Assembly: GCA_964494885.1 (NCBI GenBank) | Contig: CAZBTH010000001.1 | Coordinates: forward strand, 46,319 to 110,318 | DNA: 64,000 nucleotides | Origin: an uncultured Gammaproteobacteria bacterium | Lineage (GTDB): Bacteria > Patescibacteriota > Microgenomatia > UBA8517 | Direction: 5' to 3' | Part shown: piece by piece, positions 1 through 64,000 of the stretch | Layout: the number at the start of each line of letters is the position of its first letter | How positions within the stretch are numbered: the first letter of the stretch is position 1 | The notes under the pieces: model-generated | Told to the model about the DNA's origin: nothing | Seen by the model: only the letters and a program-made list of their open reading frames with translations | The model's database searches: none | Translations under genes and position numbers: made by a program

Positions 1-49
1 ATTAGATAGCGCTTCGCGCATCTAATGGGACCACGTTAAGTGCCGAAGG

Positions 50-589
50 CTACTTAACTGTGGCTCTAATTGCCTTTTCACCTCCTTTCAAGATATTATT
101 CTCTCCCAACTTGAATGCATGAGTAAGGGCAATTGCCAATGCATCGGCTGCATTGTCAAAGTGAGTTTTTTTATGGACCTCACTCTTAACACGGCTACCT
201 AAAATTCTCTTTATATGAGCTTGAACTTCTTTTTTGTTTGCCCTTCCATTACCGGTAATCATTTTTTTAATAGTACCTGGAGCATATTCCTCAACATGAA
301 CGTGGGTCTTACTCGCCGCCAAAAGCATAACTCCTTGAGCTTGGCCAACAGCAATAACTGTTTTTGCATTGGTAGAGAAAAAAACTTTTTCAAAAACAAA
401 TACGTCAGGTTTATGTTTTTTAATAAGAGCAACAGTCTCTTCAAAAATGAAGTCTAGTCTGCGTTCTTTAAGAAGAGTTTTACTTGTCTCAATAAGCCCC
501 CATGTAACAACTTCGTTTCCCTCTCCGTTTAAACGAACAAGTCCGAAACCGGTTGTGGCAGTACCGGGATCTATGCCGAGAATTAACAT
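50..589 (-). CDS. ruvC: Holliday junction resolvase RuvC
   Basis: N-terminus ILGIDPGTATTGFG and the overall RuvC fold pattern in a 179-aa protein. Confidence 0.85.
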   Translation of the reverse strand: MLILGIDPGTATTGFGLVRLNGEGNEVVTWGLIETSKTLLKERRLDFIFEETVALIKKHKPDVFVFEKVFFSTNAKTVIAVGQAQGVMLLAASKTHVHVEEYAPGTIKKMITGNGRANKKEVQAHIKRILGSRVKSEVHKKTHFDNAADALAIALTHAFKLGENNILKGGEKAIRATVK

Positions 590-621
590 TAGCTAAGTAT
601 ATACCAAACAAAAAACGAAAA

Positions 622-690
622 GGGCAGGTATCTGTCTATAAATCAAACAATTATTTGTGAATAATGTTTGACAGATAACCTGCCCTAATA
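622..690 (-). terminator. Long-stem hairpin plus U-run terminator ending the tRNA array (minus strand)
   Basis: Inverted repeat gggcaggtatctgtc / gacagataacctgccc around a 33-nt loop; on the minus strand it is followed by TTTTCGTTTTTT. Confidence 0.5.
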
Positions 691-803
691 ATTTCTAAGT
701 GCCACAAACACCTTGTCCTGCCGCATCTGCTTTGGCATGGCGGTATTTATGGCACCTATTTGCCGCTTACCCTCCATCCTGAGGACGTAGGTAATTGGCA
801 AGT

Positions 804-875
804 TGGCCGGGAAGGATTTGAACCTTCGATCTTCTGGGTCCCACCCAGACGCGTTAAACGACTACGCTACCGGCC
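804..875 (-). tRNA. tRNA-Pro (GGG)
   Basis: Manual cloverleaf: 7-bp acceptor GGCCGGT/CCGGCC, anticodon stem tctgg/ccaga, loop gtGGGac, T-loop GGTTCAAAT. Confidence 0.8.
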
Positions 876-960
876 AAGAAGGTGGGCACGACCAATTTTG
901 GACCATGGATCCTGATCAGTCTACCATGACGGATAAAGAGTCCGACTGGCGCCCACCAAA

Positions 961-1033
961 AGCGGGTGAAAGGATTCGAACCTCTGACCTTCTCCTTACA
1001 AAAGGAGATGCTCTCCCACTGAGCTACACCCGC
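961..1033 (-). tRNA. tRNA-Thr (UGU)
   Basis: Acceptor GCGGGTG/CACCCGC, D-arm GCTCAGTGGGAGAGC, anticodon loop ttTGTaa, T-loop GGTTCGAAT. Confidence 0.85.
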
Positions 1034-1068
1034 ACAAAAAAATTAAAGAGCTAAAAAGAAACCGGTAA

Positions 1069-1141
1069 AGGCGCCGCAAGGATTCGAACCTTGGATCTGA
1101 GTGCTGCGCACTCAAGCCTTGCCGGACTTGGCCACGGCGCC
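1069..1141 (-). tRNA. tRNA-Cys (GCA)
   Basis: Acceptor GGCGCCG/CGGCGCC, anticodon stem TGAGT/ACTCA, loop gcGCAgc, T-loop GGTTCGAAT. Confidence 0.8.
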
Positions 1142-1227
1142 GTTTTAAATATGGTGGACACCCCATTGGCCCTGCAACCTTCGGCTGCAATCCGCTGGTC
1201 CCGACTGGGTCTTAGATGTCCACCAAA

Positions 1228-1300
1228 AACGGGTGATGGGACTCGAACCCACGATCTACTGATTTGGAATCAGTTGCTTTAGCCACTAAGCTACACCCGT
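1228..1300 (-). tRNA. tRNA-Trp (CCA)
   Basis: Acceptor ACGGGTG/CACCCGT, anticodon stem ACTGA/TCAGT, loop ttCCAaa, T-loop GGTTCGAGT. Confidence 0.85.
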
Positions 1301-1371
1301 ATATCAATTCTCAAATAAAAGAACAGAACACGAGTCTACAAAGGTTTGAAAACTTTGTCAATATGTTTGTA

Positions 1372-1644
1372 TTATTTCTTTCTCTTTGAAGATTTTTTGA
1401 CTTCCTTAACCTCCTTGCCGAAAATATAAATATAAAGAATGTCTAAAATCCCCATTGTATTTATTATTAACAATGCAACAAACCAAGGCTTGCTGTCGTT
1501 TTTGGCGGCTTTCCAAAGTGCCCAACCTTTCCAAAAAAGACTCCAAACTAATAAAGGAATCAATAGAAAAGAAAAGCCGGCCATCATACCCCCAAAAGCT
1601 GCCCCGGGATACCAATAATTTCCGTAACTGTTATTCCACATCAT
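1372..1644 (-). CDS. Small basic-tailed membrane protein (2 TM), hypothetical
   Basis: The ORF track starts at a GTG at 1689. A more likely start is ATGATG at 1644-1639, 10 nt after the SD GGGAGGAGGTG. Hydrophobic core and KK-rich tail. Confidence 0.6.
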   Translation of the reverse strand: MMWNNSYGNYWYPGAAFGGMMAGFSFLLIPLLVWSLFWKGWALWKAAKNDSKPWFVALLIINTMGILDILYIYIFGKEVKEVKKSSKRKK

Positions 1645-1654
1645 TTTGCTATCA

Positions 1655-1735
1655 CCTCCTCCCAGTGAGATAGCTTTCAAGCATCTCACGGGATCCCGTT
1701 GGATGTCGCTAGACTATCCAACTGGGATCGCCTAC
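1655..1735 (-). promoter_or_regulatory. Conserved two-hairpin 5' leader element (copy A), directly upstream of the SD
   Basis: Shares architecture and covarying stems with the copy at 12207-12285; see findings. Confidence 0.55.
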
Positions 1736-1845
1736 TCAAATACATTCATTAAATCTCCTTTCCACCTCAGCCCAATTTACAACATTCCACCCCACTTCGT
1801 CCCTTCGACTGCGCTCAGGGCTTCGCGGGGCTAGTATTTTCATTT

Positions 1846-2517
1846 TCATTTATCCAAAGCTGCTGATTGGAATCGTTTATCCACTTCAGTCCAGTTAACC
1901 ACATTCCACCACGCCTCAATATAGTCAGCACGCATATTTTTATATTTAAGATAGTAAGCATGCTCCCAAACATCCAAACAAAGCAAGAGGTCTGTGGTTC
2001 GGGTAAGCGGAGAGTCTTGGTTTTGAGTTGTAACAATCTCCATGGTCTTACTATTACTCTCACTCTTACCCACAACAAGCCATGCCCAACCACTACCAAA
2101 ACGACCTAGGGCTGAACTTGCAAAACTTTCCTTAAATTGTTCAAAAGACCCAAACGTTGAGTCGATCGAAATGGCTAGGTCGCCCTGAGGCAACCGAAGG
2201 GTCTCATCAGAATTTGATCCCATAATTTCCCAGAACATATTATGATTAGCCACCCCACCTGCGTTGTTTTTAACTTTTTGGTGGATATCATCCGGAACTT
2301 TGTCGAGATTCTTAAGAATTTCATTTACATCCATCTTTAGTAAATCTTCATGTCCCACGAGAGTATCATTCAAATTCTTAACATATGTGGCATGGTGCTT
2401 ATCATGATGGATATGCATAGTTTCCTCGTCTATAAATGGCTCTAACGAATCATACGCATATGGAAGATCGGGTAAAGTGAACCCTGTTACAATTCTATTG
2501 TTTAAATCAGTAGACAT
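1846..2517 (-). CDS. sodA: Fe/Mn superoxide dismutase
   Basis: HHDKHH, AGGVANHNMFW, DVWEHAYY motifs. Confidence 0.9.
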   Translation of the reverse strand: MSTDLNNRIVTGFTLPDLPYAYDSLEPFIDEETMHIHHDKHHATYVKNLNDTLVGHEDLLKMDVNEILKNLDKVPDDIHQKVKNNAGGVANHNMFWEIMGSNSDETLRLPQGDLAISIDSTFGSFEQFKESFASSALGRFGSGWAWLVVGKSESNSKTMEIVTTQNQDSPLTRTTDLLLCLDVWEHAYYLKYKNMRADYIEAWWNVVNWTEVDKRFQSAALDK

Positions 2518-2616
2518 TTTTCTAGAGTCGCCCTTTACCTAAATAGAATTGTAACTGGGCAAGCATATTTAAATGTATCTTGTTTGTAACTTGTAAGTCA
2601 AGGGTAATTTGCCGAG

Positions 2617-2970
2617 TTAGTCTACTTGAATAATTTTTGATGAGGTAACGACTCTACCCTCAATTTCGACCGCCACTACATCAATTCTTAGTTTTTTGGG
2701 CATGCCCGGATGAAGCAAAGAGTAATATTCGCCCGTCTTTTGGATTTTATGTAGCTTAGATCTTGTCACCGCTTCTTCAGGGGCTCCAAATTTGCGCGAC
2801 CACCTGGCTTTGACTTCAACAAATACAAGAGTTTGTCCTTGAACAGCTACAATATCTATTTCTCCAAAGCGGGACCGGAAATTACGGTCTTTTATGTTGT
2901 ACCCTTTAGACTCAAGAAGCTTCGTGGCGTAGTCTTCGGCCAGATTCCCAAGTTCACTTGTTCTTACCAC
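2617..2970 (-). CDS. YraN/UPF0102 family endonuclease-like protein
   Basis: 117 aa; GEIDIVA...LVFVEVKAR pattern typical of UPF0102. Confidence 0.7.
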   Translation of the reverse strand: MVRTSELGNLAEDYATKLLESKGYNIKDRNFRSRFGEIDIVAVQGQTLVFVEVKARWSRKFGAPEEAVTRSKLHKIQKTGEYYSLLHPGMPKKLRIDVVAVEIEGRVVTSSKIIQVD

Positions 2971-3322
2971 TCTTTATACTAGCACGCACAGCGGCTCTTT
3001 TGAAAATCATTTCTACCTCAGTTGGGGCCTTCACTCTTGTGTAGTAAAGTTTGGCACGACGCACTCCTTCGGTACCTTTTTTGACAATCAAAATTCTGTC
3101 AATTGAAGGTAAATTTATTGGGAATATCTTTTCAACTCCTATTCCTCCCTCAGCTATTTTTCTAACGACAAAGGTCTTTCCTGGCTCCCTGCCGCGGATT
3201 GCAATAACCATACCCTCAAAAAAAGATTCACGCGTCTTGTCCCCGTCCTTGATTTTTTGGACAACGCGGATTTTATCTCCGACTCCAAACTCGACTTCTT
3301 TAAGCGTAATTTTCAATGCCAT
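2954..3322 (-). CDS. rplS: 50S ribosomal protein L19
   Basis: GDKIRVV...RESFFEGMVIAIRG...RVKAP; start trimmed to MALKI at 3322. Confidence 0.85.
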   Translation of the reverse strand: MALKITLKEVEFGVGDKIRVVQKIKDGDKTRESFFEGMVIAIRGREPGKTFVVRKIAEGGIGVEKIFPINLPSIDRILIVKKGTEGVRRAKLYYTRVKAPTEVEMIFKRAAVRASIKSGKNK

Positions 3323-3354
3323 AGAAGGTATTGTATACGAAATTAAGCGTAGGC

Positions 3355-6300
3355 TCAAGTCACACTTTGAATCTTCGCGGTTTCCAAGATGTCAGCTATC
3401 CCCTTGGCCAATGTCTCGTTCCAGGATATCTGAAAGGGTAATTTGACCTTTTTGACTCTTTTTTCCCCTCCGCTGGCATCAAAAAGCAAATAAGCGTACT
3501 GGTCTCCTAGATTGTTGGTTAATAGCTCCTTTAGTCTTTTAAGTGAATTGGCATCGGCATTACCAGGTATCTTGATAAAAACATCTCGCTGTTTTTTCTC
3601 GTTCAGACTACTTAAAGTCTCGATATTTTCTACGAGAATTGAGGGTGTTTCATCTCTAAAATCTACTTTTCCCACCACAAGTAGGGGTTTACCGGCGAGC
3701 CAAAAATCACGAGTTGATTTGAATATTTTTGGAAAAACCACCAAATCAATTTGTCCTGTACCATCATCTACCTTAACAAAAGCCATTTCAGCACCCGTTT
3801 TTTTTGTAGTTATTATTCTTACTTCATTGATAACTGCAACAATCCTTACAAGGTCAGAGAAATACTCCTCGGGTGTGATTTCAAAGATTTTATGTGTTGA
3901 TTGAAACTCCAATGGACCCACAAGTTCACTAATAGGTTTTGCTGTCAGGGAAAATCCCAAAAGTTGCCGCTCGAGGGACTCCAGTTCATCGTCTCCAAAC
4001 TCTTGAATATTTTCTATCGTGATGACTGAGGCCGCCTCGGTTTTTTTTAGGTCTCCCGTCGCAAAAAGTCCCTGTTGATTGTCGTCTCCTTTGGGTTTTG
4101 CTACCTTTTCCCTTATTTTATCAATTGATGCCAAAAGAGTAGATCTCCCTCCAAACATTCCCATCGCTCCAACTTTAATCAAACTTTCCAAAACTTTTTT
4201 ATTAACTTTTCTGGCATCGACTCTTTCCAAAAAGTCAGCAAACGATTCGAATTTTCCTTCCTTTCTTGCAGTTAAAATAATATCTATCGCCACCTCTCCA
4301 ACGTTTTTTACTGCGGAGAGTCCGAATCTTATTGCTCCGTCTTGAATTGTAAAGCCGATACTACTCTCGTTTATGTCAGGCGGTAACACTTTTATTTTCA
4401 TTCTTCGACATTCGTTTATAGCCATTGAAATTTTGTCTTTGTCTGAGGCTTCAGCTGTCAGAAGAGCCGTCATATACTCAACCGGGTAGTTAGCCTTCAT
4501 ATAAGCCGTATAATAGGCCACAATGCCATAGGAAGCCGCATGAGCCTTGTTAAATCCGTAAGATTGAAAAGGCTCAAATAGTTTCCAGAGCTCTTCAGCG
4601 AATTCGGCAGTTTGGCCATGTTCAATCGTTCCTTTAACAAATTTGTCTTTTTGGGCCGCCATTTCTTCCGGAATTTTCTTTCCCACTGCTTTTCTAAATT
4701 TGTCAGCTTCTTCCCATGTGTATCCGGCTAAGTCTATCGCACAGAAAAGTAAATCATCCTGATAAACTATCAATCCATAACTTGCACCCAAAAATTTTTC
4801 CATTCTCGGGTCAAGGTACTCAACTAATTTCGGATTAGATTTCCTTTTGATATATTCAGGAATAACTGCAATGGGCCCAGGACGATATAAAGCAACCATC
4901 GCCATGAGGTCTTCCACACGGTTGGGTTTAAGCTCTTTTAGATATTTTGTCATTCCTCCACCCGCAAACTGAAAAACACCCATTGTTTCTCCGCGGGCTA
5001 ACATTTCAAATGTTTTCTTATCTTCTAATGAAATTTTATGTAGGTCGATTCTGGTGCCGTAGGCCTTTTCTACGATATCTATTGCCGAACCCAAAATTGC
5101 TAAGTTTCGAATACCCAGAATGTCGAATTTTATTAAACCAACTTCCTCTGCAGCATGCATTTCATACTGGGTGATGATTTTTTCACCCGACGGCTCGCGC
5201 TGAACTGGTGAAAAATCCGTTATATCGGTCGGCGCAACCACAACCCCGGCGGCGTGAACCGACACGTGTCGCGCCGACCCCTCAACTTGCATAGCTAAAT
5301 CCAAAACCTTTTTTGTATCAGGATCAGTTCCATAAAGATCCCTAAGATTGGGTGTTTCTTCGAGCGCTTTGGAAATAGTTATTGGAAACCCCTGTTTTGG
5401 GGGAGGAATCAATTTTGCTATTTTGTCCCCCACATTGTACGGATAACCCAACACTCTCGCAACGTCACGCACTGCAGCCCGACTTAACATTCTTCCGAAA
5501 GTGCAGATTTGTGCAACATTGTCTTTACCGTAAGTTTTTGTTATATATTCAATGATTTGGTCACGTTTATCGTCAGCTACATCAAAGTCAATATCCGGTG
5601 GAGAGGGCCTAAATGGGTTCAGAAATCTTTCGAAGGGCAAATAATATTTAAGCGGATCAACCGTCGTGATACCCAAGACGTAAGACACTAAGCTTCCGGC
5701 AGCTGAACCTCTGGTGTTTTGGATTATCCCGTGTTCTCTCGTCCATTTTGCCAAATCCCGAACTATGAGAAAATAGGCGGAATAACCTTTGGTTGAAATA
5801 ATGTCAAGTTCATGTTCTAATCTATCTAACGCGGTTTTTCCTCCATCGGGAAGTTTTTCTTTTAATGCCTCATGTGCCAGACTGCTCAGTTGTTCATCTG
5901 CAGTGACCCCCTCCGGTAGAGGAAATTTGGGGAAAAACCATTTTCCAAGTGTTATTTCAACGTTGCACTTTTCGGAAAGTTTAACCGTATTTTCTAAAGC
6001 GTCGGGATAATCCGGAAAAAGTGCCTCCATCTCCGAAGGGCTTCTAAGATAAAAGGTCTGGGCATCAATATACCTTAAGCGTTTTGTTTCACTCATGTTT
6101 TTGCCGGTAGCTACACATACCAATGCATCTTGTGCCATCGCATCTTCTTGTTTAATATAATGGGCATCGTTTGTAGCCACGAGAGGCACTCCATATTCCC
6201 TGCTAAGTTTTATTATTCCTTCATTCCACTTGTTCTCAGTTTCTTGAAGTTCGTTAAGGGTGCTTTTAATTTCTGCTGTCGGGGCTTTTGTGAGCCACTT

Positions 6301-6840
6301 TGTATATTCATGTCTTTGAATCTCAAAGTAAAAATCATCTTTAAAAGTATCTAGATAAAAATCGACGAGTTCTTTTGTGGTTGTTGTATCACCGCGAGCT
6401 ATGGCCTGACCGATTTCCGCTTGCGGGCAACCGGACGTGCAAATTAGACCTTTTGAATATTTTTTTAAAGTTTCATGATCCATCCTAGGCCGATAATAAA
6501 AACCCTCGACCTGGGCAATGGATGCCAGCTTCATTAAATTTTTATAACCCTCATTATTTTTTGCCAAAAGTAGAATATGAAAGTTTTGAGCCCTACCTTT
6601 TTCCGCTTTTTCATGAAGATCCCCCGTAGTTATATACCCTTCCATCCCTAAAATTGGTTTAACACCCTGCTTTAACCCCTCCTTATAAAACTCAACCTCT
6701 CCGTACATTACACCGTGGTCGGTAATCGCAACAGATTCCATTCCTTGCTCTTTGACATGATTAAAGAGTTTCTTGATTTTACTTAACCCATCAAGAAGTG
6801 AATACTCTGTGTGTACATGAAGATGGGCAAATTTTGACAT
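3355..6840 (-). CDS. dnaE: DNA polymerase III alpha subunit
   Basis: 1161 aa; N-terminal PHP domain HLHVHTEYSLLDG; polymerase core and OB-fold tail. Confidence 0.9.
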   Translation of the reverse strand: MSKFAHLHVHTEYSLLDGLSKIKKLFNHVKEQGMESVAITDHGVMYGEVEFYKEGLKQGVKPILGMEGYITTGDLHEKAEKGRAQNFHILLLAKNNEGYKNLMKLASIAQVEGFYYRPRMDHETLKKYSKGLICTSGCPQAEIGQAIARGDTTTTKELVDFYLDTFKDDFYFEIQRHEYTKWLTKAPTAEIKSTLNELQETENKWNEGIIKLSREYGVPLVATNDAHYIKQEDAMAQDALVCVATGKNMSETKRLRYIDAQTFYLRSPSEMEALFPDYPDALENTVKLSEKCNVEITLGKWFFPKFPLPEGVTADEQLSSLAHEALKEKLPDGGKTALDRLEHELDIISTKGYSAYFLIVRDLAKWTREHGIIQNTRGSAAGSLVSYVLGITTVDPLKYYLPFERFLNPFRPSPPDIDFDVADDKRDQIIEYITKTYGKDNVAQICTFGRMLSRAAVRDVARVLGYPYNVGDKIAKLIPPPKQGFPITISKALEETPNLRDLYGTDPDTKKVLDLAMQVEGSARHVSVHAAGVVVAPTDITDFSPVQREPSGEKIITQYEMHAAEEVGLIKFDILGIRNLAILGSAIDIVEKAYGTRIDLHKISLEDKKTFEMLARGETMGVFQFAGGGMTKYLKELKPNRVEDLMAMVALYRPGPIAVIPEYIKRKSNPKLVEYLDPRMEKFLGASYGLIVYQDDLLFCAIDLAGYTWEEADKFRKAVGKKIPEEMAAQKDKFVKGTIEHGQTAEFAEELWKLFEPFQSYGFNKAHAASYGIVAYYTAYMKANYPVEYMTALLTAEASDKDKISMAINECRRMKIKVLPPDINESSIGFTIQDGAIRFGLSAVKNVGEVAIDIILTARKEGKFESFADFLERVDARKVNKKVLESLIKVGAMGMFGGRSTLLASIDKIREKVAKPKGDDNQQGLFATGDLKKTEAASVITIENIQEFGDDELESLERQLLGFSLTAKPISELVGPLEFQSTHKIFEITPEEYFSDLVRIVAVINEVRIITTKKTGAEMAFVKVDDGTGQIDLVVFPKIFKSTRDFWLAGKPLLVVGKVDFRDETPSILVENIETLSSLNEKKQRDVFIKIPGNADANSLKRLKELLTNNLGDQYAYLLFDASGGEKRVKKVKLPFQISWNETLAKGIADILETAKIQSVT

Positions 6841-6845
6841 TTATT

Positions 6846-7559
6846 TTATTTAATATAAATAGTTTCAACGTGAGATCCGCGTTCAGCCCTGGCCGCTTTA
6901 GCAGATGCTAATTTTTTATCAAATGTTTTGAGTGCCTCACGTGCACTCAAGTTTCCACCATACTCTCCGACTATTAAACTGGCTGTAACTTTACCCTGAC
7001 TTACCTCCTTTAGGGCATTTTCAAAACGTCTCACGACTTCTTCCATGTGAGCCACGCTGTCCCCCGGCAAAAAAACCGCATACTCATCTCCACCTCCGGC
7101 ACCCTGCCTAAACACTTTATCATGTGGTCGCCTGGCGACTGTTTTTGCCGCTTCAGCTATCATTATTAAAAGTTTGTCTCCCTTCTCCCGATCGGTATAG
7201 TTTGCCGCCTTAAGTCCATCAGCATCAAGGTAAAGAAGGAGTCCAAACTCTGGAAAAACGGGGATTTCATTTCTTCTGTCCGAACTCATAGCAGCCTCAT
7301 TCAGCATCCGATCGTTCATAGCCAAAAATTTCTCTTGAGCCCTGGCACTCCCTACCCCCGTCATCAAATCCACATCAGATAGTTCCGCTGCCTCGTAGGT
7401 ATTTAAAATATCGGTGCCTCTGTCTGAAGACAATCTATGCACTTTTTTCTGGAAAAAACCCCAAAATCCGGGTTTTCGATCCTTTATATCCCCTAACTGA
7501 TCATTCGCCTTATTTGCTGCATCAATTTCAACACCCGTAGCACCAGAACCTTCACTCAT
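6846..7559 (-). CDS. GGDEF-domain protein (putative diguanylate cyclase)
   Basis: DLMTGVGSARAQEKF and RQGAGGGDEYAVFL, a GG[DE]E[FY]-type active-site motif; 4-nt overlap with gatB. Confidence 0.6.
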   Translation of the reverse strand: MSEGSGATGVEIDAANKANDQLGDIKDRKPGFWGFFQKKVHRLSSDRGTDILNTYEAAELSDVDLMTGVGSARAQEKFLAMNDRMLNEAAMSSDRRNEIPVFPEFGLLLYLDADGLKAANYTDREKGDKLLIMIAEAAKTVARRPHDKVFRQGAGGGDEYAVFLPGDSVAHMEEVVRRFENALKEVSQGKVTASLIVGEYGGNLSAREALKTFDKKLASAKAARAERGSHVETIYIK

Positions 7560-8905
7560 TTTTGTATCCCTTCTAAAAGTTTCTCACGGACAATCTGCGG
7601 ATTACCTTTTCCTTGCAATTTCTTTTGTGTCATGCCAATCAAAAACCCTATCACGTTTCCATTGCCGGTTTGATAATCGGAAACCGCCTTCTTATTTTCC
7701 ATTAAAACACTTTTCACGACATTTTCAACTTCTTCCGTTGAAGCGTATTCAACTTTAGTTAGTTCGACAATCTTTTTAACAAGTCCCGCAGGTTCCGGAG
7801 ATTGTTCATCCAGTTTTTTGTTTATCATCAAATCCGCAATCGTTTTTGCTGACAGGGTCGCCGACAGGGTCGCACCCTGTCCAAGTTTACCCTGAGCTTG
7901 CCGAAGGGCTTCCTCAAAATAATTGGCGCGAGCAAGATCAGAAACTAAAATGTCTGCAAAGTCTTTCGAAAGTTGATATTCTTTCTCAAATCTTTCGCGT
8001 TTTGCTCCCGGAAGTTCCGGAATTTGTGATTTGATATTTGCAATTTGAGATTTCGGTAATTCGATTGGTGGTAAGTCTGCTTCCGGAAAATATCTGTAAT
8101 CATGGGCATCAGCTTTTGAACGCTGGGAGAAGGTGGACTGTTTAACTTCGTCGTAACCTCTCGTCTCCTGTACCAACTCCTCCCCTTTTTCTAAAGCTTC
8201 GGCCTGTCTTTTGATTTCTGCATTTACCGCCTTTTCCAAAAACTTAAATGAATTTATATTTTTGAGCTCAACTTTGTAATTCGGCAACCTATTCGCTATT
8301 CGCTCTTCACTATTCGCTAGTGATATATTCGCCTCAAGTCGCATCGACCCCTTTTCCATATCAGCGCCGCTTATATCAAGATATCTCGCAACAAGCTGGA
8401 GTTCGCGGACAAAGGAGATAACGGAGGCAATATCATGAAAAACAGGCTCGGTAACAAGTTCAATAAGCGCGCAACCACTACGGTTAAAGTCGACGAGGGA
8501 ATACTTCTTACCATCAATCGTCTCATGCACCAACTTTCCTGCATCTTCCTCAAGGTGAATGTGATTGATGTCAAAACCATTTAAACTTCCCCCAATGCAA
8601 AAGGGCGAATCGAGCTGGGATGTCTGGAAACCTTTTGGTAAATCAGGGTAAAAATAATTCTTTCTGTAAAATTTGGAAAACTCGCTAATTTTACTGCCAA
8701 GAGCGAGTCCAAGTTTTACGGTCTTAACTATTCCCTCACGGTTTGCGAACGGGAGAGCTCCGGGCAAGCCCAAACAGATCGGACAAACCTGAGTGTTGGG
8801 AGCTTTTCCAAAATGATCCTGGGGGCAGGCGCAAAACATTTTGCTTTTAGTGTTAGGTTCGATATGAATTTCCATACCGATAATTGGTGTAAATTTATTT
8901 TTCAT
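7556..8905 (-). CDS. gatB: Asp/Glu-tRNA amidotransferase subunit B
   Basis: IIGMEIHIE...CACPQD...CPICLGLPGALP N-terminus. Confidence 0.9.
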   Translation of the reverse strand: MKNKFTPIIGMEIHIEPNTKSKMFCACPQDHFGKAPNTQVCPICLGLPGALPFANREGIVKTVKLGLALGSKISEFSKFYRKNYFYPDLPKGFQTSQLDSPFCIGGSLNGFDINHIHLEEDAGKLVHETIDGKKYSLVDFNRSGCALIELVTEPVFHDIASVISFVRELQLVARYLDISGADMEKGSMRLEANISLANSEERIANRLPNYKVELKNINSFKFLEKAVNAEIKRQAEALEKGEELVQETRGYDEVKQSTFSQRSKADAHDYRYFPEADLPPIELPKSQIANIKSQIPELPGAKRERFEKEYQLSKDFADILVSDLARANYFEEALRQAQGKLGQGATLSATLSAKTIADLMINKKLDEQSPEPAGLVKKIVELTKVEYASTEEVENVVKSVLMENKKAVSDYQTGNGNVIGFLIGMTQKKLQGKGNPQIVREKLLEGIQK

Positions 8906-8907
8906 TT

Positions 8908-10308
8908 TCAGAATGCGACCTTAGGCTCATAGCCGATTGAGTTATGATATTTTTTGCCAAGCTCAAATAAATTTCCCTCAGAAAATCTCGGGCCCATCAG
9001 CTGAAACCCCAAAGGCAAACCTTGTTTTGAAAACCCGGATGGAAGGGCAAGAGAGGGGATTCCGCAAAGATTTGCGGTCGCTGCGTAAACGTCAGTTAAA
9101 TACATTGTAAGAGGATCTGAAACTTTGTCTCCCAGCTTAAACGGCGGAGTTGGAGCAACCGGGGCAATGAGAGCATCCACTTCACCAAACACATTGTCCA
9201 CCTCACTGATTATTTTAGATCTAACCTTCATGGCTTTAAGATAATAAGCGTCGTAATATCCGGCTGACAAAACATACGTTCCCAACATTATTCTTCTTTT
9301 TGCCTCATCCCCAAAAGTATTGCGATTATTACCATAGCGTATTCCGTCAAATCTTCCTAAGTTAGAAGAAACTTCGGCCGGCTGAATAACATAATAGACA
9401 TCAATTGCATATTTAGTGGAAGGAAGAGCCACTTCTTTAAATTCGATTCCTTCTTTTTTCAAAACTTCTATCGCTAGGGTTATTGTTTTTTCAACTTCCG
9501 GATCAATTCCCCCCGTAAAAAACTCTTTTGGTATCCCAATCCTCAGTTTGTTATTTGTTTTTTGGAAGTTGTGATTTACGACAGTTCCATCAAATCCATC
9601 CTCCCCTTTTATTACATTAAAAACAGTTTCTACATCCTCGACAGTTCTTCCTATTGGCCCAACTGTATCCAACGAAGACGCCATAGCGATAACCCCGTAC
9701 CGGGATACGGCTCCATAAGTTGGTTTAATTGCAACACTGAAACAATAATTCGCAGGCAATCTAATAGACCCGCAGGTATCGGTTCCTGTTGTAATCAAAC
9801 TCATGTTCGCCGCAAGCGTAGCACCGGAACCGCTTGAAGATCCTCCGGGCACATATTCCTTATTCCAAGGGTTTTTTGTAGGACCAAAATCGCTATTTTC
9901 ACCTGATGAGCCATGCGCCCAGGCATCACAGTTTAATTTACCTATCGGAATTGCCACGGCATTCTCGATCCGTGTCACAGAGGTGGCGGAGTATGGAGGA
10001 ATGTAACTTTCGAGTAGTTTCGAACCGGCAGTGGTTCTTATTCCTTTCGTAGAAAATAAATCTTTATATGCAACCGTTACTCCTAACAGCGGTTTCTCAT
10101 CTAATATCTTTGTGTCTTTATATTCCAATATCCTATCTACCTCTCTGGCCTTTCTGTAAGCCTCCTCTTCCGCAATCGTTAAAAAAATATTGTACTCTTT
10201 GTTATATTTATTAATTCTCGCAAGGTACTCATCCACTAGTTCTACAGCAGAAAAATCCTTTTTGATCAACCTTTCTTGGGTATCCTTTATGGTTAAAGGT
10301 AAATTCAT
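8908..10308 (-). CDS. gatA: Asp/Glu-tRNA amidotransferase subunit A (amidase)
   Basis: Amidase signature GGSSSGSGATLAA...TGTDTCGSIRLPA. Confidence 0.9.
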   Translation of the reverse strand: MNLPLTIKDTQERLIKKDFSAVELVDEYLARINKYNKEYNIFLTIAEEEAYRKAREVDRILEYKDTKILDEKPLLGVTVAYKDLFSTKGIRTTAGSKLLESYIPPYSATSVTRIENAVAIPIGKLNCDAWAHGSSGENSDFGPTKNPWNKEYVPGGSSSGSGATLAANMSLITTGTDTCGSIRLPANYCFSVAIKPTYGAVSRYGVIAMASSLDTVGPIGRTVEDVETVFNVIKGEDGFDGTVVNHNFQKTNNKLRIGIPKEFFTGGIDPEVEKTITLAIEVLKKEGIEFKEVALPSTKYAIDVYYVIQPAEVSSNLGRFDGIRYGNNRNTFGDEAKRRIMLGTYVLSAGYYDAYYLKAMKVRSKIISEVDNVFGEVDALIAPVAPTPPFKLGDKVSDPLTMYLTDVYAATANLCGIPSLALPSGFSKQGLPLGFQLMGPRFSEGNLFELGKKYHNSIGYEPKVAF

Positions 10309-10315
10309 GGCTAAA

Positions 10316-10343
10316 TACTTAAATACTGTACAGTATTTAAGTA
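10316..10343. repeat. 28-bp perfect palindrome tacttaaatactgtacagtatttaagta in the gatA/gatC gap
   Basis: Read directly from the sequence. Its 11-bp arms ACTTAAATACT are identical to the palindrome at 60211-60236. Confidence 0.8.
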
Positions 10344-10652
10344 CTACTTATCGCTCCTTTCTGTCAAGATTGCGTCCACTTTGAAATAACCGTTGTGTGT
10401 TTTATCTGTCCCAGAAATTGCTCCATTTTGGTCAATACTACTAGTTTTTACTTCGTCTTCACGAAATACATTTGTCAGACCCGTAGTCTGACTGGTAGGA
10501 GCAAGGTCTGTAGTATCGACCTTGCCCAATTCACCAACATGTTCGAGTATCTGGGAAAGTTGGGGAAGAAATTTGTCGATCTCAGCCTCAGTTAAATCCA
10601 ATTTCGCTAAATTTGCTACATGTTTTACATCTGCCTTAGAAAGCTTTGCCAT
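10344..10652 (-). CDS. gatC: Asp/Glu-tRNA amidotransferase subunit C
   Basis: ~100 aa; LAKLDLTEAEIDKF pattern; operon with gatA/gatB. Confidence 0.8.
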   Translation of the reverse strand: MAKLSKADVKHVANLAKLDLTEAEIDKFLPQLSQILEHVGELGKVDTTDLAPTSQTTGLTNVFREDEVKTSSIDQNGAISGTDKTHNGYFKVDAILTERSDK

Positions 10653-10671
10653 ACCCCTAATAATACCCGAC

Positions 10672-11610
10672 TTATGTCATATTTTGAAGAGCATTAATGC
10701 GTTCCGGCATTGGGGGGTGGGTATTAAACAAACCAGCCATAAAGTTTACGGCCCTTTGACCTTTGTCGGGAACGGAATGAAAAGGATTTACGATATATAA
10801 GTGGGCAGTCGCTTTATTTGCTGCCTCCAGTGGCTCCGTGTCTTCTGATATTTTTTGGAGAGCGGAGATAAGCCCCTGGGGTTGTCTGGTTATCTCAACC
10901 GATCCTGCGTCAGCTGTGAACTCCCTGCGTCTACTGATCGCCAGTTGTATTAATTGGGCAATTATCGGTGAAAGTATGGCAAAAATTATTCCCAGCACCA
11001 AAAACATCGCTCCGATATTTCCATTGTCACGATCTCTTGACCCTCGCCCGAAATAACTTATTCTAAAAAACCAATCTCCAAGTAAGGCGACAAGCCCTAC
11101 CATAACAGAAACAACGGACATTAAACGGATATCGTAATTTCTTATATGGGAGATTTCGTGAGCCAAAACTCCTTCCAATTCCGTTCGATTTAATTTTGAG
11201 AGAAGCCCTGTTGTTGCACAAACAACAGCGTGATCCGGATCGCGTCCCGTTGCAAACGCATTGGGAGCCGTGTCTTCAATTACATATAATTTAGGTTTTG
11301 GAATTCCTGCGCCGATACATAGATTTTCCGCAACTTGTGTAAACAGTTTATCCTCAATAGTATTAGCGGGACGCGCCCCCGAAATTCCCAAAACTATTTT
11401 ATCGGAATAGTAATAACTTACAAAAGAAGAAATTCCGGAAATCGCCATCGCCATTCCAAAGTAACCCATTCCCCCCGGCTGGTAACCCATGTAGTAACCA
11501 AGGGCGTTTGTCAAAACATAAACGGCCACAAAAACAAAGATTACAAAAAGCGTCACAACAACAGCGCTTTTAATTTTATTGGCAAATTGGACTTCGTATA
11601 TATTCCGCAT
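10672..11610 (-). CDS. htpX: M48 zinc metalloprotease HtpX
   Basis: HEISHIRNYD (HExxH) and TM segments. Confidence 0.85.
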   Translation of the reverse strand: MRNIYEVQFANKIKSAVVVTLFVIFVFVAVYVLTNALGYYMGYQPGGMGYFGMAMAISGISSFVSYYYSDKIVLGISGARPANTIEDKLFTQVAENLCIGAGIPKPKLYVIEDTAPNAFATGRDPDHAVVCATTGLLSKLNRTELEGVLAHEISHIRNYDIRLMSVVSVMVGLVALLGDWFFRISYFGRGSRDRDNGNIGAMFLVLGIIFAILSPIIAQLIQLAISRRREFTADAGSVEITRQPQGLISALQKISEDTEPLEAANKATAHLYIVNPFHSVPDKGQRAVNFMAGLFNTHPPMPERINALQNMT

Positions 11611-11646
11611 AGCATCCTTCCGAGGCCCGAGCCGAAGGAGGATTCA

Positions 11647-12201
11647 TTATAAATCAACCCTCGGTGTTTTGGTATCGCTTTCTGATACTTTAACAAAATC
11701 TCCATCTTCGGGAGTTTCCAAGCCTTTCAATGTTTCAAATTGAAACATGTCAGCAACTAAGTTGCTTGGAAAAGTTACACGTTTAACGTTGTAATCGGCG
11801 GTTAAGTCAATTAAAAGTCTCCTCGCATACATCACCTTATCGCTGGTATCCCTAAGATCGTTCATTAAATTCGTAACAACTTCAGCTCCCCTAAGTTGTG
11901 GATTACTTTCAACAACAACCTGAAGTTTTGGCAAAAGTTCCGAAATCTTTTTGGATGCATCTTTACCGCTAGATACCATCTTTCTGGCATCCGACAACAT
12001 CTCCAATATCCCTTTCTCGTGTTTAAGGTAACCTTTTACGGAAGATTCCAAATTTGGAATAAGTTCAGCCTGTCTTTTAAGCTGGTTTCCAATCTCCTGA
12101 ATCGCAGCTCCGACTCTGGTCTTTGTCGATACAAAAAAATTGTAAATCGAAACTACCCAAAGAATTAAAATTAAAACTATTCCTAATAAAATATATGGCA
12201 T
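11647..12201 (-). CDS. lemA: LemA family membrane protein
   Basis: N-terminal TM then LemA-like helical domain; start trimmed to MPYILLG (ATG at 12201, 8 nt after the SD GGGGGAGGTG). Confidence 0.75.
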   Translation of the reverse strand: MPYILLGIVLILILWVVSIYNFFVSTKTRVGAAIQEIGNQLKRQAELIPNLESSVKGYLKHEKGILEMLSDARKMVSSGKDASKKISELLPKLQVVVESNPQLRGAEVVTNLMNDLRDTSDKVMYARRLLIDLTADYNVKRVTFPSNLVADMFQFETLKGLETPEDGDFVKVSESDTKTPRVDL

Positions 12202-12206
12202 AAATA

Positions 12207-12285
12207 TCACCTCCCCCGAGTGAAGTAGCCTTTGGCACTTCACGGGGTCCCGTTGAATGCTTTAGCTATTCAACTGGGACTTTTC
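12207..12285 (-). promoter_or_regulatory. Conserved two-hairpin 5' leader element (copy B), directly upstream of the lemA SD
   Basis: Same two-stem architecture as 1655-1735, with compensatory substitutions. Confidence 0.55.
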
Positions 12286-14003
12286 AACAACTTCTCGAAT
12301 TCTTTTAAACTTCGACTATTTATTATATCATCCTTCTCACACCAACCGCGCCTGGCAACAGACACTCCGAATGTCATGTTGTTCATTCCGTCAATATGAT
12401 GAGCGTCTGTACCAAATGACAATTTCACACCGTGTTTCACGGCTTCGCGGACTAATGTGTCGGGAAGGTCTAAACGCATAGGGTCGCAGTTAATCTCTAT
12501 CCACTTACCGTTACTCTTGCAATATTCGAATATTTCGGGCCAGTTTAGTTCAGCTCCTTCCCGCTCATTTAATTTGCGTCCCGTGGGGTGAGCAAATATT
12601 TTTACTTTGGGATGGGAAAGAGCTGTAAGAACCCGTCTTGTTTGAACCTCGCGCGGTAGATCAAAATTGGAATGAATTGAAACTAAAGCAAAATCCAAAG
12701 TTTCTAAACCTTCTTCGGGAACAGGCAGACTGCCATTGGATTTTATGTCAATTTCAAGGCTATTGAATACCTTTTTTACTCCTTTTGTACCCGATTTAAT
12801 TATTGAGCAGTTTATTTGTTCAACCTTTTCCTTCTTCGCTTTTAGCTTTTCGATAATTTGCAAATCTGTATGGCCTTTCTGCGAAGGATTGTGTTCCGTA
12901 AACGCTAAATATTCATATTTGAGTTCGTCAGCTTTTTTGACAATCTCCTCCATGGAACTAGCTCCCAAATCGTGACTCGTTTCTATATCAAAACTTGAAT
13001 GAATTTGTAGATCTGCTTTTACTTCATTTAATTGAATAAGTTTTGGTAATCCAGGTCGAAGACCCTGAGCGCTTCGTTGGGCCGCCTCAATTTCTCCGGT
13101 ATCCTCCCTTAATTCCGGCTCGATATAATCCAAATCCAAAAAATTATAAAAAGATTTTTCATCTTTAAACGTTCTTAGCTTTTCACTTTTACTTTTTAGC
13201 TCCTTTATTCCCTTTTCCGACAAACTTAATCCCTTTTTCAACGCATATTCGCGTAAAGCAATATTATGGTGTTTACTACCTGTGAAATGTTGTAGAGCTG
13301 CTCCGTATTGTTCGATCGTTGAAACCAAAAGATCGACTTGGATATCCCCCGGAGTTAAAATTGAAGCGGTTGTATCACCAGCTTCGATTATTTTTTGGCT
13401 ATTCGGGTATTTTGTGAAATGTTCTATTACTTTTACCTTTTCACTTTTACCTTTTACCTTTGCTAAAATGTCAATGTCTCCAATCGTCGAAGCCTGTCGT
13501 CTTAAACTGCCCAAGGGGTCAATTTGAGTAACATTCTTATCTTTTTTCATCCAATCAATAATGAGTCCGGCGGTCGTTACAGCATATGGAAGTAAATGAC
13601 GTTTACCTTTTTTCTCCCTTACTTCAACTTCTTTGAGGAGTTTTTTAACCTCGGACGGTTTACCCTGAGCGATTAAGCGAAGGGCGGTTTTGATACCAAT
13701 TCCGGGCAACTCCATTAACTTGAAGGCTTCTTTGGGAATATCCCTCATAAGTTCATCAAAATGTTTGGAATGTCCTGTTCGAAAGATTTCGTCTAAATGT
13801 TTACTTATACTTATACCTATACTGGGGACTTGGTCTAACTTTCCATCATCCCAAAGGTCTTTAAGCTCGCTTGTGGCGTGTTCTACAGCGTCAGCCGCTC
13901 GTTCATATGCAATTATCTGAAACTTGTATTTAGCTTGGTCTTTTAACTGATATGCAGCGGCCACATCGCGAAGCAATTCTGCAATTTCCAAATTAGTCAT
14001 CAA
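12270..14003 (-). CDS. polX: PolX-family DNA polymerase with C-terminal PHP domain
   Basis: N-terminal TNLEIAELL...HhH segments GIGIKTALRLI; C-terminal PHP-like His/Asp motifs. Confidence 0.8.
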   Translation of the reverse strand: MMTNLEIAELLRDVAAAYQLKDQAKYKFQIIAYERAADAVEHATSELKDLWDDGKLDQVPSIGISISKHLDEIFRTGHSKHFDELMRDIPKEAFKLMELPGIGIKTALRLIAQGKPSEVKKLLKEVEVREKKGKRHLLPYAVTTAGLIIDWMKKDKNVTQIDPLGSLRRQASTIGDIDILAKVKGKSEKVKVIEHFTKYPNSQKIIEAGDTTASILTPGDIQVDLLVSTIEQYGAALQHFTGSKHHNIALREYALKKGLSLSEKGIKELKSKSEKLRTFKDEKSFYNFLDLDYIEPELREDTGEIEAAQRSAQGLRPGLPKLIQLNEVKADLQIHSSFDIETSHDLGASSMEEIVKKADELKYEYLAFTEHNPSQKGHTDLQIIEKLKAKKEKVEQINCSIIKSGTKGVKKVFNSLEIDIKSNGSLPVPEEGLETLDFALVSIHSNFDLPREVQTRRVLTALSHPKVKIFAHPTGRKLNEREGAELNWPEIFEYCKSNGKWIEINCDPMRLDLPDTLVREAVKHGVKLSFGTDAHHIDGMNNMTFGVSVARRGWCEKDDIINSRSLKEFEKLLKSPS

Positions 14004-14023
14004 CTGTTATAATACACACTATT

Positions 14024-14297
14024 GGGGTCGTAGCTCAACTGGCTAGAGCGCTTCCCTGTCAAATGTGGCAGCTCCTAGTAGTAATATTAGGATGAAAAAC
14101 CGGGCTAATTCGGGGAAACCCCAATCGAAGTCGAAGGGTAATCCCGAGCTAAACTCTGATTAAATCGGAGAAATGTGTAGAGACTATACACCCGGCGTCC
14201 TGAGTGAAATCGAAGGATGATGAGATAGTCCAAGCTTTTTGGAAACAAAAAGATTTTCGCACGGAAGAGGTTGCGAGTCCGAATCTCGTCGATCCCG
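14024..14297 (+). tRNA. tRNA-Asp (GUC) interrupted by a group I intron (exons 14024-14059 and 14260-14297)
   Basis: Exons fold as acceptor GGGGTCG/CGATCCC plus G73, D-arm GCTC..GAGC, anticodon stem CTTCC/GGAAG, loop CTGT|CAC, T-loop TCCGAAT. The exon U before the intron and the intron-terminal G fit group I splicing. Confidence 0.75.
14060..14259 (+). ncRNA. Group I self-splicing intron (IC3-like) in the tRNA-Asp anticodon loop
   Basis: Conserved core GUGUAGAGACUAUACACC (P7 5' strand, very close to the Azoarcus/Anabaena tRNA introns) and GAGAUAGUCCAAG (P7 3' strand). P9 hairpin CUUUUUGGAAACAAAAAG. The internal guide GGCAG pairs with exon CUGU|C. Terminal G at 14259. Confidence 0.7.
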
Positions 14298-14413
14298 CCC
14301 CAAATTCCCATTGACTTCGGTTTGATCATAGTCTAAATTCAGGCTAACTTCGGTGCTACCAAAAAGGGTGGCTTGCCCCCCGAAGCTTCAGCGAAGGGGG
14401 GTGAATTTATTTG

Positions 14414-14950
14414 ATGAACTTTTATCTAAAAAAATTTTTAAAAAAATTAAAGCTTAACGAAGAGAATATTAGCATGGTTTTGGGGGCTTTGGTCATAGTA
14501 ATTGTGGGGATTTTGATTGTAAATTACTTCAGAGATAAAAAGGGTGAAACGTTAAACGGCGCCAATACCGGAAGTGAATCACAAAAAGAACATGTGGTTG
14601 TCAAAGGGGAAACTCTTTGGTCCATAGCAGAAGATAGATACGGTTCCGGATACAACTGGGTAGACGTTAAAAAAGCCAACGAACTTAAATCGGATACGAT
14701 AGAAATTGGCCAAAAACTAACATTACCGGAAGTTTCAGCCAAAAAGCCTACATCAACAAAACCAACTTTGACCACAAAAGTGGAAACAGTATCAGGAGAC
14801 AGTTATACGGTAGTCAAAGGAGACACTCTTTGGAGTATATCGTTACGCGCATACGGAGACGGATACAAATGGGTAAGTGTTGCAAAAGCAAACAAACTTG
14901 CTAATCCAAATGTAATCCACGTAGGGAATGTATTAACTCTACCTCGTTGA
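14414..14950 (+). CDS. LysM-repeat membrane-anchored protein
   Basis: N-terminal TM and two LysM repeats (VVKGETLWSIAEDRYG... and VVKGDTLWSISLRAYG...). Confidence 0.8.
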   Translation: MNFYLKKFLKKLKLNEENISMVLGALVIVIVGILIVNYFRDKKGETLNGANTGSESQKEHVVVKGETLWSIAEDRYGSGYNWVDVKKANELKSDTIEIGQKLTLPEVSAKKPTSTKPTLTTKVETVSGDSYTVVKGDTLWSISLRAYGDGYKWVSVAKANKLANPNVIHVGNVLTLPR

Positions 14951-15070
14951 ATGTTATAATGTACCCGTACTCAACAAAATTTATTTTATAAATTTTGAGA
15001 GGAAGAATAGTGGAGCATAAAGCAAAAATCGAACGCGGTTTGTGTAGTGCGAAACTTATTCCGACAATGT

Positions 15071-15141
15071 GCGGGTGTAGTTCACCGGTAGAATGCGTCC
15101 TTCCCAAGGACGAGAAGGCGGTCCGATTCCGCTCACCCGCT
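15071..15141 (+). tRNA. tRNA-Gly (CCC)
   Basis: Acceptor GCGGGTG/CACCCGC, D-arm GTTCACCGGTAGAAT, anticodon stem CGTCC/GGACG, loop ttCCCaa, T-loop TCCGATT. Confidence 0.75.
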
Positions 15142-15255
15142 CAAGTATTGGTGTGAACTGTCTCTATATTACAACATGAGAAAAACTATAAAATCCAACT
15201 TATTTCGTAGATGTCGACAGCGGTTAGTTGGCGTGCTGTATTTGAAACTTTAAGG

Positions 15256-16485
15256 CTATTTAAATTTACCCTTACTCTGGAAGGACTCAGCAAGCCTGAT
15301 TATCTCGTCTTTTGGTAAAAAGCGAGACCAATAGAAAAACGGTCTACCTTGTTCAATTTGACTTCTGCCACCACCCCAAAAACCTGAAACCTTGGCTTTA
15401 TATTCTCCTGAATACCAATAAGGCTCACCATTTATGCGGGATGTTAATTCATCCAACGCAACTTCCTTTTGCAATTTGGTTAATTCAATAGCTGGTAATA
15501 TTTCTAATAACCCTTTGAACATTGTAGGAATAAAAGTTCTGGCAATGCCGGCATTATTATATTGGTCTATCAATGCTCTGTGCAATATATTCCAAACATG
15601 TTTGACGCCATCGACTGTTTCAAATTTGTCTGTGGCACCTACCCACCAATTCATTAGCCATTGCCTAGTTTTAGGTCCCCAGTAAAATGAGTCACTTGGC
15701 AATTCCTCGGCGGTCTGGGTTACAGGCTCCACAACATTATCTCCAAAGGCACTTAGTTCGTTAGCCAAGGCTTTTTCAATGAGGTGTGTAACAAGATAAA
15801 TGGCTTGTCTATCGATTAATCCAACCAATGCAGTTGCTTCTTCAAATGTAACATCTTTTATATAATTATCGGGACTCTCCTTACCTGTGTTAAATAGAAA
15901 GGTAATTTGATCCTTAGTCAATGAAAACTCTGATAGCCGTAACCGGACCGCTTGCTTAACAACCATCTCATTTGTAGCCAAAAGAAATCCTTTTCTACTT
16001 AAGTTCTCGCGCATTTGGTGTATTTTTCCCATTTCTACCACACCTTTTTCTATCGCTTTAATTGCCTTAATGCCCAAATCATGATCATCCTGGGTTGTCA
16101 AAAGAAAAGATATCCCAACGCCATAGGCAGTTATAAAATTGTTAAGTTCTTCGATGGTGATCTCATCTCGTCCTGATTCGTTATGTGATTTTACTGCGAC
16201 ATCTAATAGCCTTTTTGAATGAGATATTAATTTCTGACCCGCTGTAAACATCAGTTTAGAATCAACATTTCGGACCGATGCAACCACCTCGGGTGTGATT
16301 TTCCCCAAAAAAACAGTTCCAGGAATTATCTCTGTTGGATTAATATTGGGCAAGTTCAAATTATGAATGAAGTCGTCTAAGCTAACGGCTTCAATAGGCG
16401 ACAATACTTGTTTGTCTGTATCTTTTGGCCTAACTTCGATTGCCATGACGCTATCATAACAAACTGGTATCAACTTTTCAACCAT
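15256..16485 (-). CDS. Hypothetical protein (409 aa), no family recognised
   Basis: Long ORF with good coding texture, in a tRNA-adjacent island. Confidence 0.5.
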   Translation of the reverse strand: MVEKLIPVCYDSVMAIEVRPKDTDKQVLSPIEAVSLDDFIHNLNLPNINPTEIIPGTVFLGKITPEVVASVRNVDSKLMFTAGQKLISHSKRLLDVAVKSHNESGRDEITIEELNNFITAYGVGISFLLTTQDDHDLGIKAIKAIEKGVVEMGKIHQMRENLSRKGFLLATNEMVVKQAVRLRLSEFSLTKDQITFLFNTGKESPDNYIKDVTFEEATALVGLIDRQAIYLVTHLIEKALANELSAFGDNVVEPVTQTAEELPSDSFYWGPKTRQWLMNWWVGATDKFETVDGVKHVWNILHRALIDQYNNAGIARTFIPTMFKGLLEILPAIELTKLQKEVALDELTSRINGEPYWYSGEYKAKVSGFWGGGRSQIEQGRPFFYWSRFLPKDEIIRLAESFQSKGKFK

Positions 16486-16510
16486 GCCTACATTCGTACT
16501 GCTTTAAATC

Positions 16511-17287
16511 TTACATTTCAGGATTAGGATGTAATTTTGTTATCCGACCCGAAAATTCAGGTATAGCTTGAGTCGAGACGACCTTAGATTCGGATAAGAC
16601 TTTTTCCAACATTGCCTGGTCGGGGTTCTCTTTAACCCCCCCCCAGACCTCATGTTCCTCATCACTATTTGAAATTTTCCTCAGTTGCATAATGTAGTTT
16701 GGTTCGATAAATTTCACCACCAGACCAATTTTCGTCCGCTCATCTAGCCAGGCACTTTCATATCTCCGGCGATTCACAAGATGTTCTAAGCCTGGGATTT
16801 TTGCGGCTGACTTTGATAACCCGGTGTGTGGTCTATAAATCCCGCCGGATAATACCTTTCTGGTGATCTCACCAGGTCCCAAAAAATCAGTATTTCCCAC
16901 CTTGCTTAAGAGGAAGAGTTGTGGCATAAAGGCGGTACTAAAACCGTTTTCAATTTGCGTCTCGATACTCACCAGTCCGTAACATGCAAAATCGCGTTCT
17001 TTGCTCACATTAACTGTAAAGTCTCCCAATTCCCCCTCAAACTTCGCTCCGTGATGCCACCAGCCCGGAAATGGGGCACCAGCCGTGCTAGCGCCGCCAG
17101 TTCGCACTCTACCATAAAGGCCATGGATAACGGCGATTTCGCTTGGACTATAACCTAGCATTACGAAGGGTGAACTAGTAAAAAATACTTCATTCAATAC
17201 TTCTCTCGCCCACGTCACTTCCAGATACAACTCTCTCATTGGGCTTACCTTTTCTTTGCTCTCCATTTGGGCAGGATTGTACACCAA
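16511..17287 (-). CDS. Hypothetical protein (258 aa), no family recognised
   Basis: Long ORF co-directional with, and 25 nt upstream of, the 409-aa gene. Confidence 0.5.
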   Translation of the reverse strand: MVYNPAQMESKEKVSPMRELYLEVTWAREVLNEVFFTSSPFVMLGYSPSEIAVIHGLYGRVRTGGASTAGAPFPGWWHHGAKFEGELGDFTVNVSKERDFACYGLVSIETQIENGFSTAFMPQLFLLSKVGNTDFLGPGEITRKVLSGGIYRPHTGLSKSAAKIPGLEHLVNRRRYESAWLDERTKIGLVVKFIEPNYIMQLRKISNSDEEHEVWGGVKENPDQAMLEKVLSESKVVSTQAIPEFSGRITKLHPNPEM

Positions 17288-17307
17288 TGCATTAATTCAT
17301 TCAACGC

Positions 17308-18255
17308 TTGGACATTTGGTGTATAATCACGATTATATGGAAAAGGCATTATCTGGAGATAAATCTAGAAACAAATTACTTTCACCAATTCCTCATATTG
17401 GCGGTCCGGGACCCCAAATTTGACCATATTTCTACCTTAGATATCGATAAAGACTCGAAAGATGCTGTGATACTTTGGGCAAACAGACAAGAGAGGGTAG
17501 AAAAAGCGTGGGCCACACTTGACAACTTAAGCAGAAATCCGGGTCTTCCCAAAGCCGAAGCCGAGGTTGCTAACGAGCTTGCAAACACTGCGCTAGATAA
17601 GTTTTCGGAGATTAATCGCGAAATAGCTAAAGCTTTAGAAGCGGATGGACTTGCAGAGTCTATTTTAAACATATATATAGGTTTTTTTGATCAAACAAAA
17701 GATGAGAAGACAATTATTGAAAGTGCTGAAAATGTCGGAAGTGCCAACAAGTTATTAGACCGGATAGACTTGGCATCCGCAATTTGCACCGCAATCGTTG
17801 AAACCAGGGCAAATAATCCCAAGCTGAGACAAATGCGTCAAAAGATAGCACAATCTGTTTTTGATGAAATGTGTAACCAATTTTCTCAGGATAGACTCCT
17901 ATTCAGACACAGAATTGAGGCGCAACCAACTGCGATTATCGATTCCCCAATTGTTGAAAAAAGCGAGCTCACCAGTGCGCTTTTATCTGAAGACTGGACA
18001 GGCAAGGAGAGAAAGAAAGCATTTGCAAGTTTTAATCAGGTGCATGACGGAATGTTAGCTCAGAGAGTCGACGGAACGCACATAAGAGACCTAAACAAGC
18101 TTTGGAGATGGGCAGACGAAGGCGTTCCGGAAGATGTATCTGTCTTTACAATCTTGGAAGTCGCCGACAGAGTTTATGGTGAAGCCGGTTCGGCTTTCCA
18201 GGATGTTTGGGAAGCACAAGGCGAGAGGGAGAGGGAAAGAAAATCCTCCAAGTGA
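17308..18255 (+). CDS. Hypothetical protein (315 aa), helical, ERERER tail
   Basis: Long ORF divergent from the 258/409-aa pair. Confidence 0.45.
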   Translation: MDIWCIITIIWKRHYLEINLETNYFHQFLILAVRDPKFDHISTLDIDKDSKDAVILWANRQERVEKAWATLDNLSRNPGLPKAEAEVANELANTALDKFSEINREIAKALEADGLAESILNIYIGFFDQTKDEKTIIESAENVGSANKLLDRIDLASAICTAIVETRANNPKLRQMRQKIAQSVFDEMCNQFSQDRLLFRHRIEAQPTAIIDSPIVEKSELTSALLSEDWTGKERKKAFASFNQVHDGMLAQRVDGTHIRDLNKLWRWADEGVPEDVSVFTILEVADRVYGEAGSAFQDVWEAQGERERERKSSK

Positions 18256-18270
18256 CGTTTAGAATCTCAA

Positions 18271-18798
18271 TCATTTACTTTTGTATAAACAATATCTTCC
18301 ACTTCCAATTATCCCCGCCCTTTCAAAGCCTGCTTTCTCCAAAACTTTTTGAGAGTTTATATTATTTGGATGGACGTTCCCAAAAAGAGATTCGTAACCC
18401 AAATTAGAAAAAGCATATTTAGATAAGGTTTTAACAGCCTTCCACATATAACCTTTCCCTACAAACTCACTGCCCAAATAATATCCAACCTCTGCTTTTG
18501 ACTCTCCGTTTTCATCAGGAATCAGATTAATACTTCCGACAAATTCTCCATGATCCCAAATGCCAAATCTTAGCTTATCGGGATTTTTTGGATTAGTAAT
18601 ACTATCAAACACCGACTTTTCATCAGGATATTTAGAGGCTGTTTCATCGCCAAATTGAGACAAATGTCCTCTATTTCTATCAATAAGTTCAAAGATAACC
18701 TTTGCATCGTCAGGGGTAAATTGTCTCAAGGTGATTCCAAATTCAGATGAGCGAATTTCCAAAGGATTAGTAGTTATTGAAAGATTCTGTTCAGACAT
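18271..18798 (-). CDS. GNAT family N-acetyltransferase (RimJ/RimL-like)
   Basis: GNAT acetyl-CoA motif region VGYYLGSEFVGKGYMWKAV. Confidence 0.7.
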   Translation of the reverse strand: MSEQNLSITTNPLEIRSSEFGITLRQFTPDDAKVIFELIDRNRGHLSQFGDETASKYPDEKSVFDSITNPKNPDKLRFGIWDHGEFVGSINLIPDENGESKAEVGYYLGSEFVGKGYMWKAVKTLSKYAFSNLGYESLFGNVHPNNINSQKVLEKAGFERAGIIGSGRYCLYKSK

Positions 18799-19028
18799 AA
18801 CATCGATATTTTAGTTCATACCCCAGAGGAAGCTATTCTATACCAGTCCTCCAAGATTCGACCACCTTTACTCGCACCAAGTATGCTTGTCCTGATAAAA
18901 TACTGCTTCATATTTATCAAGTTTTTCTAAATCTTCTTTTCTAAATCTTTCCCTAGAATTAAGAATTACAATTTTCATTTTTTAGATTATACAACTTTCA
19001 GATGAATAGAACTGCCACTAGCGCTGAA

Positions 19029-19049
19029 TATCATATATCGATATATGAT
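19029..19049. promoter_or_regulatory. Operator-like palindrome copy 1 (ATCATATATCGATATATGATA)
   Basis: Perfect 20-bp palindrome; identical core at 19536-19558 and 19999-20024. Confidence 0.7.
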
Positions 19050-19089
19050 ATTCATTGGTTAAATGACTTTAATTAAAAATTGGTGAAAT

Positions 19090-19236
19090 TTTATCATCAA
19101 AGCAGAAAACCGCTTGCGTTAGCAAGTGGATGAATGCTTTTAAGCGAGTCGTTTAACGACGAGCGACAGATTCACAGGCTTTGATGTGAATCTGAATGAG
19201 AAGAAACTACCAGTGTAAGCTGGTAGATATTCATTT
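19090..19236 (+). ncRNA. Candidate small RNA: 4 hairpins plus an intrinsic terminator, convergent with the small membrane-protein gene
   Basis: Hairpins gcttgcgttagcaagt, gtcgtttaacgac, gattcaca..tgtgaatc and ctaccagtgtaagctggtag, followed by atattcatttttt. A TATCAT-like -10 sits about 20 nt after palindrome copy 1. No ORF. Confidence 0.35.
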
Positions 19237-19488
19237 TTTAAGCCACCAGGACTTGAGGATGCCAAGAGAGAAAGTCGAAACTAAATAGGCAACCGTGGGG
19301 ATAATGGCCGAAAGAAACGGATTGGAGACTCCGATCACAACAAACAGTATTGAAACTAAAATATAAGTGAAGATTGAAATAAAAATCCTACGGGTCCAGC
19401 TTGTTTCCCAAGCCTTGTCTCCTTCTACACGCATATTTCTCGCTTTTATTTTCTCTATCTCTTTTTCCAGATTTTCAATCGTTGCCAT
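19231..19488 (-). CDS. Small 2-TM membrane protein with N-terminal coiled-coil (85 aa), hypothetical
   Basis: N-terminal MATIENLEKEIEKIKARNMR then two hydrophobic helices; bidirectional terminator hairpin at 19204-19223. Confidence 0.55.
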   Translation of the reverse strand: MATIENLEKEIEKIKARNMRVEGDKAWETSWTRRIFISIFTYILVSILFVVIGVSNPFLSAIIPTVAYLVSTFSLGILKSWWLKK

Positions 19489-19535
19489 ATGCTTATTTTA
19501 TCACGAAGATTTAGTAAACGCCCACTCTCTTTTCG

Positions 19536-19558
19536 TATCATATATCGATATATGATAG
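19536..19558. promoter_or_regulatory. Operator-like palindrome copy 2 (TATCATATATCGATATATGATAG)
   Basis: Perfect palindrome between the two minus-strand genes. Confidence 0.7.
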
Positions 19559-19560
19559 TC

Positions 19561-19992
19561 TTAACGAAGTTGACCTTTATGAAAGTCTTTCTTGAATAAA
19601 TCTGGAACCCTGCCCGAGCCGGCTTTAATGGCGTAGTCAAGAATATTAAACAAAATTTCTTTAACTGTGTTGTTTCTCCTTTGTTTTTCCAGTTTATCGA
19701 ATATGACATCGAAACCTTCCTGATGCGTCAGGATCCAAAGTTTTAATCTTGCAACAGTGGCCGGAGTTAGTTTTAAAAGGTCTTGTATCTTTATCGAATC
19801 AATATTATGTCTAAGAAGAAAGGCAGCAACCACTCTTTTGGCAATCATAAGCCTTTCGGTTTCTGACAGAACGGAGGTTAGGAACTTTTCGGTATCGGAA
19901 ATATTATTCAGATCCTTAAGGAGGAAGGTCAGCGAGTCGAGTGTATACTTTTGTATCTTGGGCTCTATTTTCCTTTTAGAAACATGCGGCAT
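19561..19992 (-). CDS. Putative HTH-type transcriptional regulator (143 aa)
   Basis: Helical protein; the segment IQDLLKLTPATVARLK resembles an HTH; flanked by three copies of one palindrome. Confidence 0.45.
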   Translation of the reverse strand: MPHVSKRKIEPKIQKYTLDSLTFLLKDLNNISDTEKFLTSVLSETERLMIAKRVVAAFLLRHNIDSIKIQDLLKLTPATVARLKLWILTHQEGFDVIFDKLEKQRRNNTVKEILFNILDYAIKAGSGRVPDLFKKDFHKGQLR

Positions 19993-19998
19993 ACCTAA

Positions 19999-20024
19999 CT
20001 ATCATATATCGATATATGATAGTC
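19999..20024. promoter_or_regulatory. Operator-like palindrome copy 3 (CTATCATATATCGATATATGATAGTC)
   Basis: Perfect 26-bp palindrome starting 7 bp upstream of the regulator start codon. Confidence 0.7.
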
Positions 20025-20979
20025 AAGACCGTGGGGTTGAGACAACACTCTTGATTTCTTCAAAACTCGTGGCCTCCATCAGTTTTTGTCTGAGTATGCT
20101 TGCCCCATTAAAATTATTGATATACATTTTGAAAAATTTCTTGATTATGGCAAAGTTTTTGGTTTCTCCCCAAGTTTTTTCAAATAGATCGATATGTTTT
20201 AACAAAAGGTCAATATAATCCTGCCTTACCCCTCGAAGCTTTAGCGAAGTGGGGTTGAATACCCAAGGGTTTGTAAAAATTCCACGCCCTATCATTACCC
20301 CATCCACTCCGTACTTTTCAGACAGAACAACAACCTCATCATAGCTTTTAACATCACCGTTTCCGATAATAACAGTCTCGGGAGAAATTTCATTTTTGAT
20401 TTTTACAATTTCACCTATTTCGTTCCAATCTGCGGGGGAAGCGGACATTTGTTTGGCGGTTCTCGCGTGAATAGTTAGTGTCGCAATATTTTGTTTTAGG
20501 AGAAACGTACACCATTCGCGCGCAATATTTTCGTTTTTACCGAGCCGAGTTTTGACACTAACGGGTATTTTTCCCGCCCCTTTTTTAACCGATTTTATAA
20601 TTTCACCCGATAAATCATAATTACCAATAAGTCCCGCTCCTGCCCCTCGTTTCATCACCTCCCGAACCGGACAGCCCATATTTATATCAATTCCGTCAAA
20701 GCCAAGGTCTGCAACAATCCCAGCCGCTTTTTCCATTAACACCGGATCTTTCCCCCAAATCTGGGCAACAATTGGATGCTGATCTGGAGTAAAAGTTAAT
20801 TTACGGAGAGGAACTCCGTGCGAATTGTACACAAGTCCATCCGCGCTCGTAAACTCAGTGAAGAAGACATCAGGCCTTCCCGCTTCCATTACAACCTGCC
20901 TAAAAACATTATCAGTAACATCGTCCATCGGGGCCAAAACCGTGAAAGGTTTGGGTAGTTTTTGCCAAAAATTATTCAT
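20023..20979 (-). CDS. dus: tRNA-dihydrouridine synthase
   Basis: VLAPMDDVTD...DINMGCP...TIHARTAKQ TIM-barrel Dus motifs. Confidence 0.85.
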   Translation of the reverse strand: MNNFWQKLPKPFTVLAPMDDVTDNVFRQVVMEAGRPDVFFTEFTSADGLVYNSHGVPLRKLTFTPDQHPIVAQIWGKDPVLMEKAAGIVADLGFDGIDINMGCPVREVMKRGAGAGLIGNYDLSGEIIKSVKKGAGKIPVSVKTRLGKNENIAREWCTFLLKQNIATLTIHARTAKQMSASPADWNEIGEIVKIKNEISPETVIIGNGDVKSYDEVVVLSEKYGVDGVMIGRGIFTNPWVFNPTSLKLRGVRQDYIDLLLKHIDLFEKTWGETKNFAIIKKFFKMYINNFNGASILRQKLMEATSFEEIKSVVSTPRS

Positions 20980-22042
20980 TTTCTCCGCTCCCCAACTCCA
21001 AACTTTTTATTTCGGGCAAACTCTTGCCGATTACTCCCTGCAGGTCCCCATACATCCCGTGAGTGTGATCTATGACTTTCCTTATTTCTTTTTCCTGTCT
21101 GGCCCATTTAACATTAAAGTATCTTTTTTCTTTTTCCAATTCTTCCTGCAAGTTGCTGAATGCATCCACAATTCCTTCGACTCTGTTTTTAAACTCTGTC
21201 CCCGTCAAATATTGATAAAGAATTTTCATTTTCTCGTCTTTGCCTTCACTTGAAGCCCTTTCGTGGAACAAACTCACCAAATTAAAACGTAGGGACCAGG
21301 AAAGTGGAATAAAATGTTTCCAGCTTACTATCCAAACTCCGTCACGATAAGCAAAACTGTCCACACCCTCGGGTAAGTTAACCGTAACTAAAACCGCCAA
21401 ATCAGCCTTGGCTTGGCGTTGGTCTTCTTTTAATTTGGAAATCCAGCCATTGCTCCATTCGGCATTTTTGCTTTCCCAAAGTATTTTTCCACAAGACCTG
21501 CCTAACTTATCCACCACTTCCTGCTCTACATCCGCCCCGCGTTGACCCTTTTTAACTTCTAAAATTCTATCTGTTGGAAATTCTTCTCTAAGTTTTGACT
21601 CAAGTTCGAGCTCCAAAGTTTCTCCCTGTGTTTGCTGCGAACCCTGTTGAATTTTAGTTTTTAAAGATTCTATCTGATCCAGGGCTTCACGAAGCTTGTT
21701 GTCCTTTTCCAAGTCTTTTAATTTATGCTCCTCTTCTGTTTTTTGTCGGACTTCCACTTTGATTTTCTCTTCCTCCTCCATTAGCTTCTTCTTCATTTGA
21801 ATTTCGCGCTCTTCATCTTTTTCTCTAAGTTTCTTAATCTCATCAAGCAGTTCAGATATTTGATTTGTAAGTTTTTCAACCCGCGCTTTTGATTCTTCTT
21901 CGCTCTTCCTTTTTACATTTTCCAGTTCTTCTTTATGCTTTGCTAATAAAGTTTGACTGACCCGCTCTTCAATTTCATGCTTCAGAGCTTCCGTAGCTTC
22001 AAATTCTTTGCCGCAATGCGGACATTTAATAACATTTTTCAT
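20972..22042 (-). CDS. Zn-ribbon / coiled-coil protein with C-terminal DUF2130-like nuclease-fold domain
   Basis: N-terminal CPHCGK, long E/K-rich coiled coil, conserved C-terminal domain. Confidence 0.5.
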   Translation of the reverse strand: MKNVIKCPHCGKEFEATEALKHEIEERVSQTLLAKHKEELENVKRKSEEESKARVEKLTNQISELLDEIKKLREKDEEREIQMKKKLMEEEEKIKVEVRQKTEEEHKLKDLEKDNKLREALDQIESLKTKIQQGSQQTQGETLELELESKLREEFPTDRILEVKKGQRGADVEQEVVDKLGRSCGKILWESKNAEWSNGWISKLKEDQRQAKADLAVLVTVNLPEGVDSFAYRDGVWIVSWKHFIPLSWSLRFNLVSLFHERASSEGKDEKMKILYQYLTGTEFKNRVEGIVDAFSNLQEELEKEKRYFNVKWARQEKEIRKVIDHTHGMYGDLQGVIGKSLPEIKSLELGSGENE

Positions 22043-22084
22043 ATTTTATCTTCCCATTTTACTACAATGATATATAATTAACTT

Positions 22085-22432
22085 GTGAAATTCAGTATTA
22101 GACTTTTATATCTTTACCTTTTTTCTTTTATTGGTCTCCTTATAGCCGTAATAGGAACAATCAGATTGATTCAACTCGGGATTAAGGTATATATTTTCAA
22201 GGGAGCAGATGTCTATATTTCATATCCGATTTCTGTGGGCCCGGACGGCAAAGGTGTTGAATTATCCCAAGTTGACAAAGAGTTACAACAACGAACTCAA
22301 AATGAAGAAAATAGACGCCAAAGACAAAGAGAGGTATCGGAAGCTTTTGCTATGTTGCTTGTTGGAATTCCCCTATACAAATACCACTGGAATATTATTC
22401 AAAAAGAAGGCAAGAAGTCATCGACTTCGTAA
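22085..22432 (+). CDS. Small membrane protein, hypothetical (GTG start in the ORF track)
   Basis: Two hydrophobic segments; start uncertain. Confidence 0.4.
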   Translation: MKFSIRLLYLYLFSFIGLLIAVIGTIRLIQLGIKVYIFKGADVYISYPISVGPDGKGVELSQVDKELQQRTQNEENRRQRQREVSEAFAMLLVGIPLYKYHWNIIQKEGKKSSTS

Positions 22433-23323
22433 CAGTTTTTTAAACTGCTCCAAACTTTTGTAGTCGTGAATGGAAACCGGCAAAATTTTATTCACCAATT
22501 TACTTAATTTTTTAACTAATTTTTGTACATCTTCAGTCTTAACCAAATCAGTTTTTGTCAAAATAATTATTTCGGGTTTTTTAGTAAGATCGAACCCAAA
22601 TTTGTCAAGCTCGCCTCTGACGGTTTCGTAATCCTTTAAAACATCGCCAGATTCGCAGGAAATACAATGAAGCAAAACTGAAACTTTTTCTATGTGCTTT
22701 AAAAAACCGATTCCCAACCCCTTGCCACTGGAAGCTCCCTCAATCAGACCGGGAATATCTGCAAGGCATTTATCCTCAAAAACTCCCAGGTTGGGTTCAA
22801 GTGTAGTAAATGGGTAATTCGCGGTTTCCGCTTTTGCGTTAGTCAATTCATTCAAAAGACTGCTTTTACCAGCATTTGGCAACCCGATTAACCCGAAATC
22901 GGCGATAAGTTTGAGGGATAGAATTACTTTTTTCTCTTCGCCACGTGTACCGGGTGTACCGGTAGTACCCCCAAATCCACCACGCCCCCCACGGCATATT
23001 AAAATCCGTTCATCCGGTTTTGTTAATTCTAATATAACTTTGCCGGTGTCTTTTTCGATAACACTTGTACCTGCAGGGAGCAGGATTTCAATATCACTGC
23101 CCTGTTTACCGCTTCTATTGTTTTTGCCTCCCATACTTCCGTTTTCAGCAATAAAAAGATCTTTTTCACTAAATTGGTTTAAAAGATTGATATTTGATGA
23201 GGTTTTGATAAAAACGCTACCCCCATTACCTCCGTTCCCTCCGTCGGGGCCTTTAAACTTGTTAGGCATACCATGTCCGCCGTGCCCACCCCTAATTGTA
23301 ATTTCAGCTCTGTCTATTAGCAT
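22418..23323 (-). CDS. obg: GTPase Obg/CgtA
   Basis: N-terminal Gly-rich Obg fold (GGNGGNGGSVF, GGRGG) followed by G1 GLPNAGKSSL and G3 DIPGLI. Confidence 0.85.
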   Translation of the reverse strand: MLIDRAEITIRGGHGGHGMPNKFKGPDGGNGGNGGSVFIKTSSNINLLNQFSEKDLFIAENGSMGGKNNRSGKQGSDIEILLPAGTSVIEKDTGKVILELTKPDERILICRGGRGGFGGTTGTPGTRGEEKKVILSLKLIADFGLIGLPNAGKSSLLNELTNAKAETANYPFTTLEPNLGVFEDKCLADIPGLIEGASSGKGLGIGFLKHIEKVSVLLHCISCESGDVLKDYETVRGELDKFGFDLTKKPEIIILTKTDLVKTEDVQKLVKKLSKLVNKILPVSIHDYKSLEQFKKLLRSR

Positions 23324-23353
23324 ACTTGTATTATATTCTTTCTTGAGTGTATT

Positions 23354-24397
23354 ATGTTCTTTATGTTGGATTTTCCTGCCGGGAAGAAATTAGCCTTCGC
23401 CTACAATGTTAGGCACGCATATCCCGATCCCGATAAACCTTCAACTTTTAATGAGGCGGATTTTGACGACCAGGTGACAATCGATGCAATCATTGGACAC
23501 CTTAAAAATATAGGGCTGGATATAATGCCACTCGAGGCAAACCTGGATGCTGAAGCATTTTTGTCTAAAAATAAATCGCAGATAGGTTTTGTGTTGAATT
23601 ATTCCGAGGAAGTGTTTGCTTCTGTTCCAAAAACCTACATGGCCGAAGTTTTAGAAAGAGTCGGCCTACCTTTTTCCGGATGTTCCTTTAAAACCCAAAA
23701 AATAATTATCAACAAAGGAGAAATGAAAAGATTAATGCTAATCGAAAACATTTCAACGCTTCCCTACCAAGTTTTTGAAAGCACGGAGGAAATGTTGCAC
23801 GAACGACTTAAATATCCTCTAATCGTCAAGCCCATTGCCCGCGGGTCTTCTGCCGGGATAACAAATAAAAGTGTAGTTAACACTCGAGAAGAGCTGGCAG
23901 AACAGGTGAAATTTATTCTGGAAACTTTTAACGAGCCGGCACTTATCGAACCGTTTATAAACGGACGAGAATTTTCGGTTGGGATGTTGGGAAACCCGCC
24001 TGAATTTTTTCCTATAATCGAGCCCAGACACGATAAAATCCCTAAAGGGTATCACCACATAGATTCGATGGAGGTCAAATGGAGGCTTGAGGATGAACTT
24101 GGAATCAATTACTTTAATTTACCCGCCAAGGTTGACAATGAATTAAAGTCTAGAATTGAAAATTTGTGCATTCAAACTTGGAAGGCTTTGGAAATCCGTG
24201 ATTTTTGTAGAATCGATCTTCGAATAGATGAAAAGGGTGGAAATGTGTATGTTTTGGATGTTAATTCTCCTCCGGGTCTGGTCCCACCGGAAATCACAGC
24301 AACATCATACTTCCCAGCCGCAGCTAAAGTAAAGGGTTATGAGTATGAGATCCTTTTGTTTAAAATTGTTGAAACTGGTCTAAAAAGATATCAATGA
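23354..24397 (+). CDS. ddl: ATP-grasp enzyme, D-alanine--D-alanine ligase family
   Basis: ATP-grasp motifs EPFINGREFSVG, VLDVNSPPGL; Ddl-like length. Confidence 0.6.
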   Translation: MFFMLDFPAGKKLAFAYNVRHAYPDPDKPSTFNEADFDDQVTIDAIIGHLKNIGLDIMPLEANLDAEAFLSKNKSQIGFVLNYSEEVFASVPKTYMAEVLERVGLPFSGCSFKTQKIIINKGEMKRLMLIENISTLPYQVFESTEEMLHERLKYPLIVKPIARGSSAGITNKSVVNTREELAEQVKFILETFNEPALIEPFINGREFSVGMLGNPPEFFPIIEPRHDKIPKGYHHIDSMEVKWRLEDELGINYFNLPAKVDNELKSRIENLCIQTWKALEIRDFCRIDLRIDEKGGNVYVLDVNSPPGLVPPEITATSYFPAAAKVKGYEYEILLFKIVETGLKRYQ

Positions 24398-24528
24398 TCA
24401 TCAAAAGAAAAGAAGGGTACTACGTTATCGGCAGAACTTCAAAAAAGCACTTAGGCGGACCGTACAAAAAAAGAGAGGATGCTGTAAACAGGTTGCGACA
24501 AGTGGAGTATTTCAAAAAATCCCGTTAA
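24394..24528 (+). CDS. Unannotated 44-aa basic ORF (MIIKRKEGYYVIGRTSKKHLGGPYKKREDAVNRLRQVEYFKKSR)
   Basis: Its ATG overlaps the ddl-like stop codon (ATGA), suggesting translational coupling; below the 60-aa ORF-track cutoff. Confidence 0.35.
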   Translation: MIIKRKEGYYVIGRTSKKHLGGPYKKREDAVNRLRQVEYFKKSR

Positions 24529-24536
24529 CCAGATAT

Positions 24537-25244
24537 GTGTTATGCTCAAGTATGAAATTAAAACTTGTTGAAAAAAAGGAAGAAGCTAAAGGAACGGTTT
24601 CTTTTTTTTGGGAACCAGAAAAACCTGTGAATTTCCTGGCGGGACAGTATTATTATTTCACAATTCCAAATTTGAAATATCCGGATTCGAGAGGAACAAC
24701 CAGACACTTTACAATTTCTTCTTCTCCGACTGAAGGAGATCTTCTAAGGATTACAACAAGAATTAGAGAAGAGTTGGGGTACAAAAAAACACTTAACGAA
24801 CTTCCTATCGGTGCTGAAATCGAAGGAGAGGGTCCCAATGGAACTTTTATTTTTGATGAAAAGGACATGGGGCAACAGGTGTTCATTGCGGGAGGAATCG
24901 GGATCACTCCATTTAGGAGCATGGTTAAATACGCCTTAGATAAGAATATACGAACTCCTATTTATTTAATTTATTCAAATTCCGATAGCCAATTCGTTTT
25001 TAAAGATGAATTCGACAAATGGTCAAGTCAAAATGATTACTTCAAAGTTTCGTATTTCGATTCGTCCGTATCCGGCCACATCGATAGTGCAAAATTGCAG
25101 CCCCTACTTACTACATACGACATACAACATACAACTTTTTGGTTAGCCGGCCCACCCCCAATGATTGACGCTATGGAACAGGTTTTGGGTAAACTTAAGA
25201 TTACCTCCGACAAAGTCCACTCCGAAAAATTCACGGGGTATTAA
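24537..25244 (+). CDS. FAD/NAD(P)-binding oxidoreductase (ferredoxin-NADP reductase-like)
   Basis: RHFTISS (FAD) and VFIAGGIGITP (NAD) motifs. Confidence 0.7.
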   Translation: MLCSSMKLKLVEKKEEAKGTVSFFWEPEKPVNFLAGQYYYFTIPNLKYPDSRGTTRHFTISSSPTEGDLLRITTRIREELGYKKTLNELPIGAEIEGEGPNGTFIFDEKDMGQQVFIAGGIGITPFRSMVKYALDKNIRTPIYLIYSNSDSQFVFKDEFDKWSSQNDYFKVSYFDSSVSGHIDSAKLQPLLTTYDIQHTTFWLAGPPPMIDAMEQVLGKLKITSDKVHSEKFTGY

Positions 25245-25311
25245 AGCTTCTCACCACTTGTGTTGTATAATCATGACAAGCCGGGCGGTATCGCCTGCCC
25301 GCAGAGCCTAC

Positions 25312-25383
25312 GCCAGTGTAGCTCAATGGTAGAGCAATCCCATCGTAAGGGAAAGGTTAGAGGTTCAAGTCCCCTCACTGGCT
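25312..25383 (+). tRNA. tRNA-Thr (CGU)
   Basis: Acceptor GCCAGTG/CACTGGC, D-arm GCTCAATGGTAGAGC, anticodon loop atCGTaa, T-loop GGTTCAAGT. One mismatch in each of the anticodon and T stems. Confidence 0.65.
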
Positions 25384-25422
25384 CATGCGTTGGCGGGCGG
25401 GTAAACCGCAGTTACTAAAATC

Positions 25423-26142
25423 ATGATAAGAAATTATTCCAGACTGGCATCGGTCGAAGAAAGAAAAAACCTAAGAAGGGCAATTACTTATATTGTTCTT
25501 GCGATCTCTGGTCTTATTCTTCTCTTTTTTCTGGGAATTCCGATCCTTGGAAAATTTACCGCATTTGTCTCCGATCTTGGAAAAAGCAACAAACCGATTA
25601 CAAATAACGACAATACTCCACCCGCCCCACCTAGGTTTAATACTTTTTCCGATTTCACCAATCAAAACCAAGTAAGCCTTACCGGCACCACCGAACCCGG
25701 GTCCACTATTAAATTGTCACTTAATGGAAACGGAATGGATACTTTAGCCGACAAAGACGGCGCTTTTACTTTCAGTGATCTAAGTCTTAAAGATGGTGAC
25801 AATATATTTTTAGCTACTGCTGTCGATACCGCCGGAAATATCAGCCAACAAACTCAAGAATATAAAATAGTTTTTGATAACAAACCCCCCGACCTAATAA
25901 TAGAAAGTCCTAGTGATGGATCAACTTTTTTTGGCTCAAAACAAAGGCAGGTTACAATACAGGGAACGTCGGAAAGCGAGATTCAAGTAACAATTAATGA
26001 CAGAATCATTGTGGTTGATAATAACGGCAAATACCAATATACACTCACGCTCAACGAAGGAGAAAACAAGTTTGTTGTCAAAGCAACAGATCGAGCTGGA
26101 AATTCGACCGAAAAAAATATTACACTAAATTTTTCTTCTTAA
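25423..26142 (+). CDS. Membrane-anchored surface protein with Ig-like beta domains
   Basis: N-terminal TM; repeated beta-rich segments (VTIQGTSESEIQVTIND...). Confidence 0.5.
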   Translation: MIRNYSRLASVEERKNLRRAITYIVLAISGLILLFFLGIPILGKFTAFVSDLGKSNKPITNNDNTPPAPPRFNTFSDFTNQNQVSLTGTTEPGSTIKLSLNGNGMDTLADKDGAFTFSDLSLKDGDNIFLATAVDTAGNISQQTQEYKIVFDNKPPDLIIESPSDGSTFFGSKQRQVTIQGTSESEIQVTINDRIIVVDNNGKYQYTLTLNEGENKFVVKATDRAGNSTEKNITLNFSS

Positions 26143-27295
26143 TGCAAAGTGCAAGCAAAATCACCATCCACCCCATTATCCAGGGATAAAAAAACGAATT
26201 GGAAAAAAGACTGTGAACAACGAGAGCAACAAAAGAAGCAAAAAGTAGTATGTAGTATGTAGTATGTAGAATCGCATTTCTAATTTGCAAAAATAGATAG
26301 ATTGAAACTATTAACCCCACCACTCCGGTTGTTGTCAAGACAAACAGAAGACTTGAGTCGGATCCTGAACAAGCGTGAGAAGTAAACATCTGAGGTCCAA
26401 TATATTTTTGGTAAGCAAAGCACATATTGTTATATCCAATCCCAAAAACCGGAGACTTTGCAAATATCGCCAACGTAGCTTGATAGTTTTCAATTTTTGC
26501 GATAGCAGAAAAACTCCTAAAAAGTCGAATACTGTTATTTTTGGTTGTGGGAAGGAAAAATACGACGACCGAGAGTCCGGCAATTAAAAGTAATAACTTT
26601 TTTAACTTTCTGTTCAAATAGATTATTACCAATACACCGACTGTAAATGCTATATAACTGGCTCGGGAATAAGTGAAAGCTAAAGATATCAATAAAAATA
26701 AAGCTAAGATGTAGTACCATCTTTTTTTATTTACGATGCATCGATGTATCGTAATCAATAGACCAAAAACTAATATTAAACCGAGGAAAGTCGGATCCAA
26801 AAAAGTACCAACCAAACGGAACAAATGCATATCCCAACCCCATGTAAAAAACGGTTTTATATCAGGAAATTTAAAAAACTGAATCCAACCAAATACGGCA
26901 GACATAACTGAAATAGATAAAAGCGAGTCTAAAAGCAATTTTCCATTCTTCAAATTACTTGTTGAAAAGTGACACACATATATAAAAAAATAAGAATACG
27001 CAAACAGACGGATTAGATACATCAGTCCGTAGAGTACTTCAACTTGTTTAAATATCAGTGACCCAAAAATCCAGGAAAATGTTGCTGCGGCTAGTAACCC
27101 CTCAATATATTTAAAAAAATCCGGTTTTTTGAATCTTTTGAGAATTGCATAGAAAGCTGTCAACCCCACGATTACATCCATTGGATGTAGTATCCCAATT
27201 CTAATTATTTGTCCAAAAGGAAATAATACAAAGAAAAGAAAGATGAAAATGTTATTAAAATTTAAGCGTTTTGTATAATCCATTGTTTGCTCCAC
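26120..27295 (-). CDS. O-antigen ligase/polymerase-like polytopic membrane protein
   Basis: About 10 TM helices, Wzy_C-like loop (YSRASYIAF). Confidence 0.6.
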   Translation of the reverse strand: MEQTMDYTKRLNFNNIFIFLFFVLFPFGQIIRIGILHPMDVIVGLTAFYAILKRFKKPDFFKYIEGLLAAATFSWIFGSLIFKQVEVLYGLMYLIRLFAYSYFFIYVCHFSTSNLKNGKLLLDSLLSISVMSAVFGWIQFFKFPDIKPFFTWGWDMHLFRLVGTFLDPTFLGLILVFGLLITIHRCIVNKKRWYYILALFLLISLAFTYSRASYIAFTVGVLVIIYLNRKLKKLLLLIAGLSVVVFFLPTTKNNSIRLFRSFSAIAKIENYQATLAIFAKSPVFGIGYNNMCFAYQKYIGPQMFTSHACSGSDSSLLFVLTTTGVVGLIVSIYLFLQIRNAILHTTYYILLFASFVALVVHSLFSNSFFYPWIMGWMVILLALCIKKKNLV

Positions 27296-27837
27296 GATAA
27301 ATAGGAATGCAGAGATTGCATTATACTAAAAACTACGTTTCTGGATTTAATTAATGTAATGAAAAATTTTCCGATGGGATAAAAAATAATTTTAAACAAA
27401 TTAGATTTCTTTCCCTCTTTGATATTTTCTAATGCATGCAATTCCGAATAATAATTAACTTTTTTTAAATAGTCCTGTAAATTTTGGGAAGTGTTGTGAA
27501 CAATATAGGCATTTTTAATTTCACCAATTCTGCCGTTGACATGCCAGGTTTCATGAACACCCCTTTCCCAGGTACCTGCATTGTTTTTACCAAGACGTAA
27601 TATCTTATCTGTGCCGACATACTGCCTCAGAAAATAGTTTTTCCTGTTCAAGTAAAACCCGTTATATCCGCTTGTATTCAGTCTCTTAATTTCGCTTTTT
27701 AGGTCTTTTGAGATCACCTCATCAGAATCCAAAAACAATATCCATTCTGATTTTGTCGATTTAAGAAGATCGTTCCGTGATGTGGCGAAATCTGTAATAT
27801 TTTTTTTATTTAAAGTAATAACTGTGAAGTTTTTCAT
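27262..27837 (-). CDS. Family 2 glycosyltransferase (small, LPS-core type)
   Basis: DSDE(V) motif, GT2-like. Confidence 0.55.
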   Translation of the reverse strand: MKNFTVITLNKKNITDFATSRNDLLKSTKSEWILFLDSDEVISKDLKSEIKRLNTSGYNGFYLNRKNYFLRQYVGTDKILRLGKNNAGTWERGVHETWHVNGRIGEIKNAYIVHNTSQNLQDYLKKVNYYSELHALENIKEGKKSNLFKIIFYPIGKFFITLIKSRNVVFSIMQSLHSYLSWSKQWIIQNA

Positions 27838-30098
27838 TCAATTGATTTATATATCCAAACCCCCCCGTCTGCCCAAATTTTACTTCCGGCTGGAATCTTT
27901 CCGGAATTTCTTTCTTCAACTATTGTATACCGTATTCCTGCATCGTTCTTAATTTTTGCCCCTCTAATAGTTAATAAATAAATATAATTATTCGCGAATT
28001 CATTCTCAAACTTATCATTGACTCCAATCCTTGAAATCGAAAAAACAGATCCTTCCGAATCTTTAATAATTTTACCAACTACAGAAAGTTGAACCGAATA
28101 AGGGGGTGCTGTTTGGATATATTCTGAACGTGGCATATCTTGATAGAACCAATTTCTGTTTATCAAACTCCACAAACACAAACCTCCGATTAATATGGTT
28201 AGTGTAGTTACAATAAATTTATCCTTAAACGTTTTGATAATCAGGAAAGCTAAAAGAATTAGAGGTATCGGGAATATTGCTAAAAAGTAATGTTCCGGGG
28301 GGTCGCCATGAATAAACAAACCTAAATATACAACAACTAAATTGATAAAAAGTAAAACAAACGACATTTCCTTGTTTCTGTCACGAAGTGCTTTAGAAAC
28401 CCAAACGAGTAATCCAACAAACATCAAGGCAAATAATCCGATTGAAACTATATATGAATCTGGAACAAACGAGTCTTTAAAAAACTGATAAATTGAGTAA
28501 ACATTCTGAGATATAACTTTCGAATCAACATTGTTTTTTGGATATAAACCAAAAAAGCCAATCACTCTGTATGGAATCCACGCTAAAAGTTGAAGCGTAA
28601 TAGTAAACCTGTTTGTCATTTCGTAGATAATAAAAGTAATATTCGGAATCAAAAAACCCAAAAAGAAATGAAATACATATTTTAACTTAGGTCTTATTTT
28701 GTAATAAATAAAAGACACAACGATTGCCGGTATCAAAAGAAGCGGGCTTGGGAAAAAACTCATGGAGAGCCCTAAAATAAGTCCTAAAACCCCCAGACTT
28801 TTACCTTTATTATTAATTGACTTTAGTAAATACCAAAGATATGGAAAAAATATTATACCCGCAGGAGCGTTATAGCGTGAGTCTCGGGTTAGTGTGATCC
28901 ATGCGGGGGAGACGGCCAGCAAAAATGACGATATTAACGCGATTTTTTCATCAAAAAGTTTTCTAAGATAATAATAACTAACTAAAATTGAAAACGACCC
29001 CACTATGGCCCAAAAAATATTTATTACAATTGGATTGAATTTTGCAAAAAACAAAAGTACCGAATAGATCCAATAAGAAACCGGTGGAATAAAAAACCAT
29101 TCGTGGGAAGTTCTGGGGCCAATTAAGAAAGTCCTTGTTCCATGAACAATATTCCAAACATTCATATAGTCTGTCCCCATCTCGCCATTTAAAACAAGGT
29201 TGGGTATCAATCTGTAGAATCTTAAAAAAGTTCCTAGGACCAATATTCCTAAAACTAGGAGTGTGCTTTTTGAAAATCTGGCAAATGCCTCTACTATTAA
29301 GGCTGGCAGAATGCCATAGTGTTTTTTAAAATAATAATGTCTGCTTCGTGCAAAGGCATTTTTTATTTCATCTGAATTTTTTAATGTACCTTTTGATTCC
29401 AAATGAGTCACTTCAGATTTTGAATCAAAATAAATTTTATATCCGTTTTTCTCTAAACGTTTTGAAACATCATTTTCCTCAAAATATAAAAATAGATTCT
29501 CATCAAATTTTCCTATTACGTCACAAGCCTCTTTCTTGATTATAAAAGCCGCAAGTTGGCCTACTTCGACTTTTCGGGAAGTTTGCCTATTCCAACCATT
29601 CATCAAGTAATCTTTAACGACAAAACTACGTGGAAAAATTTTGTTTACAAAAGACAGGAAGTAGATTCCTCTAATTGGGGTCAATTCTTTAGTTGCTTCG
29701 GGTGTAAATCGCCCCGAAATATTTTTAATACGCGGTACCACCATTCCGATTTTGGGGTCTTTTTTCAGGACGTTATAAATATTTTTAAAAGACTTAAGGT
29801 CAATTAGAATATCTGAGTCGAGAGAGAAAATATACTTTCCAGCCGCATATCTGATCCCAAAATTTCGCCCTCCTCCCCAACCTAGATTTTTCTGAGATGG
29901 CATGTATTTTACCCAAGGATATTTTTTCCTAAAAATGGTTTTCTCGAGCTTTTCTTCATTGTTGTCTACTAAAATAAACTCCGCAGATTTAAATTTTGAT
30001 TTGATTATTTTAAGTTTACTAAGACACCTAAACACCTCACCCCCATGGCCATAATGGACAACGACCACAGATACTTCAATAGTTTTTTTTAGCTTCAT
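27834..30098 (-). CDS. Bifunctional GT2 glycosyltransferase fused to a large polytopic membrane domain
   Basis: N-terminal GT2 (VVVVHYG, ILVDNN, DSD) and C-terminal ~12-TM domain. Confidence 0.6.
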   Translation of the reverse strand: MKLKKTIEVSVVVVHYGHGGEVFRCLSKLKIIKSKFKSAEFILVDNNEEKLEKTIFRKKYPWVKYMPSQKNLGWGGGRNFGIRYAAGKYIFSLDSDILIDLKSFKNIYNVLKKDPKIGMVVPRIKNISGRFTPEATKELTPIRGIYFLSFVNKIFPRSFVVKDYLMNGWNRQTSRKVEVGQLAAFIIKKEACDVIGKFDENLFLYFEENDVSKRLEKNGYKIYFDSKSEVTHLESKGTLKNSDEIKNAFARSRHYYFKKHYGILPALIVEAFARFSKSTLLVLGILVLGTFLRFYRLIPNLVLNGEMGTDYMNVWNIVHGTRTFLIGPRTSHEWFFIPPVSYWIYSVLLFFAKFNPIVINIFWAIVGSFSILVSYYYLRKLFDEKIALISSFLLAVSPAWITLTRDSRYNAPAGIIFFPYLWYLLKSINNKGKSLGVLGLILGLSMSFFPSPLLLIPAIVVSFIYYKIRPKLKYVFHFFLGFLIPNITFIIYEMTNRFTITLQLLAWIPYRVIGFFGLYPKNNVDSKVISQNVYSIYQFFKDSFVPDSYIVSIGLFALMFVGLLVWVSKALRDRNKEMSFVLLFINLVVVYLGLFIHGDPPEHYFLAIFPIPLILLAFLIIKTFKDKFIVTTLTILIGGLCLWSLINRNWFYQDMPRSEYIQTAPPYSVQLSVVGKIIKDSEGSVFSISRIGVNDKFENEFANNYIYLLTIRGAKIKNDAGIRYTIVEERNSGKIPAGSKIWADGGVWIYKSIE

Positions 30099-30099
30099 G

Positions 30100-31386
30100 T
30101 TATATCGTAGAGATTTTAGGAAATGAGACTATGAATTTACCTCCATTTTTGATAAAAACGCGCTCCTTTTTAATTATTTCTTTTTTATAATTCCATGCAA
30201 GAAGTAATACAAACTTTACCGAATCCTTCCTAAATACTTCTGGTGAAACAATCGGAATATGTGTTCCCGGGGTAAACCTACCTTGTCTTTCGACAGATTC
30301 GTCAACTATATAATCCAAAATGTCTTTACCAATTCCGCATGAACACAAAAATGTGTTTGCGCGCCCCCCAGCACCGTATCCGACAATTCTTGAACCACCT
30401 TTCTTAATACCCAGCAGCAACTTCTTTATGTCTACTTTGTGTTTTTCAATTTTTAGATCAAAGTTTTTTAAGATCTTTTCGTCGACCCGTCCCAAACCCT
30501 GTTCAAACTTTATCAACCTTAAAACACCATCTCTTGTCTTTAATTTGTTATTACTCTTAAATTTTACGTAAACACGAATAGAACCAGAGTGTATCGACAT
30601 TTTTTTAACATCAAATATTTCCAGGTTAAACTTGTTCAAGAACGGACTTAATGTCGACAAACTGTAATAACTCAGATGCTCCCCATAAAAAAAGTCATAT
30701 TGCATCATTTTCAAAAGATCGGGGAAATAGTGGACTTCAAAAATCAATATACCATCATTCTTAAGAAGTTTACTTACACCCTTAAAAACATTGTCCATGT
30801 TATCAATGTGGGCCAAAACATTATTTGCCAAAATTAAGTCTGCTTTTCCGTATTTATTTATGATTGTATCGGCCACCTTAACACCAAAATAATCAATAAT
30901 AATGTCAAGTGCCTTTTTCTTGGCAATTCTTCCAACATTAACGGCTGGATCCACCCCGAGAACTTTAAAACCCATTTTTAAAAGTGGAAGGAGCAAAACT
31001 CCGTCATTGCTACCAATTTCTACAATAAAAGAATTTTTAACTGAAAATTTCTTTTTTATTTCCTCAGCATATTCCTGAAAATGTTTAGTTAAACTCACCG
31101 AGGATAAATAATGGTAATTTCTGAATAAGGTCGCGGAAGAGATAATATCCAAGTTCTGGATTAGGCCGCAACCTCTACAAAAGAAAATTCTAAGGGGATA
31201 ATAACGCTCTTTCCCTACCTCCTCGGGTTTAAGATAATTGCCGGCATGAGGTATGTAACCAAAATCTAAAAATTTGACTAATTTGCGGCTTTTGCAAAAT
31301 CTACAGATACATCTCTTTTTGAATTTACCCAATTTTGCCTTTTTCTTAATCATTCGTGTGTAGTTTAACAAATTTTGTGCTAACAT
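30100..31386 (-). CDS. SAM-dependent C-methyltransferase (NDP-sugar C-methyltransferase family)
   Basis: N-terminal Zn-ribbon CRFC...CRGC, class I MTase motif VEIGSNDG, C-terminal C-MT domain. Confidence 0.6.
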   Translation of the reverse strand: MLAQNLLNYTRMIKKKAKLGKFKKRCICRFCKSRKLVKFLDFGYIPHAGNYLKPEEVGKERYYPLRIFFCRGCGLIQNLDIISSATLFRNYHYLSSVSLTKHFQEYAEEIKKKFSVKNSFIVEIGSNDGVLLLPLLKMGFKVLGVDPAVNVGRIAKKKALDIIIDYFGVKVADTIINKYGKADLILANNVLAHIDNMDNVFKGVSKLLKNDGILIFEVHYFPDLLKMMQYDFFYGEHLSYYSLSTLSPFLNKFNLEIFDVKKMSIHSGSIRVYVKFKSNNKLKTRDGVLRLIKFEQGLGRVDEKILKNFDLKIEKHKVDIKKLLLGIKKGGSRIVGYGAGGRANTFLCSCGIGKDILDYIVDESVERQGRFTPGTHIPIVSPEVFRKDSVKFVLLLAWNYKKEIIKKERVFIKNGGKFIVSFPKISTI

Positions 31387-31403
31387 TCTCTCAAATTACC
31401 ATT

Positions 31404-32159
31404 ATGGAAGATTTTCTGGTTCTTGGGGGCGAATCCACTTTAGCCAAATATTTTATTCAAACTTACAGAGAAAGGTGTGTGGCTTTAAGCAAAAAGCAAT
31501 GCGACATAACAAATATCAAGGTACTAGAGAAAGTCATCAAGAGTTCTGGCGCTCGGTATATAGTCAACTGTGCCGCAATTACTGATATTGAATATGCTGA
31601 AAAAAATCCTGAAAAATGTTTCGATGTTAACTCAATTGCTGTAGGAAATTTGGACAACTTTTCCCAAAAATTCAATAAAAAATTAATTCATCTTTCTTCG
31701 GACTACGCAGTTAATCCAATAAATGTTTACGGTTATTCCAAAATGATGAGTGAGATGCTTATCAATAAGTCTAAAAACCTGATAATCAGAACAAGTTTTT
31801 ATAGTGATAGATACTACATAATAAAATCTCTTGTTTCGGGCAACGTCACCAATGCTTACAAAAACGCTTTCTTTAATCCCGTGTCCATAAACAGGCTGGT
31901 CTGGGAAATCTGCAAAAACAAAGACAAACGTGGAATTCTGAATATTTTTACTGAGAAAAAAATATCCAAATACAGTTTTGCAATAAATGCGGCTAAAATT
32001 TTTAATATCGATCGAAAGTTAATTCAACCGGTTAATTTAGTTAACACAGATGGAAGGGTAAATCTGCCATTAAATTCGTTCGTTGCTCCAGACGTCAAAA
32101 TTCAGCTGGACGGTGATCTCCTTTCTTTTAAAAAACATTTTGGACCAATCAGATCTTAA
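31404..32159 (+). CDS. RmlD-like NAD(P)-dependent sugar reductase/epimerase
   Basis: VLGGESTLAKY Rossmann-type N-terminus; start moved to MEDFLV. Confidence 0.5.
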   Translation: MEDFLVLGGESTLAKYFIQTYRERCVALSKKQCDITNIKVLEKVIKSSGARYIVNCAAITDIEYAEKNPEKCFDVNSIAVGNLDNFSQKFNKKLIHLSSDYAVNPINVYGYSKMMSEMLINKSKNLIIRTSFYSDRYYIIKSLVSGNVTNAYKNAFFNPVSINRLVWEICKNKDKRGILNIFTEKKISKYSFAINAAKIFNIDRKLIQPVNLVNTDGRVNLPLNSFVAPDVKIQLDGDLLSFKKHFGPIRS

Positions 32160-33369
32160 GAGTTTTGAATATAAAGTACACAGTAAAGGGGAGGGAAATT
32201 AGAGTTCCTATGATGGCTGATGCGCCAGCGCCTATTATTCCATAGGTTTGTGTGAGGGGGATAATTGCAATCCAAAGACCTAAGGTACTAACCATTGTTA
32301 TAACTGCAGAATATTTTTGCTTCTCTTTTGCTACCAATAAAGAATTTGTAGAACTGGCGACCCCACGAACCACCCCAAGAATCACCAAAAGTTTTACAAC
32401 AGGGATAGCACTCTCCCAACCTTTTCCAAATAGAATATTAACTATCGGTGCGGCAAAAACAAAAACAATTATTCCTGCGGTCGTCATTAATATAAAATTT
32501 GCTAAAGTATTTTTAATAAAAGCGGATTTGAGTCGCACAGCATCACCCGAAATCTTGGAAAAAATTGGGAAAGTTACTCTGTAAAAAATATCACCAACTT
32601 CAGTCAATGGAGCAGTGGAAATTTTATATGCATTCTGATAAATTCCTAAAGGTGCTACTCCTAAAATTTTACCGACGACGACATTGTCACTTTGAGTATA
32701 AAGATAATCGAAAATCCCAAACAATGTCACCCATTTGCCTCTTTCAATTACTCGTCGTGTCTTGGTTTTATTAAAAGCAAACTTCGGCCAAGGTTTGGCA
32801 ACGGCAAAAGTAAAAACTACTTCATACACAGCACTGGCTACAAGCCCCCACACCATCCCCAATGCAGATTTTGTGAGAATAACCCCCAACACCGAAACCA
32901 AACATTCAACCAAAAAAACTGAAACTCTGTATAAAAACTCTTTGTTAAACTGCAACTCCTTTTGGAACTTAACTATCGATGGATTGATAAGGCCGCGGAT
33001 TAACGGCACTAAAGATACTATATATAAGAGATTTTTTGATTCGGGTGAATTGAAAAATGCTGAGGTGGGGGAAGCCGCGATAAAAATAAGTACTGAGATT
33101 AAAATACCACGAACAATAGAAACCACCCAAGCAGTATCTATATAGTTGTCAATATCTTCCTTTTCCTGAATCAGAAAAATATTGATTCCGGTTTCTGTGA
33201 TAATCTCCAAAAATCCCAAAACTATCGTAACTATTCCAAAAACCCCCAAACTGAATGGAGTAAGAATGTGGGCAATAATTGCAATCCGAATAACACCAAT
33301 AATGCGATACAGGATCCTAAACGCCGCCATCCAACTTACACCCTTTAATGTGTCTTTAAAATAGCCCAT
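32149..33369 (-). CDS. Polysaccharide biosynthesis flippase (Wzx/MOP superfamily)
   Basis: About 12 TM helices, Polysacc_synt-like. Confidence 0.65.
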   Translation of the reverse strand: MGYFKDTLKGVSWMAAFRILYRIIGVIRIAIIAHILTPFSLGVFGIVTIVLGFLEIITETGINIFLIQEKEDIDNYIDTAWVVSIVRGILISVLIFIAASPTSAFFNSPESKNLLYIVSLVPLIRGLINPSIVKFQKELQFNKEFLYRVSVFLVECLVSVLGVILTKSALGMVWGLVASAVYEVVFTFAVAKPWPKFAFNKTKTRRVIERGKWVTLFGIFDYLYTQSDNVVVGKILGVAPLGIYQNAYKISTAPLTEVGDIFYRVTFPIFSKISGDAVRLKSAFIKNTLANFILMTTAGIIVFVFAAPIVNILFGKGWESAIPVVKLLVILGVVRGVASSTNSLLVAKEKQKYSAVITMVSTLGLWIAIIPLTQTYGIIGAGASAIIGTLISLPFTVYFIFKTLKI

Positions 33370-34313
33370 TACCTATTAAGTATACCTGATACAAAACCAC
33401 CCATGACACTTAGATCGGAAACGATTTGAAGAATAGGCCCCCAGATAGCCACACGGTAGTCTCGAAATTCAAGATAGATTTTCCGAAACGCGTAGATTAA
33501 ATAAAAGAAAAAGAAAAAAAGCAAATAGGCAAGTAGGAAGGGGAACTTAAAACTAAGAACTAATAACGAAAAACCTAACACATATCTTAAGAGAACAAAA
33601 AGCACTTTAATATTGTGCGACGCAAAGCTTTTTCCAGGAAATATCCAAATTTTTGATTTTGCGTCCCCTTTTGCGTATTCATAAATCTTAGATCTGAAAT
33701 CCTTGATCGACCCGGGCATCCCCCACTCCACAACAGCATTTTTCATGCGTGAAATCTTGGCTCCATTTTTAATTAATTTATAATTAAAAACAGTATCCTC
33801 CGCCGCGCCAATCACCCCTTCGGGAAACCCGCCAATCTTTTCCCAAATTTGTTTTGTAAAAGCAATTGAGCGTGTTGAAGGTAAAAAACTGATATCAAAA
33901 TCTTTCGGCCTTGTTCCTAAAAAAACCGACTCCGCCTTTTGAAAAGTATTGTTTGATATCATTTTGTAAAATCCCGCAACGACATCTATTCCAGCATTTT
34001 CAAAAGGAGAAACAATATTCTTAACCCAATCCGGCGAGGCTACACAACCAGCATCGGTCATAAGAATAATTTCACCTTTGGCAATTTCCACGCCAAGGTT
34101 ACGGCCTCTGGCTCTTGAGCATTTTTCGACAAGAAGTTTAATACGGTCGTTCTTTTTTTGATAATGCCTAATTATTTCAACTGTTTTATCGTCGGAACCT
34201 CCGTCAACAACAATAATCTGGTCAGGTTTTTTTGTTTGCGCCAATAGTGAGTCTAAGAGTCGCCCTACCGAATCTTCTTCATTTAATGTTGTAATACAGA
34301 TCGAGATATTCAT
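33369..34313 (-). CDS. Family 2 glycosyltransferase with C-terminal TM helices
   Basis: ISICITTLNEE...VVDGGSDD...DAG GT2 motifs. Confidence 0.75.
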   Translation of the reverse strand: MNISICITTLNEEDSVGRLLDSLLAQTKKPDQIIVVDGGSDDKTVEIIRHYQKKNDRIKLLVEKCSRARGRNLGVEIAKGEIILMTDAGCVASPDWVKNIVSPFENAGIDVVAGFYKMISNNTFQKAESVFLGTRPKDFDISFLPSTRSIAFTKQIWEKIGGFPEGVIGAAEDTVFNYKLIKNGAKISRMKNAVVEWGMPGSIKDFRSKIYEYAKGDAKSKIWIFPGKSFASHNIKVLFVLLRYVLGFSLLVLSFKFPFLLAYLLFFFFFYLIYAFRKIYLEFRDYRVAIWGPILQIVSDLSVMGGFVSGILNR

Positions 34314-35196
34314 TTGCTAATTTTTCCCAAGTCTGAGATTTTCCCCACTGCTTGACGTCGCTATCGACAAAAGGAGACATCTTCCAGTAGTCTTCCTTTA
34401 TTTTACTATTTCCGAATAGCTTTAACTCACAACCATACGATAGTGCTTCCAGGGCCGCCAGATATCCTCCGGGCACACAATGGTTTGCCTTTTTCAAAAA
34501 CGGAACCGGATCAGTAAACCCGTGCACTTTCCCAAATTTTTCGCACTCGTTTCTAAGTCGACCATCCCCACAAAAATCAACTGTATATTTCTGGTTTTTA
34601 CCTAACCATTTCAGAAATTTCGCCAGTCCTGTATTCTCTTCCAATCTTCCCACATATACAATTTTATTTTTGTCTTTTGCTACACTGTTACGTATCACTG
34701 TAGCAGCACCATAAATTATTTTATTAAATTTAATTTTTAAGTATTTTTCTAAAAATTTTCCAATACCAACTGCTCCTGTTGAAAGTTTGACGGCAAGTTT
34801 TTTTTGCCAAATACTAAATTTTGATAATGGATTGTCCCATTCAAGTCCGTGAATAGTCGTAAATACGGGCTTTTTTGGATACATTAATCTAAACGGCAAA
34901 TACCAAATAAAAACGTCGTGGATATGGACTACATCTGCGTCTTGAATTAGTTTTCGATTTTTAAATATTTTCAACCAGATAGATAAGAGCCCCAATAATT
35001 TAATGTGTGGATACGAAAATCTTATTACTTTAGTTTTACCCGTTGCCTCCTTGCTCCTTAATTTTGAATCGAATTTTTCCGTAAGGATGGTTACACTTTT
35101 CCCTTTTCGCTCCAAACTCTTAGCTACTTCGAAAACATGCTTTTCTACTCCACCAACGTGTGGAAAATAAAGCCGAGTGATAAAAAGAATATTCAT
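34279..35196 (-). CDS. Family 1/4 glycosyltransferase
   Basis: N-terminal ILFITRLYFPHVGGVEKH typical of GT4. Confidence 0.6.
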   Translation of the reverse strand: MNILFITRLYFPHVGGVEKHVFEVAKSLERKGKSVTILTEKFDSKLRSKEATGKTKVIRFSYPHIKLLGLLSIWLKIFKNRKLIQDADVVHIHDVFIWYLPFRLMYPKKPVFTTIHGLEWDNPLSKFSIWQKKLAVKLSTGAVGIGKFLEKYLKIKFNKIIYGAATVIRNSVAKDKNKIVYVGRLEENTGLAKFLKWLGKNQKYTVDFCGDGRLRNECEKFGKVHGFTDPVPFLKKANHCVPGGYLAALEALSYGCELKLFGNSKIKEDYWKMSPFVDSDVKQWGKSQTWEKLANEYLDLYYNIK

Positions 35197-35356
35197 AGCT
35201 CGAATTTTATCAATTTATTCAAACTCTGTGAATACATCACATCTTTGGAAGAACATCTCGTTTAATACAATGCGGAAGAAGTTTATCTCTTGACAGACAA
35301 ATTATTAGGATAATAATTTAATATATGAAGAGATTGGAATATTTATTTATATCTCT

Positions 35357-37219
35357 GTGCTGTCTTATCAGATGTTGAAGAAGATTTCTTTTCGAATTAC
35401 AGTTTTGGTAATTGTATTGCCGTGCTTATTTGCCTCGGCCGTAACTATTATCAAAGCTTCTTCGCAAATATGGAGTCTTCAATCAACTTCTGATTGTTCA
35501 GGCTATGGCGGTAATGGTGAAACCTTCGATAATCTTTGCTATAACCAAAACGGCGTCAACAGCACTATACCTTGGATTCACAGTAGCGATCCTGCAATAC
35601 ATTTTGATGTAATAGTTGGTCACACGTACGAATTTAGCGAAACTACAAATTTTATAGGTGTAGGTGGCGATTTTATTGCCAATTTTTTAACCGACGGACA
35701 GGGTAAAGATTATGGATCCGGTGACGATTGGATATGTCCCACAGCAAAATGTTCACATGGTGGTTGGGCCAAAACTTTTACAGCAACCAGTAAAGATCTG
35801 TATTTTGCACAAGGTTCTGGCTGTTCTTCCTCTACAAGCTGTTATACCACCAATTTACTGCTAAATGATTTAAGTATTGCTGATTCACCCACCCCTACAC
35901 CAACTCCCACAGAAACACCCACCCCAACTCCATCACCAACCTCAACCCCCACTCCTTCTCCAACTCCGTCACCCCTACCCGTTACTAAAACAGTTTTTGT
36001 TCCTGGTTTTGGTGGAAGCTGGGACACATCTTCAATATTAAGTTGTCAGTATGATCCAAATGCTACGTGGGGTTTGGCGCCATTTGCAGAAAGTGTTTAT
36101 AATCCCCTCTTAACCACACTTGTACCATCTGACTGGAGTGTAATTCCCTTTTATTACGATTGGAGACAACCGGTTACCCAAAATGGAACATTACTAAAAC
36201 AAAAAGTAGACTCTTTAAATGAAAAGGTTAATCTTGTAGGACATAGTATGGGTGGTCTTGTTGGTAGAGCATATTTGGAGGAAGAATTCGATTCAAATAA
36301 AATTAGCAGCTTCTTAACCGTCGGCTCACCTCACAGAGGAGTTGCAATAGCCTATCCCGCTTGGGGAGGCGGTGAAATTTGGACTGATAATTTTCTGGCA
36401 AAAATTGCCACAACTCTTTACCTTAAGCTTTGCGGTCAAAAAGGTCCACTTTCCAACAACCGCGAAACTCTACAAAACATTTTTCCATCATTTCGTGACT
36501 TATTGCCTATTGATCCGTATTTAGTAAGTACTAGAAATTTTTCTCCTCCAAACATAAATGATGTTGACATGAACGCCAAAAACGTATGGCTGGTTGGAGA
36601 CACCAAATGGCCAATTTCGAATATCAAATTAGGCTCTTTATCCGGATCGGGATTTGCAACTCTACAAAACATCCCAGTCAAAGAACCGTCAAACCGTGAT
36701 ATCTCCTTGGGAAACTGGACTGATGGCAAGCCAGCAGGAAAAATTTACTCAACCAGCGGCGACGGAACAGTTCTCACCTCAAGCAGCGATATTAATGACC
36801 CAGCAGTTGAATTCCATCCAATAATTTCGCAAACGCACTCAGGCCTTGTGGCAAGTAATAATGGTTTAAATCAAATTCGTGAGTTTTTAGGTTTATCGCA
36901 AATTGTGGCAACAAGCTCAACTTTTTCTGAACCAACTTCTGCCTTAATATTAATCGGTTATCCGGCCAAGTTTTGGATAGCTGACCAAAAAGGAAATATT
37001 GTAAAAGATAAAAATGGCATGGTTGCTATTATGAATCCTAAATCGGGTATTTTCAAAATTAGTCTCTCACCAAAAAGTGGCAACACCAGGTTTATAATTG
37101 CTCAATTTTTAGCTAACGGGGATGTAAAATATAAAGAATATAGTTTCAAAGGTTTTGCCAATCAATTCAAAACTCTAAAATTTGATATCAATAACCCCCA
37201 AGAAGATATCCTCAACTAA
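35357..37219 (+). CDS. Secreted alpha/beta-hydrolase lipase/esterase with a Pro/Thr-rich linker
   Basis: Signal/TM N-terminus, Cys-rich N-domain, PTPTPTPTETPTPTPSPTSTP linker, nucleophile elbow GHSMGG. Confidence 0.65.
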   Translation: MLSYQMLKKISFRITVLVIVLPCLFASAVTIIKASSQIWSLQSTSDCSGYGGNGETFDNLCYNQNGVNSTIPWIHSSDPAIHFDVIVGHTYEFSETTNFIGVGGDFIANFLTDGQGKDYGSGDDWICPTAKCSHGGWAKTFTATSKDLYFAQGSGCSSSTSCYTTNLLLNDLSIADSPTPTPTPTETPTPTPSPTSTPTPSPTPSPLPVTKTVFVPGFGGSWDTSSILSCQYDPNATWGLAPFAESVYNPLLTTLVPSDWSVIPFYYDWRQPVTQNGTLLKQKVDSLNEKVNLVGHSMGGLVGRAYLEEEFDSNKISSFLTVGSPHRGVAIAYPAWGGGEIWTDNFLAKIATTLYLKLCGQKGPLSNNRETLQNIFPSFRDLLPIDPYLVSTRNFSPPNINDVDMNAKNVWLVGDTKWPISNIKLGSLSGSGFATLQNIPVKEPSNRDISLGNWTDGKPAGKIYSTSGDGTVLTSSSDINDPAVEFHPIISQTHSGLVASNNGLNQIREFLGLSQIVATSSTFSEPTSALILIGYPAKFWIADQKGNIVKDKNGMVAIMNPKSGIFKISLSPKSGNTRFIIAQFLANGDVKYKEYSFKGFANQFKTLKFDINNPQEDILN

Positions 37220-37882
37220 CTAAAAAGTGGGTTTAAAACGCGTTTTTACAAATACAAAAAGTTTGTAGATTATAATCAGCCCAATTATTGCGAGGGCCGG
37301 ACCATGGAAAAATGAAAAAGGAGGGGTCCCTATATCGCTTCCTAAACCAATCGAATGTATACCTATAAATACAAATACCAAATAATTGAGGATGTGGAAT
37401 TTTTTCCAATTGGCCCTCATATAAGGGGTGGCCATGCGAAGTAGTCCGGCCCATACAGCAATATTTAAAAGCCAAAAAGAGATCCTACCCAATGTTTGAT
37501 AAAAATCAATTCTGGTCGGACACAGAACGCAGAAATATATAAAAACAGTAAAAGGGTCCAATCCCCGTTGCGAAAAATAATTGAATAGCATAAAACTAAG
37601 CGGGTGAAGAATAATAAGAATGTATACCAAAACTCCTTCGATAATATGGAACCTGAATATCCAACCCCCGAGTTTGTTGGTCCACTTTTCCATAAATGCA
37701 CCAAGAACAATCTGGAAAAATAGCAAGGTAAATGCCGTAAGCCCCAAAAGTCTTTGAACAAAATTTGCGATTGTGGAATAGTTTGTTAACGCACGGGATA
37801 ATGGAGTATTGGACAATATTGAAATGGGAGCCAAACTCAGCACCCCTAGCCAAACAAGAAAAAAAATAATTTTGTTTTTCAT
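37220..37882 (-). CDS. Polytopic membrane protein with paired His (ferric-reductase-like b-haem TM domain)
   Basis: Two His pairs spaced 13 residues apart in TM helices (HIIEG..13..H; HILNY..13..H). Confidence 0.45.
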   Translation of the reverse strand: MKNKIIFFLVWLGVLSLAPISILSNTPLSRALTNYSTIANFVQRLLGLTAFTLLFFQIVLGAFMEKWTNKLGGWIFRFHIIEGVLVYILIILHPLSFMLFNYFSQRGLDPFTVFIYFCVLCPTRIDFYQTLGRISFWLLNIAVWAGLLRMATPYMRANWKKFHILNYLVFVFIGIHSIGLGSDIGTPPFSFFHGPALAIIGLIIIYKLFVFVKTRFKPTF

Positions 37883-37888
37883 CTAATG

Positions 37889-37960
37889 TGGACGACGTTG
37901 GAATCGGACCAACGACCTTTCGAATGTGAGTCGAATGTTCTGCCACTGAACTAGTCGTCC
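37889..37960 (-). tRNA. tRNA-Val (CAC)
   Basis: Acceptor GGACGAC/GTCGTCC, D-arm GTTCAGTGGCAGAAC, anticodon stem TTCGA/TCGAA, loop ctCACat, T-loop TCCGATT. Confidence 0.8.
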
Positions 37961-38034
37961 TTCTCGATCTATTTTAGCATGGCAAGCCCTGCTTATCATC
38001 TTGACAAGATAAAAACGAATTAGTAAAAAGGTGT

Positions 38035-38616
38035 ATGGCACTCCCCGAAGTTCTTTCAGAAAGCGAAGTACCTTATGTCCCCTTCTCTGAAAACCCCAAA
38101 ATTATTACTGTGGGAGATTTTAAAGTCTTCGAATATGTTAGCCCCACCGAAATGGCAAAATATATCAATTTGCTGTCCAATAAGGTCAAACTTGACACCT
38201 TTGATGCTGTTCTGGTGAACATGAATGGCGGAATGTTTCTGTTTGATTGTCTTTCGCGTTTACAAGGGTACACCAAAGATCCTGTAAAAATTGAGTATCA
38301 CCGGCCCGAAAGGGCATATGGCGCAACGATTATATCCCCGGTTCCACCTGAACTTAGACACCTAAAACTTTTAGGAGTAGATGATATTTACGACAGTGGT
38401 GGAGTTTTCCGTGCCATTATGGCCGATTCCGGCCCATTGTCGGAAGCTGTGGCTCTCGTCACAAAAAAGGGTATTCCAAACCAGATACAAATTCCAAACA
38501 TTACCATCGGATTAAAAATTGATGATCGCTGGGTCGGTGGTTGCGGCATGAATCTTGGTGCCCCCGGTGAAGAAAATATCTTTAGAAACTACCCAGGACT
38601 AGTAGTAAAAATTTAA
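38035..38616 (+). CDS. Phosphoribosyltransferase-family protein (purine PRTase-like)
   Basis: PRPP-binding motif LLGVDDIYDSGG. Confidence 0.6.
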   Translation: MALPEVLSESEVPYVPFSENPKIITVGDFKVFEYVSPTEMAKYINLLSNKVKLDTFDAVLVNMNGGMFLFDCLSRLQGYTKDPVKIEYHRPERAYGATIISPVPPELRHLKLLGVDDIYDSGGVFRAIMADSGPLSEAVALVTKKGIPNQIQIPNITIGLKIDDRWVGGCGMNLGAPGEENIFRNYPGLVVKI

Positions 38617-38673
38617 ATAATTTTACTAGTACTTGTGTTTACTCCTTAACCCCAAATATAATGAAGGTTATAT

Positions 38674-39225
38674 ATGTTTGGTAAAATTGGCGCGTTTTTT
38701 TTGGATATATTGGAAGTAATAGTTTTTGCGATCGGCATCTTCTTTTTTGTCTATCTTCTTATTATGCGTCCCCATAAAATTAAAGGACAATCTATGCATC
38801 CCAATTTTCCGGACGGTGAATACTTATTAACCGAAAAAGTAACCTACTATACCAGAAGCCCCAAGAGAGGAGATGTCGTAGTTTTTACCCCACCCGTCTC
38901 GGAAACAGACGAATTTATTAAAAGAGTTATAGGGCTTCCCGGAGAGCGTGTAATGATTCAAGACAGTCGTGTCTACATCGACGACAAACTACTTAACGAA
39001 CCATATCTTGCAAGCAATATTTATACAGAAAATGAGGGGTTTTTAAAGGATGGGGAAAATTATACAATTCCTGAAGGCCAATATTTTGTTATGGGAGACA
39101 ACAGACCCCACTCCTCCGATTCCCGTGCTTGGGGTCCCATTACTAAAAAGTCAATTAGCGGTAGAGCCTGGATAATTTATTGGCCTCTAGATCTTTCGGG
39201 AGTCGTAAAAATACCGACGTATTAA
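38674..39225 (+). CDS. lepB: Signal peptidase I
   Basis: GQSMHP (Ser box), GDVVVF, GDNRPHSSDSRAWG. Confidence 0.85.
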   Translation: MFGKIGAFFLDILEVIVFAIGIFFFVYLLIMRPHKIKGQSMHPNFPDGEYLLTEKVTYYTRSPKRGDVVVFTPPVSETDEFIKRVIGLPGERVMIQDSRVYIDDKLLNEPYLASNIYTENEGFLKDGENYTIPEGQYFVMGDNRPHSSDSRAWGPITKKSISGRAWIIYWPLDLSGVVKIPTY

Positions 39226-40061
39226 GAAGTAATTGCTTTATAAACTCTTTGGAGTCTTTCTTCGGTTTCTTCCAGTCCACCTTTAAAAGTAAAGTTAACT
39301 TTTGTCTCTCTTTGGGATCTTATTAGCTTAACTGCTGTCTTTTTGGCAAGTTCGGAATCACCATTGATTTGAAATGCTTTTTGCAAATCTTCCTGCATTC
39401 TGTCTATCTCCTCAGAGACAATTCTAACGTGCTGACTTGATCTTGGCGCTTCCTGTTGAGACTTGGCCTTCATACGTCTTGCAAGCTCCTCTGCGCGACG
39501 CACACTGCCGCTCTCTCTTAACACTATCTTGTAAGCCTCTATCATGAGGTTTGGATCGTCTATAGCCGCCAAAGCCCTTGCATGACCTTCCGTAATAAGC
39601 CCCGACAAAAGTCCGTCTTTAAGTGCATCCGGAAGAGAAAGCAATCTTAAGGAGTTACTTACATAAGCAACAGATTTACCGATTCTAACCGCAATCTCAC
39701 TTGTAGTTAAATTGAACTCATTCATAAGGCGTTCAAAGCCTTTGGCGCGGTCCAACGGATTAAGGTCTACTCTTTGAACATTCTCAACAAGCGCCATTTC
39801 GAGCATTCCTTTGGGGGAGGTTTCACGAACAATGACAGGCACATGAGTCAAACCCGCAAGTTTAGAAGCTCTCCATCTACGCTCCCCTGCAATTATTTGA
39901 AAACCGGCCGGAGTCTTGGCAACTACCAAAGGTTCCAATATTCCATGTTCACGGATGGAATCAACTAGGTCTACTAAACTTTCAGGAGTGATTGCACCAC
40001 GAGGTTGAAGAGGGTTTGGCTGTAACTGTGTAACTTCAATTTGTACTATTTCTTCTGCCAT
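39222..40061 (-). CDS. parB: Chromosome partitioning protein ParB/Spo0J
   Basis: ParB N-domain IAGERRWRAS, HTH, C-terminal dimerisation region. Confidence 0.85.
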   Translation of the reverse strand: MAEEIVQIEVTQLQPNPLQPRGAITPESLVDLVDSIREHGILEPLVVAKTPAGFQIIAGERRWRASKLAGLTHVPVIVRETSPKGMLEMALVENVQRVDLNPLDRAKGFERLMNEFNLTTSEIAVRIGKSVAYVSNSLRLLSLPDALKDGLLSGLITEGHARALAAIDDPNLMIEAYKIVLRESGSVRRAEELARRMKAKSQQEAPRSSQHVRIVSEEIDRMQEDLQKAFQINGDSELAKKTAVKLIRSQRETKVNFTFKGGLEETEERLQRVYKAITS

Positions 40062-40083
40062 AATATTTTTAAGACACTAGTGA

Positions 40084-40341
40084 CTAGGCACTAGCAACTA
40101 CACTAACAACTCTTTTACCCAGCTTCTTAGTAAATTTAACAATGCCGTCGGCAACTGAGTATAAAGTATGATCACGGCCTAACTTTGCTCCGGCTCCTTT
40201 ACCAAAAGTGGTACCGCGTTGACGGACTAAAATTTGCCCCCTGCCCACTTTTTCGCCACCTGAAACTTTTACACCCAATCTTTTACCTGCCGGGCTAACA
40301 TGTTGTGAAGCTTTTCCACCCGCTGCTTTATGTGTTGACAT
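40084..40341 (-). CDS. rpmA: 50S ribosomal protein L27
   Basis: MSTHKAAGG...KRLGVK...GQILVRQRGT; start trimmed from the track ORF (40422) to MSTHK. Confidence 0.85.
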   Translation of the reverse strand: MSTHKAAGGKASQHVSPAGKRLGVKVSGGEKVGRGQILVRQRGTTFGKGAGAKLGRDHTLYSVADGIVKFTKKLGKRVVSVVASA

Positions 40342-40415
40342 CCTTCGCACAATATAAATGATGTTTTCACAGTTGTCAAGAGGGTTGGTAAGATGTATTA
40401 AATCATATTTCGTTC

Positions 40416-40443
40416 TTGACAAAAGAATAATATAGGCTATAAT
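40416..40443 (+). promoter_or_regulatory. Consensus sigma70 promoter (TTGACA-16-TATAAT) for the GC-rich inserted gene
   Basis: TTGACA 40416-40421, TATAAT 40438-40443. The -35 lies in a 9-bp inverted repeat (ttgtcaaga / tcttgacaa) that also supplies a TTGACA for the divergent rpmA promoter. Confidence 0.55.
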
Positions 40444-40503
40444 TCTGGCCTAATACGCATCGTGCGTAAATTCCTGAGTTTGCACATAAAAAAGGAGAAT
40501 AAG

Positions 40504-41046
40504 ATGCTCGATTTAAGCAATTTGACCGGTGCTAACGGCACCAAGTTCGTGATTCATCTGGAAAACCAGGCAGATCTGGCAAAGATTGAGCACCAATTCC
40601 ATGACAATGCCTCGCTTTTGGCTTTCGTCCAGGATGGTGCGGATTTTGATCTCGGCGGTTCCAACCTCGGCCCGGACAAGATCGTGCACGCCATGTTCGC
40701 TAAAAATCGGCGCGTGACCTACCTGACCGAAGAGAAGTACGTTGAATGGGCGAAAACCGGCGATTGGCAAAATGTCGACCCCGATGGCGACAATGAACCC
40801 GAAGCGAGCCTTAATGATGTCCTGTCAATGCTCCTCGGCGGTGGCAGTCATTCGAATTTCACGGGTCCGACCGATGATCAAATCGCGAAATACGCCAGCA
40901 ACCCGACTGCTCAGATGATCAGTGGCGAGGACGCAAACTGCTCTTTTTGCCTTCGGCCTACTGGTGGCTGCATCGGTCGTGACGCTTCGTTCGACGAAGC
41001 CGCTTTCGACGCAGAAATTCTCACGCGCAAGGCTGCATTGAACTAA
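40504..41046 (+). CDS. GC-rich (~52%) acidic protein of unknown function, apparently horizontally acquired
   Basis: ATG 8 nt after AAAAAGGAGAA. The track ORF begins at a TTG at 40462. Composition is clearly different from its neighbours. LSMLLGG double-Gly-like segment followed by a Cys-containing C-terminus. Confidence 0.6.
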   Translation: MLDLSNLTGANGTKFVIHLENQADLAKIEHQFHDNASLLAFVQDGADFDLGGSNLGPDKIVHAMFAKNRRVTYLTEEKYVEWAKTGDWQNVDPDGDNEPEASLNDVLSMLLGGGSHSNFTGPTDDQIAKYASNPTAQMISGEDANCSFCLRPTGGCIGRDASFDEAAFDAEILTRKAALN

Positions 41047-41072
41047 CGAATTACTTCTTTTATTGTTATTCC

Positions 41073-41136
41073 GCGGCTGGAACCAAAGTGAATGTTCACA
41101 AACATTTACCCAAAAGTTCCAGCCGCAAGATTTTTC
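41073..41136 (+). terminator. Compound hairpin plus U-run terminator of the GC-rich gene
   Basis: GCGGCTGGAAC ... GTTCCAGCCGC (11-bp stem) enclosing an inner hairpin AATGTTCACAAACATT, then AAGATTTTTC. Confidence 0.5.
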
Positions 41137-41443
41137 AGGAAATTTTCTCCACCAGAAGTCTTGCATATTGAGGTCTAAATCCTGTATGCTTCCTGTAGCG
41201 TGATTTTGCTTTAAATTTATAGATCTCGATTTTTTCTCCTTTTTCCAGCTCTGTTACAACCTTTAAGGCTACTTTTACATCTTTGAGGACCGGCTTACCC
41301 ACTTTTACCTTTTCCCCGTCCACGAACATAAGTACTTCAGTTTCAAAACCCTTAATATCGATAAGTTTGTCCACCAAAAGCTCTTTGCCTTCCTCGACCT
41401 TATATTGCCTGCCGCCAATCCTGACTACCGCATATTTATTCAT
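41135..41443 (-). CDS. rplU: 50S ribosomal protein L21
   Basis: MNKYAVVRIGGRQYKVEEG; start trimmed to MNKYAVV. Confidence 0.85.
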   Translation of the reverse strand: MNKYAVVRIGGRQYKVEEGKELLVDKLIDIKGFETEVLMFVDGEKVKVGKPVLKDVKVALKVVTELEKGEKIEIYKFKAKSRYRKHTGFRPQYARLLVEKIS

Positions 41444-41456
41444 AATAACTGGTATT

Positions 41457-42518
41457 TTAGCGTTTATAAGACGAACTGGCAATCCCCAAGCCTATCATTG
41501 TGGCCAAAAGTGAAGATCCGCCGGCTGAAACCAAGGGAAAAGGCAGCCCCGTAACCGGTAATAGACCAATATTCATGCCTATGTGAATAAATATTTGGAG
41601 TAAATATGTCAGGAAAAAACCGGAAAGATAGGCACGGGCAGCAGAACTTACGGCTTTTTCCATATAAATAGTCAAGCGGTAAAGGATAATAAAACTGGCA
41701 ATTATAGACATTAGAGCCCCGACAAAACCCAGCTCTTCAGAAATTGCCGAAAAAACAAAGTCTGTTTGTTTTTCAGGCAAAAAAGACAACTGTGTCTGAA
41801 TTCCCCGCCCCAACCCCAATCCTGTAATTTTTCCTGACCCCGCCGCAATCGTCGATTGCAAACTGTTATAACCAGCACCGAGTGGATCAGACGACGGCGT
41901 GATAAACGTAGTGAGACGCAGTCGTTGATAAGGCGCCATTATCAACCAAAATATAGGAGAAACAACCAACAAGGCAACAAGACCAAAAAAAATATATCTC
42001 TTATCAATCTTTGAAGAAACCAAAACACCCAAAAATCCCACCAAGGTTAGAACCGACACTCCAAGGGAGGGTTGGATAAAAATAAGAAAAACCGGAAGTA
42101 GAGCCAATGCGAATGTTTTTACTATTTTAACAGAATCCAACGTACCGTAAGTAAGATAGTTGGCAAAAAAAATCAGAAGAAACGGACGTACGATTTCTGC
42201 CGGCTGAAGACTGATCGGACCAATTGGTATCCAGCGAATTGTTCCTCTTGTAACGCTACCGATTATAAGAGTTGCCAAAAGAAGGATAATTGAAAAAATA
42301 TATAAATGCTTAGAAAAAAGAGATACGATATCGAAATCTAATTGGGAAAAAAGAAAAAAAGCGCCAACTCCGATGAAAACACTTAGGAAATACAACGGAA
42401 ATATCGATGGGGCTACCGACTTTAAAACAATCACACTTAATATAAGCAAAAATATTATGGAAAACGTAAAACTAATATCTTTGGTCAAAAATCCAAATAT
42501 CAGGTTTTGTCTTTTCAC
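41457..42518 (-). CDS. SEDS family peptidoglycan glycosyltransferase (RodA/FtsW paralogue 1)
   Basis: 10-TM SEDS topology; conserved GLLPVTGLPFPLVSAGGSS C-terminal motif. Confidence 0.8.
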   Translation of the reverse strand: MKRQNLIFGFLTKDISFTFSIIFLLILSVIVLKSVAPSIFPLYFLSVFIGVGAFFLFSQLDFDIVSLFSKHLYIFSIILLLATLIIGSVTRGTIRWIPIGPISLQPAEIVRPFLLIFFANYLTYGTLDSVKIVKTFALALLPVFLIFIQPSLGVSVLTLVGFLGVLVSSKIDKRYIFFGLVALLVVSPIFWLIMAPYQRLRLTTFITPSSDPLGAGYNSLQSTIAAGSGKITGLGLGRGIQTQLSFLPEKQTDFVFSAISEELGFVGALMSIIASFIILYRLTIYMEKAVSSAARAYLSGFFLTYLLQIFIHIGMNIGLLPVTGLPFPLVSAGGSSLLATMIGLGIASSSYKR

Positions 42519-45500
42519 TTTGAAGCTTTAGAAACTTTAAATTTACCTACACTAAGACTATTTATTTGCGCTTTTTTAGTCATCCATTGAACAAGTTTTT
42601 TGTCCAATGGAATCGCCTCTAATTGAACATTAACCTTCTGAGTAAGATTTAAACCCAATAATTTTCTTTCTTCCTGAATTTTGCGTGCCAAGTCCCGGAT
42701 TCCAGCCTCTTCGGAAAGTTCCGCTGTAATTTTTAAATCAAACTCATTTTCTTTTGATCCCCAAATTAGTTTCTTTACATTGATTTCATCTTTTATTAAA
42801 TATTCCAGATTTTTAGAAATCGGCTGAAGTGTTATCGAGTAAGAATTGAGAGGCTGTTTAACACCTATCCCCTTTTCTTTTCGTATAGAATGCGCTGTTT
42901 CTACAATCTCGCGTACTATTTTCATTTCCTCCAATAGTTTGTGACTTGTTTTTTGAGATTTGATATTTACATTTGGCCAATCACTCAAATGTACAGACTC
43001 CTCTTTAGTTAAGTTCATAAACAACGTTTCAGATATGAAAGGTATAAACGGAGCAAGAAGACGGGACAAAGTATGTAGTATGTAGTATGTAGTCTGATAA
43101 AAAGCACTCCTATCATTCTCGGACTCTGCGGCAGGGCCTACTCTATCACGGGACCTTCTTATATACCAAAGACTTAAATCATCAACAAATTTCTCAATTT
43201 CGCCGGCTCCTGTGTAAGCGTCGTATTTTTCAAGATCATTTGTAACTGTCTGAATTACCTGATTCAGTCTCGCCAATATCCATTTGTCCAAAACGTTAGT
43301 GCTGTGTACTGAGTACTTTGTACTCTGTACTGGACGCCAAGCGTCCAAATTTGCATAAGTCACAAAGAAGTTGTAAACGTTCCAAATCTTTAAGTGAAAT
43401 CTCCTTCTGACTTCATCTGCAACTTTATATCCGAACAATAAATTCTCCGCCGGATTCTGACGCACAAACATCCACCTCATTACATCCACCCCCATCTGGT
43501 CAGCCCCCTGAGTAAATTCAATCATGTTCCCGGAACTTTTATGCATGGCGTTCCCCTTCTCGTCGAATAGTGTGGCATACCCTAGAACAGTTTTAAAAGG
43601 CTCAGCGTCTTCCATAACAGTACTCATGGCAATGAGCGAGTAAAACCAGTTCTTAAATTGTCCCGGAAAACTCTCAGTAATAAAATCAGCCGGGAACCAT
43701 TTCTCCCATTTAGATATATCTGCTAAATATAAAGGTTTGGTTTTTGTCACTTCAAAGTTGGCAGCTTTGTTGTTTTCGCTGATTGTTGAATACGGAATTA
43801 TCCCGGCGTCCAGCCAAGGGTTGCCAACCGGCTCGATTCTACTCATAACACTTCCACACTTGCCGCACTTGATTTTAACCTCGTCTATCTGGGGTTTATG
43901 AGGGGTCTTCCCATCAAATTTTTCCCATCCGATAACAGCAAGCTCTTTAAGTTCCTCTTTCGAACCGACGACCTCAAAATTCCCGCATTTTTTACATTCC
44001 CAGATGGGAAGAGCGAGACCCCAATATCTATTTTTTTTGCTTATAAGCCAGTCATGCATGTTGGACAGCCAATCCATCTCACGATCAAGCCCAAACCCGG
44101 GAATCCAATTAATCTTCCCTGTAACATTTTTCATCTGTTCCCTTAGTGTTCTAGTGTCGAGTTTTTGTGGCCTTTCTTCTTCCTTTTCGTTCCACTCAGA
44201 AATTTTTAATTTTTCATTTTTAATTTTTAATTTTGATGGAGCATCCATCGCTATGTACCATTCGTCAGTTACTTTCCAAACGAGTTCTGTTTTGCATCTC
44301 CAACAAGCGGGGTATCTATGGGTATATCTCTCAGTTTTAAAAAGAAAATGATTTCCTTCTTTATCCAGGTTGCGTAGATAATCTAAAATTATTTCCGGAT
44401 GTTTTTTAGCGTTTAGACCCGAAAATTCTCCCAGTCCTTCCACATAGGACGCATCATCGTTGATCACCGGAATCATCGGCAAACCAAGTTTTTTACCAAG
44501 TTTAAAATCCTCACTTCCCGCCGAAACTGCAGTGTGCACAAGCCCGGTTCCTTCGTCGACTGAAATCGGTAGAATCAGGTTATCAGTGGCAACGACATTG
44601 TGAAACTTGGCATCGTTTTTTGATGAAGCCGTAACCACTCCCGGCAAATTATCAAAAGCACCTTTGTACCTTAAGCCAACTAATTTTGCACCTTTAGTGG
44701 TTTTTATAACCTTGTAGTTTTCACCCGCAAGTACCCGGGAAACAGCGTCCTTGGCCAGCCAGTATTTTCGCGTCTTGACCTCAACAAGTGAATACTCCAG
44801 TTTTTCATCAACCGCTATAGCAATATTGGCCGGAATTGTCCAAGGGGTTGTTGTCCAAACCATAAAATACTCATCGATAACCCCAACCACCGGAAATGCC
44901 AAATACACTGATTCGTGTGTGATTTCTTTATAATCTTCGGTCAGCATTTCGTGTTGAGAAATAGCTGTTTCGCATCTTGGGCACCAAGGAACAGAATCGT
45001 TCCCTTTGTAAATCCAGCCGTTATCATAACATTTCTTCAAAAAATCCCAGATCATGTAATTGTTGTCATCACTTAATGTGTAATACGAGTTATCCCAATC
45101 CATGAAGTAACCCAAGCGCTTGCTTTGTTCAGTTTGAATACCAGAATATTTCTTCACCCTGTCGCGGCAAAGCTGAACGAATTTTGCAACACCGAAAGTT
45201 TCTATATCTTTTTTACTTTTAAACCCGAGTTCCTTTTCAACTTCCACTTCTACCCACAGACCCTGAGCATCAAAACCGTTTTGAAATCGTTGATTAAATC
45301 CCTGCATGTTTTTAAACCTGCGCCACAAATCTTTATACGTTCGCCCCCAGGCATGGTGTACCCCCATAGGGTTATTGGCGGTAATCGGGCCATCCAGGAA
45401 AGAAAAATGCTTTGTGGATTTTGAATTTTTTTGAAGATATTTCTTTACAATGCCTTTTTTTGCCCAAACCTCAAGAAGCCTATTTTCCATTTTAGGAAAA

Positions 45501-45547
45501 TCGACTTTCAGGTCAACAGGCTCAAAATAGGGCTTTCGGGTAGACAC
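42515..45547 (-). CDS. ileS: Isoleucyl-tRNA synthetase
   Basis: Class I aaRS, HIGH-region PITANNPMGVHHAWG, KMSKS-like MHKSSGN, editing domain; 1010 aa. Confidence 0.85.
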   Translation of the reverse strand: MSTRKPYFEPVDLKVDFPKMENRLLEVWAKKGIVKKYLQKNSKSTKHFSFLDGPITANNPMGVHHAWGRTYKDLWRRFKNMQGFNQRFQNGFDAQGLWVEVEVEKELGFKSKKDIETFGVAKFVQLCRDRVKKYSGIQTEQSKRLGYFMDWDNSYYTLSDDNNYMIWDFLKKCYDNGWIYKGNDSVPWCPRCETAISQHEMLTEDYKEITHESVYLAFPVVGVIDEYFMVWTTTPWTIPANIAIAVDEKLEYSLVEVKTRKYWLAKDAVSRVLAGENYKVIKTTKGAKLVGLRYKGAFDNLPGVVTASSKNDAKFHNVVATDNLILPISVDEGTGLVHTAVSAGSEDFKLGKKLGLPMIPVINDDASYVEGLGEFSGLNAKKHPEIILDYLRNLDKEGNHFLFKTERYTHRYPACWRCKTELVWKVTDEWYIAMDAPSKLKIKNEKLKISEWNEKEEERPQKLDTRTLREQMKNVTGKINWIPGFGLDREMDWLSNMHDWLISKKNRYWGLALPIWECKKCGNFEVVGSKEELKELAVIGWEKFDGKTPHKPQIDEVKIKCGKCGSVMSRIEPVGNPWLDAGIIPYSTISENNKAANFEVTKTKPLYLADISKWEKWFPADFITESFPGQFKNWFYSLIAMSTVMEDAEPFKTVLGYATLFDEKGNAMHKSSGNMIEFTQGADQMGVDVMRWMFVRQNPAENLLFGYKVADEVRRRFHLKIWNVYNFFVTYANLDAWRPVQSTKYSVHSTNVLDKWILARLNQVIQTVTNDLEKYDAYTGAGEIEKFVDDLSLWYIRRSRDRVGPAAESENDRSAFYQTTYYILHTLSRLLAPFIPFISETLFMNLTKEESVHLSDWPNVNIKSQKTSHKLLEEMKIVREIVETAHSIRKEKGIGVKQPLNSYSITLQPISKNLEYLIKDEINVKKLIWGSKENEFDLKITAELSEEAGIRDLARKIQEERKLLGLNLTQKVNVQLEAIPLDKKLVQWMTKKAQINSLSVGKFKVSKASK

Positions 45548-45596
45548 TATGGAGCTATTTTACTATTTCACCCGAAGGCATTCAAGGCGGGTTTGG

Positions 45597-46751
45597 CTAG
45601 TGGATTTTGCGAAGAAAAGCTGGGATTTCAAATTTCTCACCAAAAACATCGTCGTCACCTGAATTATCAGAATTTTCTGGTGGCTCGGTATCCCTATTAT
45701 CCGCATCATCTTTCCTATCAAAAACGGGTTCGCTTACAACTCCTTGGACAATGGGTTTTTGAACTGGTTTACTCATTTGCGCCAAACGGGAACGTGTTTC
45801 ATCAAAACCTGTGGCAATCACTGTAATTCTAACTTGATCATTCAACCCCTCTTTAATTACTGCTCCAAAAATGACGTTGGCGTCGGGGTCTGCCGCACTA
45901 GAAATGATTCTTGCAGCCTCGTCGACTTCAAACATCGTCAAGTCATTTCCACCGGCGATGTTAAAGAGGACTCCCCGCGCACCCTCAATGGACAAGTCAA
46001 GAAGCGGCGATGACACTGCCGCACGTGCCGCCATTTGTGCCCTGTTTTCGCCGGCTCCGGTTCCAATACCCAAAAGAGCGCTTCCCGCGTCTTTCATAAT
46101 TGTCTTTACATCAGCAAAGTCTACATTTACTAGCCCTGCAGTTGTAATAATATCCGCTATGCCGCCAACCGCCTGACCCAAAACCGAGTCAACCACTTTA
46201 AATGCCTCAAGAAGAGTCATTTTTCTGTCAATAACGTCCATTAGGCGTTGGTTTGGAATAACAATAAGAGTGTCTGTTGATTCCTTAAGTTTTTCGATTC
46301 CATCTTCAGCCGCTACCGTTCTTCTGGTGCCTTCAAATGCAAAGGGCTTAGTAACAACCCCAACCGTGAGGGCTCCGCTCTCTTTAGCAAGTCTTGCGAT
46401 AACAGGCGCCGCTCCCGTGCCAGTTCCACCACCCATGCCGGCAGTTATAAAAACCATATCACTATCAATCAGAAGTTCTTTTATTTTTTCTACTGACTCT
46501 TCTGCTGCTTGAGCGCCAATTTCCGGATTTCCACCAACACCAAGTCCCTTTGTCAGCTTTTCTCCGATCTGAAGTTTTGTCGGAGCTTTGTTTTGAAGAA
46601 GTACTTGCGCATCAGTATTTAATGCAATAAATTCAACCCCACTAATTGTACCGGCATCAATCATCGAAGAAACTGCGTTTCCACCACCACCACCAACACC
46701 GATTACTTTTATTTTTGCTATTCTAGCCGAATCAGGTTTAACAAGTGCCAT
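45597..46751 (-). CDS. ftsZ: Cell division GTPase FtsZ
   Basis: [23 protein letters not shown] tubulin signature. Confidence 0.9.
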
Positions 46752-46857
46752 AGTCTACGGCCATGATTCTACATGGCCAAATTATAAATTACAAATGCCA
46801 AAAGGCAAATGGAGCAGTTTTTGACTAATTGCTAACGTCTAATTACTAATTACTTTT

Positions 46858-48123
46858 TTATGGCAGGAGGTCTTTGATCGATTCGATTACTTTTCCAAAC
46901 ATTCCGGTCATCTTAGGTAGTCTCATCTTTTTCCCGAAGCTTGTCAAGCTCTCACCCGGCGACTCTTTTGCTCCATAATGTAATAGTCCGACGCACGTAG
47001 CAAATGATGGATTCATTATGTCATCTATTAGACCTTCCACACCTCTGGGAATTCCAATGCGAACAGGAAGGGAAAGCATCCGTTTGGCCGAGTCTATCAC
47101 GCCAGCAGTCTCTGCCCCACCACCTGTAATAATTGCCCCCGAAGGAATCCGAACCGCTAGGCCTTCCCTTTCAAGTTCAATTCTAACCATTGTAAATATT
47201 TCGTTTAGCCGAGGTCGAATTATTCCCTCCAAAAGTGTTTTTTTGGAAATCTTCCTAACTTCGGTTACCCCCAAACTCTCCAAATCCATTTCATCCTCTT
47301 CCGTCTTATCCTTTCTTGAGTTTTTGGAAAGAGCAAGTTTGATTTTTTCCGCAGTTTCGAGTGAAACCCGAAGGCCAATTGCCAAATCATTTGTAACATT
47401 CTTAGCCCCAACCGGAATAACGCCAGAATAAGTAAGTGCGCCATCGACGTAAATTACAATTGAAGTTGTCCCTCCGCCAATATCGATTAAAACACACCCC
47501 AATTCCTTTTCGGTAGGAGAGATAACAGCTTCCGCAGCAGCTAGCCCTGAAAAAACAAGGTCCTCAATTTTTATGCCAGCCTCTTGTATTGCCTTCTTTG
47601 CATTTTTGATAGGTCCGACACCGGCAGAAATTATATGAGTATCCACTTCGAGCCTTACACCACTCATTCCTACCGGGTCACGCACACCGCTCTCCCCATC
47701 AACAATAAATTCCCTAGGTAACACATGGATAATCTCGCGCGAGGCCGGAATAGAAATCGCGCTAGCAGCCTCTATCGCACGGTCAACATCGTTTTGATTA
47801 ATTTCCCCGCTGGGATCCGAAATAGCGACAACTCCATGAGAATTTTGAGAATGAATATGTGCCCCACCGATTGATGCAAAAGCTGTATCTAAATTATAAC
47901 CGGCCATCCTTTCCGCAGCTTCTATCGAAGCAATTGTTGCCTCGGTTGCCTCTTCTATGTCAACTATTTGACCTTTCTTTATTCCGCGAGACTCGGCAGT
48001 CGCTGCGCCTGCTATATTAATCGAAGTCTCTGCACTAACAGGGTCAACCGCAACCTGACTTATCAGGGTAGATATTTTAGTCGAGCCCATTTCAATTGCC
48101 GCTATAATTCTTGTTTTAGTCAT
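46858..48123 (-). CDS. ftsA: Cell division protein FtsA
   Basis: Actin-like ATPase fold (IAAIEMGSTKI, DIGGGTTS). Confidence 0.85.
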   Translation of the reverse strand: MTKTRIIAAIEMGSTKISTLISQVAVDPVSAETSINIAGAATAESRGIKKGQIVDIEEATEATIASIEAAERMAGYNLDTAFASIGGAHIHSQNSHGVVAISDPSGEINQNDVDRAIEAASAISIPASREIIHVLPREFIVDGESGVRDPVGMSGVRLEVDTHIISAGVGPIKNAKKAIQEAGIKIEDLVFSGLAAAEAVISPTEKELGCVLIDIGGGTTSIVIYVDGALTYSGVIPVGAKNVTNDLAIGLRVSLETAEKIKLALSKNSRKDKTEEDEMDLESLGVTEVRKISKKTLLEGIIRPRLNEIFTMVRIELEREGLAVRIPSGAIITGGGAETAGVIDSAKRMLSLPVRIGIPRGVEGLIDDIMNPSFATCVGLLHYGAKESPGESLTSFGKKMRLPKMTGMFGKVIESIKDLLP

Positions 48124-48131
48124 TGTTTAGT

Positions 48132-48800
48132 TCATCTTAATACCGCATTTTTAAAACGCAAGTCAATTTCGGAATATTTTCCGATATTGCCTGGTTCACT
48201 AATCTTAGAGTATATCAATCTCAAGCTTCCAAGCAAAATGTTAGAATCTCCGTACAATGGAAATATTACTCTGATTTGTGGTAGGAGTTCAACAACCAAA
48301 CTCTCCGAATTCATTTCACCGGTCCTAATTTGATACATTTGAAAAACACCTGCAATTATTTTAAGTGCAAAAAAATCTCTATCGGTAATCCTTTGACCCT
48401 CCTTTCGATCGATTGAATCTGCTGTCACGGTCGGAAGAGTTGAGTCTGATCCGAAAAATAGTATTTTTCCCTCCTCATCAATCAGGGCAACTTTCTTAGA
48501 ATTTCTGTCAACCAAGGCTGCAAAAGGTTTTTTTACAACTATGTAAGTTTCCAAAATATTGGGCAACTTAAACTGCAAACTGTAATTCGAAATTGTGAAA
48601 TCGGAAGATAGTATTTTTCTTATATTTTTCTTGGCAGTGAATAAGCTATTACCGTTAAAGGCGTCAATCTTAGATAAAACTCTTTCGGGACAAGCACCAA
48701 ACTGGGTTTTACAATTTATTTTGACCTTGATGAAAAACGGAGAGAGAAATATAAAAACTAAACAAACTGATATTAAAATAAACAGAAGTCTTTTTGTCAT
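48132..48800 (-). CDS. ftsQ: FtsQ/DivIB-like cell division protein
   Basis: N-terminal TM plus POTRA-like region; position between ftsA and murG. Confidence 0.55.
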   Translation of the reverse strand: MTKRLLFILISVCLVFIFLSPFFIKVKINCKTQFGACPERVLSKIDAFNGNSLFTAKKNIRKILSSDFTISNYSLQFKLPNILETYIVVKKPFAALVDRNSKKVALIDEEGKILFFGSDSTLPTVTADSIDRKEGQRITDRDFFALKIIAGVFQMYQIRTGEMNSESLVVELLPQIRVIFPLYGDSNILLGSLRLIYSKISEPGNIGKYSEIDLRFKNAVLR

Positions 48801-49903
48801 ATATAGTTCTTTACGAGATCAACAACCTTTTTGGAAGCTTCTGTATCCGGACTGTGGGTTCCTTTTGCTTTTCGAATTAGTTCGGGCCAATCTTTTAATA
48901 AACGGTTAATTTCTTTGAGAATTGTTTCAGGTGTGGCATTCTCTTCCAGAAAAACAGAGGAAAACCCAAAGCTTTCTGCATACCTGGCATTTTTTACTTG
49001 CTCTCCCAGAAAAGTTCTCGGGAGTGGAATTAATATCGCAGGACGCTTAGCATAAATAATTTCGGAAATAGAGTTCGCCCCGGATCTACTAATAATTAAA
49101 TCTGCCTGAGAGTAATAATTTCCAATTTCTGAAGGATTGATTGACCGATAAACTTTATAATTTTTTCTAAGGGTCGGTGACAATTTTTCTTTAAACTTCT
49201 CTACTTTTTCAAAATCCCTCTCACCTGTTATGTGTATTAGAACATTATGAGAGAGAACCAATTTTAATATATCGATCACTAACTCATTAATAAAGTTGGA
49301 ACCACGCGAACCTCCAATAACCAATATTATTGGCGGTCTTCCCGGAAATTTCTTGGCTCTTATATTTAAGATATTCTTCATCAATGGGTTTCCAGTAACT
49401 ACCGATTTATTTTTTGGAAAATATCTTTGACTTTCCGGTCTGGCCAATGCAATTTTTGTTGCAAAAAAGGCCGAAGAAATAGATGCGCGACCGGCTACCA
49501 CCGTCTGCTCATGTAAAATTACAGGGATTCTAAAAACCCACGACCAAAAAATCACAGGAAATGAGGAGTAACCACCGAAAGAGAGAGTCACTTTGGGTTT
49601 AATTTTCAACAGTAACCAAAAGGCCTGGAAAAAACCAACTGGAATTTTAAGCAAAGATGGAATAGTGTGTCTTGTAAATTTGGTCTGAATTTTTCCGGCA
49701 ACAATTGGAACAAAGTTGACATCGATTTTTGGAAAAGTCCTGGACTCAATTGTTGAGGCTTTAGAGCCCTCAATAGCAGTTTGCGAGCCGATCCAATAGA
49801 TTTGAACCCCTTTCAACGATTCACGTCTCCTGATTTCTTCAACAACGGCAATCCCCGTTGTCGCCGCATGTCCGCCTGTTAAAAGTATCGTTTTTGAATT
49901 CAT
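48797..49903 (-). CDS. murG: UDP-GlcNAc:lipid I GlcNAc transferase MurG
   Basis: LLTGGHAATTGIAV N-terminus; GT28 C-terminal GGSRGS motif. Confidence 0.85.
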   Translation of the reverse strand: MNSKTILLTGGHAATTGIAVVEEIRRRESLKGVQIYWIGSQTAIEGSKASTIESRTFPKIDVNFVPIVAGKIQTKFTRHTIPSLLKIPVGFFQAFWLLLKIKPKVTLSFGGYSSFPVIFWSWVFRIPVILHEQTVVAGRASISSAFFATKIALARPESQRYFPKNKSVVTGNPLMKNILNIRAKKFPGRPPIILVIGGSRGSNFINELVIDILKLVLSHNVLIHITGERDFEKVEKFKEKLSPTLRKNYKVYRSINPSEIGNYYSQADLIISRSGANSISEIIYAKRPAILIPLPRTFLGEQVKNARYAESFGFSSVFLEENATPETILKEINRLLKDWPELIRKAKGTHSPDTEASKKVVDLVKNYI

Positions 49904-50202
49904 ACCTACTTTGAATTATAGACTATTTGCCAAAAGTCTTCATTTTTAAAAAAAGTATCCCATAGACTTGACTTTTTAATGTGGTGGTGGTACCATTAGC
50001 CTCGGCAAATTGTATAAACATAGGTTTATTTTGTAACTTATAGTTATAGGCTTGCTTTTTCTATTTTTTCGCTCTTTTGCATACAAAATAGCCTCATTCT
50101 ACTGCACCACAAGCTCACTAGCTTAGCGGGTTTTTGGTGCAGTAGTTTTAAGCACAGATGTAATCAAACTCTGTTTTTTCAATCTTGCTTAAGGAGGCAA
50201 AG

Positions 50203-50997
50203 ATGACTAAGAAGAATGTTACGTTCGATCTGAGTGGTAGTTCAACTCTCACTCTCAAAAACCTTTTCGCGCAGGTGACTGTTCGTAAAGGCTCGACTGG
50301 CAAAGCTTCTGTGGAAGTAAGCGGTGAAGATGAAGTGATCAAAGAGATTAAAGTCACACAGCCCAACTCCAGTGAAGTTTTGATCGAAGGCCCGGACAAC
50401 GGAGGTGGTGGTATTACTGTAGTCCAAAGTGGTCGCAGCTCATCCATCTCAGTTCGTGGAAACGACGTTGTCGTCGGTGGAAACATTGTCGGCGGACGGA
50501 TCATCAGCGGAGGAAATGTCGTTATTGTTAACGGCAAAGTTATCTCCGGACAGGTAACGGAACTTGGTGGCGCAGAAATGGCTTCCATCACCGTGACTGT
50601 TCCCGAAGGAACTGAACTTGACGCTGAAAGCGTTGAAGAACTCAATTCCCAAGGTCTGAATGGAAAACTTTACCTTTCGCTCGATGTATCGGGAAAAGCC
50701 AAAGTACTGGACGTAACCAGCGCAAAGATCGACTGCAGAGGGCAGACACGCGCCGAACTCGGTAATGCCAAAGGAGACCTCAAGGTTTCCTGCAGTGGTC
50801 AATCACGCGTTACAGCCAAAGGCAACTTTGGGGATATTGATATGGACGCAAGCGGTCAATCTCAAATCCAGGTCGCCGGAAATTGCAGGGACTGCGAAGG
50901 CAGCGCAAGTGGTCAAAGCACAATTTCGCTCACCGGCCATGCATCTGGCAAAGTTCGCAAACACGAAAGTGGCCAGAGCAGTGTCGATATCGAATAG
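50203..50997 (+). CDS. DUF4097/DUF2807-like beta-repeat protein ('putative adhesin' fold), GC-rich (~50%)
   Basis: ATG 7 nt after TAAGGAGG; repeated Gly-rich beta-strand units (VVVGGNIVGGRIISGGNVVIVNGKVISG). Confidence 0.6.
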   Translation: MTKKNVTFDLSGSSTLTLKNLFAQVTVRKGSTGKASVEVSGEDEVIKEIKVTQPNSSEVLIEGPDNGGGGITVVQSGRSSSISVRGNDVVVGGNIVGGRIISGGNVVIVNGKVISGQVTELGGAEMASITVTVPEGTELDAESVEELNSQGLNGKLYLSLDVSGKAKVLDVTSAKIDCRGQTRAELGNAKGDLKVSCSGQSRVTAKGNFGDIDMDASGQSQIQVAGNCRDCEGSASGQSTISLTGHASGKVRKHESGQSSVDIE

Positions 50998-51021
50998 TCA
51001 TTGATTCAAGCAAAAGGGAAG

Positions 51022-51062
51022 CCTCTCATTGTAGAAATACAAAACAATGGGAGGTTTTTTTT
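51022..51062 (+). terminator. Intrinsic terminator of the DUF4097-like gene
   Basis: cctctcattg ... caatgggagg followed by tttttttt. Confidence 0.7.
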
Positions 51063-51064
51063 GG

Positions 51065-51840
51065 CATAATCGCTTGCAAGGTGTCACCTTTAATGCTATC
51101 ATAAATTATGCCCAGTCGCAACATCGTAAAAGTTTATCTTGAAAACGGTTATTACCATATTTACAATCGAGGGGTTGAGAAAAGAACTATCTTTGTAGAC
51201 GAACAAGACTACAGGAGCTTTTTAAAATATTTGAAAGAAAGCCTTTCCTCTCCGTCCGACCTTAAAACAACTACCAAAACTTTTAGCGTTCGAGGTGTCA
51301 CCTTTGACGCTACACCAAGGCTCGTTAAAAACTTCGACAAAAAAATTGATTTAATGGTTTATTGTCTTATGCCAAATCATTTTCATCTTCTTGTAAAACA
51401 AAGCGAACATATGGATATAAATAAATTCATACAGTCTATATGCACCAGATACTCGATGTACTTCAATAAAAAATATAAAAGGATTGGCAAACTTTTCCAA
51501 GGATCCTACAAAGCAATTCTTATAACGACCGATGAATACCTATTACACCTTTCCAGATATATTCATCTAAACCCGGCAGAATTTACAAAAGATCTTGCAA
51601 GTGCCTACTCTTCATATGCAGAGTATATAGGCATAAGAAAAACGAGCTGGGTTAAGACCAAGGAAATTTTGTCTTATTTCAACAAAACGAGTAAGGATTT
51701 TAAAAAACGAGCAAATACATATCGCGATTTCGTCGAAAAATATCAAACAGACTTGGGACTAACTTTGGATAAATTAACTCTCGAAGAGTAGGTGCCTTCA
51801 AGTGCATTCAAGGTGACACCTTGAATGCTAGCGCTTTGCA
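51065..51840 (+). mobile_element. IS200/IS605-type or REP-associated tyrosine (HUH) transposase unit, flanked by REP-like hairpins
   Basis: Flanking related hairpin repeats caaggtgTcacctttaatgctatc (51072-51104) and caaggtgAcaccttgaatgctagc (51793-51836); the right copy forms a perfect 25-nt hairpin gcattcaaggtg-a-caccttgaatgc. Confidence 0.6.
51108..51791 (+). CDS. tnpA: HUH Y1 transposase (IS200-like TnpA / RAYT)
   Basis: HuH motif LMPNHFHLLV and a downstream catalytic Tyr region (GSYKAIL). Confidence 0.7.
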   Translation: MPSRNIVKVYLENGYYHIYNRGVEKRTIFVDEQDYRSFLKYLKESLSSPSDLKTTTKTFSVRGVTFDATPRLVKNFDKKIDLMVYCLMPNHFHLLVKQSEHMDINKFIQSICTRYSMYFNKKYKRIGKLFQGSYKAILITTDEYLLHLSRYIHLNPAEFTKDLASAYSSYAEYIGIRKTSWVKTKEILSYFNKTSKDFKKRANTYRDFVEKYQTDLGLTLDKLTLEE

Positions 51841-52907
51841 TTTTCGTATGATCTAAACTTAGATATATTCAAGAGTATTCCGCATGCAGTAAGTATCATC
51901 ACCAAACTTGTTCCTCCATAAGATAAAAACGGCAATGGTATACCGGTCAAAGGCGTAAGTGACACCATGGAAGCGATATTCAAAAACGCCTGTCCGGAAA
52001 TCCAAGCAACAATGCCGATTGCAAGTACCTTTGAAAATTTGTCGGGTGCTCCCTTCGCTACCCTGACTCCCCTGATAAATAAATATATATACAAAGAAAT
52101 AATAACGATCGAACCAATTAATCCCAACTCTTCTGCAATGACTGCAAAAATAGAATCAGTCGAAGCCTCAGGTAAAAACGAATATTTTTGTCTGGAAGCT
52201 CCCAAACCTACACCAAATATTCCTCCAGACCCCAATGCTAATAAAATTTGCCTAATATGGTAACCCTTTCCCAATGGGTCGCTTGTTGTTTCAAAAAAAG
52301 TAAGAAGTCGATCTCTTCTGTAGGGTGAAACAAGAATTAGAACAATAGTGCTCAATGCGCCAATTACCATGGCACCAAAAAAATGTAATAAATTGACCCC
52401 TGAAATAAAGATTTGTGAAAGTCCGATTGTAGCCACCACCAAAGTCGTTCCCAAATCCGGCTGTAACATGATTAAACCGGCCACAATAGCCAAAGGAACA
52501 AAGTACGACGCCGGCCCTTTGTTTTTGGCGGCAATCTTTGCTAAATAAATAGCAAGGCTGAGTTTGACCAACTCAGAAGGCTGGAAGTTAAAACCAGCAA
52601 TCGAAATCCACCTTCGGGCACCGAGAGCCGCAAAACTTAAGTGTGGCAGTAAGACTGCCAAGAGGAATAACACCGAAAGAAAAAAGAAGGGAGTCGCAAC
52701 TTTTTCCCAAAACGAATAATGTACATGCGCAGTGGCAAAAAGTGCAACAACCCCAATAGCGGCCCATACAACCTGTTGACGAAGAAGGAAAAACTTATCT
52801 CCATAAGCATTCAACGCCTGGGGAGCTGAAGCATCGGCGACTGCAATCAAGCCTATTACCACAAACAAGAGTATCAACCAAAAAAATTTCTTATCAATCT
52901 TTTTCAT
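51828..52907 (-). CDS. ftsW: SEDS family protein FtsW (paralogue 2, next to mraY)
   Basis: SEDS topology; conserved PLPFLSYGGTS motif. Confidence 0.8.
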   Translation of the reverse strand: MKKIDKKFFWLILLFVVIGLIAVADASAPQALNAYGDKFFLLRQQVVWAAIGVVALFATAHVHYSFWEKVATPFFFLSVLFLLAVLLPHLSFAALGARRWISIAGFNFQPSELVKLSLAIYLAKIAAKNKGPASYFVPLAIVAGLIMLQPDLGTTLVVATIGLSQIFISGVNLLHFFGAMVIGALSTIVLILVSPYRRDRLLTFFETTSDPLGKGYHIRQILLALGSGGIFGVGLGASRQKYSFLPEASTDSIFAVIAEELGLIGSIVIISLYIYLFIRGVRVAKGAPDKFSKVLAIGIVAWISGQAFLNIASMVSLTPLTGIPLPFLSYGGTSLVMILTACGILLNISKFRSYENAKR

Positions 52908-52911
52908 TCAT

Positions 52912-53967
52912 TTATATGGTAGCCAGCCAAAGGCCAAAAATGGCGAGAAGAGTTCCCAAAAGCCATGCCCGCATTACTATCTTCGGTTCTTCCCAGCCGA
53001 CTGCCAGAAAAGTATGGTGAATTGGGGCAAGAGGAAATATTGGTTTTTTTAATAATTTCCATCCAGCCATTTGAATTGCGGAAGAAGCCAGTTCAACAAC
53101 AAAAATTCCACCCATTACCAAAAGTGCAATAATACTTCCCGAAAGTAAACCGATAACAGCAAGGCTTGCCCCGAAAGACAAAGCTCCCGAATCCCCCAGA
53201 AAAATTCTGGCAGGCCAGATATTAAAATATAGAAATGCAAATAAAGATCCCAACCATAGTGCCACAAAAAGCGAAAGTGGTGTATCCAAGTGTCCGGCAA
53301 TTATTACTCCGAATGCTGCCAAACATATTATTAGAAGACCCGAGGCCAAACCGTCCAAGCCGTCGGTGACATTGAATGCATTCGAAAAAGCTACAAGCAT
53401 TAAAGCAGCAAACGGTATATACCAAACGCCCAAGTCATAGACAACGTGTAAAAGAGGGATGTTGACAATGTGTATTCCCAAATCTCGATAAATTAAAAAC
53501 CCGACGGTCAGTCCCAGAACCCACTGAAGTATAAACTTTTGCCATCGTCTAAGTCCGAACCACAAACCCAAAACCCCTCTCGTGGGTCTGGCAAAAATTT
53601 TTAGAACGTCATCAAGTAAACCTAAAATCCCAAAACTCAAAAAAGTGAAGAATATTATGAAAAGCTCGTCCCTAAGTGGGTAGGAAGTTTTTATATATAC
53701 CCCAAGCCTGGAAGACAGGGGAAATAAAATGGCAAAGAACAAAGTGACGAGAAAGATAATAAAAATCCCTCCTCCCACGGGGGTACCGGTTTTTATGTCG
53801 TGAAGCCTGTCGAAAAGAGGTATTTTGCCACTTTTTGGAGCTTCTCTACGTCTTGTCAGTTTCAGTTTATACAAAAGCCCGATATATGGAACTATCAGGA
53901 CAAAAGAAATTAAAAAAGAGAAGATAATTAGGCCCAAACCAAGCGGCAACAAGTTCGGAGTGGTCAT
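52912..53967 (-). CDS. mraY: Phospho-N-acetylmuramoyl-pentapeptide transferase MraY
   Basis: Polytopic; NAFNVTDGLDGLA and DSGALSFG motifs. Confidence 0.85.
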   Translation of the reverse strand: MTTPNLLPLGLGLIIFSFLISFVLIVPYIGLLYKLKLTRRREAPKSGKIPLFDRLHDIKTGTPVGGGIFIIFLVTLFFAILFPLSSRLGVYIKTSYPLRDELFIIFFTFLSFGILGLLDDVLKIFARPTRGVLGLWFGLRRWQKFILQWVLGLTVGFLIYRDLGIHIVNIPLLHVVYDLGVWYIPFAALMLVAFSNAFNVTDGLDGLASGLLIICLAAFGVIIAGHLDTPLSLFVALWLGSLFAFLYFNIWPARIFLGDSGALSFGASLAVIGLLSGSIIALLVMGGIFVVELASSAIQMAGWKLLKKPIFPLAPIHHTFLAVGWEEPKIVMRAWLLGTLLAIFGLWLATI

Positions 53968-54022
53968 ATCGTGGGTTAATTATATCAGGATTTTCAACCC
54001 TGTGAAAAGGCAATCCGGAGCG

Positions 54023-55045
54023 TTAAAGATGTCTTGTTGTTTTTCTCAAATTTTCGAATAGATATGTAAACCAATACATTTTGGATATTGCAAGATCTTG
54101 GGCATGAAGCCAGTCTATTCGCTGACCTCCAAAACCAGTTTTAAACAATGTTACACCCGCAAATCTATGTTTTAGGTTATCATCAGGTGCAATTCCCCAA
54201 AAATTATAAAATTTCATACCACGCTTCTTAGCCTCCTTAATAATTTCCCATTGGAGAAAATAAGAAAACGGAATCTCATTGTGTCCCGAGGCAGACCCAC
54301 TAAAATGATAATAAGCGGTGTCACAATAAAAAATTATGATTGCCGCAGCTAAAACTTTTTTTGCTTTTCTACAAATAAAGACCGAGGCACTATTATCTTT
54401 AACAAATGATTTTATTTCCGACTTAAAGAGTTTTTCTGGAAAACCAACAAAACTGTGACGTATGGCGGTTTCTTTTTGAAGATCGAATAATATTTGGGAA
54501 GCTTTCGGATCTTTTGACATTTCCAATTCCAGACCAGCGTTCATACTTTTTTTGATTAAATATCTCGTTGACTTTCGCATTTCAGAAAGAAGTATTTCTT
54601 CAGGTTTTGAAATATCCAATATCCAAGTGTTTTCAGCATGCAGATGCATCGGTGCTGGGATAAAACCCAGTTTTTTAAATAATTGTTGAGATTCCACGGA
54701 GTCCCGCAATTCCGGTCTTACTCTGACAAACCAAACCTTTTCTTTTATCGCAATTCTTATAATTGATTCCACAAATACGGATACTAATTTATTATCTTTC
54801 CAGTCAATTATGGGGCCACCGGGTATTATTAGATGTGGACCTCTTTTTGCATTTTCTTTAATTAACAAACAAATCCCCACGAGTTTACCGTCTTTTTTAA
54901 ATCCAATTCTAAAAATTTTTGCCCTCATCTTTTCATTCGTTTCACCCCATGCCCATGATTGTAAAAATGAAAATGGATGGTGAGATAGGACAAACCTCTC
55001 CCAGACTTTTTCATTTGCGATTAATTCTGTTGTGTATTTAGCCAT
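54023..55045 (-). CDS. FemAB-family peptidyltransferase (peptidoglycan interpeptide bridge)
   Basis: FLQSWAWGE N-terminus and FemAB-like length. Confidence 0.6.
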   Translation of the reverse strand: MAKYTTELIANEKVWERFVLSHHPFSFLQSWAWGETNEKMRAKIFRIGFKKDGKLVGICLLIKENAKRGPHLIIPGGPIIDWKDNKLVSVFVESIIRIAIKEKVWFVRVRPELRDSVESQQLFKKLGFIPAPMHLHAENTWILDISKPEEILLSEMRKSTRYLIKKSMNAGLELEMSKDPKASQILFDLQKETAIRHSFVGFPEKLFKSEIKSFVKDNSASVFICRKAKKVLAAAIIIFYCDTAYYHFSGSASGHNEIPFSYFLQWEIIKEAKKRGMKFYNFWGIAPDDNLKHRFAGVTLFKTGFGGQRIDWLHAQDLAISKMYWFTYLFENLRKTTRHL

Positions 55046-56190
55046 TTATTAATAAGCGCTGAGATTTTTTCAGCGTCTTCTACTGTAACATTAACGTGTG
55101 TTGGTAAATTGACAATTTCTTCTGAAACTTTTTCAGAGTTGGGACACATTCCCTTTTTATAGTTTGTTAATTTCAAAAATCGGGCGGGTGCAATCGGGGC
55201 ATCATACCAAGTGTCTGTAATATATATTACATTTTGTTTTAGATAGTCAATCAACGCCTTCCTGTTTTTAACAAAAATCGGAAATCTCAGACTGAACGCG
55301 CTATCGTGTTTTGAAAGTTTTTTTTGGTAAATACTTATTATCTTTTTTCTATGTCCTAAGTCTTTTTTAAAATTAGAAAATTGAAAATTAACAAGATCAC
55401 AGTACCAATTTGGCAAACTATGCAAAACTATCGAATTGTTTCCGTCCATCGGTTTTGACAATAAATTTATTTTTTTCAAAAATAAATGAAAGGCCTTGCC
55501 AAGGCCAATTTTATAAGTTTTTCTAATTTTATATGTAAATAGAGGGTAAAGCTTATCTTTTATTTGCCTTCCAATAGAAACAGGTGTAAATGCGACATTC
55601 CCAGCATAAGAAAATTTAGAATTTCTGATAATTAAAGCTCCTCCTGAAACTGCGTCAATAATCTTATCTTGACCAAAAGAAAGCACTATAAAGTCTCCGT
55701 AAAAACCTGCCTCCTTATTACTTTGGTAAATTGACCCAATGCTATGCGCCAAATCCTCAATAAGGATAATTCCGTTTTCAAAACAATATTTTTTTATCTC
55801 GACAACATTACATGGATTCCCGAATGTGTTTTGAATAATCAAAACTTTTAAATTTTTGTGTTGTTTAACTTCGTCAAGTGAAAAATTTAAAGTTTTTTCT
55901 TCAACGTCCAAATATTCCGGCAAAAGACCGGCATCAACCACTGCCTTATAAACTGCGTAGCAAGTAAAACCGGCGATTCCCACTTTGCTGTTTTTTGGAA
56001 ATTTAAGAATATCTAATGCCAACTTTATTGCCTCCCTGCCTTTATATAACAAAATAGTTTTACCTTTATATTTTTTGTCTAAAAAATCAGTTAAGGTCGT
56101 CCTGCCATTTTCATCATTGGTTGCAAAAAGCGATTTCAATACAAACTCTAAATTGTAATTTGACCCCAGAGAATTAAAAATGGTTTTCAT
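55021..56190 (-). CDS. DegT/DnrJ/EryC1/StrS family PLP-dependent sugar aminotransferase
   Basis: Fold-type I aminotransferase pattern, about 390 aa. Confidence 0.55.
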   Translation of the reverse strand: MKTIFNSLGSNYNLEFVLKSLFATNDENGRTTLTDFLDKKYKGKTILLYKGREAIKLALDILKFPKNSKVGIAGFTCYAVYKAVVDAGLLPEYLDVEEKTLNFSLDEVKQHKNLKVLIIQNTFGNPCNVVEIKKYCFENGIILIEDLAHSIGSIYQSNKEAGFYGDFIVLSFGQDKIIDAVSGGALIIRNSKFSYAGNVAFTPVSIGRQIKDKLYPLFTYKIRKTYKIGLGKAFHLFLKKINLLSKPMDGNNSIVLHSLPNWYCDLVNFQFSNFKKDLGHRKKIISIYQKKLSKHDSAFSLRFPIFVKNRKALIDYLKQNVIYITDTWYDAPIAPARFLKLTNYKKGMCPNSEKVSEEIVNLPTHVNVTVEDAEKISALINKWLNTQQN

Positions 56191-56909
56191 TTCAAAAAAT
56201 TTTTGATTAATACAACAACCTCATCCGGGTGGGTAAAAAATGGGGAATGTCTGGCGCCCTCTATGATTTCCAGTTTTGATTTAATGATCAGTTTATTAAT
56301 AAGCACTGCATCAGAAACCGGAGTAATTTTGTCTTCTTTTCCCCAGATGATAAGAGTTGGAATTTCTATTTTTGATAAAAACGGAACCAAATCATGGTGT
56401 GTAAGATTGACCATGGACAATTTCATGTTTGGAGTCGCTTTTTGGTAATCTCTTTCCCCTGCTAAGTAATACAGAAAATCTTTTAACACATCCGAGGATG
56501 TAATTTTTTTACCAATTTTGGAGATAGATCCAAAAACAAAACGTTTTATTTGAAGAAATAATTCTCTGTGATAAACCCCCGCTGTATCAATCAGGATCAA
56601 TCGATCAATTTTTTCTGGATGAACTGACGCAAAAAACGCAGCTATCCGACCTCCATTAGAATGCCCCAAGAGAATAACCTTATCCTTAATATTTGAAAGT
56701 TTATTCTCCAACCAATCAGAGTATTTTTGAACATCCCAGATTTTATCACTCTGTTTTGTAAGTCCTGGAATTTTTATAATAACAGGGTCAAGGCCATTAT
56801 TCTTTAGTAACTTAGAAAACACCTCCCACATATCCAGCGAATATGTCCATCCATGTAATATGTATATTTTTTTGTTTAGAGTCCCCATTTTTTCCTTCTG
56901 ATCTCCCAA
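56187..56909 (-). CDS. Alpha/beta hydrolase
   Basis: Nucleophile elbow GHSNGG. Confidence 0.6.
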   Translation of the reverse strand: MGDQKEKMGTLNKKIYILHGWTYSLDMWEVFSKLLKNNGLDPVIIKIPGLTKQSDKIWDVQKYSDWLENKLSNIKDKVILLGHSNGGRIAAFFASVHPEKIDRLILIDTAGVYHRELFLQIKRFVFGSISKIGKKITSSDVLKDFLYYLAGERDYQKATPNMKLSMVNLTHHDLVPFLSKIEIPTLIIWGKEDKITPVSDAVLINKLIIKSKLEIIEGARHSPFFTHPDEVVVLIKNFLK

Positions 56910-58147
56910 ACCTTTTCTCTACGAGCCAGATATTTAGCGTCCGCTTTATTCTCCAAAAGGTTTTCTATTACTCCTTCCAGAAATCTCGCGCCTTTAAAAA
57001 GAATTGTTTCTCCTCCCTTTATATTTTTCGAAAGATAATCTAACGTTTCCTTCGGTCCTAAAAAATGCTCGATGACAATATTAGAATTTAATTTTTTCCG
57101 AAGTATTGGATATGTATATTTTGTTACCCGGGGACCCATTAAAATTATTCGATCGAACCCAAATGCCGATATGTAATCTGCAAGTTTCTCGTGTTCCTCT
57201 TTTTCTGCGATTCCTTGTTCCAACATATCTCCCAACACTACCCACTTTTTTCCAGATTTAATTTCGCCAAACATTTCAATAACTGCTTTCATGGAATCTA
57301 AATTGGCATTGTATGAACTATCGACTATTGTGGTATTTTTTATTCCCTCAAATACAGAATTTCTTCCGGAAGGTAGATGTAAATTTGGAAAATCTTTATC
57401 AAAATCAAATTTCAAATACTTCAACAATTCTTTACACATTAAAATAGAAGTGCCGATTTTCTTTGGCAATAAATATTTTAATTTATAAGACTGATCCGAA
57501 AATCTAAATTCTGTTAACCCCGAACTAACGATGTATTTTTCTAATTTTGCAATTGATACTTTTTTTACCTCTGCCTGGACCCTCTTCATTTGGTCATTTT
57601 GCAGTTTCGACCCTGAGTCAATAACTACCAATTTTTTTGTCCTCTCCGCAAAAAAACCAAACTCATAAGCAATCGCTTCTTCGACCGAGCCGAATTTGCC
57701 ATTTTTTACCAGATTCTCAAAATTTATGGTGTGGGTCCTTGCAACATTCGTCCAAAGGGTAACTTCCGGTTTTAATAAACTACTCAAAAAATCACCTTCG
57801 TGAGGTCTGTCGCAATCCGCTTCAACAATATATATTTTCTCATCAGGGAGCTTTTTGAAAATATTAATCCAAGGCAAAAAAGGTATTGTAAACCATTCCG
57901 CTAAAGTTAAGTCCTTCCGGTGAATATCCAAAATATCGAAAGGTATTCCAATTGCGCTATTTGCATGATGACTATAACGTGCCTCATTCCCCAGCTGGGA
58001 TTCAACCAAATGGAGCAAGGTTGTCTTGCCGCTTGAACCGGTAATTACAACAACGCTCGGATTCCACTTTTTAAGCCTTATTGAAGCAAAAAAACGAAAG
58101 TAACCGGCCAGGGGAAAATATAAAAGCTGTTTAATTTTTTGGAACAT
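56876..58147 (-). CDS. murF: Mur ligase family enzyme (MurF-like)
   Basis: P-loop VITGSSGKTT and Mur ligase middle/C domains. Confidence 0.65.
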   Translation of the reverse strand: MFQKIKQLLYFPLAGYFRFFASIRLKKWNPSVVVITGSSGKTTLLHLVESQLGNEARYSHHANSAIGIPFDILDIHRKDLTLAEWFTIPFLPWINIFKKLPDEKIYIVEADCDRPHEGDFLSSLLKPEVTLWTNVARTHTINFENLVKNGKFGSVEEAIAYEFGFFAERTKKLVVIDSGSKLQNDQMKRVQAEVKKVSIAKLEKYIVSSGLTEFRFSDQSYKLKYLLPKKIGTSILMCKELLKYLKFDFDKDFPNLHLPSGRNSVFEGIKNTTIVDSSYNANLDSMKAVIEMFGEIKSGKKWVVLGDMLEQGIAEKEEHEKLADYISAFGFDRIILMGPRVTKYTYPILRKKLNSNIVIEHFLGPKETLDYLSKNIKGGETILFKGARFLEGVIENLLENKADAKYLARREKVWEIRRKKWGL

Positions 58148-58148
58148 T

Positions 58149-58955
58149 TTAAGAATTAAGTGTGACCTTATCTATTCTACCCTTAATTCTTTCTCCTAGA
58201 AACATTTCTGCAACTTTTGCGAATCTTTCGGTCAAATCGGTCACGAAGAAATTCTTTTTTCCACTGATTTTCTGCTCATTTAACATTTTATTCTTTGATA
58301 AGAAATCAAAAACTTCTTTGGCAACTGATTTTCCAGGATCGACAATTCTGACGTGATTATCTACCTCCATGGCAATAAGCTTTCCGATAATCGGATAATG
58401 AGTACAACCTATTACCAGAGTATCTATCTTTTTTATTTTTAACTTTGAAAGATACTCCTGCGCGACTTCTTTTAAGCCGGCACTTTTAATTTCCCCTTCT
58501 TCAATGAACGGAACAAACAAAGGACACGCCAAAGAAATTATTTTCACGGATTTTGAATATTTTTTAATATCTTTCTCGTAGGCTTTACTCGCAATAGTCG
58601 CTCGCGTTCCGATTACGCCTATTTTCCCTCCCACTCTTGCCGCCTCTTTGGCTGCGGGATCGATCACTTCAAAAATTGGAATATTCTTAAACTTCTTTTT
58701 TAAATAATCTGCAGCGACAGCTGAGGAAGTATTGCAGGCAATTACAATGCATTTAACTTTTTTGGAAATCAGAAATTGTGTATTTTCTTCTGAAAACTTT
58801 TTTATTGTCTCCGGACTTCTCGGGCCATATGGAACTCTGGCGGTGTCTCCAAGATAGATAATATCTTCGTGAGGAAGAAGCTTGATAATCTGCTTGGCAA
58901 CAGTTAACCCGCCAAGTCCCGAGTCGAATATTCCAATGGGGCTATTTTTGCTCAT
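58149..58955 (-). CDS. murI: Glutamate racemase
   Basis: IGIFDSGLGGLTV...YLGDTARVPYG...GCTHYP; start trimmed to MSKNSPIG. Confidence 0.85.
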   Translation of the reverse strand: MSKNSPIGIFDSGLGGLTVAKQIIKLLPHEDIIYLGDTARVPYGPRSPETIKKFSEENTQFLISKKVKCIVIACNTSSAVAADYLKKKFKNIPIFEVIDPAAKEAARVGGKIGVIGTRATIASKAYEKDIKKYSKSVKIISLACPLFVPFIEEGEIKSAGLKEVAQEYLSKLKIKKIDTLVIGCTHYPIIGKLIAMEVDNHVRIVDPGKSVAKEVFDFLSKNKMLNEQKISGKKNFFVTDLTERFAKVAEMFLGERIKGRIDKVTLNS

Positions 58956-60201
58956 TAAGAAGTGATTGTACAGCTTTTTTGAATTGATTTCCTCTATCTT
59001 TATAATTTTTAAACATATCAAAGCTTGCTGCAGCGGGCGATAAAATTACTACCCCACCTTTTTCTGTGATCTCAAATGCTTTATCAACAATTTCTTTCAT
59101 TGAAGAAAACCCAAGATCATAAATCTTACCTTTAAAGGGTGACCCTTTAAAGGTCTTAGCTATCACCTCTCGAATTTGGCCTATCAAAATTATATTTTTA
59201 ACATTTTGTTTATTTGACACAACACTTCCAAGTTCTGAAAAATCAAGCCCTTTGTCGCTTCCACCCAAAATTAACGTCTCCGGTTCTGTAAATGAATTAA
59301 TCGCGGCTATTGTGGGTTGGGGCCCAGTCGCAAAAGAATCATTGTAAAAAGTTCGTCCTTCAACCTCGGTAACCAACTCAAGTCTGTGCTCAAGCCCTTT
59401 AAAATTTCTGACGGTTTGTAAAATGAAATCTTCATTAATACCTAAAACTTTAGCAACAGATACAGCAGCGGATATATTTTCTAAATTATGCTCTCCGCGA
59501 AGAAGTAATTTTTCCTTGTATTTTGGATCGAGTGTTTTTTTTGAAAACCACACCACCTTAGCTTTTGTTTCTTTGGCAAAACTTTTTGGTAAATCATAAT
59601 TCTCATTAATAACAGCAAAGTCTGATGCTAATTGGTATCTGACAATGTTTTTCTTTGCATCAATATATTCTTCTTGATTTTTATGCCAATCCATGTGGTC
59701 TGAAGTGATATTAAGAACAACTGCGATATTTGGACTTCTATCTAAATCTATCAACTGAAACGATGACATCTCCATTATCACAAAACTATCTTTTGTTAGT
59801 TTTGGCAAAAGCTCAAGGTAGGGTTTGCCGATATTGCCTGATAGATAAACGTCGCGTCCGTCCGCTTTTAGTATCTCGTAAATTAACGTTGAAGTTGTTC
59901 CCTTTCCTTTTGTTCCTGTCACAGCAATAATTTTCCCAGGACATTCCTCAAAAAATATTTTGACTGCTGATGTAATTTTTATTCCCGACTTTTCGGCTGC
60001 CACAATTTCCGGTAAATATCGATAGACCCCAGGAGAACGTACTACATACTCGAATTCGTTTAAGTTACCAAGATATTTTTGATCAAATTTTTGATCGAAA
60101 ATTTTGATTTTTGCACTTTGATTTTTGAGATATCTTTCTGTATCTTGCCCTTCCAATCCATAACCTAAAATTGCTACCTTTTTGTTTTGATATTTATTCA
60201 T
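58942..60201 (-). CDS. murD: UDP-N-acetylmuramoylalanine--D-glutamate ligase
   Basis: KVAILGYGLEG Rossmann-type N-terminus, P-loop AVTGTKGKGTT. Confidence 0.85.
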   Translation of the reverse strand: MNKYQNKKVAILGYGLEGQDTERYLKNQSAKIKIFDQKFDQKYLGNLNEFEYVVRSPGVYRYLPEIVAAEKSGIKITSAVKIFFEECPGKIIAVTGTKGKGTTSTLIYEILKADGRDVYLSGNIGKPYLELLPKLTKDSFVIMEMSSFQLIDLDRSPNIAVVLNITSDHMDWHKNQEEYIDAKKNIVRYQLASDFAVINENYDLPKSFAKETKAKVVWFSKKTLDPKYKEKLLLRGEHNLENISAAVSVAKVLGINEDFILQTVRNFKGLEHRLELVTEVEGRTFYNDSFATGPQPTIAAINSFTEPETLILGGSDKGLDFSELGSVVSNKQNVKNIILIGQIREVIAKTFKGSPFKGKIYDLGFSSMKEIVDKAFEITEKGGVVILSPAAASFDMFKNYKDRGNQFKKAVQSLLNEQK

Positions 60202-60210
60202 ATTTTTGTC

Positions 60211-60236
60211 ACTTAAATACTATATAGTATTTAAGT
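60211..60236. repeat. 26-bp perfect palindrome acttaaatactatatagtatttaagt in the murD/murC gap
   Basis: Same 11-bp arms as the palindrome at 10316-10343; only the central 4 bp differ. Confidence 0.8.
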
Positions 60237-60244
60237 ATTTGAGC

Positions 60245-62461
60245 CTAGAAATTAATTAATTGGACTTCTCTTTCCAGTCTTATTCCAAATTTTTCATTAA
60301 CGTCGTCGATTATTTCTTGAGATAAATCATAGACTTCTTTTGCTGTGGCTTTGCCAGTTTTATTAATTAATATTAAGGCGTGTTTAGAAGAAACTGCCGC
60401 GTTTTTATATTCTTTGCCTTTCCACCCGGCCTTTTCTATTAACCAACCTGCAGATATTTTGAATTTGTCTCCAAATGGGAAAATAGTAATCCCGGGTAGA
60501 CTTTTTTCTAATTTTTCTTTGGCTTGTTGTGTAATAATCGGGTTCTTGAAAAATGAACCTGCGTTTCCAACCATTTTTGGATTTTCTAGTTTCTCTGATC
60601 TGACTTTCAGTACGGCTTCACGGATTTCTAGAATTGTAGGTTTTTTTGATTTTATATATTTGCTTAATGATTCGTAATTGGCCGTTCCGTAATTGTCTCG
60701 TTTTAGTTTTAAAGTAACACTGGTAATGATATATTTCTGCCAATATCCACTCTTTTTGAAAATACTTTCTCGGTATCCAAATTCGCAATCTTTTTTAAAG
60801 AACGTAACAACTTTGCCTTTTTCTAAATCATATGCCTCAAGACTTATGAACGTATCATCTAACTCCGATCCGTAAGCCCCTATATTCTGAATCGGAGCGG
60901 CCCCAACGGTACCGGGGATTCCCGATAAATTTTCAATCCCTTGAAAACCCCGGGCAACGACTTCTTTTACTAATTTATCCCAATTCGCACCAGCCTCGGC
61001 TTTCGCGTTACCGTCATCGTCGATAATGATATTACTGCCTACATATTTAACAACAATGCCATTGAAATCCTTATCTGACGCTAAAATATCTGTTCCGTCC
61101 CCGATAATAAAAATGGGTAAATTGCTGTAACTTGCAAACTTAACAGCTTCATCGATCTCGTTCTTGGTCCTTACTTCAAAATATTTTTTTATCTCGCCGC
61201 CAATTCTAAAAGACGTAATATCTGAAAATTTAACAATATCGATTTTTCTAGCTTGCCCTGAAATTGCTTTAACAATTTTACGGGCCCACAAATAACTTTT
61301 GCCAGCACCCATGACGACGATTACGTCGTAATCTCCAATCTTCAATCTCCAATCTCTAATAATTTCATCAAATGAGTTAAAGCCAATCGCATTTTTATGG
61401 CCAGACATCTTAGCGACTAGTTCTGGTGTAATCAACTCATCTACTTCGTCTCTAGCTTTAAAGATGGGTCCAATTGTAACTTTATCTGCACTATCAAAAA
61501 CACCTTTATAATTTTCAAGAAGAGCTTTTGTTCTTTTATAACCGTGCGGCTCGTCAATTGCTAAAATTTTTGCTTTTGGATATTCAGCATGAACTGCTTC
61601 GAGAGTTGCCTTTATTGCGGTTGGGTGATGGGCATAATCATCATAAACTTTAATTCCTCCACGATCCTCAATTAGTTCGAGTCGCCTACCAATCCCTTTA
61701 GAATTTTCGATTGAAGAAACAATCTTCTCTTCATCTATTCCCAATGCTTTACCCAACAAAAAAACCATATTAGCGTTTTTTTGGTTATGTTCACCCAAAA
61801 TTTTCAGGTTAAATTTCTTTCCCAAACTATCACCCTCTGTGATTAACAGTTTTTCGCCCTTTAGATTTCCCACAAATTTTTTAAAACCTTCTTTGACTTC
61901 CCCTTCATTTTTAAAAAAATCGGGATGGTCAAATTCAATGTTGTTGATGATTGCAATATCCGGATAGTAATTAAGAAAATTGTCATTAAACTCGTCCGCT
62001 TCGATGACTGCATATTTGCCGTGTCCGAAACGAGAATTTCCTCCCCATTCAGGAACATAAGCACCAACCATCACAATCGGATCGAAACCATTATCGATAA
62101 GGAGTTTTCCGGCCATTGCTGTCGTGGTCGACTTTCCGTGAGTTCCGGCAATACAGATTATTTTTTTATCATTTAGAAGAATCCTGCCCAAGAACTCCTG
62201 CCAGGTCATTAACTTATTTTCTTTTCGTGCCACCTCAATTTCGTCAATTTTTTCTTTGTTGAAATATAAAGCGGGAGACACGACGACCAAATCAGTATCT
62301 TCTAAATGTTGAGGGCTATGTCCTTGAAATATATTTTTTGCATACGCCGTAGAAGATTCTAAATCGCATCCCGTAACTTCGTAACCCATTTTTTCGGCCA
62401 ATTTGGCCACACCTGAAATTCCGCTCCCCCCAATTCCTATAAAATGAATTTTCTTTGTCAT
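60245..62461 (-). CDS. murC: Bifunctional MurC (UDP-MurNAc--L-Ala ligase) fused to MurB (UDP-GlcNAc-enolpyruvate reductase)
   Basis: N-terminal IHFIGIGGSGISGVA and Mur ligase P-loop AGTHGKSTT; C-terminal FAD-binding MurB domain (FRIGGE..., GAGSFFKNP). Confidence 0.8.
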   Translation of the reverse strand: MTKKIHFIGIGGSGISGVAKLAEKMGYEVTGCDLESSTAYAKNIFQGHSPQHLEDTDLVVVSPALYFNKEKIDEIEVARKENKLMTWQEFLGRILLNDKKIICIAGTHGKSTTTAMAGKLLIDNGFDPIVMVGAYVPEWGGNSRFGHGKYAVIEADEFNDNFLNYYPDIAIINNIEFDHPDFFKNEGEVKEGFKKFVGNLKGEKLLITEGDSLGKKFNLKILGEHNQKNANMVFLLGKALGIDEEKIVSSIENSKGIGRRLELIEDRGGIKVYDDYAHHPTAIKATLEAVHAEYPKAKILAIDEPHGYKRTKALLENYKGVFDSADKVTIGPIFKARDEVDELITPELVAKMSGHKNAIGFNSFDEIIRDWRLKIGDYDVIVVMGAGKSYLWARKIVKAISGQARKIDIVKFSDITSFRIGGEIKKYFEVRTKNEIDEAVKFASYSNLPIFIIGDGTDILASDKDFNGIVVKYVGSNIIIDDDGNAKAEAGANWDKLVKEVVARGFQGIENLSGIPGTVGAAPIQNIGAYGSELDDTFISLEAYDLEKGKVVTFFKKDCEFGYRESIFKKSGYWQKYIITSVTLKLKRDNYGTANYESLSKYIKSKKPTILEIREAVLKVRSEKLENPKMVGNAGSFFKNPIITQQAKEKLEKSLPGITIFPFGDKFKISAGWLIEKAGWKGKEYKNAAVSSKHALILINKTGKATAKEVYDLSQEIIDDVNEKFGIRLEREVQLINF

Positions 62462-63522
62462 TTTTTACCTTTCAGACTCTTTACAAAACCTGATATCTTC
62501 CTAACCTCCTCAGGTGTTGTAGACCCGTGACCCCCCTCAACTTCTAAGACTTCGATTTTTTGTGGATCTGTATCGTTTATACTTTCGATATATTTATCAG
62601 GGACGCTACCCACAATTTTGTCATTTTTCATTTTTATCATTAAAATTTTTGAGTTTGGCTCATTGGCATATTTTTTGATTGAATCAAAGGCGTAAGAGTC
62701 TTCCGGAGATTTAGTTTTAATAACCCCTTTTTCTCCACCAAACACTGGTTCCTGTTCACTTTTTTGACCGAATTTTACATGATGTGCAAATACCGAATAA
62801 GCTGCCGGCTCAGTTAAAACCAAGCCGTCGGCGCCGACTTTTTCAGCTACCACTGTAGCTACTTCACCCCCCATACTGTCTCCAATTATTATAATGTTAC
62901 CATTCCACTTAATGCCTTTATCTGCATATTCTTCAACCAAATTATCTTGGGTGTACTTGAGAGCAATGAGGATATCAGCCACACGGTCATCCAAACCGTA
63001 ATCCTCTTTTGCTTTGTGAGACTGGGGTCCTCTGTGATCCATAGCAATTAAAATCATATCTGGATTATCTTCATAAAGCATTGGAAGGTATCCACTCGAC
63101 GCAATCACTTCTGAATGTATCTTTCCGCCATGACTAAAAATTACTAAAGGAACTCCATCCTTTAAACCTTCCTTACTAACTTTTTCTGGAGACAGAAAAC
63201 TATATATTTTCAGAGACTGTTCTCCACTCCGGTCTGGACCCCGTACCTCGTCGGGTATATTTTCCTGGAAACCGATTGTTATGACTTCTGTAGAAACAGT
63301 CTCGGTTTCCGAAATATTCAAATCTCTTAATGTTCTCTTTGTATTTAGTAAAAATGCATCTTCTTCACCTGGCTTTACCGCCGGTCTTTGAGGTAAAACG
63401 GGAATCTCAACAAAACCACCATCAACGGTCGACTCGTTTAAACGGATAGATCTTATCGATAGTTCTCGATCGACGGGAGGATGATTTAAGTACTCTTCAA
63501 CCATGTCATCTATTGATTCCAT
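62458..63522 (-). CDS. Alpha/beta hydrolase (esterase/peptidase-like)
   Basis: GDSMGG nucleophile elbow, about 350 aa. Confidence 0.55.
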   Translation of the reverse strand: MESIDDMVEEYLNHPPVDRELSIRSIRLNESTVDGGFVEIPVLPQRPAVKPGEEDAFLLNTKRTLRDLNISETETVSTEVITIGFQENIPDEVRGPDRSGEQSLKIYSFLSPEKVSKEGLKDGVPLVIFSHGGKIHSEVIASSGYLPMLYEDNPDMILIAMDHRGPQSHKAKEDYGLDDRVADILIALKYTQDNLVEEYADKGIKWNGNIIIIGDSMGGEVATVVAEKVGADGLVLTEPAAYSVFAHHVKFGQKSEQEPVFGGEKGVIKTKSPEDSYAFDSIKKYANEPNSKILMIKMKNDKIVGSVPDKYIESINDTDPQKIEVLEVEGGHGSTTPEEVRKISGFVKSLKGKK

Positions 63523-63523
63523 T

Positions 63524-64000
63524 TTAATTATGTCCTTTTAGTTTCTTGTCCATCTTCCTATTTGCTTCCGCAAGTTGTTCCGGAGTATTAATCCCCTGCC
63601 ATTCGTCGTCATTAGGTAAAGTATATGTAGCCATTCTGTCACCTTGGTCTATTGCAAGTTTAATTAAATCTACAAGATAGTACTCACCTTGAGCACTTTT
63701 ATTAACTTTTTTAATATTTTGGGAGAACCATTTTTTATCAAAAACATAAAGGCCGTCATTGACTTCGTTAATTTTTCTTTCTGCATCAGTTGCGTCTTTC
63801 TCCTCAACAATTTTTGCAATAAGACCGTCGGGTCTACGTATAACACGGCCCAATCCTGTTGGATTTTCTTTCATCAAAGATACAAATGTAAGTTTCCGCT
63901 CTCTATCTGTGTGGATTTCTAAAATCTTTTTAATTGTTTCCGGAGTGTAAAAAGCACTGTCGTCTCCGTTTATGATTAAAAGGGTTTTAGTGTTTGGAGA
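63524..64000 (-). CDS. Sugar-phosphate nucleotidyltransferase, N-terminally truncated by the window edge
   Basis: The reading frame continues to the window end without a start codon and matches the NTP-transferase fold (LIINGDDSAFYTPE... upstream, NDGLYVF later). Confidence 0.6.
   Translation of the reverse strand, partial: SPNTKTLLIINGDDSAFYTPETIKKILEIHTDRERKLTFVSLMKENPTGLGRVIRRPDGLIAKIVEEKDATDAERKINEVNDGLYVFDKKWFSQNIKKVNKSAQGEYYLVDLIKLAIDQGDRMATYTLPNDDEWQGINTPEQLAEANRKMDKKLKGHN

Follow-up and report, generated by a model that had tools for sequence, protein, structure and literature searches.

The division and cell-wall (dcw) cluster in the 64,000-nt stretch of DNA analysed here (the window), which comes from a groundwater bacterium of ultra-small size (Candidatus Woesebacteria), contains two plus-strand genes between murG and ftsW. 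Their presence raised the questions of where they came from, whether they arrived together, and what the GC-rich one encodes. A sequence-only reading had described the GC-rich gene as DUF4097-like and foreign, and had proposed that it was inserted together with the second gene, a HUH transposase.

Insertion and cargo at the murG-ftsW junction

The two flanking genes and the two plus-strand genes between them were found where the sequence-only reading had placed them, and the cassette features that it noted lay at, or a few bases from, the claimed positions. The coordinates are listed in Table 1.

Table 1. Features of the murG-ftsW junction and of the second GC-rich cassette (positions in the window).
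Feature	Position	Strand	Description
murG	48797-49903	-	Pfam Glyco_transf_28 in identical contigs
ftsW	51828-52907	-	Pfam FTSW_RODA_SPOVE in identical contigs
Conserved slot leader	49904-50060	+	~80% identical to L014 and L028
CCCATAGAC element	49960		5' of resident promoter, within slot leader
Predicted resident promoter	49968-49996	+	TTGACT-17 nt-TACCAT, TG-extended (promoter scan)
Lineage-specific cassette	50061-51051	+	Structured leader, ribosome-binding site, ORF, terminator stem
Leader hairpin	50100-50144	+	10-bp arms, 25-nt loop with inner stem
Proximal leader	50146-50202	+	Second predicted hairpin, ends at ribosome-binding site TAAGGAGG
Toastrack (DUF2807) ORF	50203-50997	+	264 aa, ATG start, stand-alone
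Intrinsic terminator (predicted)	51022-51062	+	10-bp stem, 13-nt loop, T8
Left RAYT palindrome	51072-51096	+	GCTTGCAAGGTG-T-CACCTTTAATGC
RAYT/IS200-like Y1 (HUH) gene	51108-51791	+	227 aa, native base composition
In-ORF palindrome (third copy)	51286-51312	+	Inside RAYT ORF, peptide FSVRGVTFDATP
Right RAYT palindrome	51804-51828	+	Perfect 12-bp arms, abuts ftsW stop codon
40.4-kb cassette	40416-41130	+	Between rpmA and rplU
40.4-kb promoter (predicted)	40416-40443	+	TTGACA-16 nt-TATAAT, 12/12 positions match
40.4-kb ORF	40504-41046	+	180 aa
40.4-kb long hairpin	41073-41126	+	

MurG of the window was 81-82% identical to MurG of the Woesebacteria L014 and L015. In L015 (complete Woesebacteria chromosome CP066686.1) and L020, ftsW abutted or overlapped murG with nothing between them; the overlap in L015 was 17 nt in the junction alignment. 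Relative to these two loci, the window had about 1.95 kb extra, at 49883-51832, and the first ~20 nt of murG were new compared with relatives without the insertion. The synteny check thus identified the two plus-strand genes as an insertion. The metagenome scan by MurG alignment confirmed at least two relatives among the matches listed.

The content of the junction differed among relatives. The slot cargo of L014 was a 174-aa duplicated membrane protein, and that of L028 was a 77-aa ORF plus an 84-aa DnaJ-type CXXCXGXG zinc-finger protein; these cargos had a GC of 0.52-0.56 in hosts of 0.39-0.40. L016 had a different small insert without a RAYT gene. Five arrangements were seen, one of them empty and the others with four different inserts across related lineages. 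The slot leader was common to all three RAYT-bearing lineages and missing in the empty-site relatives, and a 35-nt block with TTGACT-17 nt-TGgTACCAT was identical in all three.

Homology to L014 stopped at 50060/50061 and restarted at 51052, and an independent comparison with L029 placed the start of cassette homology at 50056. L014 and L028 shared 28 nt more of the leader and 67 nt more of the 3' end than either shared with the window. These nested, non-identical breakpoints point to a recombination route. Several assemblies were interrupted at the flanks of the cassette. Two candidate boundary motifs were rejected: TTTNTTGGCAWAA had nine matches in the window against 4.3 expected, and TTTGCAYWTWAA had two against 0.5, neither being significant. 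Unrelated cassettes in different genomes had a common 5' element, C[CT]ATA[AG]N1-2TTGAC, and a common 3' tail, a T-run plus TTGGCAAAA; cross-locus regex searches for the element and the tail were more informative than the motif counts within the window, and covered just three independent cassette types.

The strong Shine-Dalgarno sequence, the 10-bp inverted repeat upstream of the gene and the clean intrinsic terminator described in the sequence-only reading were all present. The ribosome-binding site was at 50190-50197, 5 nt ahead of the ATG. The repeat arms, TACTGCACCA at 50100-50109 and TGGTGCAGTA at 50135-50144, formed the leader hairpin with a fold of -27.2 kcal/mol (z = -7.4 vs shuffles). 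The L029 cassette (77% identical) had both arms unchanged around a different loop, and the L030 and L007 cassettes lacked them. The proximal leader was ~95% identical to L029 and L030, even though synonymous sites of the ORF were saturated (dS = 1.17). The minimum-energy fold paired GCCUC (50091-50095) with GAGGC of the ribosome-binding site. The terminator stem (51022-51031/51045-51054) included one G-U pair, was followed by eight T at 51055-51062, and folded at -24.5 kcal/mol (z = -5.5). A simple terminator scan missed it because that scan takes loops up to 8 nt. Directly 3' of the terminator, GGCATAA was a variant of the TTGGCAAAA tail that follows other cassettes. An Rfam search of 49900-51900 at a relaxed threshold gave no credible RNA family (chance miRNA match, E = 0.19).

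Composition and origin of the DUF2807 cassette

The DUF2807 ORF had a GC of 0.497 against 0.392 for the window. Among 60 ORFs, this ORF and the one at 40462-41046 were the top two in both GC and GC3. GC3 of the DUF2807 ORF was 0.46, against 0.34 expected for the identical protein with host codons (z = 4.2), and its codon-corrected GC gave z = 5.2. The GC3 z of host genes had an sd of 1.33 and a maximum of 2.7. The cassette therefore deviated after amino-acid correction.

If the gene were native, its high GC would come from Gly/Ala/Val/Ser-rich repeats or from expression-linked codon bias. About half of the GC excess did come from amino acids (host-codon expected GC 0.445 vs 0.392 for the genome), and homologues exceeded host GC in nearly every genome. 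However, codon choice still deviated beyond the host maximum, and the genes for ribosomal proteins and FtsZ in the window had ordinary GC3 (0.31-0.39). The gene was also missing from all five related Woesebacteria loci (L014, L015, L016, L020, and L028), despite flanking genes that were 66-82% identical. The native reading is contradicted by the synteny and the codon-corrected statistics, and is highly improbable. The results supported a foreign, horizontally acquired DUF2807 cassette.

Only 32 homologues of the DUF2807 protein were found in 5.8 billion protein clusters, all in differing neighbourhoods, and 22 of them had a precomputed PF10988 match. The named hosts were Collierbacteria and Patescibacteria, all of them other Patescibacteria. 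The copy in L029, in an unrelated context, had 77.6% DNA identity over 50056-51016 (leader and ORF), and had its own promoter upstream of the point where homology with the window starts. A donor with near-identical DNA was not found, the nearest copy being that of L029 at 77%. The resident promoter and leader resembled those of the unrelated L009 cassette (z = 6.6). The 194-aa gene beside the L008 homologue was tried as kin of the 40.4-kb ORF and rejected, with no similarity (BLASTP E = 12).

Published surveys report that most gene transfers in Patescibacteria stay within the phylum (PMC12455944). The islets described there are likewise transfers within the phylum into streamlined genomes, seen by composition and patchiness. 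The present case differs from them in that one gene alone was inserted, at a junction of the conserved dcw cluster that has been used repeatedly, and in that its promoter and terminator modules are common to unrelated cargos in different genomes.

The other GC-rich cassette, at 40.4 kb, was found in contigs of the same organism. Its ORF had a GC3 of 0.61 against 0.365 expected (z = 7.0), and a search of 1.84 billion representatives gave 25 remote homologues. The AlphaFold2 model of this ORF (40504) had a pLDDT of 87 and no Foldseek match at E <= 0.001, and an IMG/VR scan with it found nothing. The codon deviations of the two cassettes correlated at r = 0.81, against 0.64 for the highest host-host pair, and both cassettes had a like self-contained architecture. 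The claimed match was thus supported in codon bias and architecture. The common source or route suggested with it may fit the codon data, but the different promoter of the 40.4-kb cassette and its lack of a RAYT gene leave a shared route of mobilisation unproven.

The RAYT-like gene and the proposed route of cargo exchange

The RAYT-like protein matched Pfam Y1_Tnp (48.8 bits vs cutoff 23, E = 9e-13), which agreed with the assignment of the second plus-strand gene as an IS200/RAYT-type transposase. The HUH motif (H91-F-H93) and Y151 in RYIHLNP were invariant in 12 family members. The scores lay below the NCBIfam cutoffs for the RAYT equivalog NF047646 (43.8 vs 80 bits) and for IS200 NF033573 (14.7 vs 55 bits). 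The family had more than 8000 clusters and was highly conserved in Patescibacteria, and a related genome had two paralogues, 86% and 56% identical to the window protein. Searches of mobile-element databases (phage, plasmid, IMG/VR) returned only two distant RAYT relatives.

The gene had a native composition (GC3 z = 0.3), and orthologues with 83-87% amino-acid identity were at the identical site in L014/L021-27 and L028. Since MurG identity to L014 was 82%, the RAYT-like gene diverged in step with its neighbours. A recently mobile IS200/IS605 insertion sequence was rejected on the NF033573 score, the GC3 and the orthologous position in three lineages. Because sister lineages with the orthologous RAYT gene hold unrelated cargo, the RAYT insertion appears to predate the present cargo (three lineages, three cargos). 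Insertion and adjacency to a HUH transposase, as the sequence-only reading had it, were thus upheld. Joint arrival was not, given the native composition of the RAYT-like gene and its position at the same site in sister lineages. Arrival of the DUF2807 cassette with the RAYT gene is further contradicted by the cassettes found elsewhere: no RAYT gene was adjacent to the homologous cassettes at L007, L008, L009, L029, and L031, or to the 40.4-kb cassette.

The flanking palindromes were 25 nt long, and the RAYT-like genes of L014, L028, and L043 were likewise flanked by palindromes. The right palindrome folded at -15.8 kcal/mol (z = -4.2) and the in-ORF palindrome at -14 kcal/mol (z = -4.6). No further copies were found in the 64-kb window beyond the three around or inside the RAYT gene. 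The paralogue L043 had a like layout, with flanking and in-ORF palindromes, and a different palindrome. We know of no earlier description of such co-variation of in-ORF and flanking hairpins in the RAYT-like family. RAYTs and IS200-IS605 TnpA likewise have a Y1 HUH protein with the HUH and Tyr motifs and matching palindromes on both sides, whereas the window protein, of 227 aa, falls below both NCBIfam cutoffs. In contrast to RAYTs, there were no dispersed REP copies within 64 kb, each genome had at least two divergent paralogues, and a third hairpin copy inside the ORF co-varied with the flanking hairpins between paralogues. Vertical inheritance with the neighbouring genes, supported by the shared site and by divergence that matches the flanks, and native composition are as in RAYTs (PMC5581495).

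The segment 50061-51051 is probably a horizontally acquired single-gene unit in a lineage-variable slot, with cargo exchanged by recombination and a scaffold as product. A RAYT/IS200-like element would have been inserted between ftsW and murG at an earlier stage, in the common ancestor of a small Woesebacteria clade, and the cassette would occupy the slot between murG on one side and this element on the other. The expression unit would consist of the structured 5' leader, the strong ribosome-binding site, the 264-aa ORF and the intrinsic terminator. Transcription would most likely start at the predicted resident promoter common to the three slot variants, and would end at the predicted terminator, so that the antisense-oriented cargo and the division genes would be kept transcriptionally separate. 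The cargo would be swapped through recombination inside the slot. Most likely, DNA would be taken up from other Patescibacteria and then integrated by recombination, either homology-assisted or illegitimate, and transposition by RAYT is less likely than this route.

A different mechanism would be capture and exchange of cargo by the RAYT-like HUH enzyme itself, as an active cassette platform of integron or ISCR type. The Y1 enzyme would cut near the left hairpin and join incoming single-stranded cassettes. It would recognise its own hairpins, one of them within its coding sequence, and portable units would be recognisable by the signals of the unrelated cassettes above, CCyATAAC-TTGAC on the 5' side and a T-run-TTGGCAAAA tail on the 3' side. 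Consistent with this, three unrelated GC-rich cargos in three lineages sat directly 5' of the RAYT left hairpin, all behind one resident promoter, and the right breakpoint (51052-51069) was 3-20 nt from the hairpin foot. The left-end cleavage offset of IS608 is similar to this distance. However, the left edge of the cassette had no RAYT palindrome, the breakpoints varied among lineage pairs, and L016 had its insert at the junction in the absence of RAYT. The five DUF2807 loci and the 40.4-kb cassette also had no RAYT beside them. Integron platforms likewise have a fixed outward promoter, interchangeable and mostly promoter-less foreign ORF units, and an adjacent gene whose product breaks and rejoins DNA, a likeness that is architectural only. 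Unlike in integrons, there is no IntI, attI or attC here, each slot has one unit, and the breakpoints are not at a single site. No tyrosine-recombinase gene was among the ORFs listed for 47.5-54 kb, and the 3' hairpins of the cassettes were unrelated in sequence, in contrast to integron attC. A capturing RAYT-like enzyme is thus unlikely, and equally unlikely is a functioning system of cassette exchange made up of a domesticated Y1 HUH enzyme and a promoter-equipped slot, which would be an HUH-based counterpart of integrons in function.

The cassettes could also be phage morons, left as prophage remnants or phage-mediated deposits of independent promoter-gene-terminator units. Every unit was of deviant composition and came with a strong ribosome-binding site, a predicted terminator and a predicted promoter, whether its own or resident. 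A sister-slot cargo matched phrog_2169 'moron... membrane protein' (E = 6e-5), and sister-slot cargo also matched PHROG zinc-finger families annotated as anti-termination protein Q-like (E = 1.5e-12). In L009, two tandem units lay at the margin of a series of small hypothetical genes, among them one for an XRE-type HTH regulator. Morons are likewise independent units with deviant composition between conserved genes, with a product dispensable for the neighbouring genes. However, the location here is the dcw cluster of a bacterial chromosome, with no prophage, and phage structural, integrase and replication genes were not found near the slot. The DUF2807 protein and ORF 40504 had no PHROG match, tblastn with the DUF2807 protein against 50,697 phage records and 72,556 plasmids gave no match, and IMG/VR pattern scans were null. 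A phage origin is therefore unlikely, and acquisition from other Patescibacteria with recombination in the slot is preferred.

The Toastrack product and the use of the slot

The 264-aa protein matched PF10988 (DUF2807) over residues 75-262 (30.1 bits vs cutoff 24.2, E = 4.9e-7), and a Pfam search gave no match to DUF4097 (PF13349) at E <= 1. The literature groups both families in the 'Toastrack' beta-helix superfamily. The label DUF4097-like was therefore right at the superfamily level, and at the family level it gave way to DUF2807. An alternative TTG start at 50185 was dropped, as all members of the family alignment open with M-(T/D)-K-K-N. An antisense ORF at 50148-50645 (165 aa) was also dropped, since dN/dS and the family alignment favoured the plus-strand frame. 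The dN/dS of the DUF2807 ORF was 0.09-0.16, indicating purifying selection; the gene is therefore functional.

The AlphaFold2 model had a pLDDT of 81.5, with low confidence in the Gly-rich middle segment (residues 67-120). Foldseek gave a probability of 1.0 (E = 1e-5 to 1e-3, TM 0.3-0.55) to 3LYC, 3LJY, 4OPW, 4QRK, and 3PET. The predicted single-stranded beta-helix agreed with solved Toastrack structures, of which 4OPW and 4QRK are exemplars. Searching PDB sequences with a profile of the family alignment gave no match, and PADLOC gave no defence-system match for either cassette protein, the RAYT-like protein or the sister-slot cargos. All 30 family members lacked a signal peptide, a lipobox and transmembrane helices. 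The DUF2807 protein is thus predicted to be a stand-alone cytoplasmic Toastrack beta-helix.

The Pfam match and the predicted fold are common to other Toastrack proteins (DUF2807/DUF4097/DUF2154; LiaG, the LiaF C-terminus, YvlB), and the absence of a signal peptide or transmembrane segment fits Toastrack as an intracellular domain. In contrast to known Toastrack systems, the protein is not fused to PspC, LiaI-LiaF-TM or SHOCT, none of which is encoded adjacent to it. It also has the Gly-rich, low-confidence segment, and its subfamily, with 32 clusters, is very small, patchily distributed in Patescibacteria and mobile as a monocistronic unit. No PspC, LiaF, LiaI, LiaI-LiaF-TM, two-component or HAAS-PadR partner was found near the gene or at homologous loci. 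As no PspC/LiaF/LiaI partner gene is nearby, an envelope-stress role is an extrapolation from the superfamily.

The Pfam DUF2807 annotation and the nearest structures, Bacteroidales 'putative adhesins', would also fit a surface adhesin. Other DUF2807 proteins have been reported as surface adhesins, and PGN_1547 affects adhesion and biofilm formation (PMC10949514). However, all 30 members lack the signals for export or anchoring given above, TM-scores against the Bacteroidales proteins were just 0.4-0.55 at 8-12% identity, and the Toastrack study places the domain inside cells and argues for a scaffold-like role (10.1101/2020.09.24.301986). An adhesin is accordingly improbable. By analogy with the superfamily, the DUF2807 protein is most likely an intracellular protein-protein interaction scaffold near the membrane, a role that would be modelled on the proposed part of the superfamily in envelope-stress systems.

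A mobile, stand-alone Toastrack protein under purifying selection would be a simple test case for the role of this widespread, little-characterised domain outside the Psp and Lia systems. Even in the most conserved operon of a CPR bacterium with an ultra-streamlined genome (~1 Mb), one junction repeatedly takes in and swaps foreign accessory genes. The promoter and terminator modules common to unrelated Patescibacteria cargos suggest a common pool of portable expression units, and these modules are candidate genetic parts for organisms without genetic tools.

Slot at the murG–ftsW junction

Compared with two Woesebacteria MAGs, the MurG protein of the window showed 81–82% identity; the window genome is a member of Candidatus Woesebacteria (Microgenomates, CPR/Patescibacteria), and contigs identical to the window were present in groundwater metagenomes. 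Both plus-strand genes between murG and ftsW, the ribosome-binding site, the inverted repeat and the terminator were located where the sequence-only reading had placed them, and its coordinates and features were therefore correct. Fold energy relative to shuffled sequence gave z = -7.4 for the leader inverted repeat and z = -5.5 for the terminator hairpin.

Positions of features in the window and in comparison loci (L-numbers)
Locus	Feature	Position	Strand or side	Remark
Window	murG	48797-49903	minus	
Window	new murG ATG and first codons	49883-49903		from inserted DNA
Window	C[CT]ATA[AG]N1-2TTGAC site	49960-49996		
Window	resident promoter	49968-49996	pointing into slot	TTGACT-17 nt-TACCAT, TG extension
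Window	10-bp inverted repeat	50100-50109 / 50135-50144	5' of DUF2807 ORF	
Window	ribosome-binding site	50190-50197	5' of DUF2807 ORF	TAAGGAGG
Window	DUF2807 ORF	50203-50997	plus	264 aa
Window	terminator	51022-51062	3' of DUF2807 ORF	hairpin + T8
Window	palindrome	51072-51096	just before RAYT ATG	
Window	RAYT-like Y1 HUH gene	51108-51791	plus	227 aa; Pfam Y1_Tnp, E = 9e-13
Window	palindrome	51286-51312	inside RAYT ORF	codons ~60-68
Window	palindrome	51804-51828	just after RAYT stop	
Window	ftsW	51828-52907	minus	
Window	old murG start	51828-51845	ftsW end	kept
Window	promoter, 40.4-kb cassette	40416-40443		consensus at 12/12 positions
Window	ORF, 40.4-kb cassette	40504-41046	antisense between rpmA and rplU	180 aa
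Window	tRNA gene	14022-14299		group I intron, 14044-14252
Comparison	C[CT]ATA[AG]N1-2TTGAC sites	L007 1667; L008 5897; L009 5140, 5872; L014 5945(-); L028 4093; L029 38; L031 800		
L043	palindromes	3963-3992, 4176-4204, 4685-4712		
L015	ftsW/murG overlap	5986-6014		17 nt, ATGCAAAGCATTAA
L016	junction insert	5620-6036	ORF opposite murG	~380 bp
L028	insert between murG start and slot promoter	3946-4045		~95 bp

The proposed insertion between ftsW and murG was borne out by synteny. In the complete Woesebacteria chromosome CP066686.1 (L015) and in L020, murG was abutted or overlapped by ftsW, which represents the empty site; the window had about 1.95 kb extra (49883-51832), and the first murG codons had been replaced by the insertion.

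Two sister lineages, L014 (the lineage of L021-L027) and L028, were the most informative. The RAYT-like gene was at the same place in both, with amino acid identities of 86-87% and 83-84%, respectively. A murG-adjoining region of 157 bp was common to the window, L014 and L028: nucleotide identity was about 80%, and one block of 35 nt was the same in every lineage. The cargo enclosed by the conserved parts differed. L014 carried an internally duplicated 174-aa membrane protein weakly matching a PHROG "moron membrane protein" family; L028 carried a 77-aa ORF and an 84-aa zinc-finger protein of the DnaJ type (CXXCXGXG). The cargo of these two lineages had a GC of 0.52-0.56 and a GC3 of 0.57-0.62; overall GC of the hosts was 0.39-0.40.

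Relative to L014, the window breakpoints were 50060/50061 and 51051/51052. The left one was confirmed by an independent cassette copy in L029 (77.6% identical), whose alignment ran from window 50056 to 51016; this copy had flanks of GC 0.32 and was without RAYT downstream. Beyond the sequence shared with the window, L014 and L028 had in common a further 28 nt of leader and, at the 3' end, a further 67 nt, terminator included. The breakpoints are nested, a pattern that resembles replacement by recombination more than insertion at a specific site.

Two further inserts were observed. The AT-rich ORF in the L016 junction insert (102-138 aa) had no Pfam or PHROG match, and the insert was without RAYT. 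The L028 insert, absent from the window and L014, was bounded by inverted repeats (CACAAGTTT / AAACTTGTG), contained a hairpin (CATTCCCGTGAACGCGGGAATC) and looks MITE-like.

Role of the RAYT-like gene

The cassette had been read as inserted with a HUH transposase. The RAYT-like Y1 protein scored under the NCBIfam RAYT and IS200 cutoffs, and the composition of its gene was native (z = 0.3 in the recoding test described below). Its composition, its conserved position and a divergence that keeps pace with the flanking sequence point to a long-established resident and not to a recent vehicle, and insertion "with" this gene was not upheld. RAYT-mediated capture of cargo would account for the adjacency to cargo in three lineages. 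It is nevertheless improbable, because the gene has the marks of an old resident and no RAYT hairpin was found at the left edge of the cassette.

Apart from the two flanking palindromes and the one inside the ORF, no further copies were found in the 64 kb. A 56% identical paralogue in L043 (GCA_000995365.1) had the same three-site layout with another palindrome, TACCTTGCAAGG-tttct-CCTTACAAGGTA, and the L028 copies shared lineage-specific substitutions; on these grounds the flanking and in-ORF hairpins co-vary. The peptide encoded by the in-ORF palindrome was the most variable part of the protein, in a 12-sequence alignment that otherwise averaged 70% column identity. The RAYT-like family comprised >8000 clusters.

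The two GC-rich cassettes

The DUF2807 ORF and ORF 40462-41046 had the maximum GC and GC3 among the 60 window ORFs. Every protein was recoded with host codon frequencies to obtain expected GC and GC3. Amino-acid content explained about half of the excess GC in the DUF2807 gene (expected GC 0.445). Its codon choice was deviant beyond this, as the reading of a foreign composition had anticipated: GC3 was 0.46 against 0.34 expected (z = 4.2; host genes, sd 1.33, maximum 2.7). The 40.4-kb ORF gave z = 7.0. Codon deviations of the two genes from the host correlated at r = 0.81, a value partly reflecting that both are GC3-rich; the top host-host pair reached 0.64. Of the common source or route suggested for the cassettes, a common donor-type composition is supported; a common route would be compatible with the codon data.

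Homologues of the DUF2807 protein formed only 32 clusters among 5.8 billion. Seven recovered loci (L007, L008, L009, L011, L013, L029, L031) had unrelated neighbourhoods, none in a dcw (division and cell-wall) cluster. Named hosts were Collierbacteria and "Patescibacteria group bacterium", which agrees with a survey in which transfers into Patescibacteria came mostly from other Patescibacteria (PMC12455944). The protein had been called DUF4097-like; its Pfam family is DUF2807, and the two families, with DUF2154, are united in the "Toastrack" domain (exemplars 4OPW, 4QRK), argued to be intracellular and to scaffold sub-membrane signalling complexes (10.1101/2020.09.24.301986). An AlphaFold2 model from 30 homologues (pLDDT 81.5) matched the solved "putative adhesin" beta-helices 3LYC, 3LJY, 4OPW, 4QRK and 3PET. 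None of 30 family members had a signal peptide or transmembrane segment. The dN/dS against three homologues was 0.09-0.15, which indicates a functional gene. The cassette is real, and it is a functional unit of one gene that was acquired by horizontal transfer; we infer its function and the mechanism.

In the 40.4-kb cassette the ribosome-binding site was strong and the hairpin long (z = -6.0); neither RAYT nor the CCyATAAC element was found nearby. Its protein belonged to a rare, conserved family of ~170 aa; 1.84 billion representatives yielded 25 remote homologues. The invariant residues (G12, H18, W82, W88, C146, C149, C156, R159, F163) may form a zinc site. The AlphaFold2 model was confident (pLDDT 87); no recognisable fold was found, and the PDB gave no match.

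Several independent metagenome assemblies of the same organism (L004-L006, L036-L038) had contig breaks within a few hundred bases of both cassettes; for example, L006 started 241 nt 5' of the DUF2807 ATG, and L036-L038 ended 227 nt 5' of rpmA. The breaks may reflect strain-level heterogeneity at both sites. Elsewhere in the window, a tRNA gene was interrupted by a group I intron (Rfam RF00028, 90 bits); in intron mode, ARAGORN placed an intron of 200 nt in a tRNA-Asp(GTC). The position of the exon junction is ambiguous, and so is the tRNA identity that depends on it.

Expression signals and shared modules

The resident promoter lies inside the 35-nt block. The L029 copy had its own near-consensus promoter upstream of where window homology begins; it is therefore probable that the window cassette has been deprived of such a promoter and is transcribed from the resident one. 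Over its last ~55 nt, the window leader matched those of L029/L030 at ~95% identity despite saturated synonymous sites (dS = 1.17), which argues for a constrained regulatory leader. In the predicted minimum-energy fold, an upstream GCCUC pairs with the ribosome-binding site.

The pattern C[CT]ATA[AG]N1-2TTGAC had nine distinct sites in the window and all compared loci (~224 kb distinct), all nine upstream of and facing a cassette-type gene. Five belonged to DUF2807 homologues, one each to the window slot, L014 and L028, and one to a second, unrelated unit in L009. Its 8-9 nt element, C[CT]ATA[AG]N1-2, lies immediately 5' of the -35 TTGAC in near-consensus promoters of the extended -10 kind and occurred only upstream of cassette-type genes in these loci. 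In L009 (5140-6830), two units of promoter, gene and terminator stood in tandem. The 174-aa product of the first had a CXXCXGXG zinc finger at its C-terminus, and the second encoded the DUF2807 homologue; next came a series of small hypothetical genes and a gene for an XRE-type HTH protein. The first-unit promoter and leader resembled the window slot promoter (z = 6.6). In three independent cassette types, the terminator was followed by a 3' tail (T-run plus TTGGCAAAA). These 5' and 3' modules are a lead; since several loci are homologous, independent observations are few.

The slot in the dcw cluster of this CPR bacterium is recurrently used and swappable. The kind of event, an intra-Patescibacteria gene transfer producing a moron-like islet, was already known; the architecture of the slot, with the modules that are shared, makes this a new variant of it.
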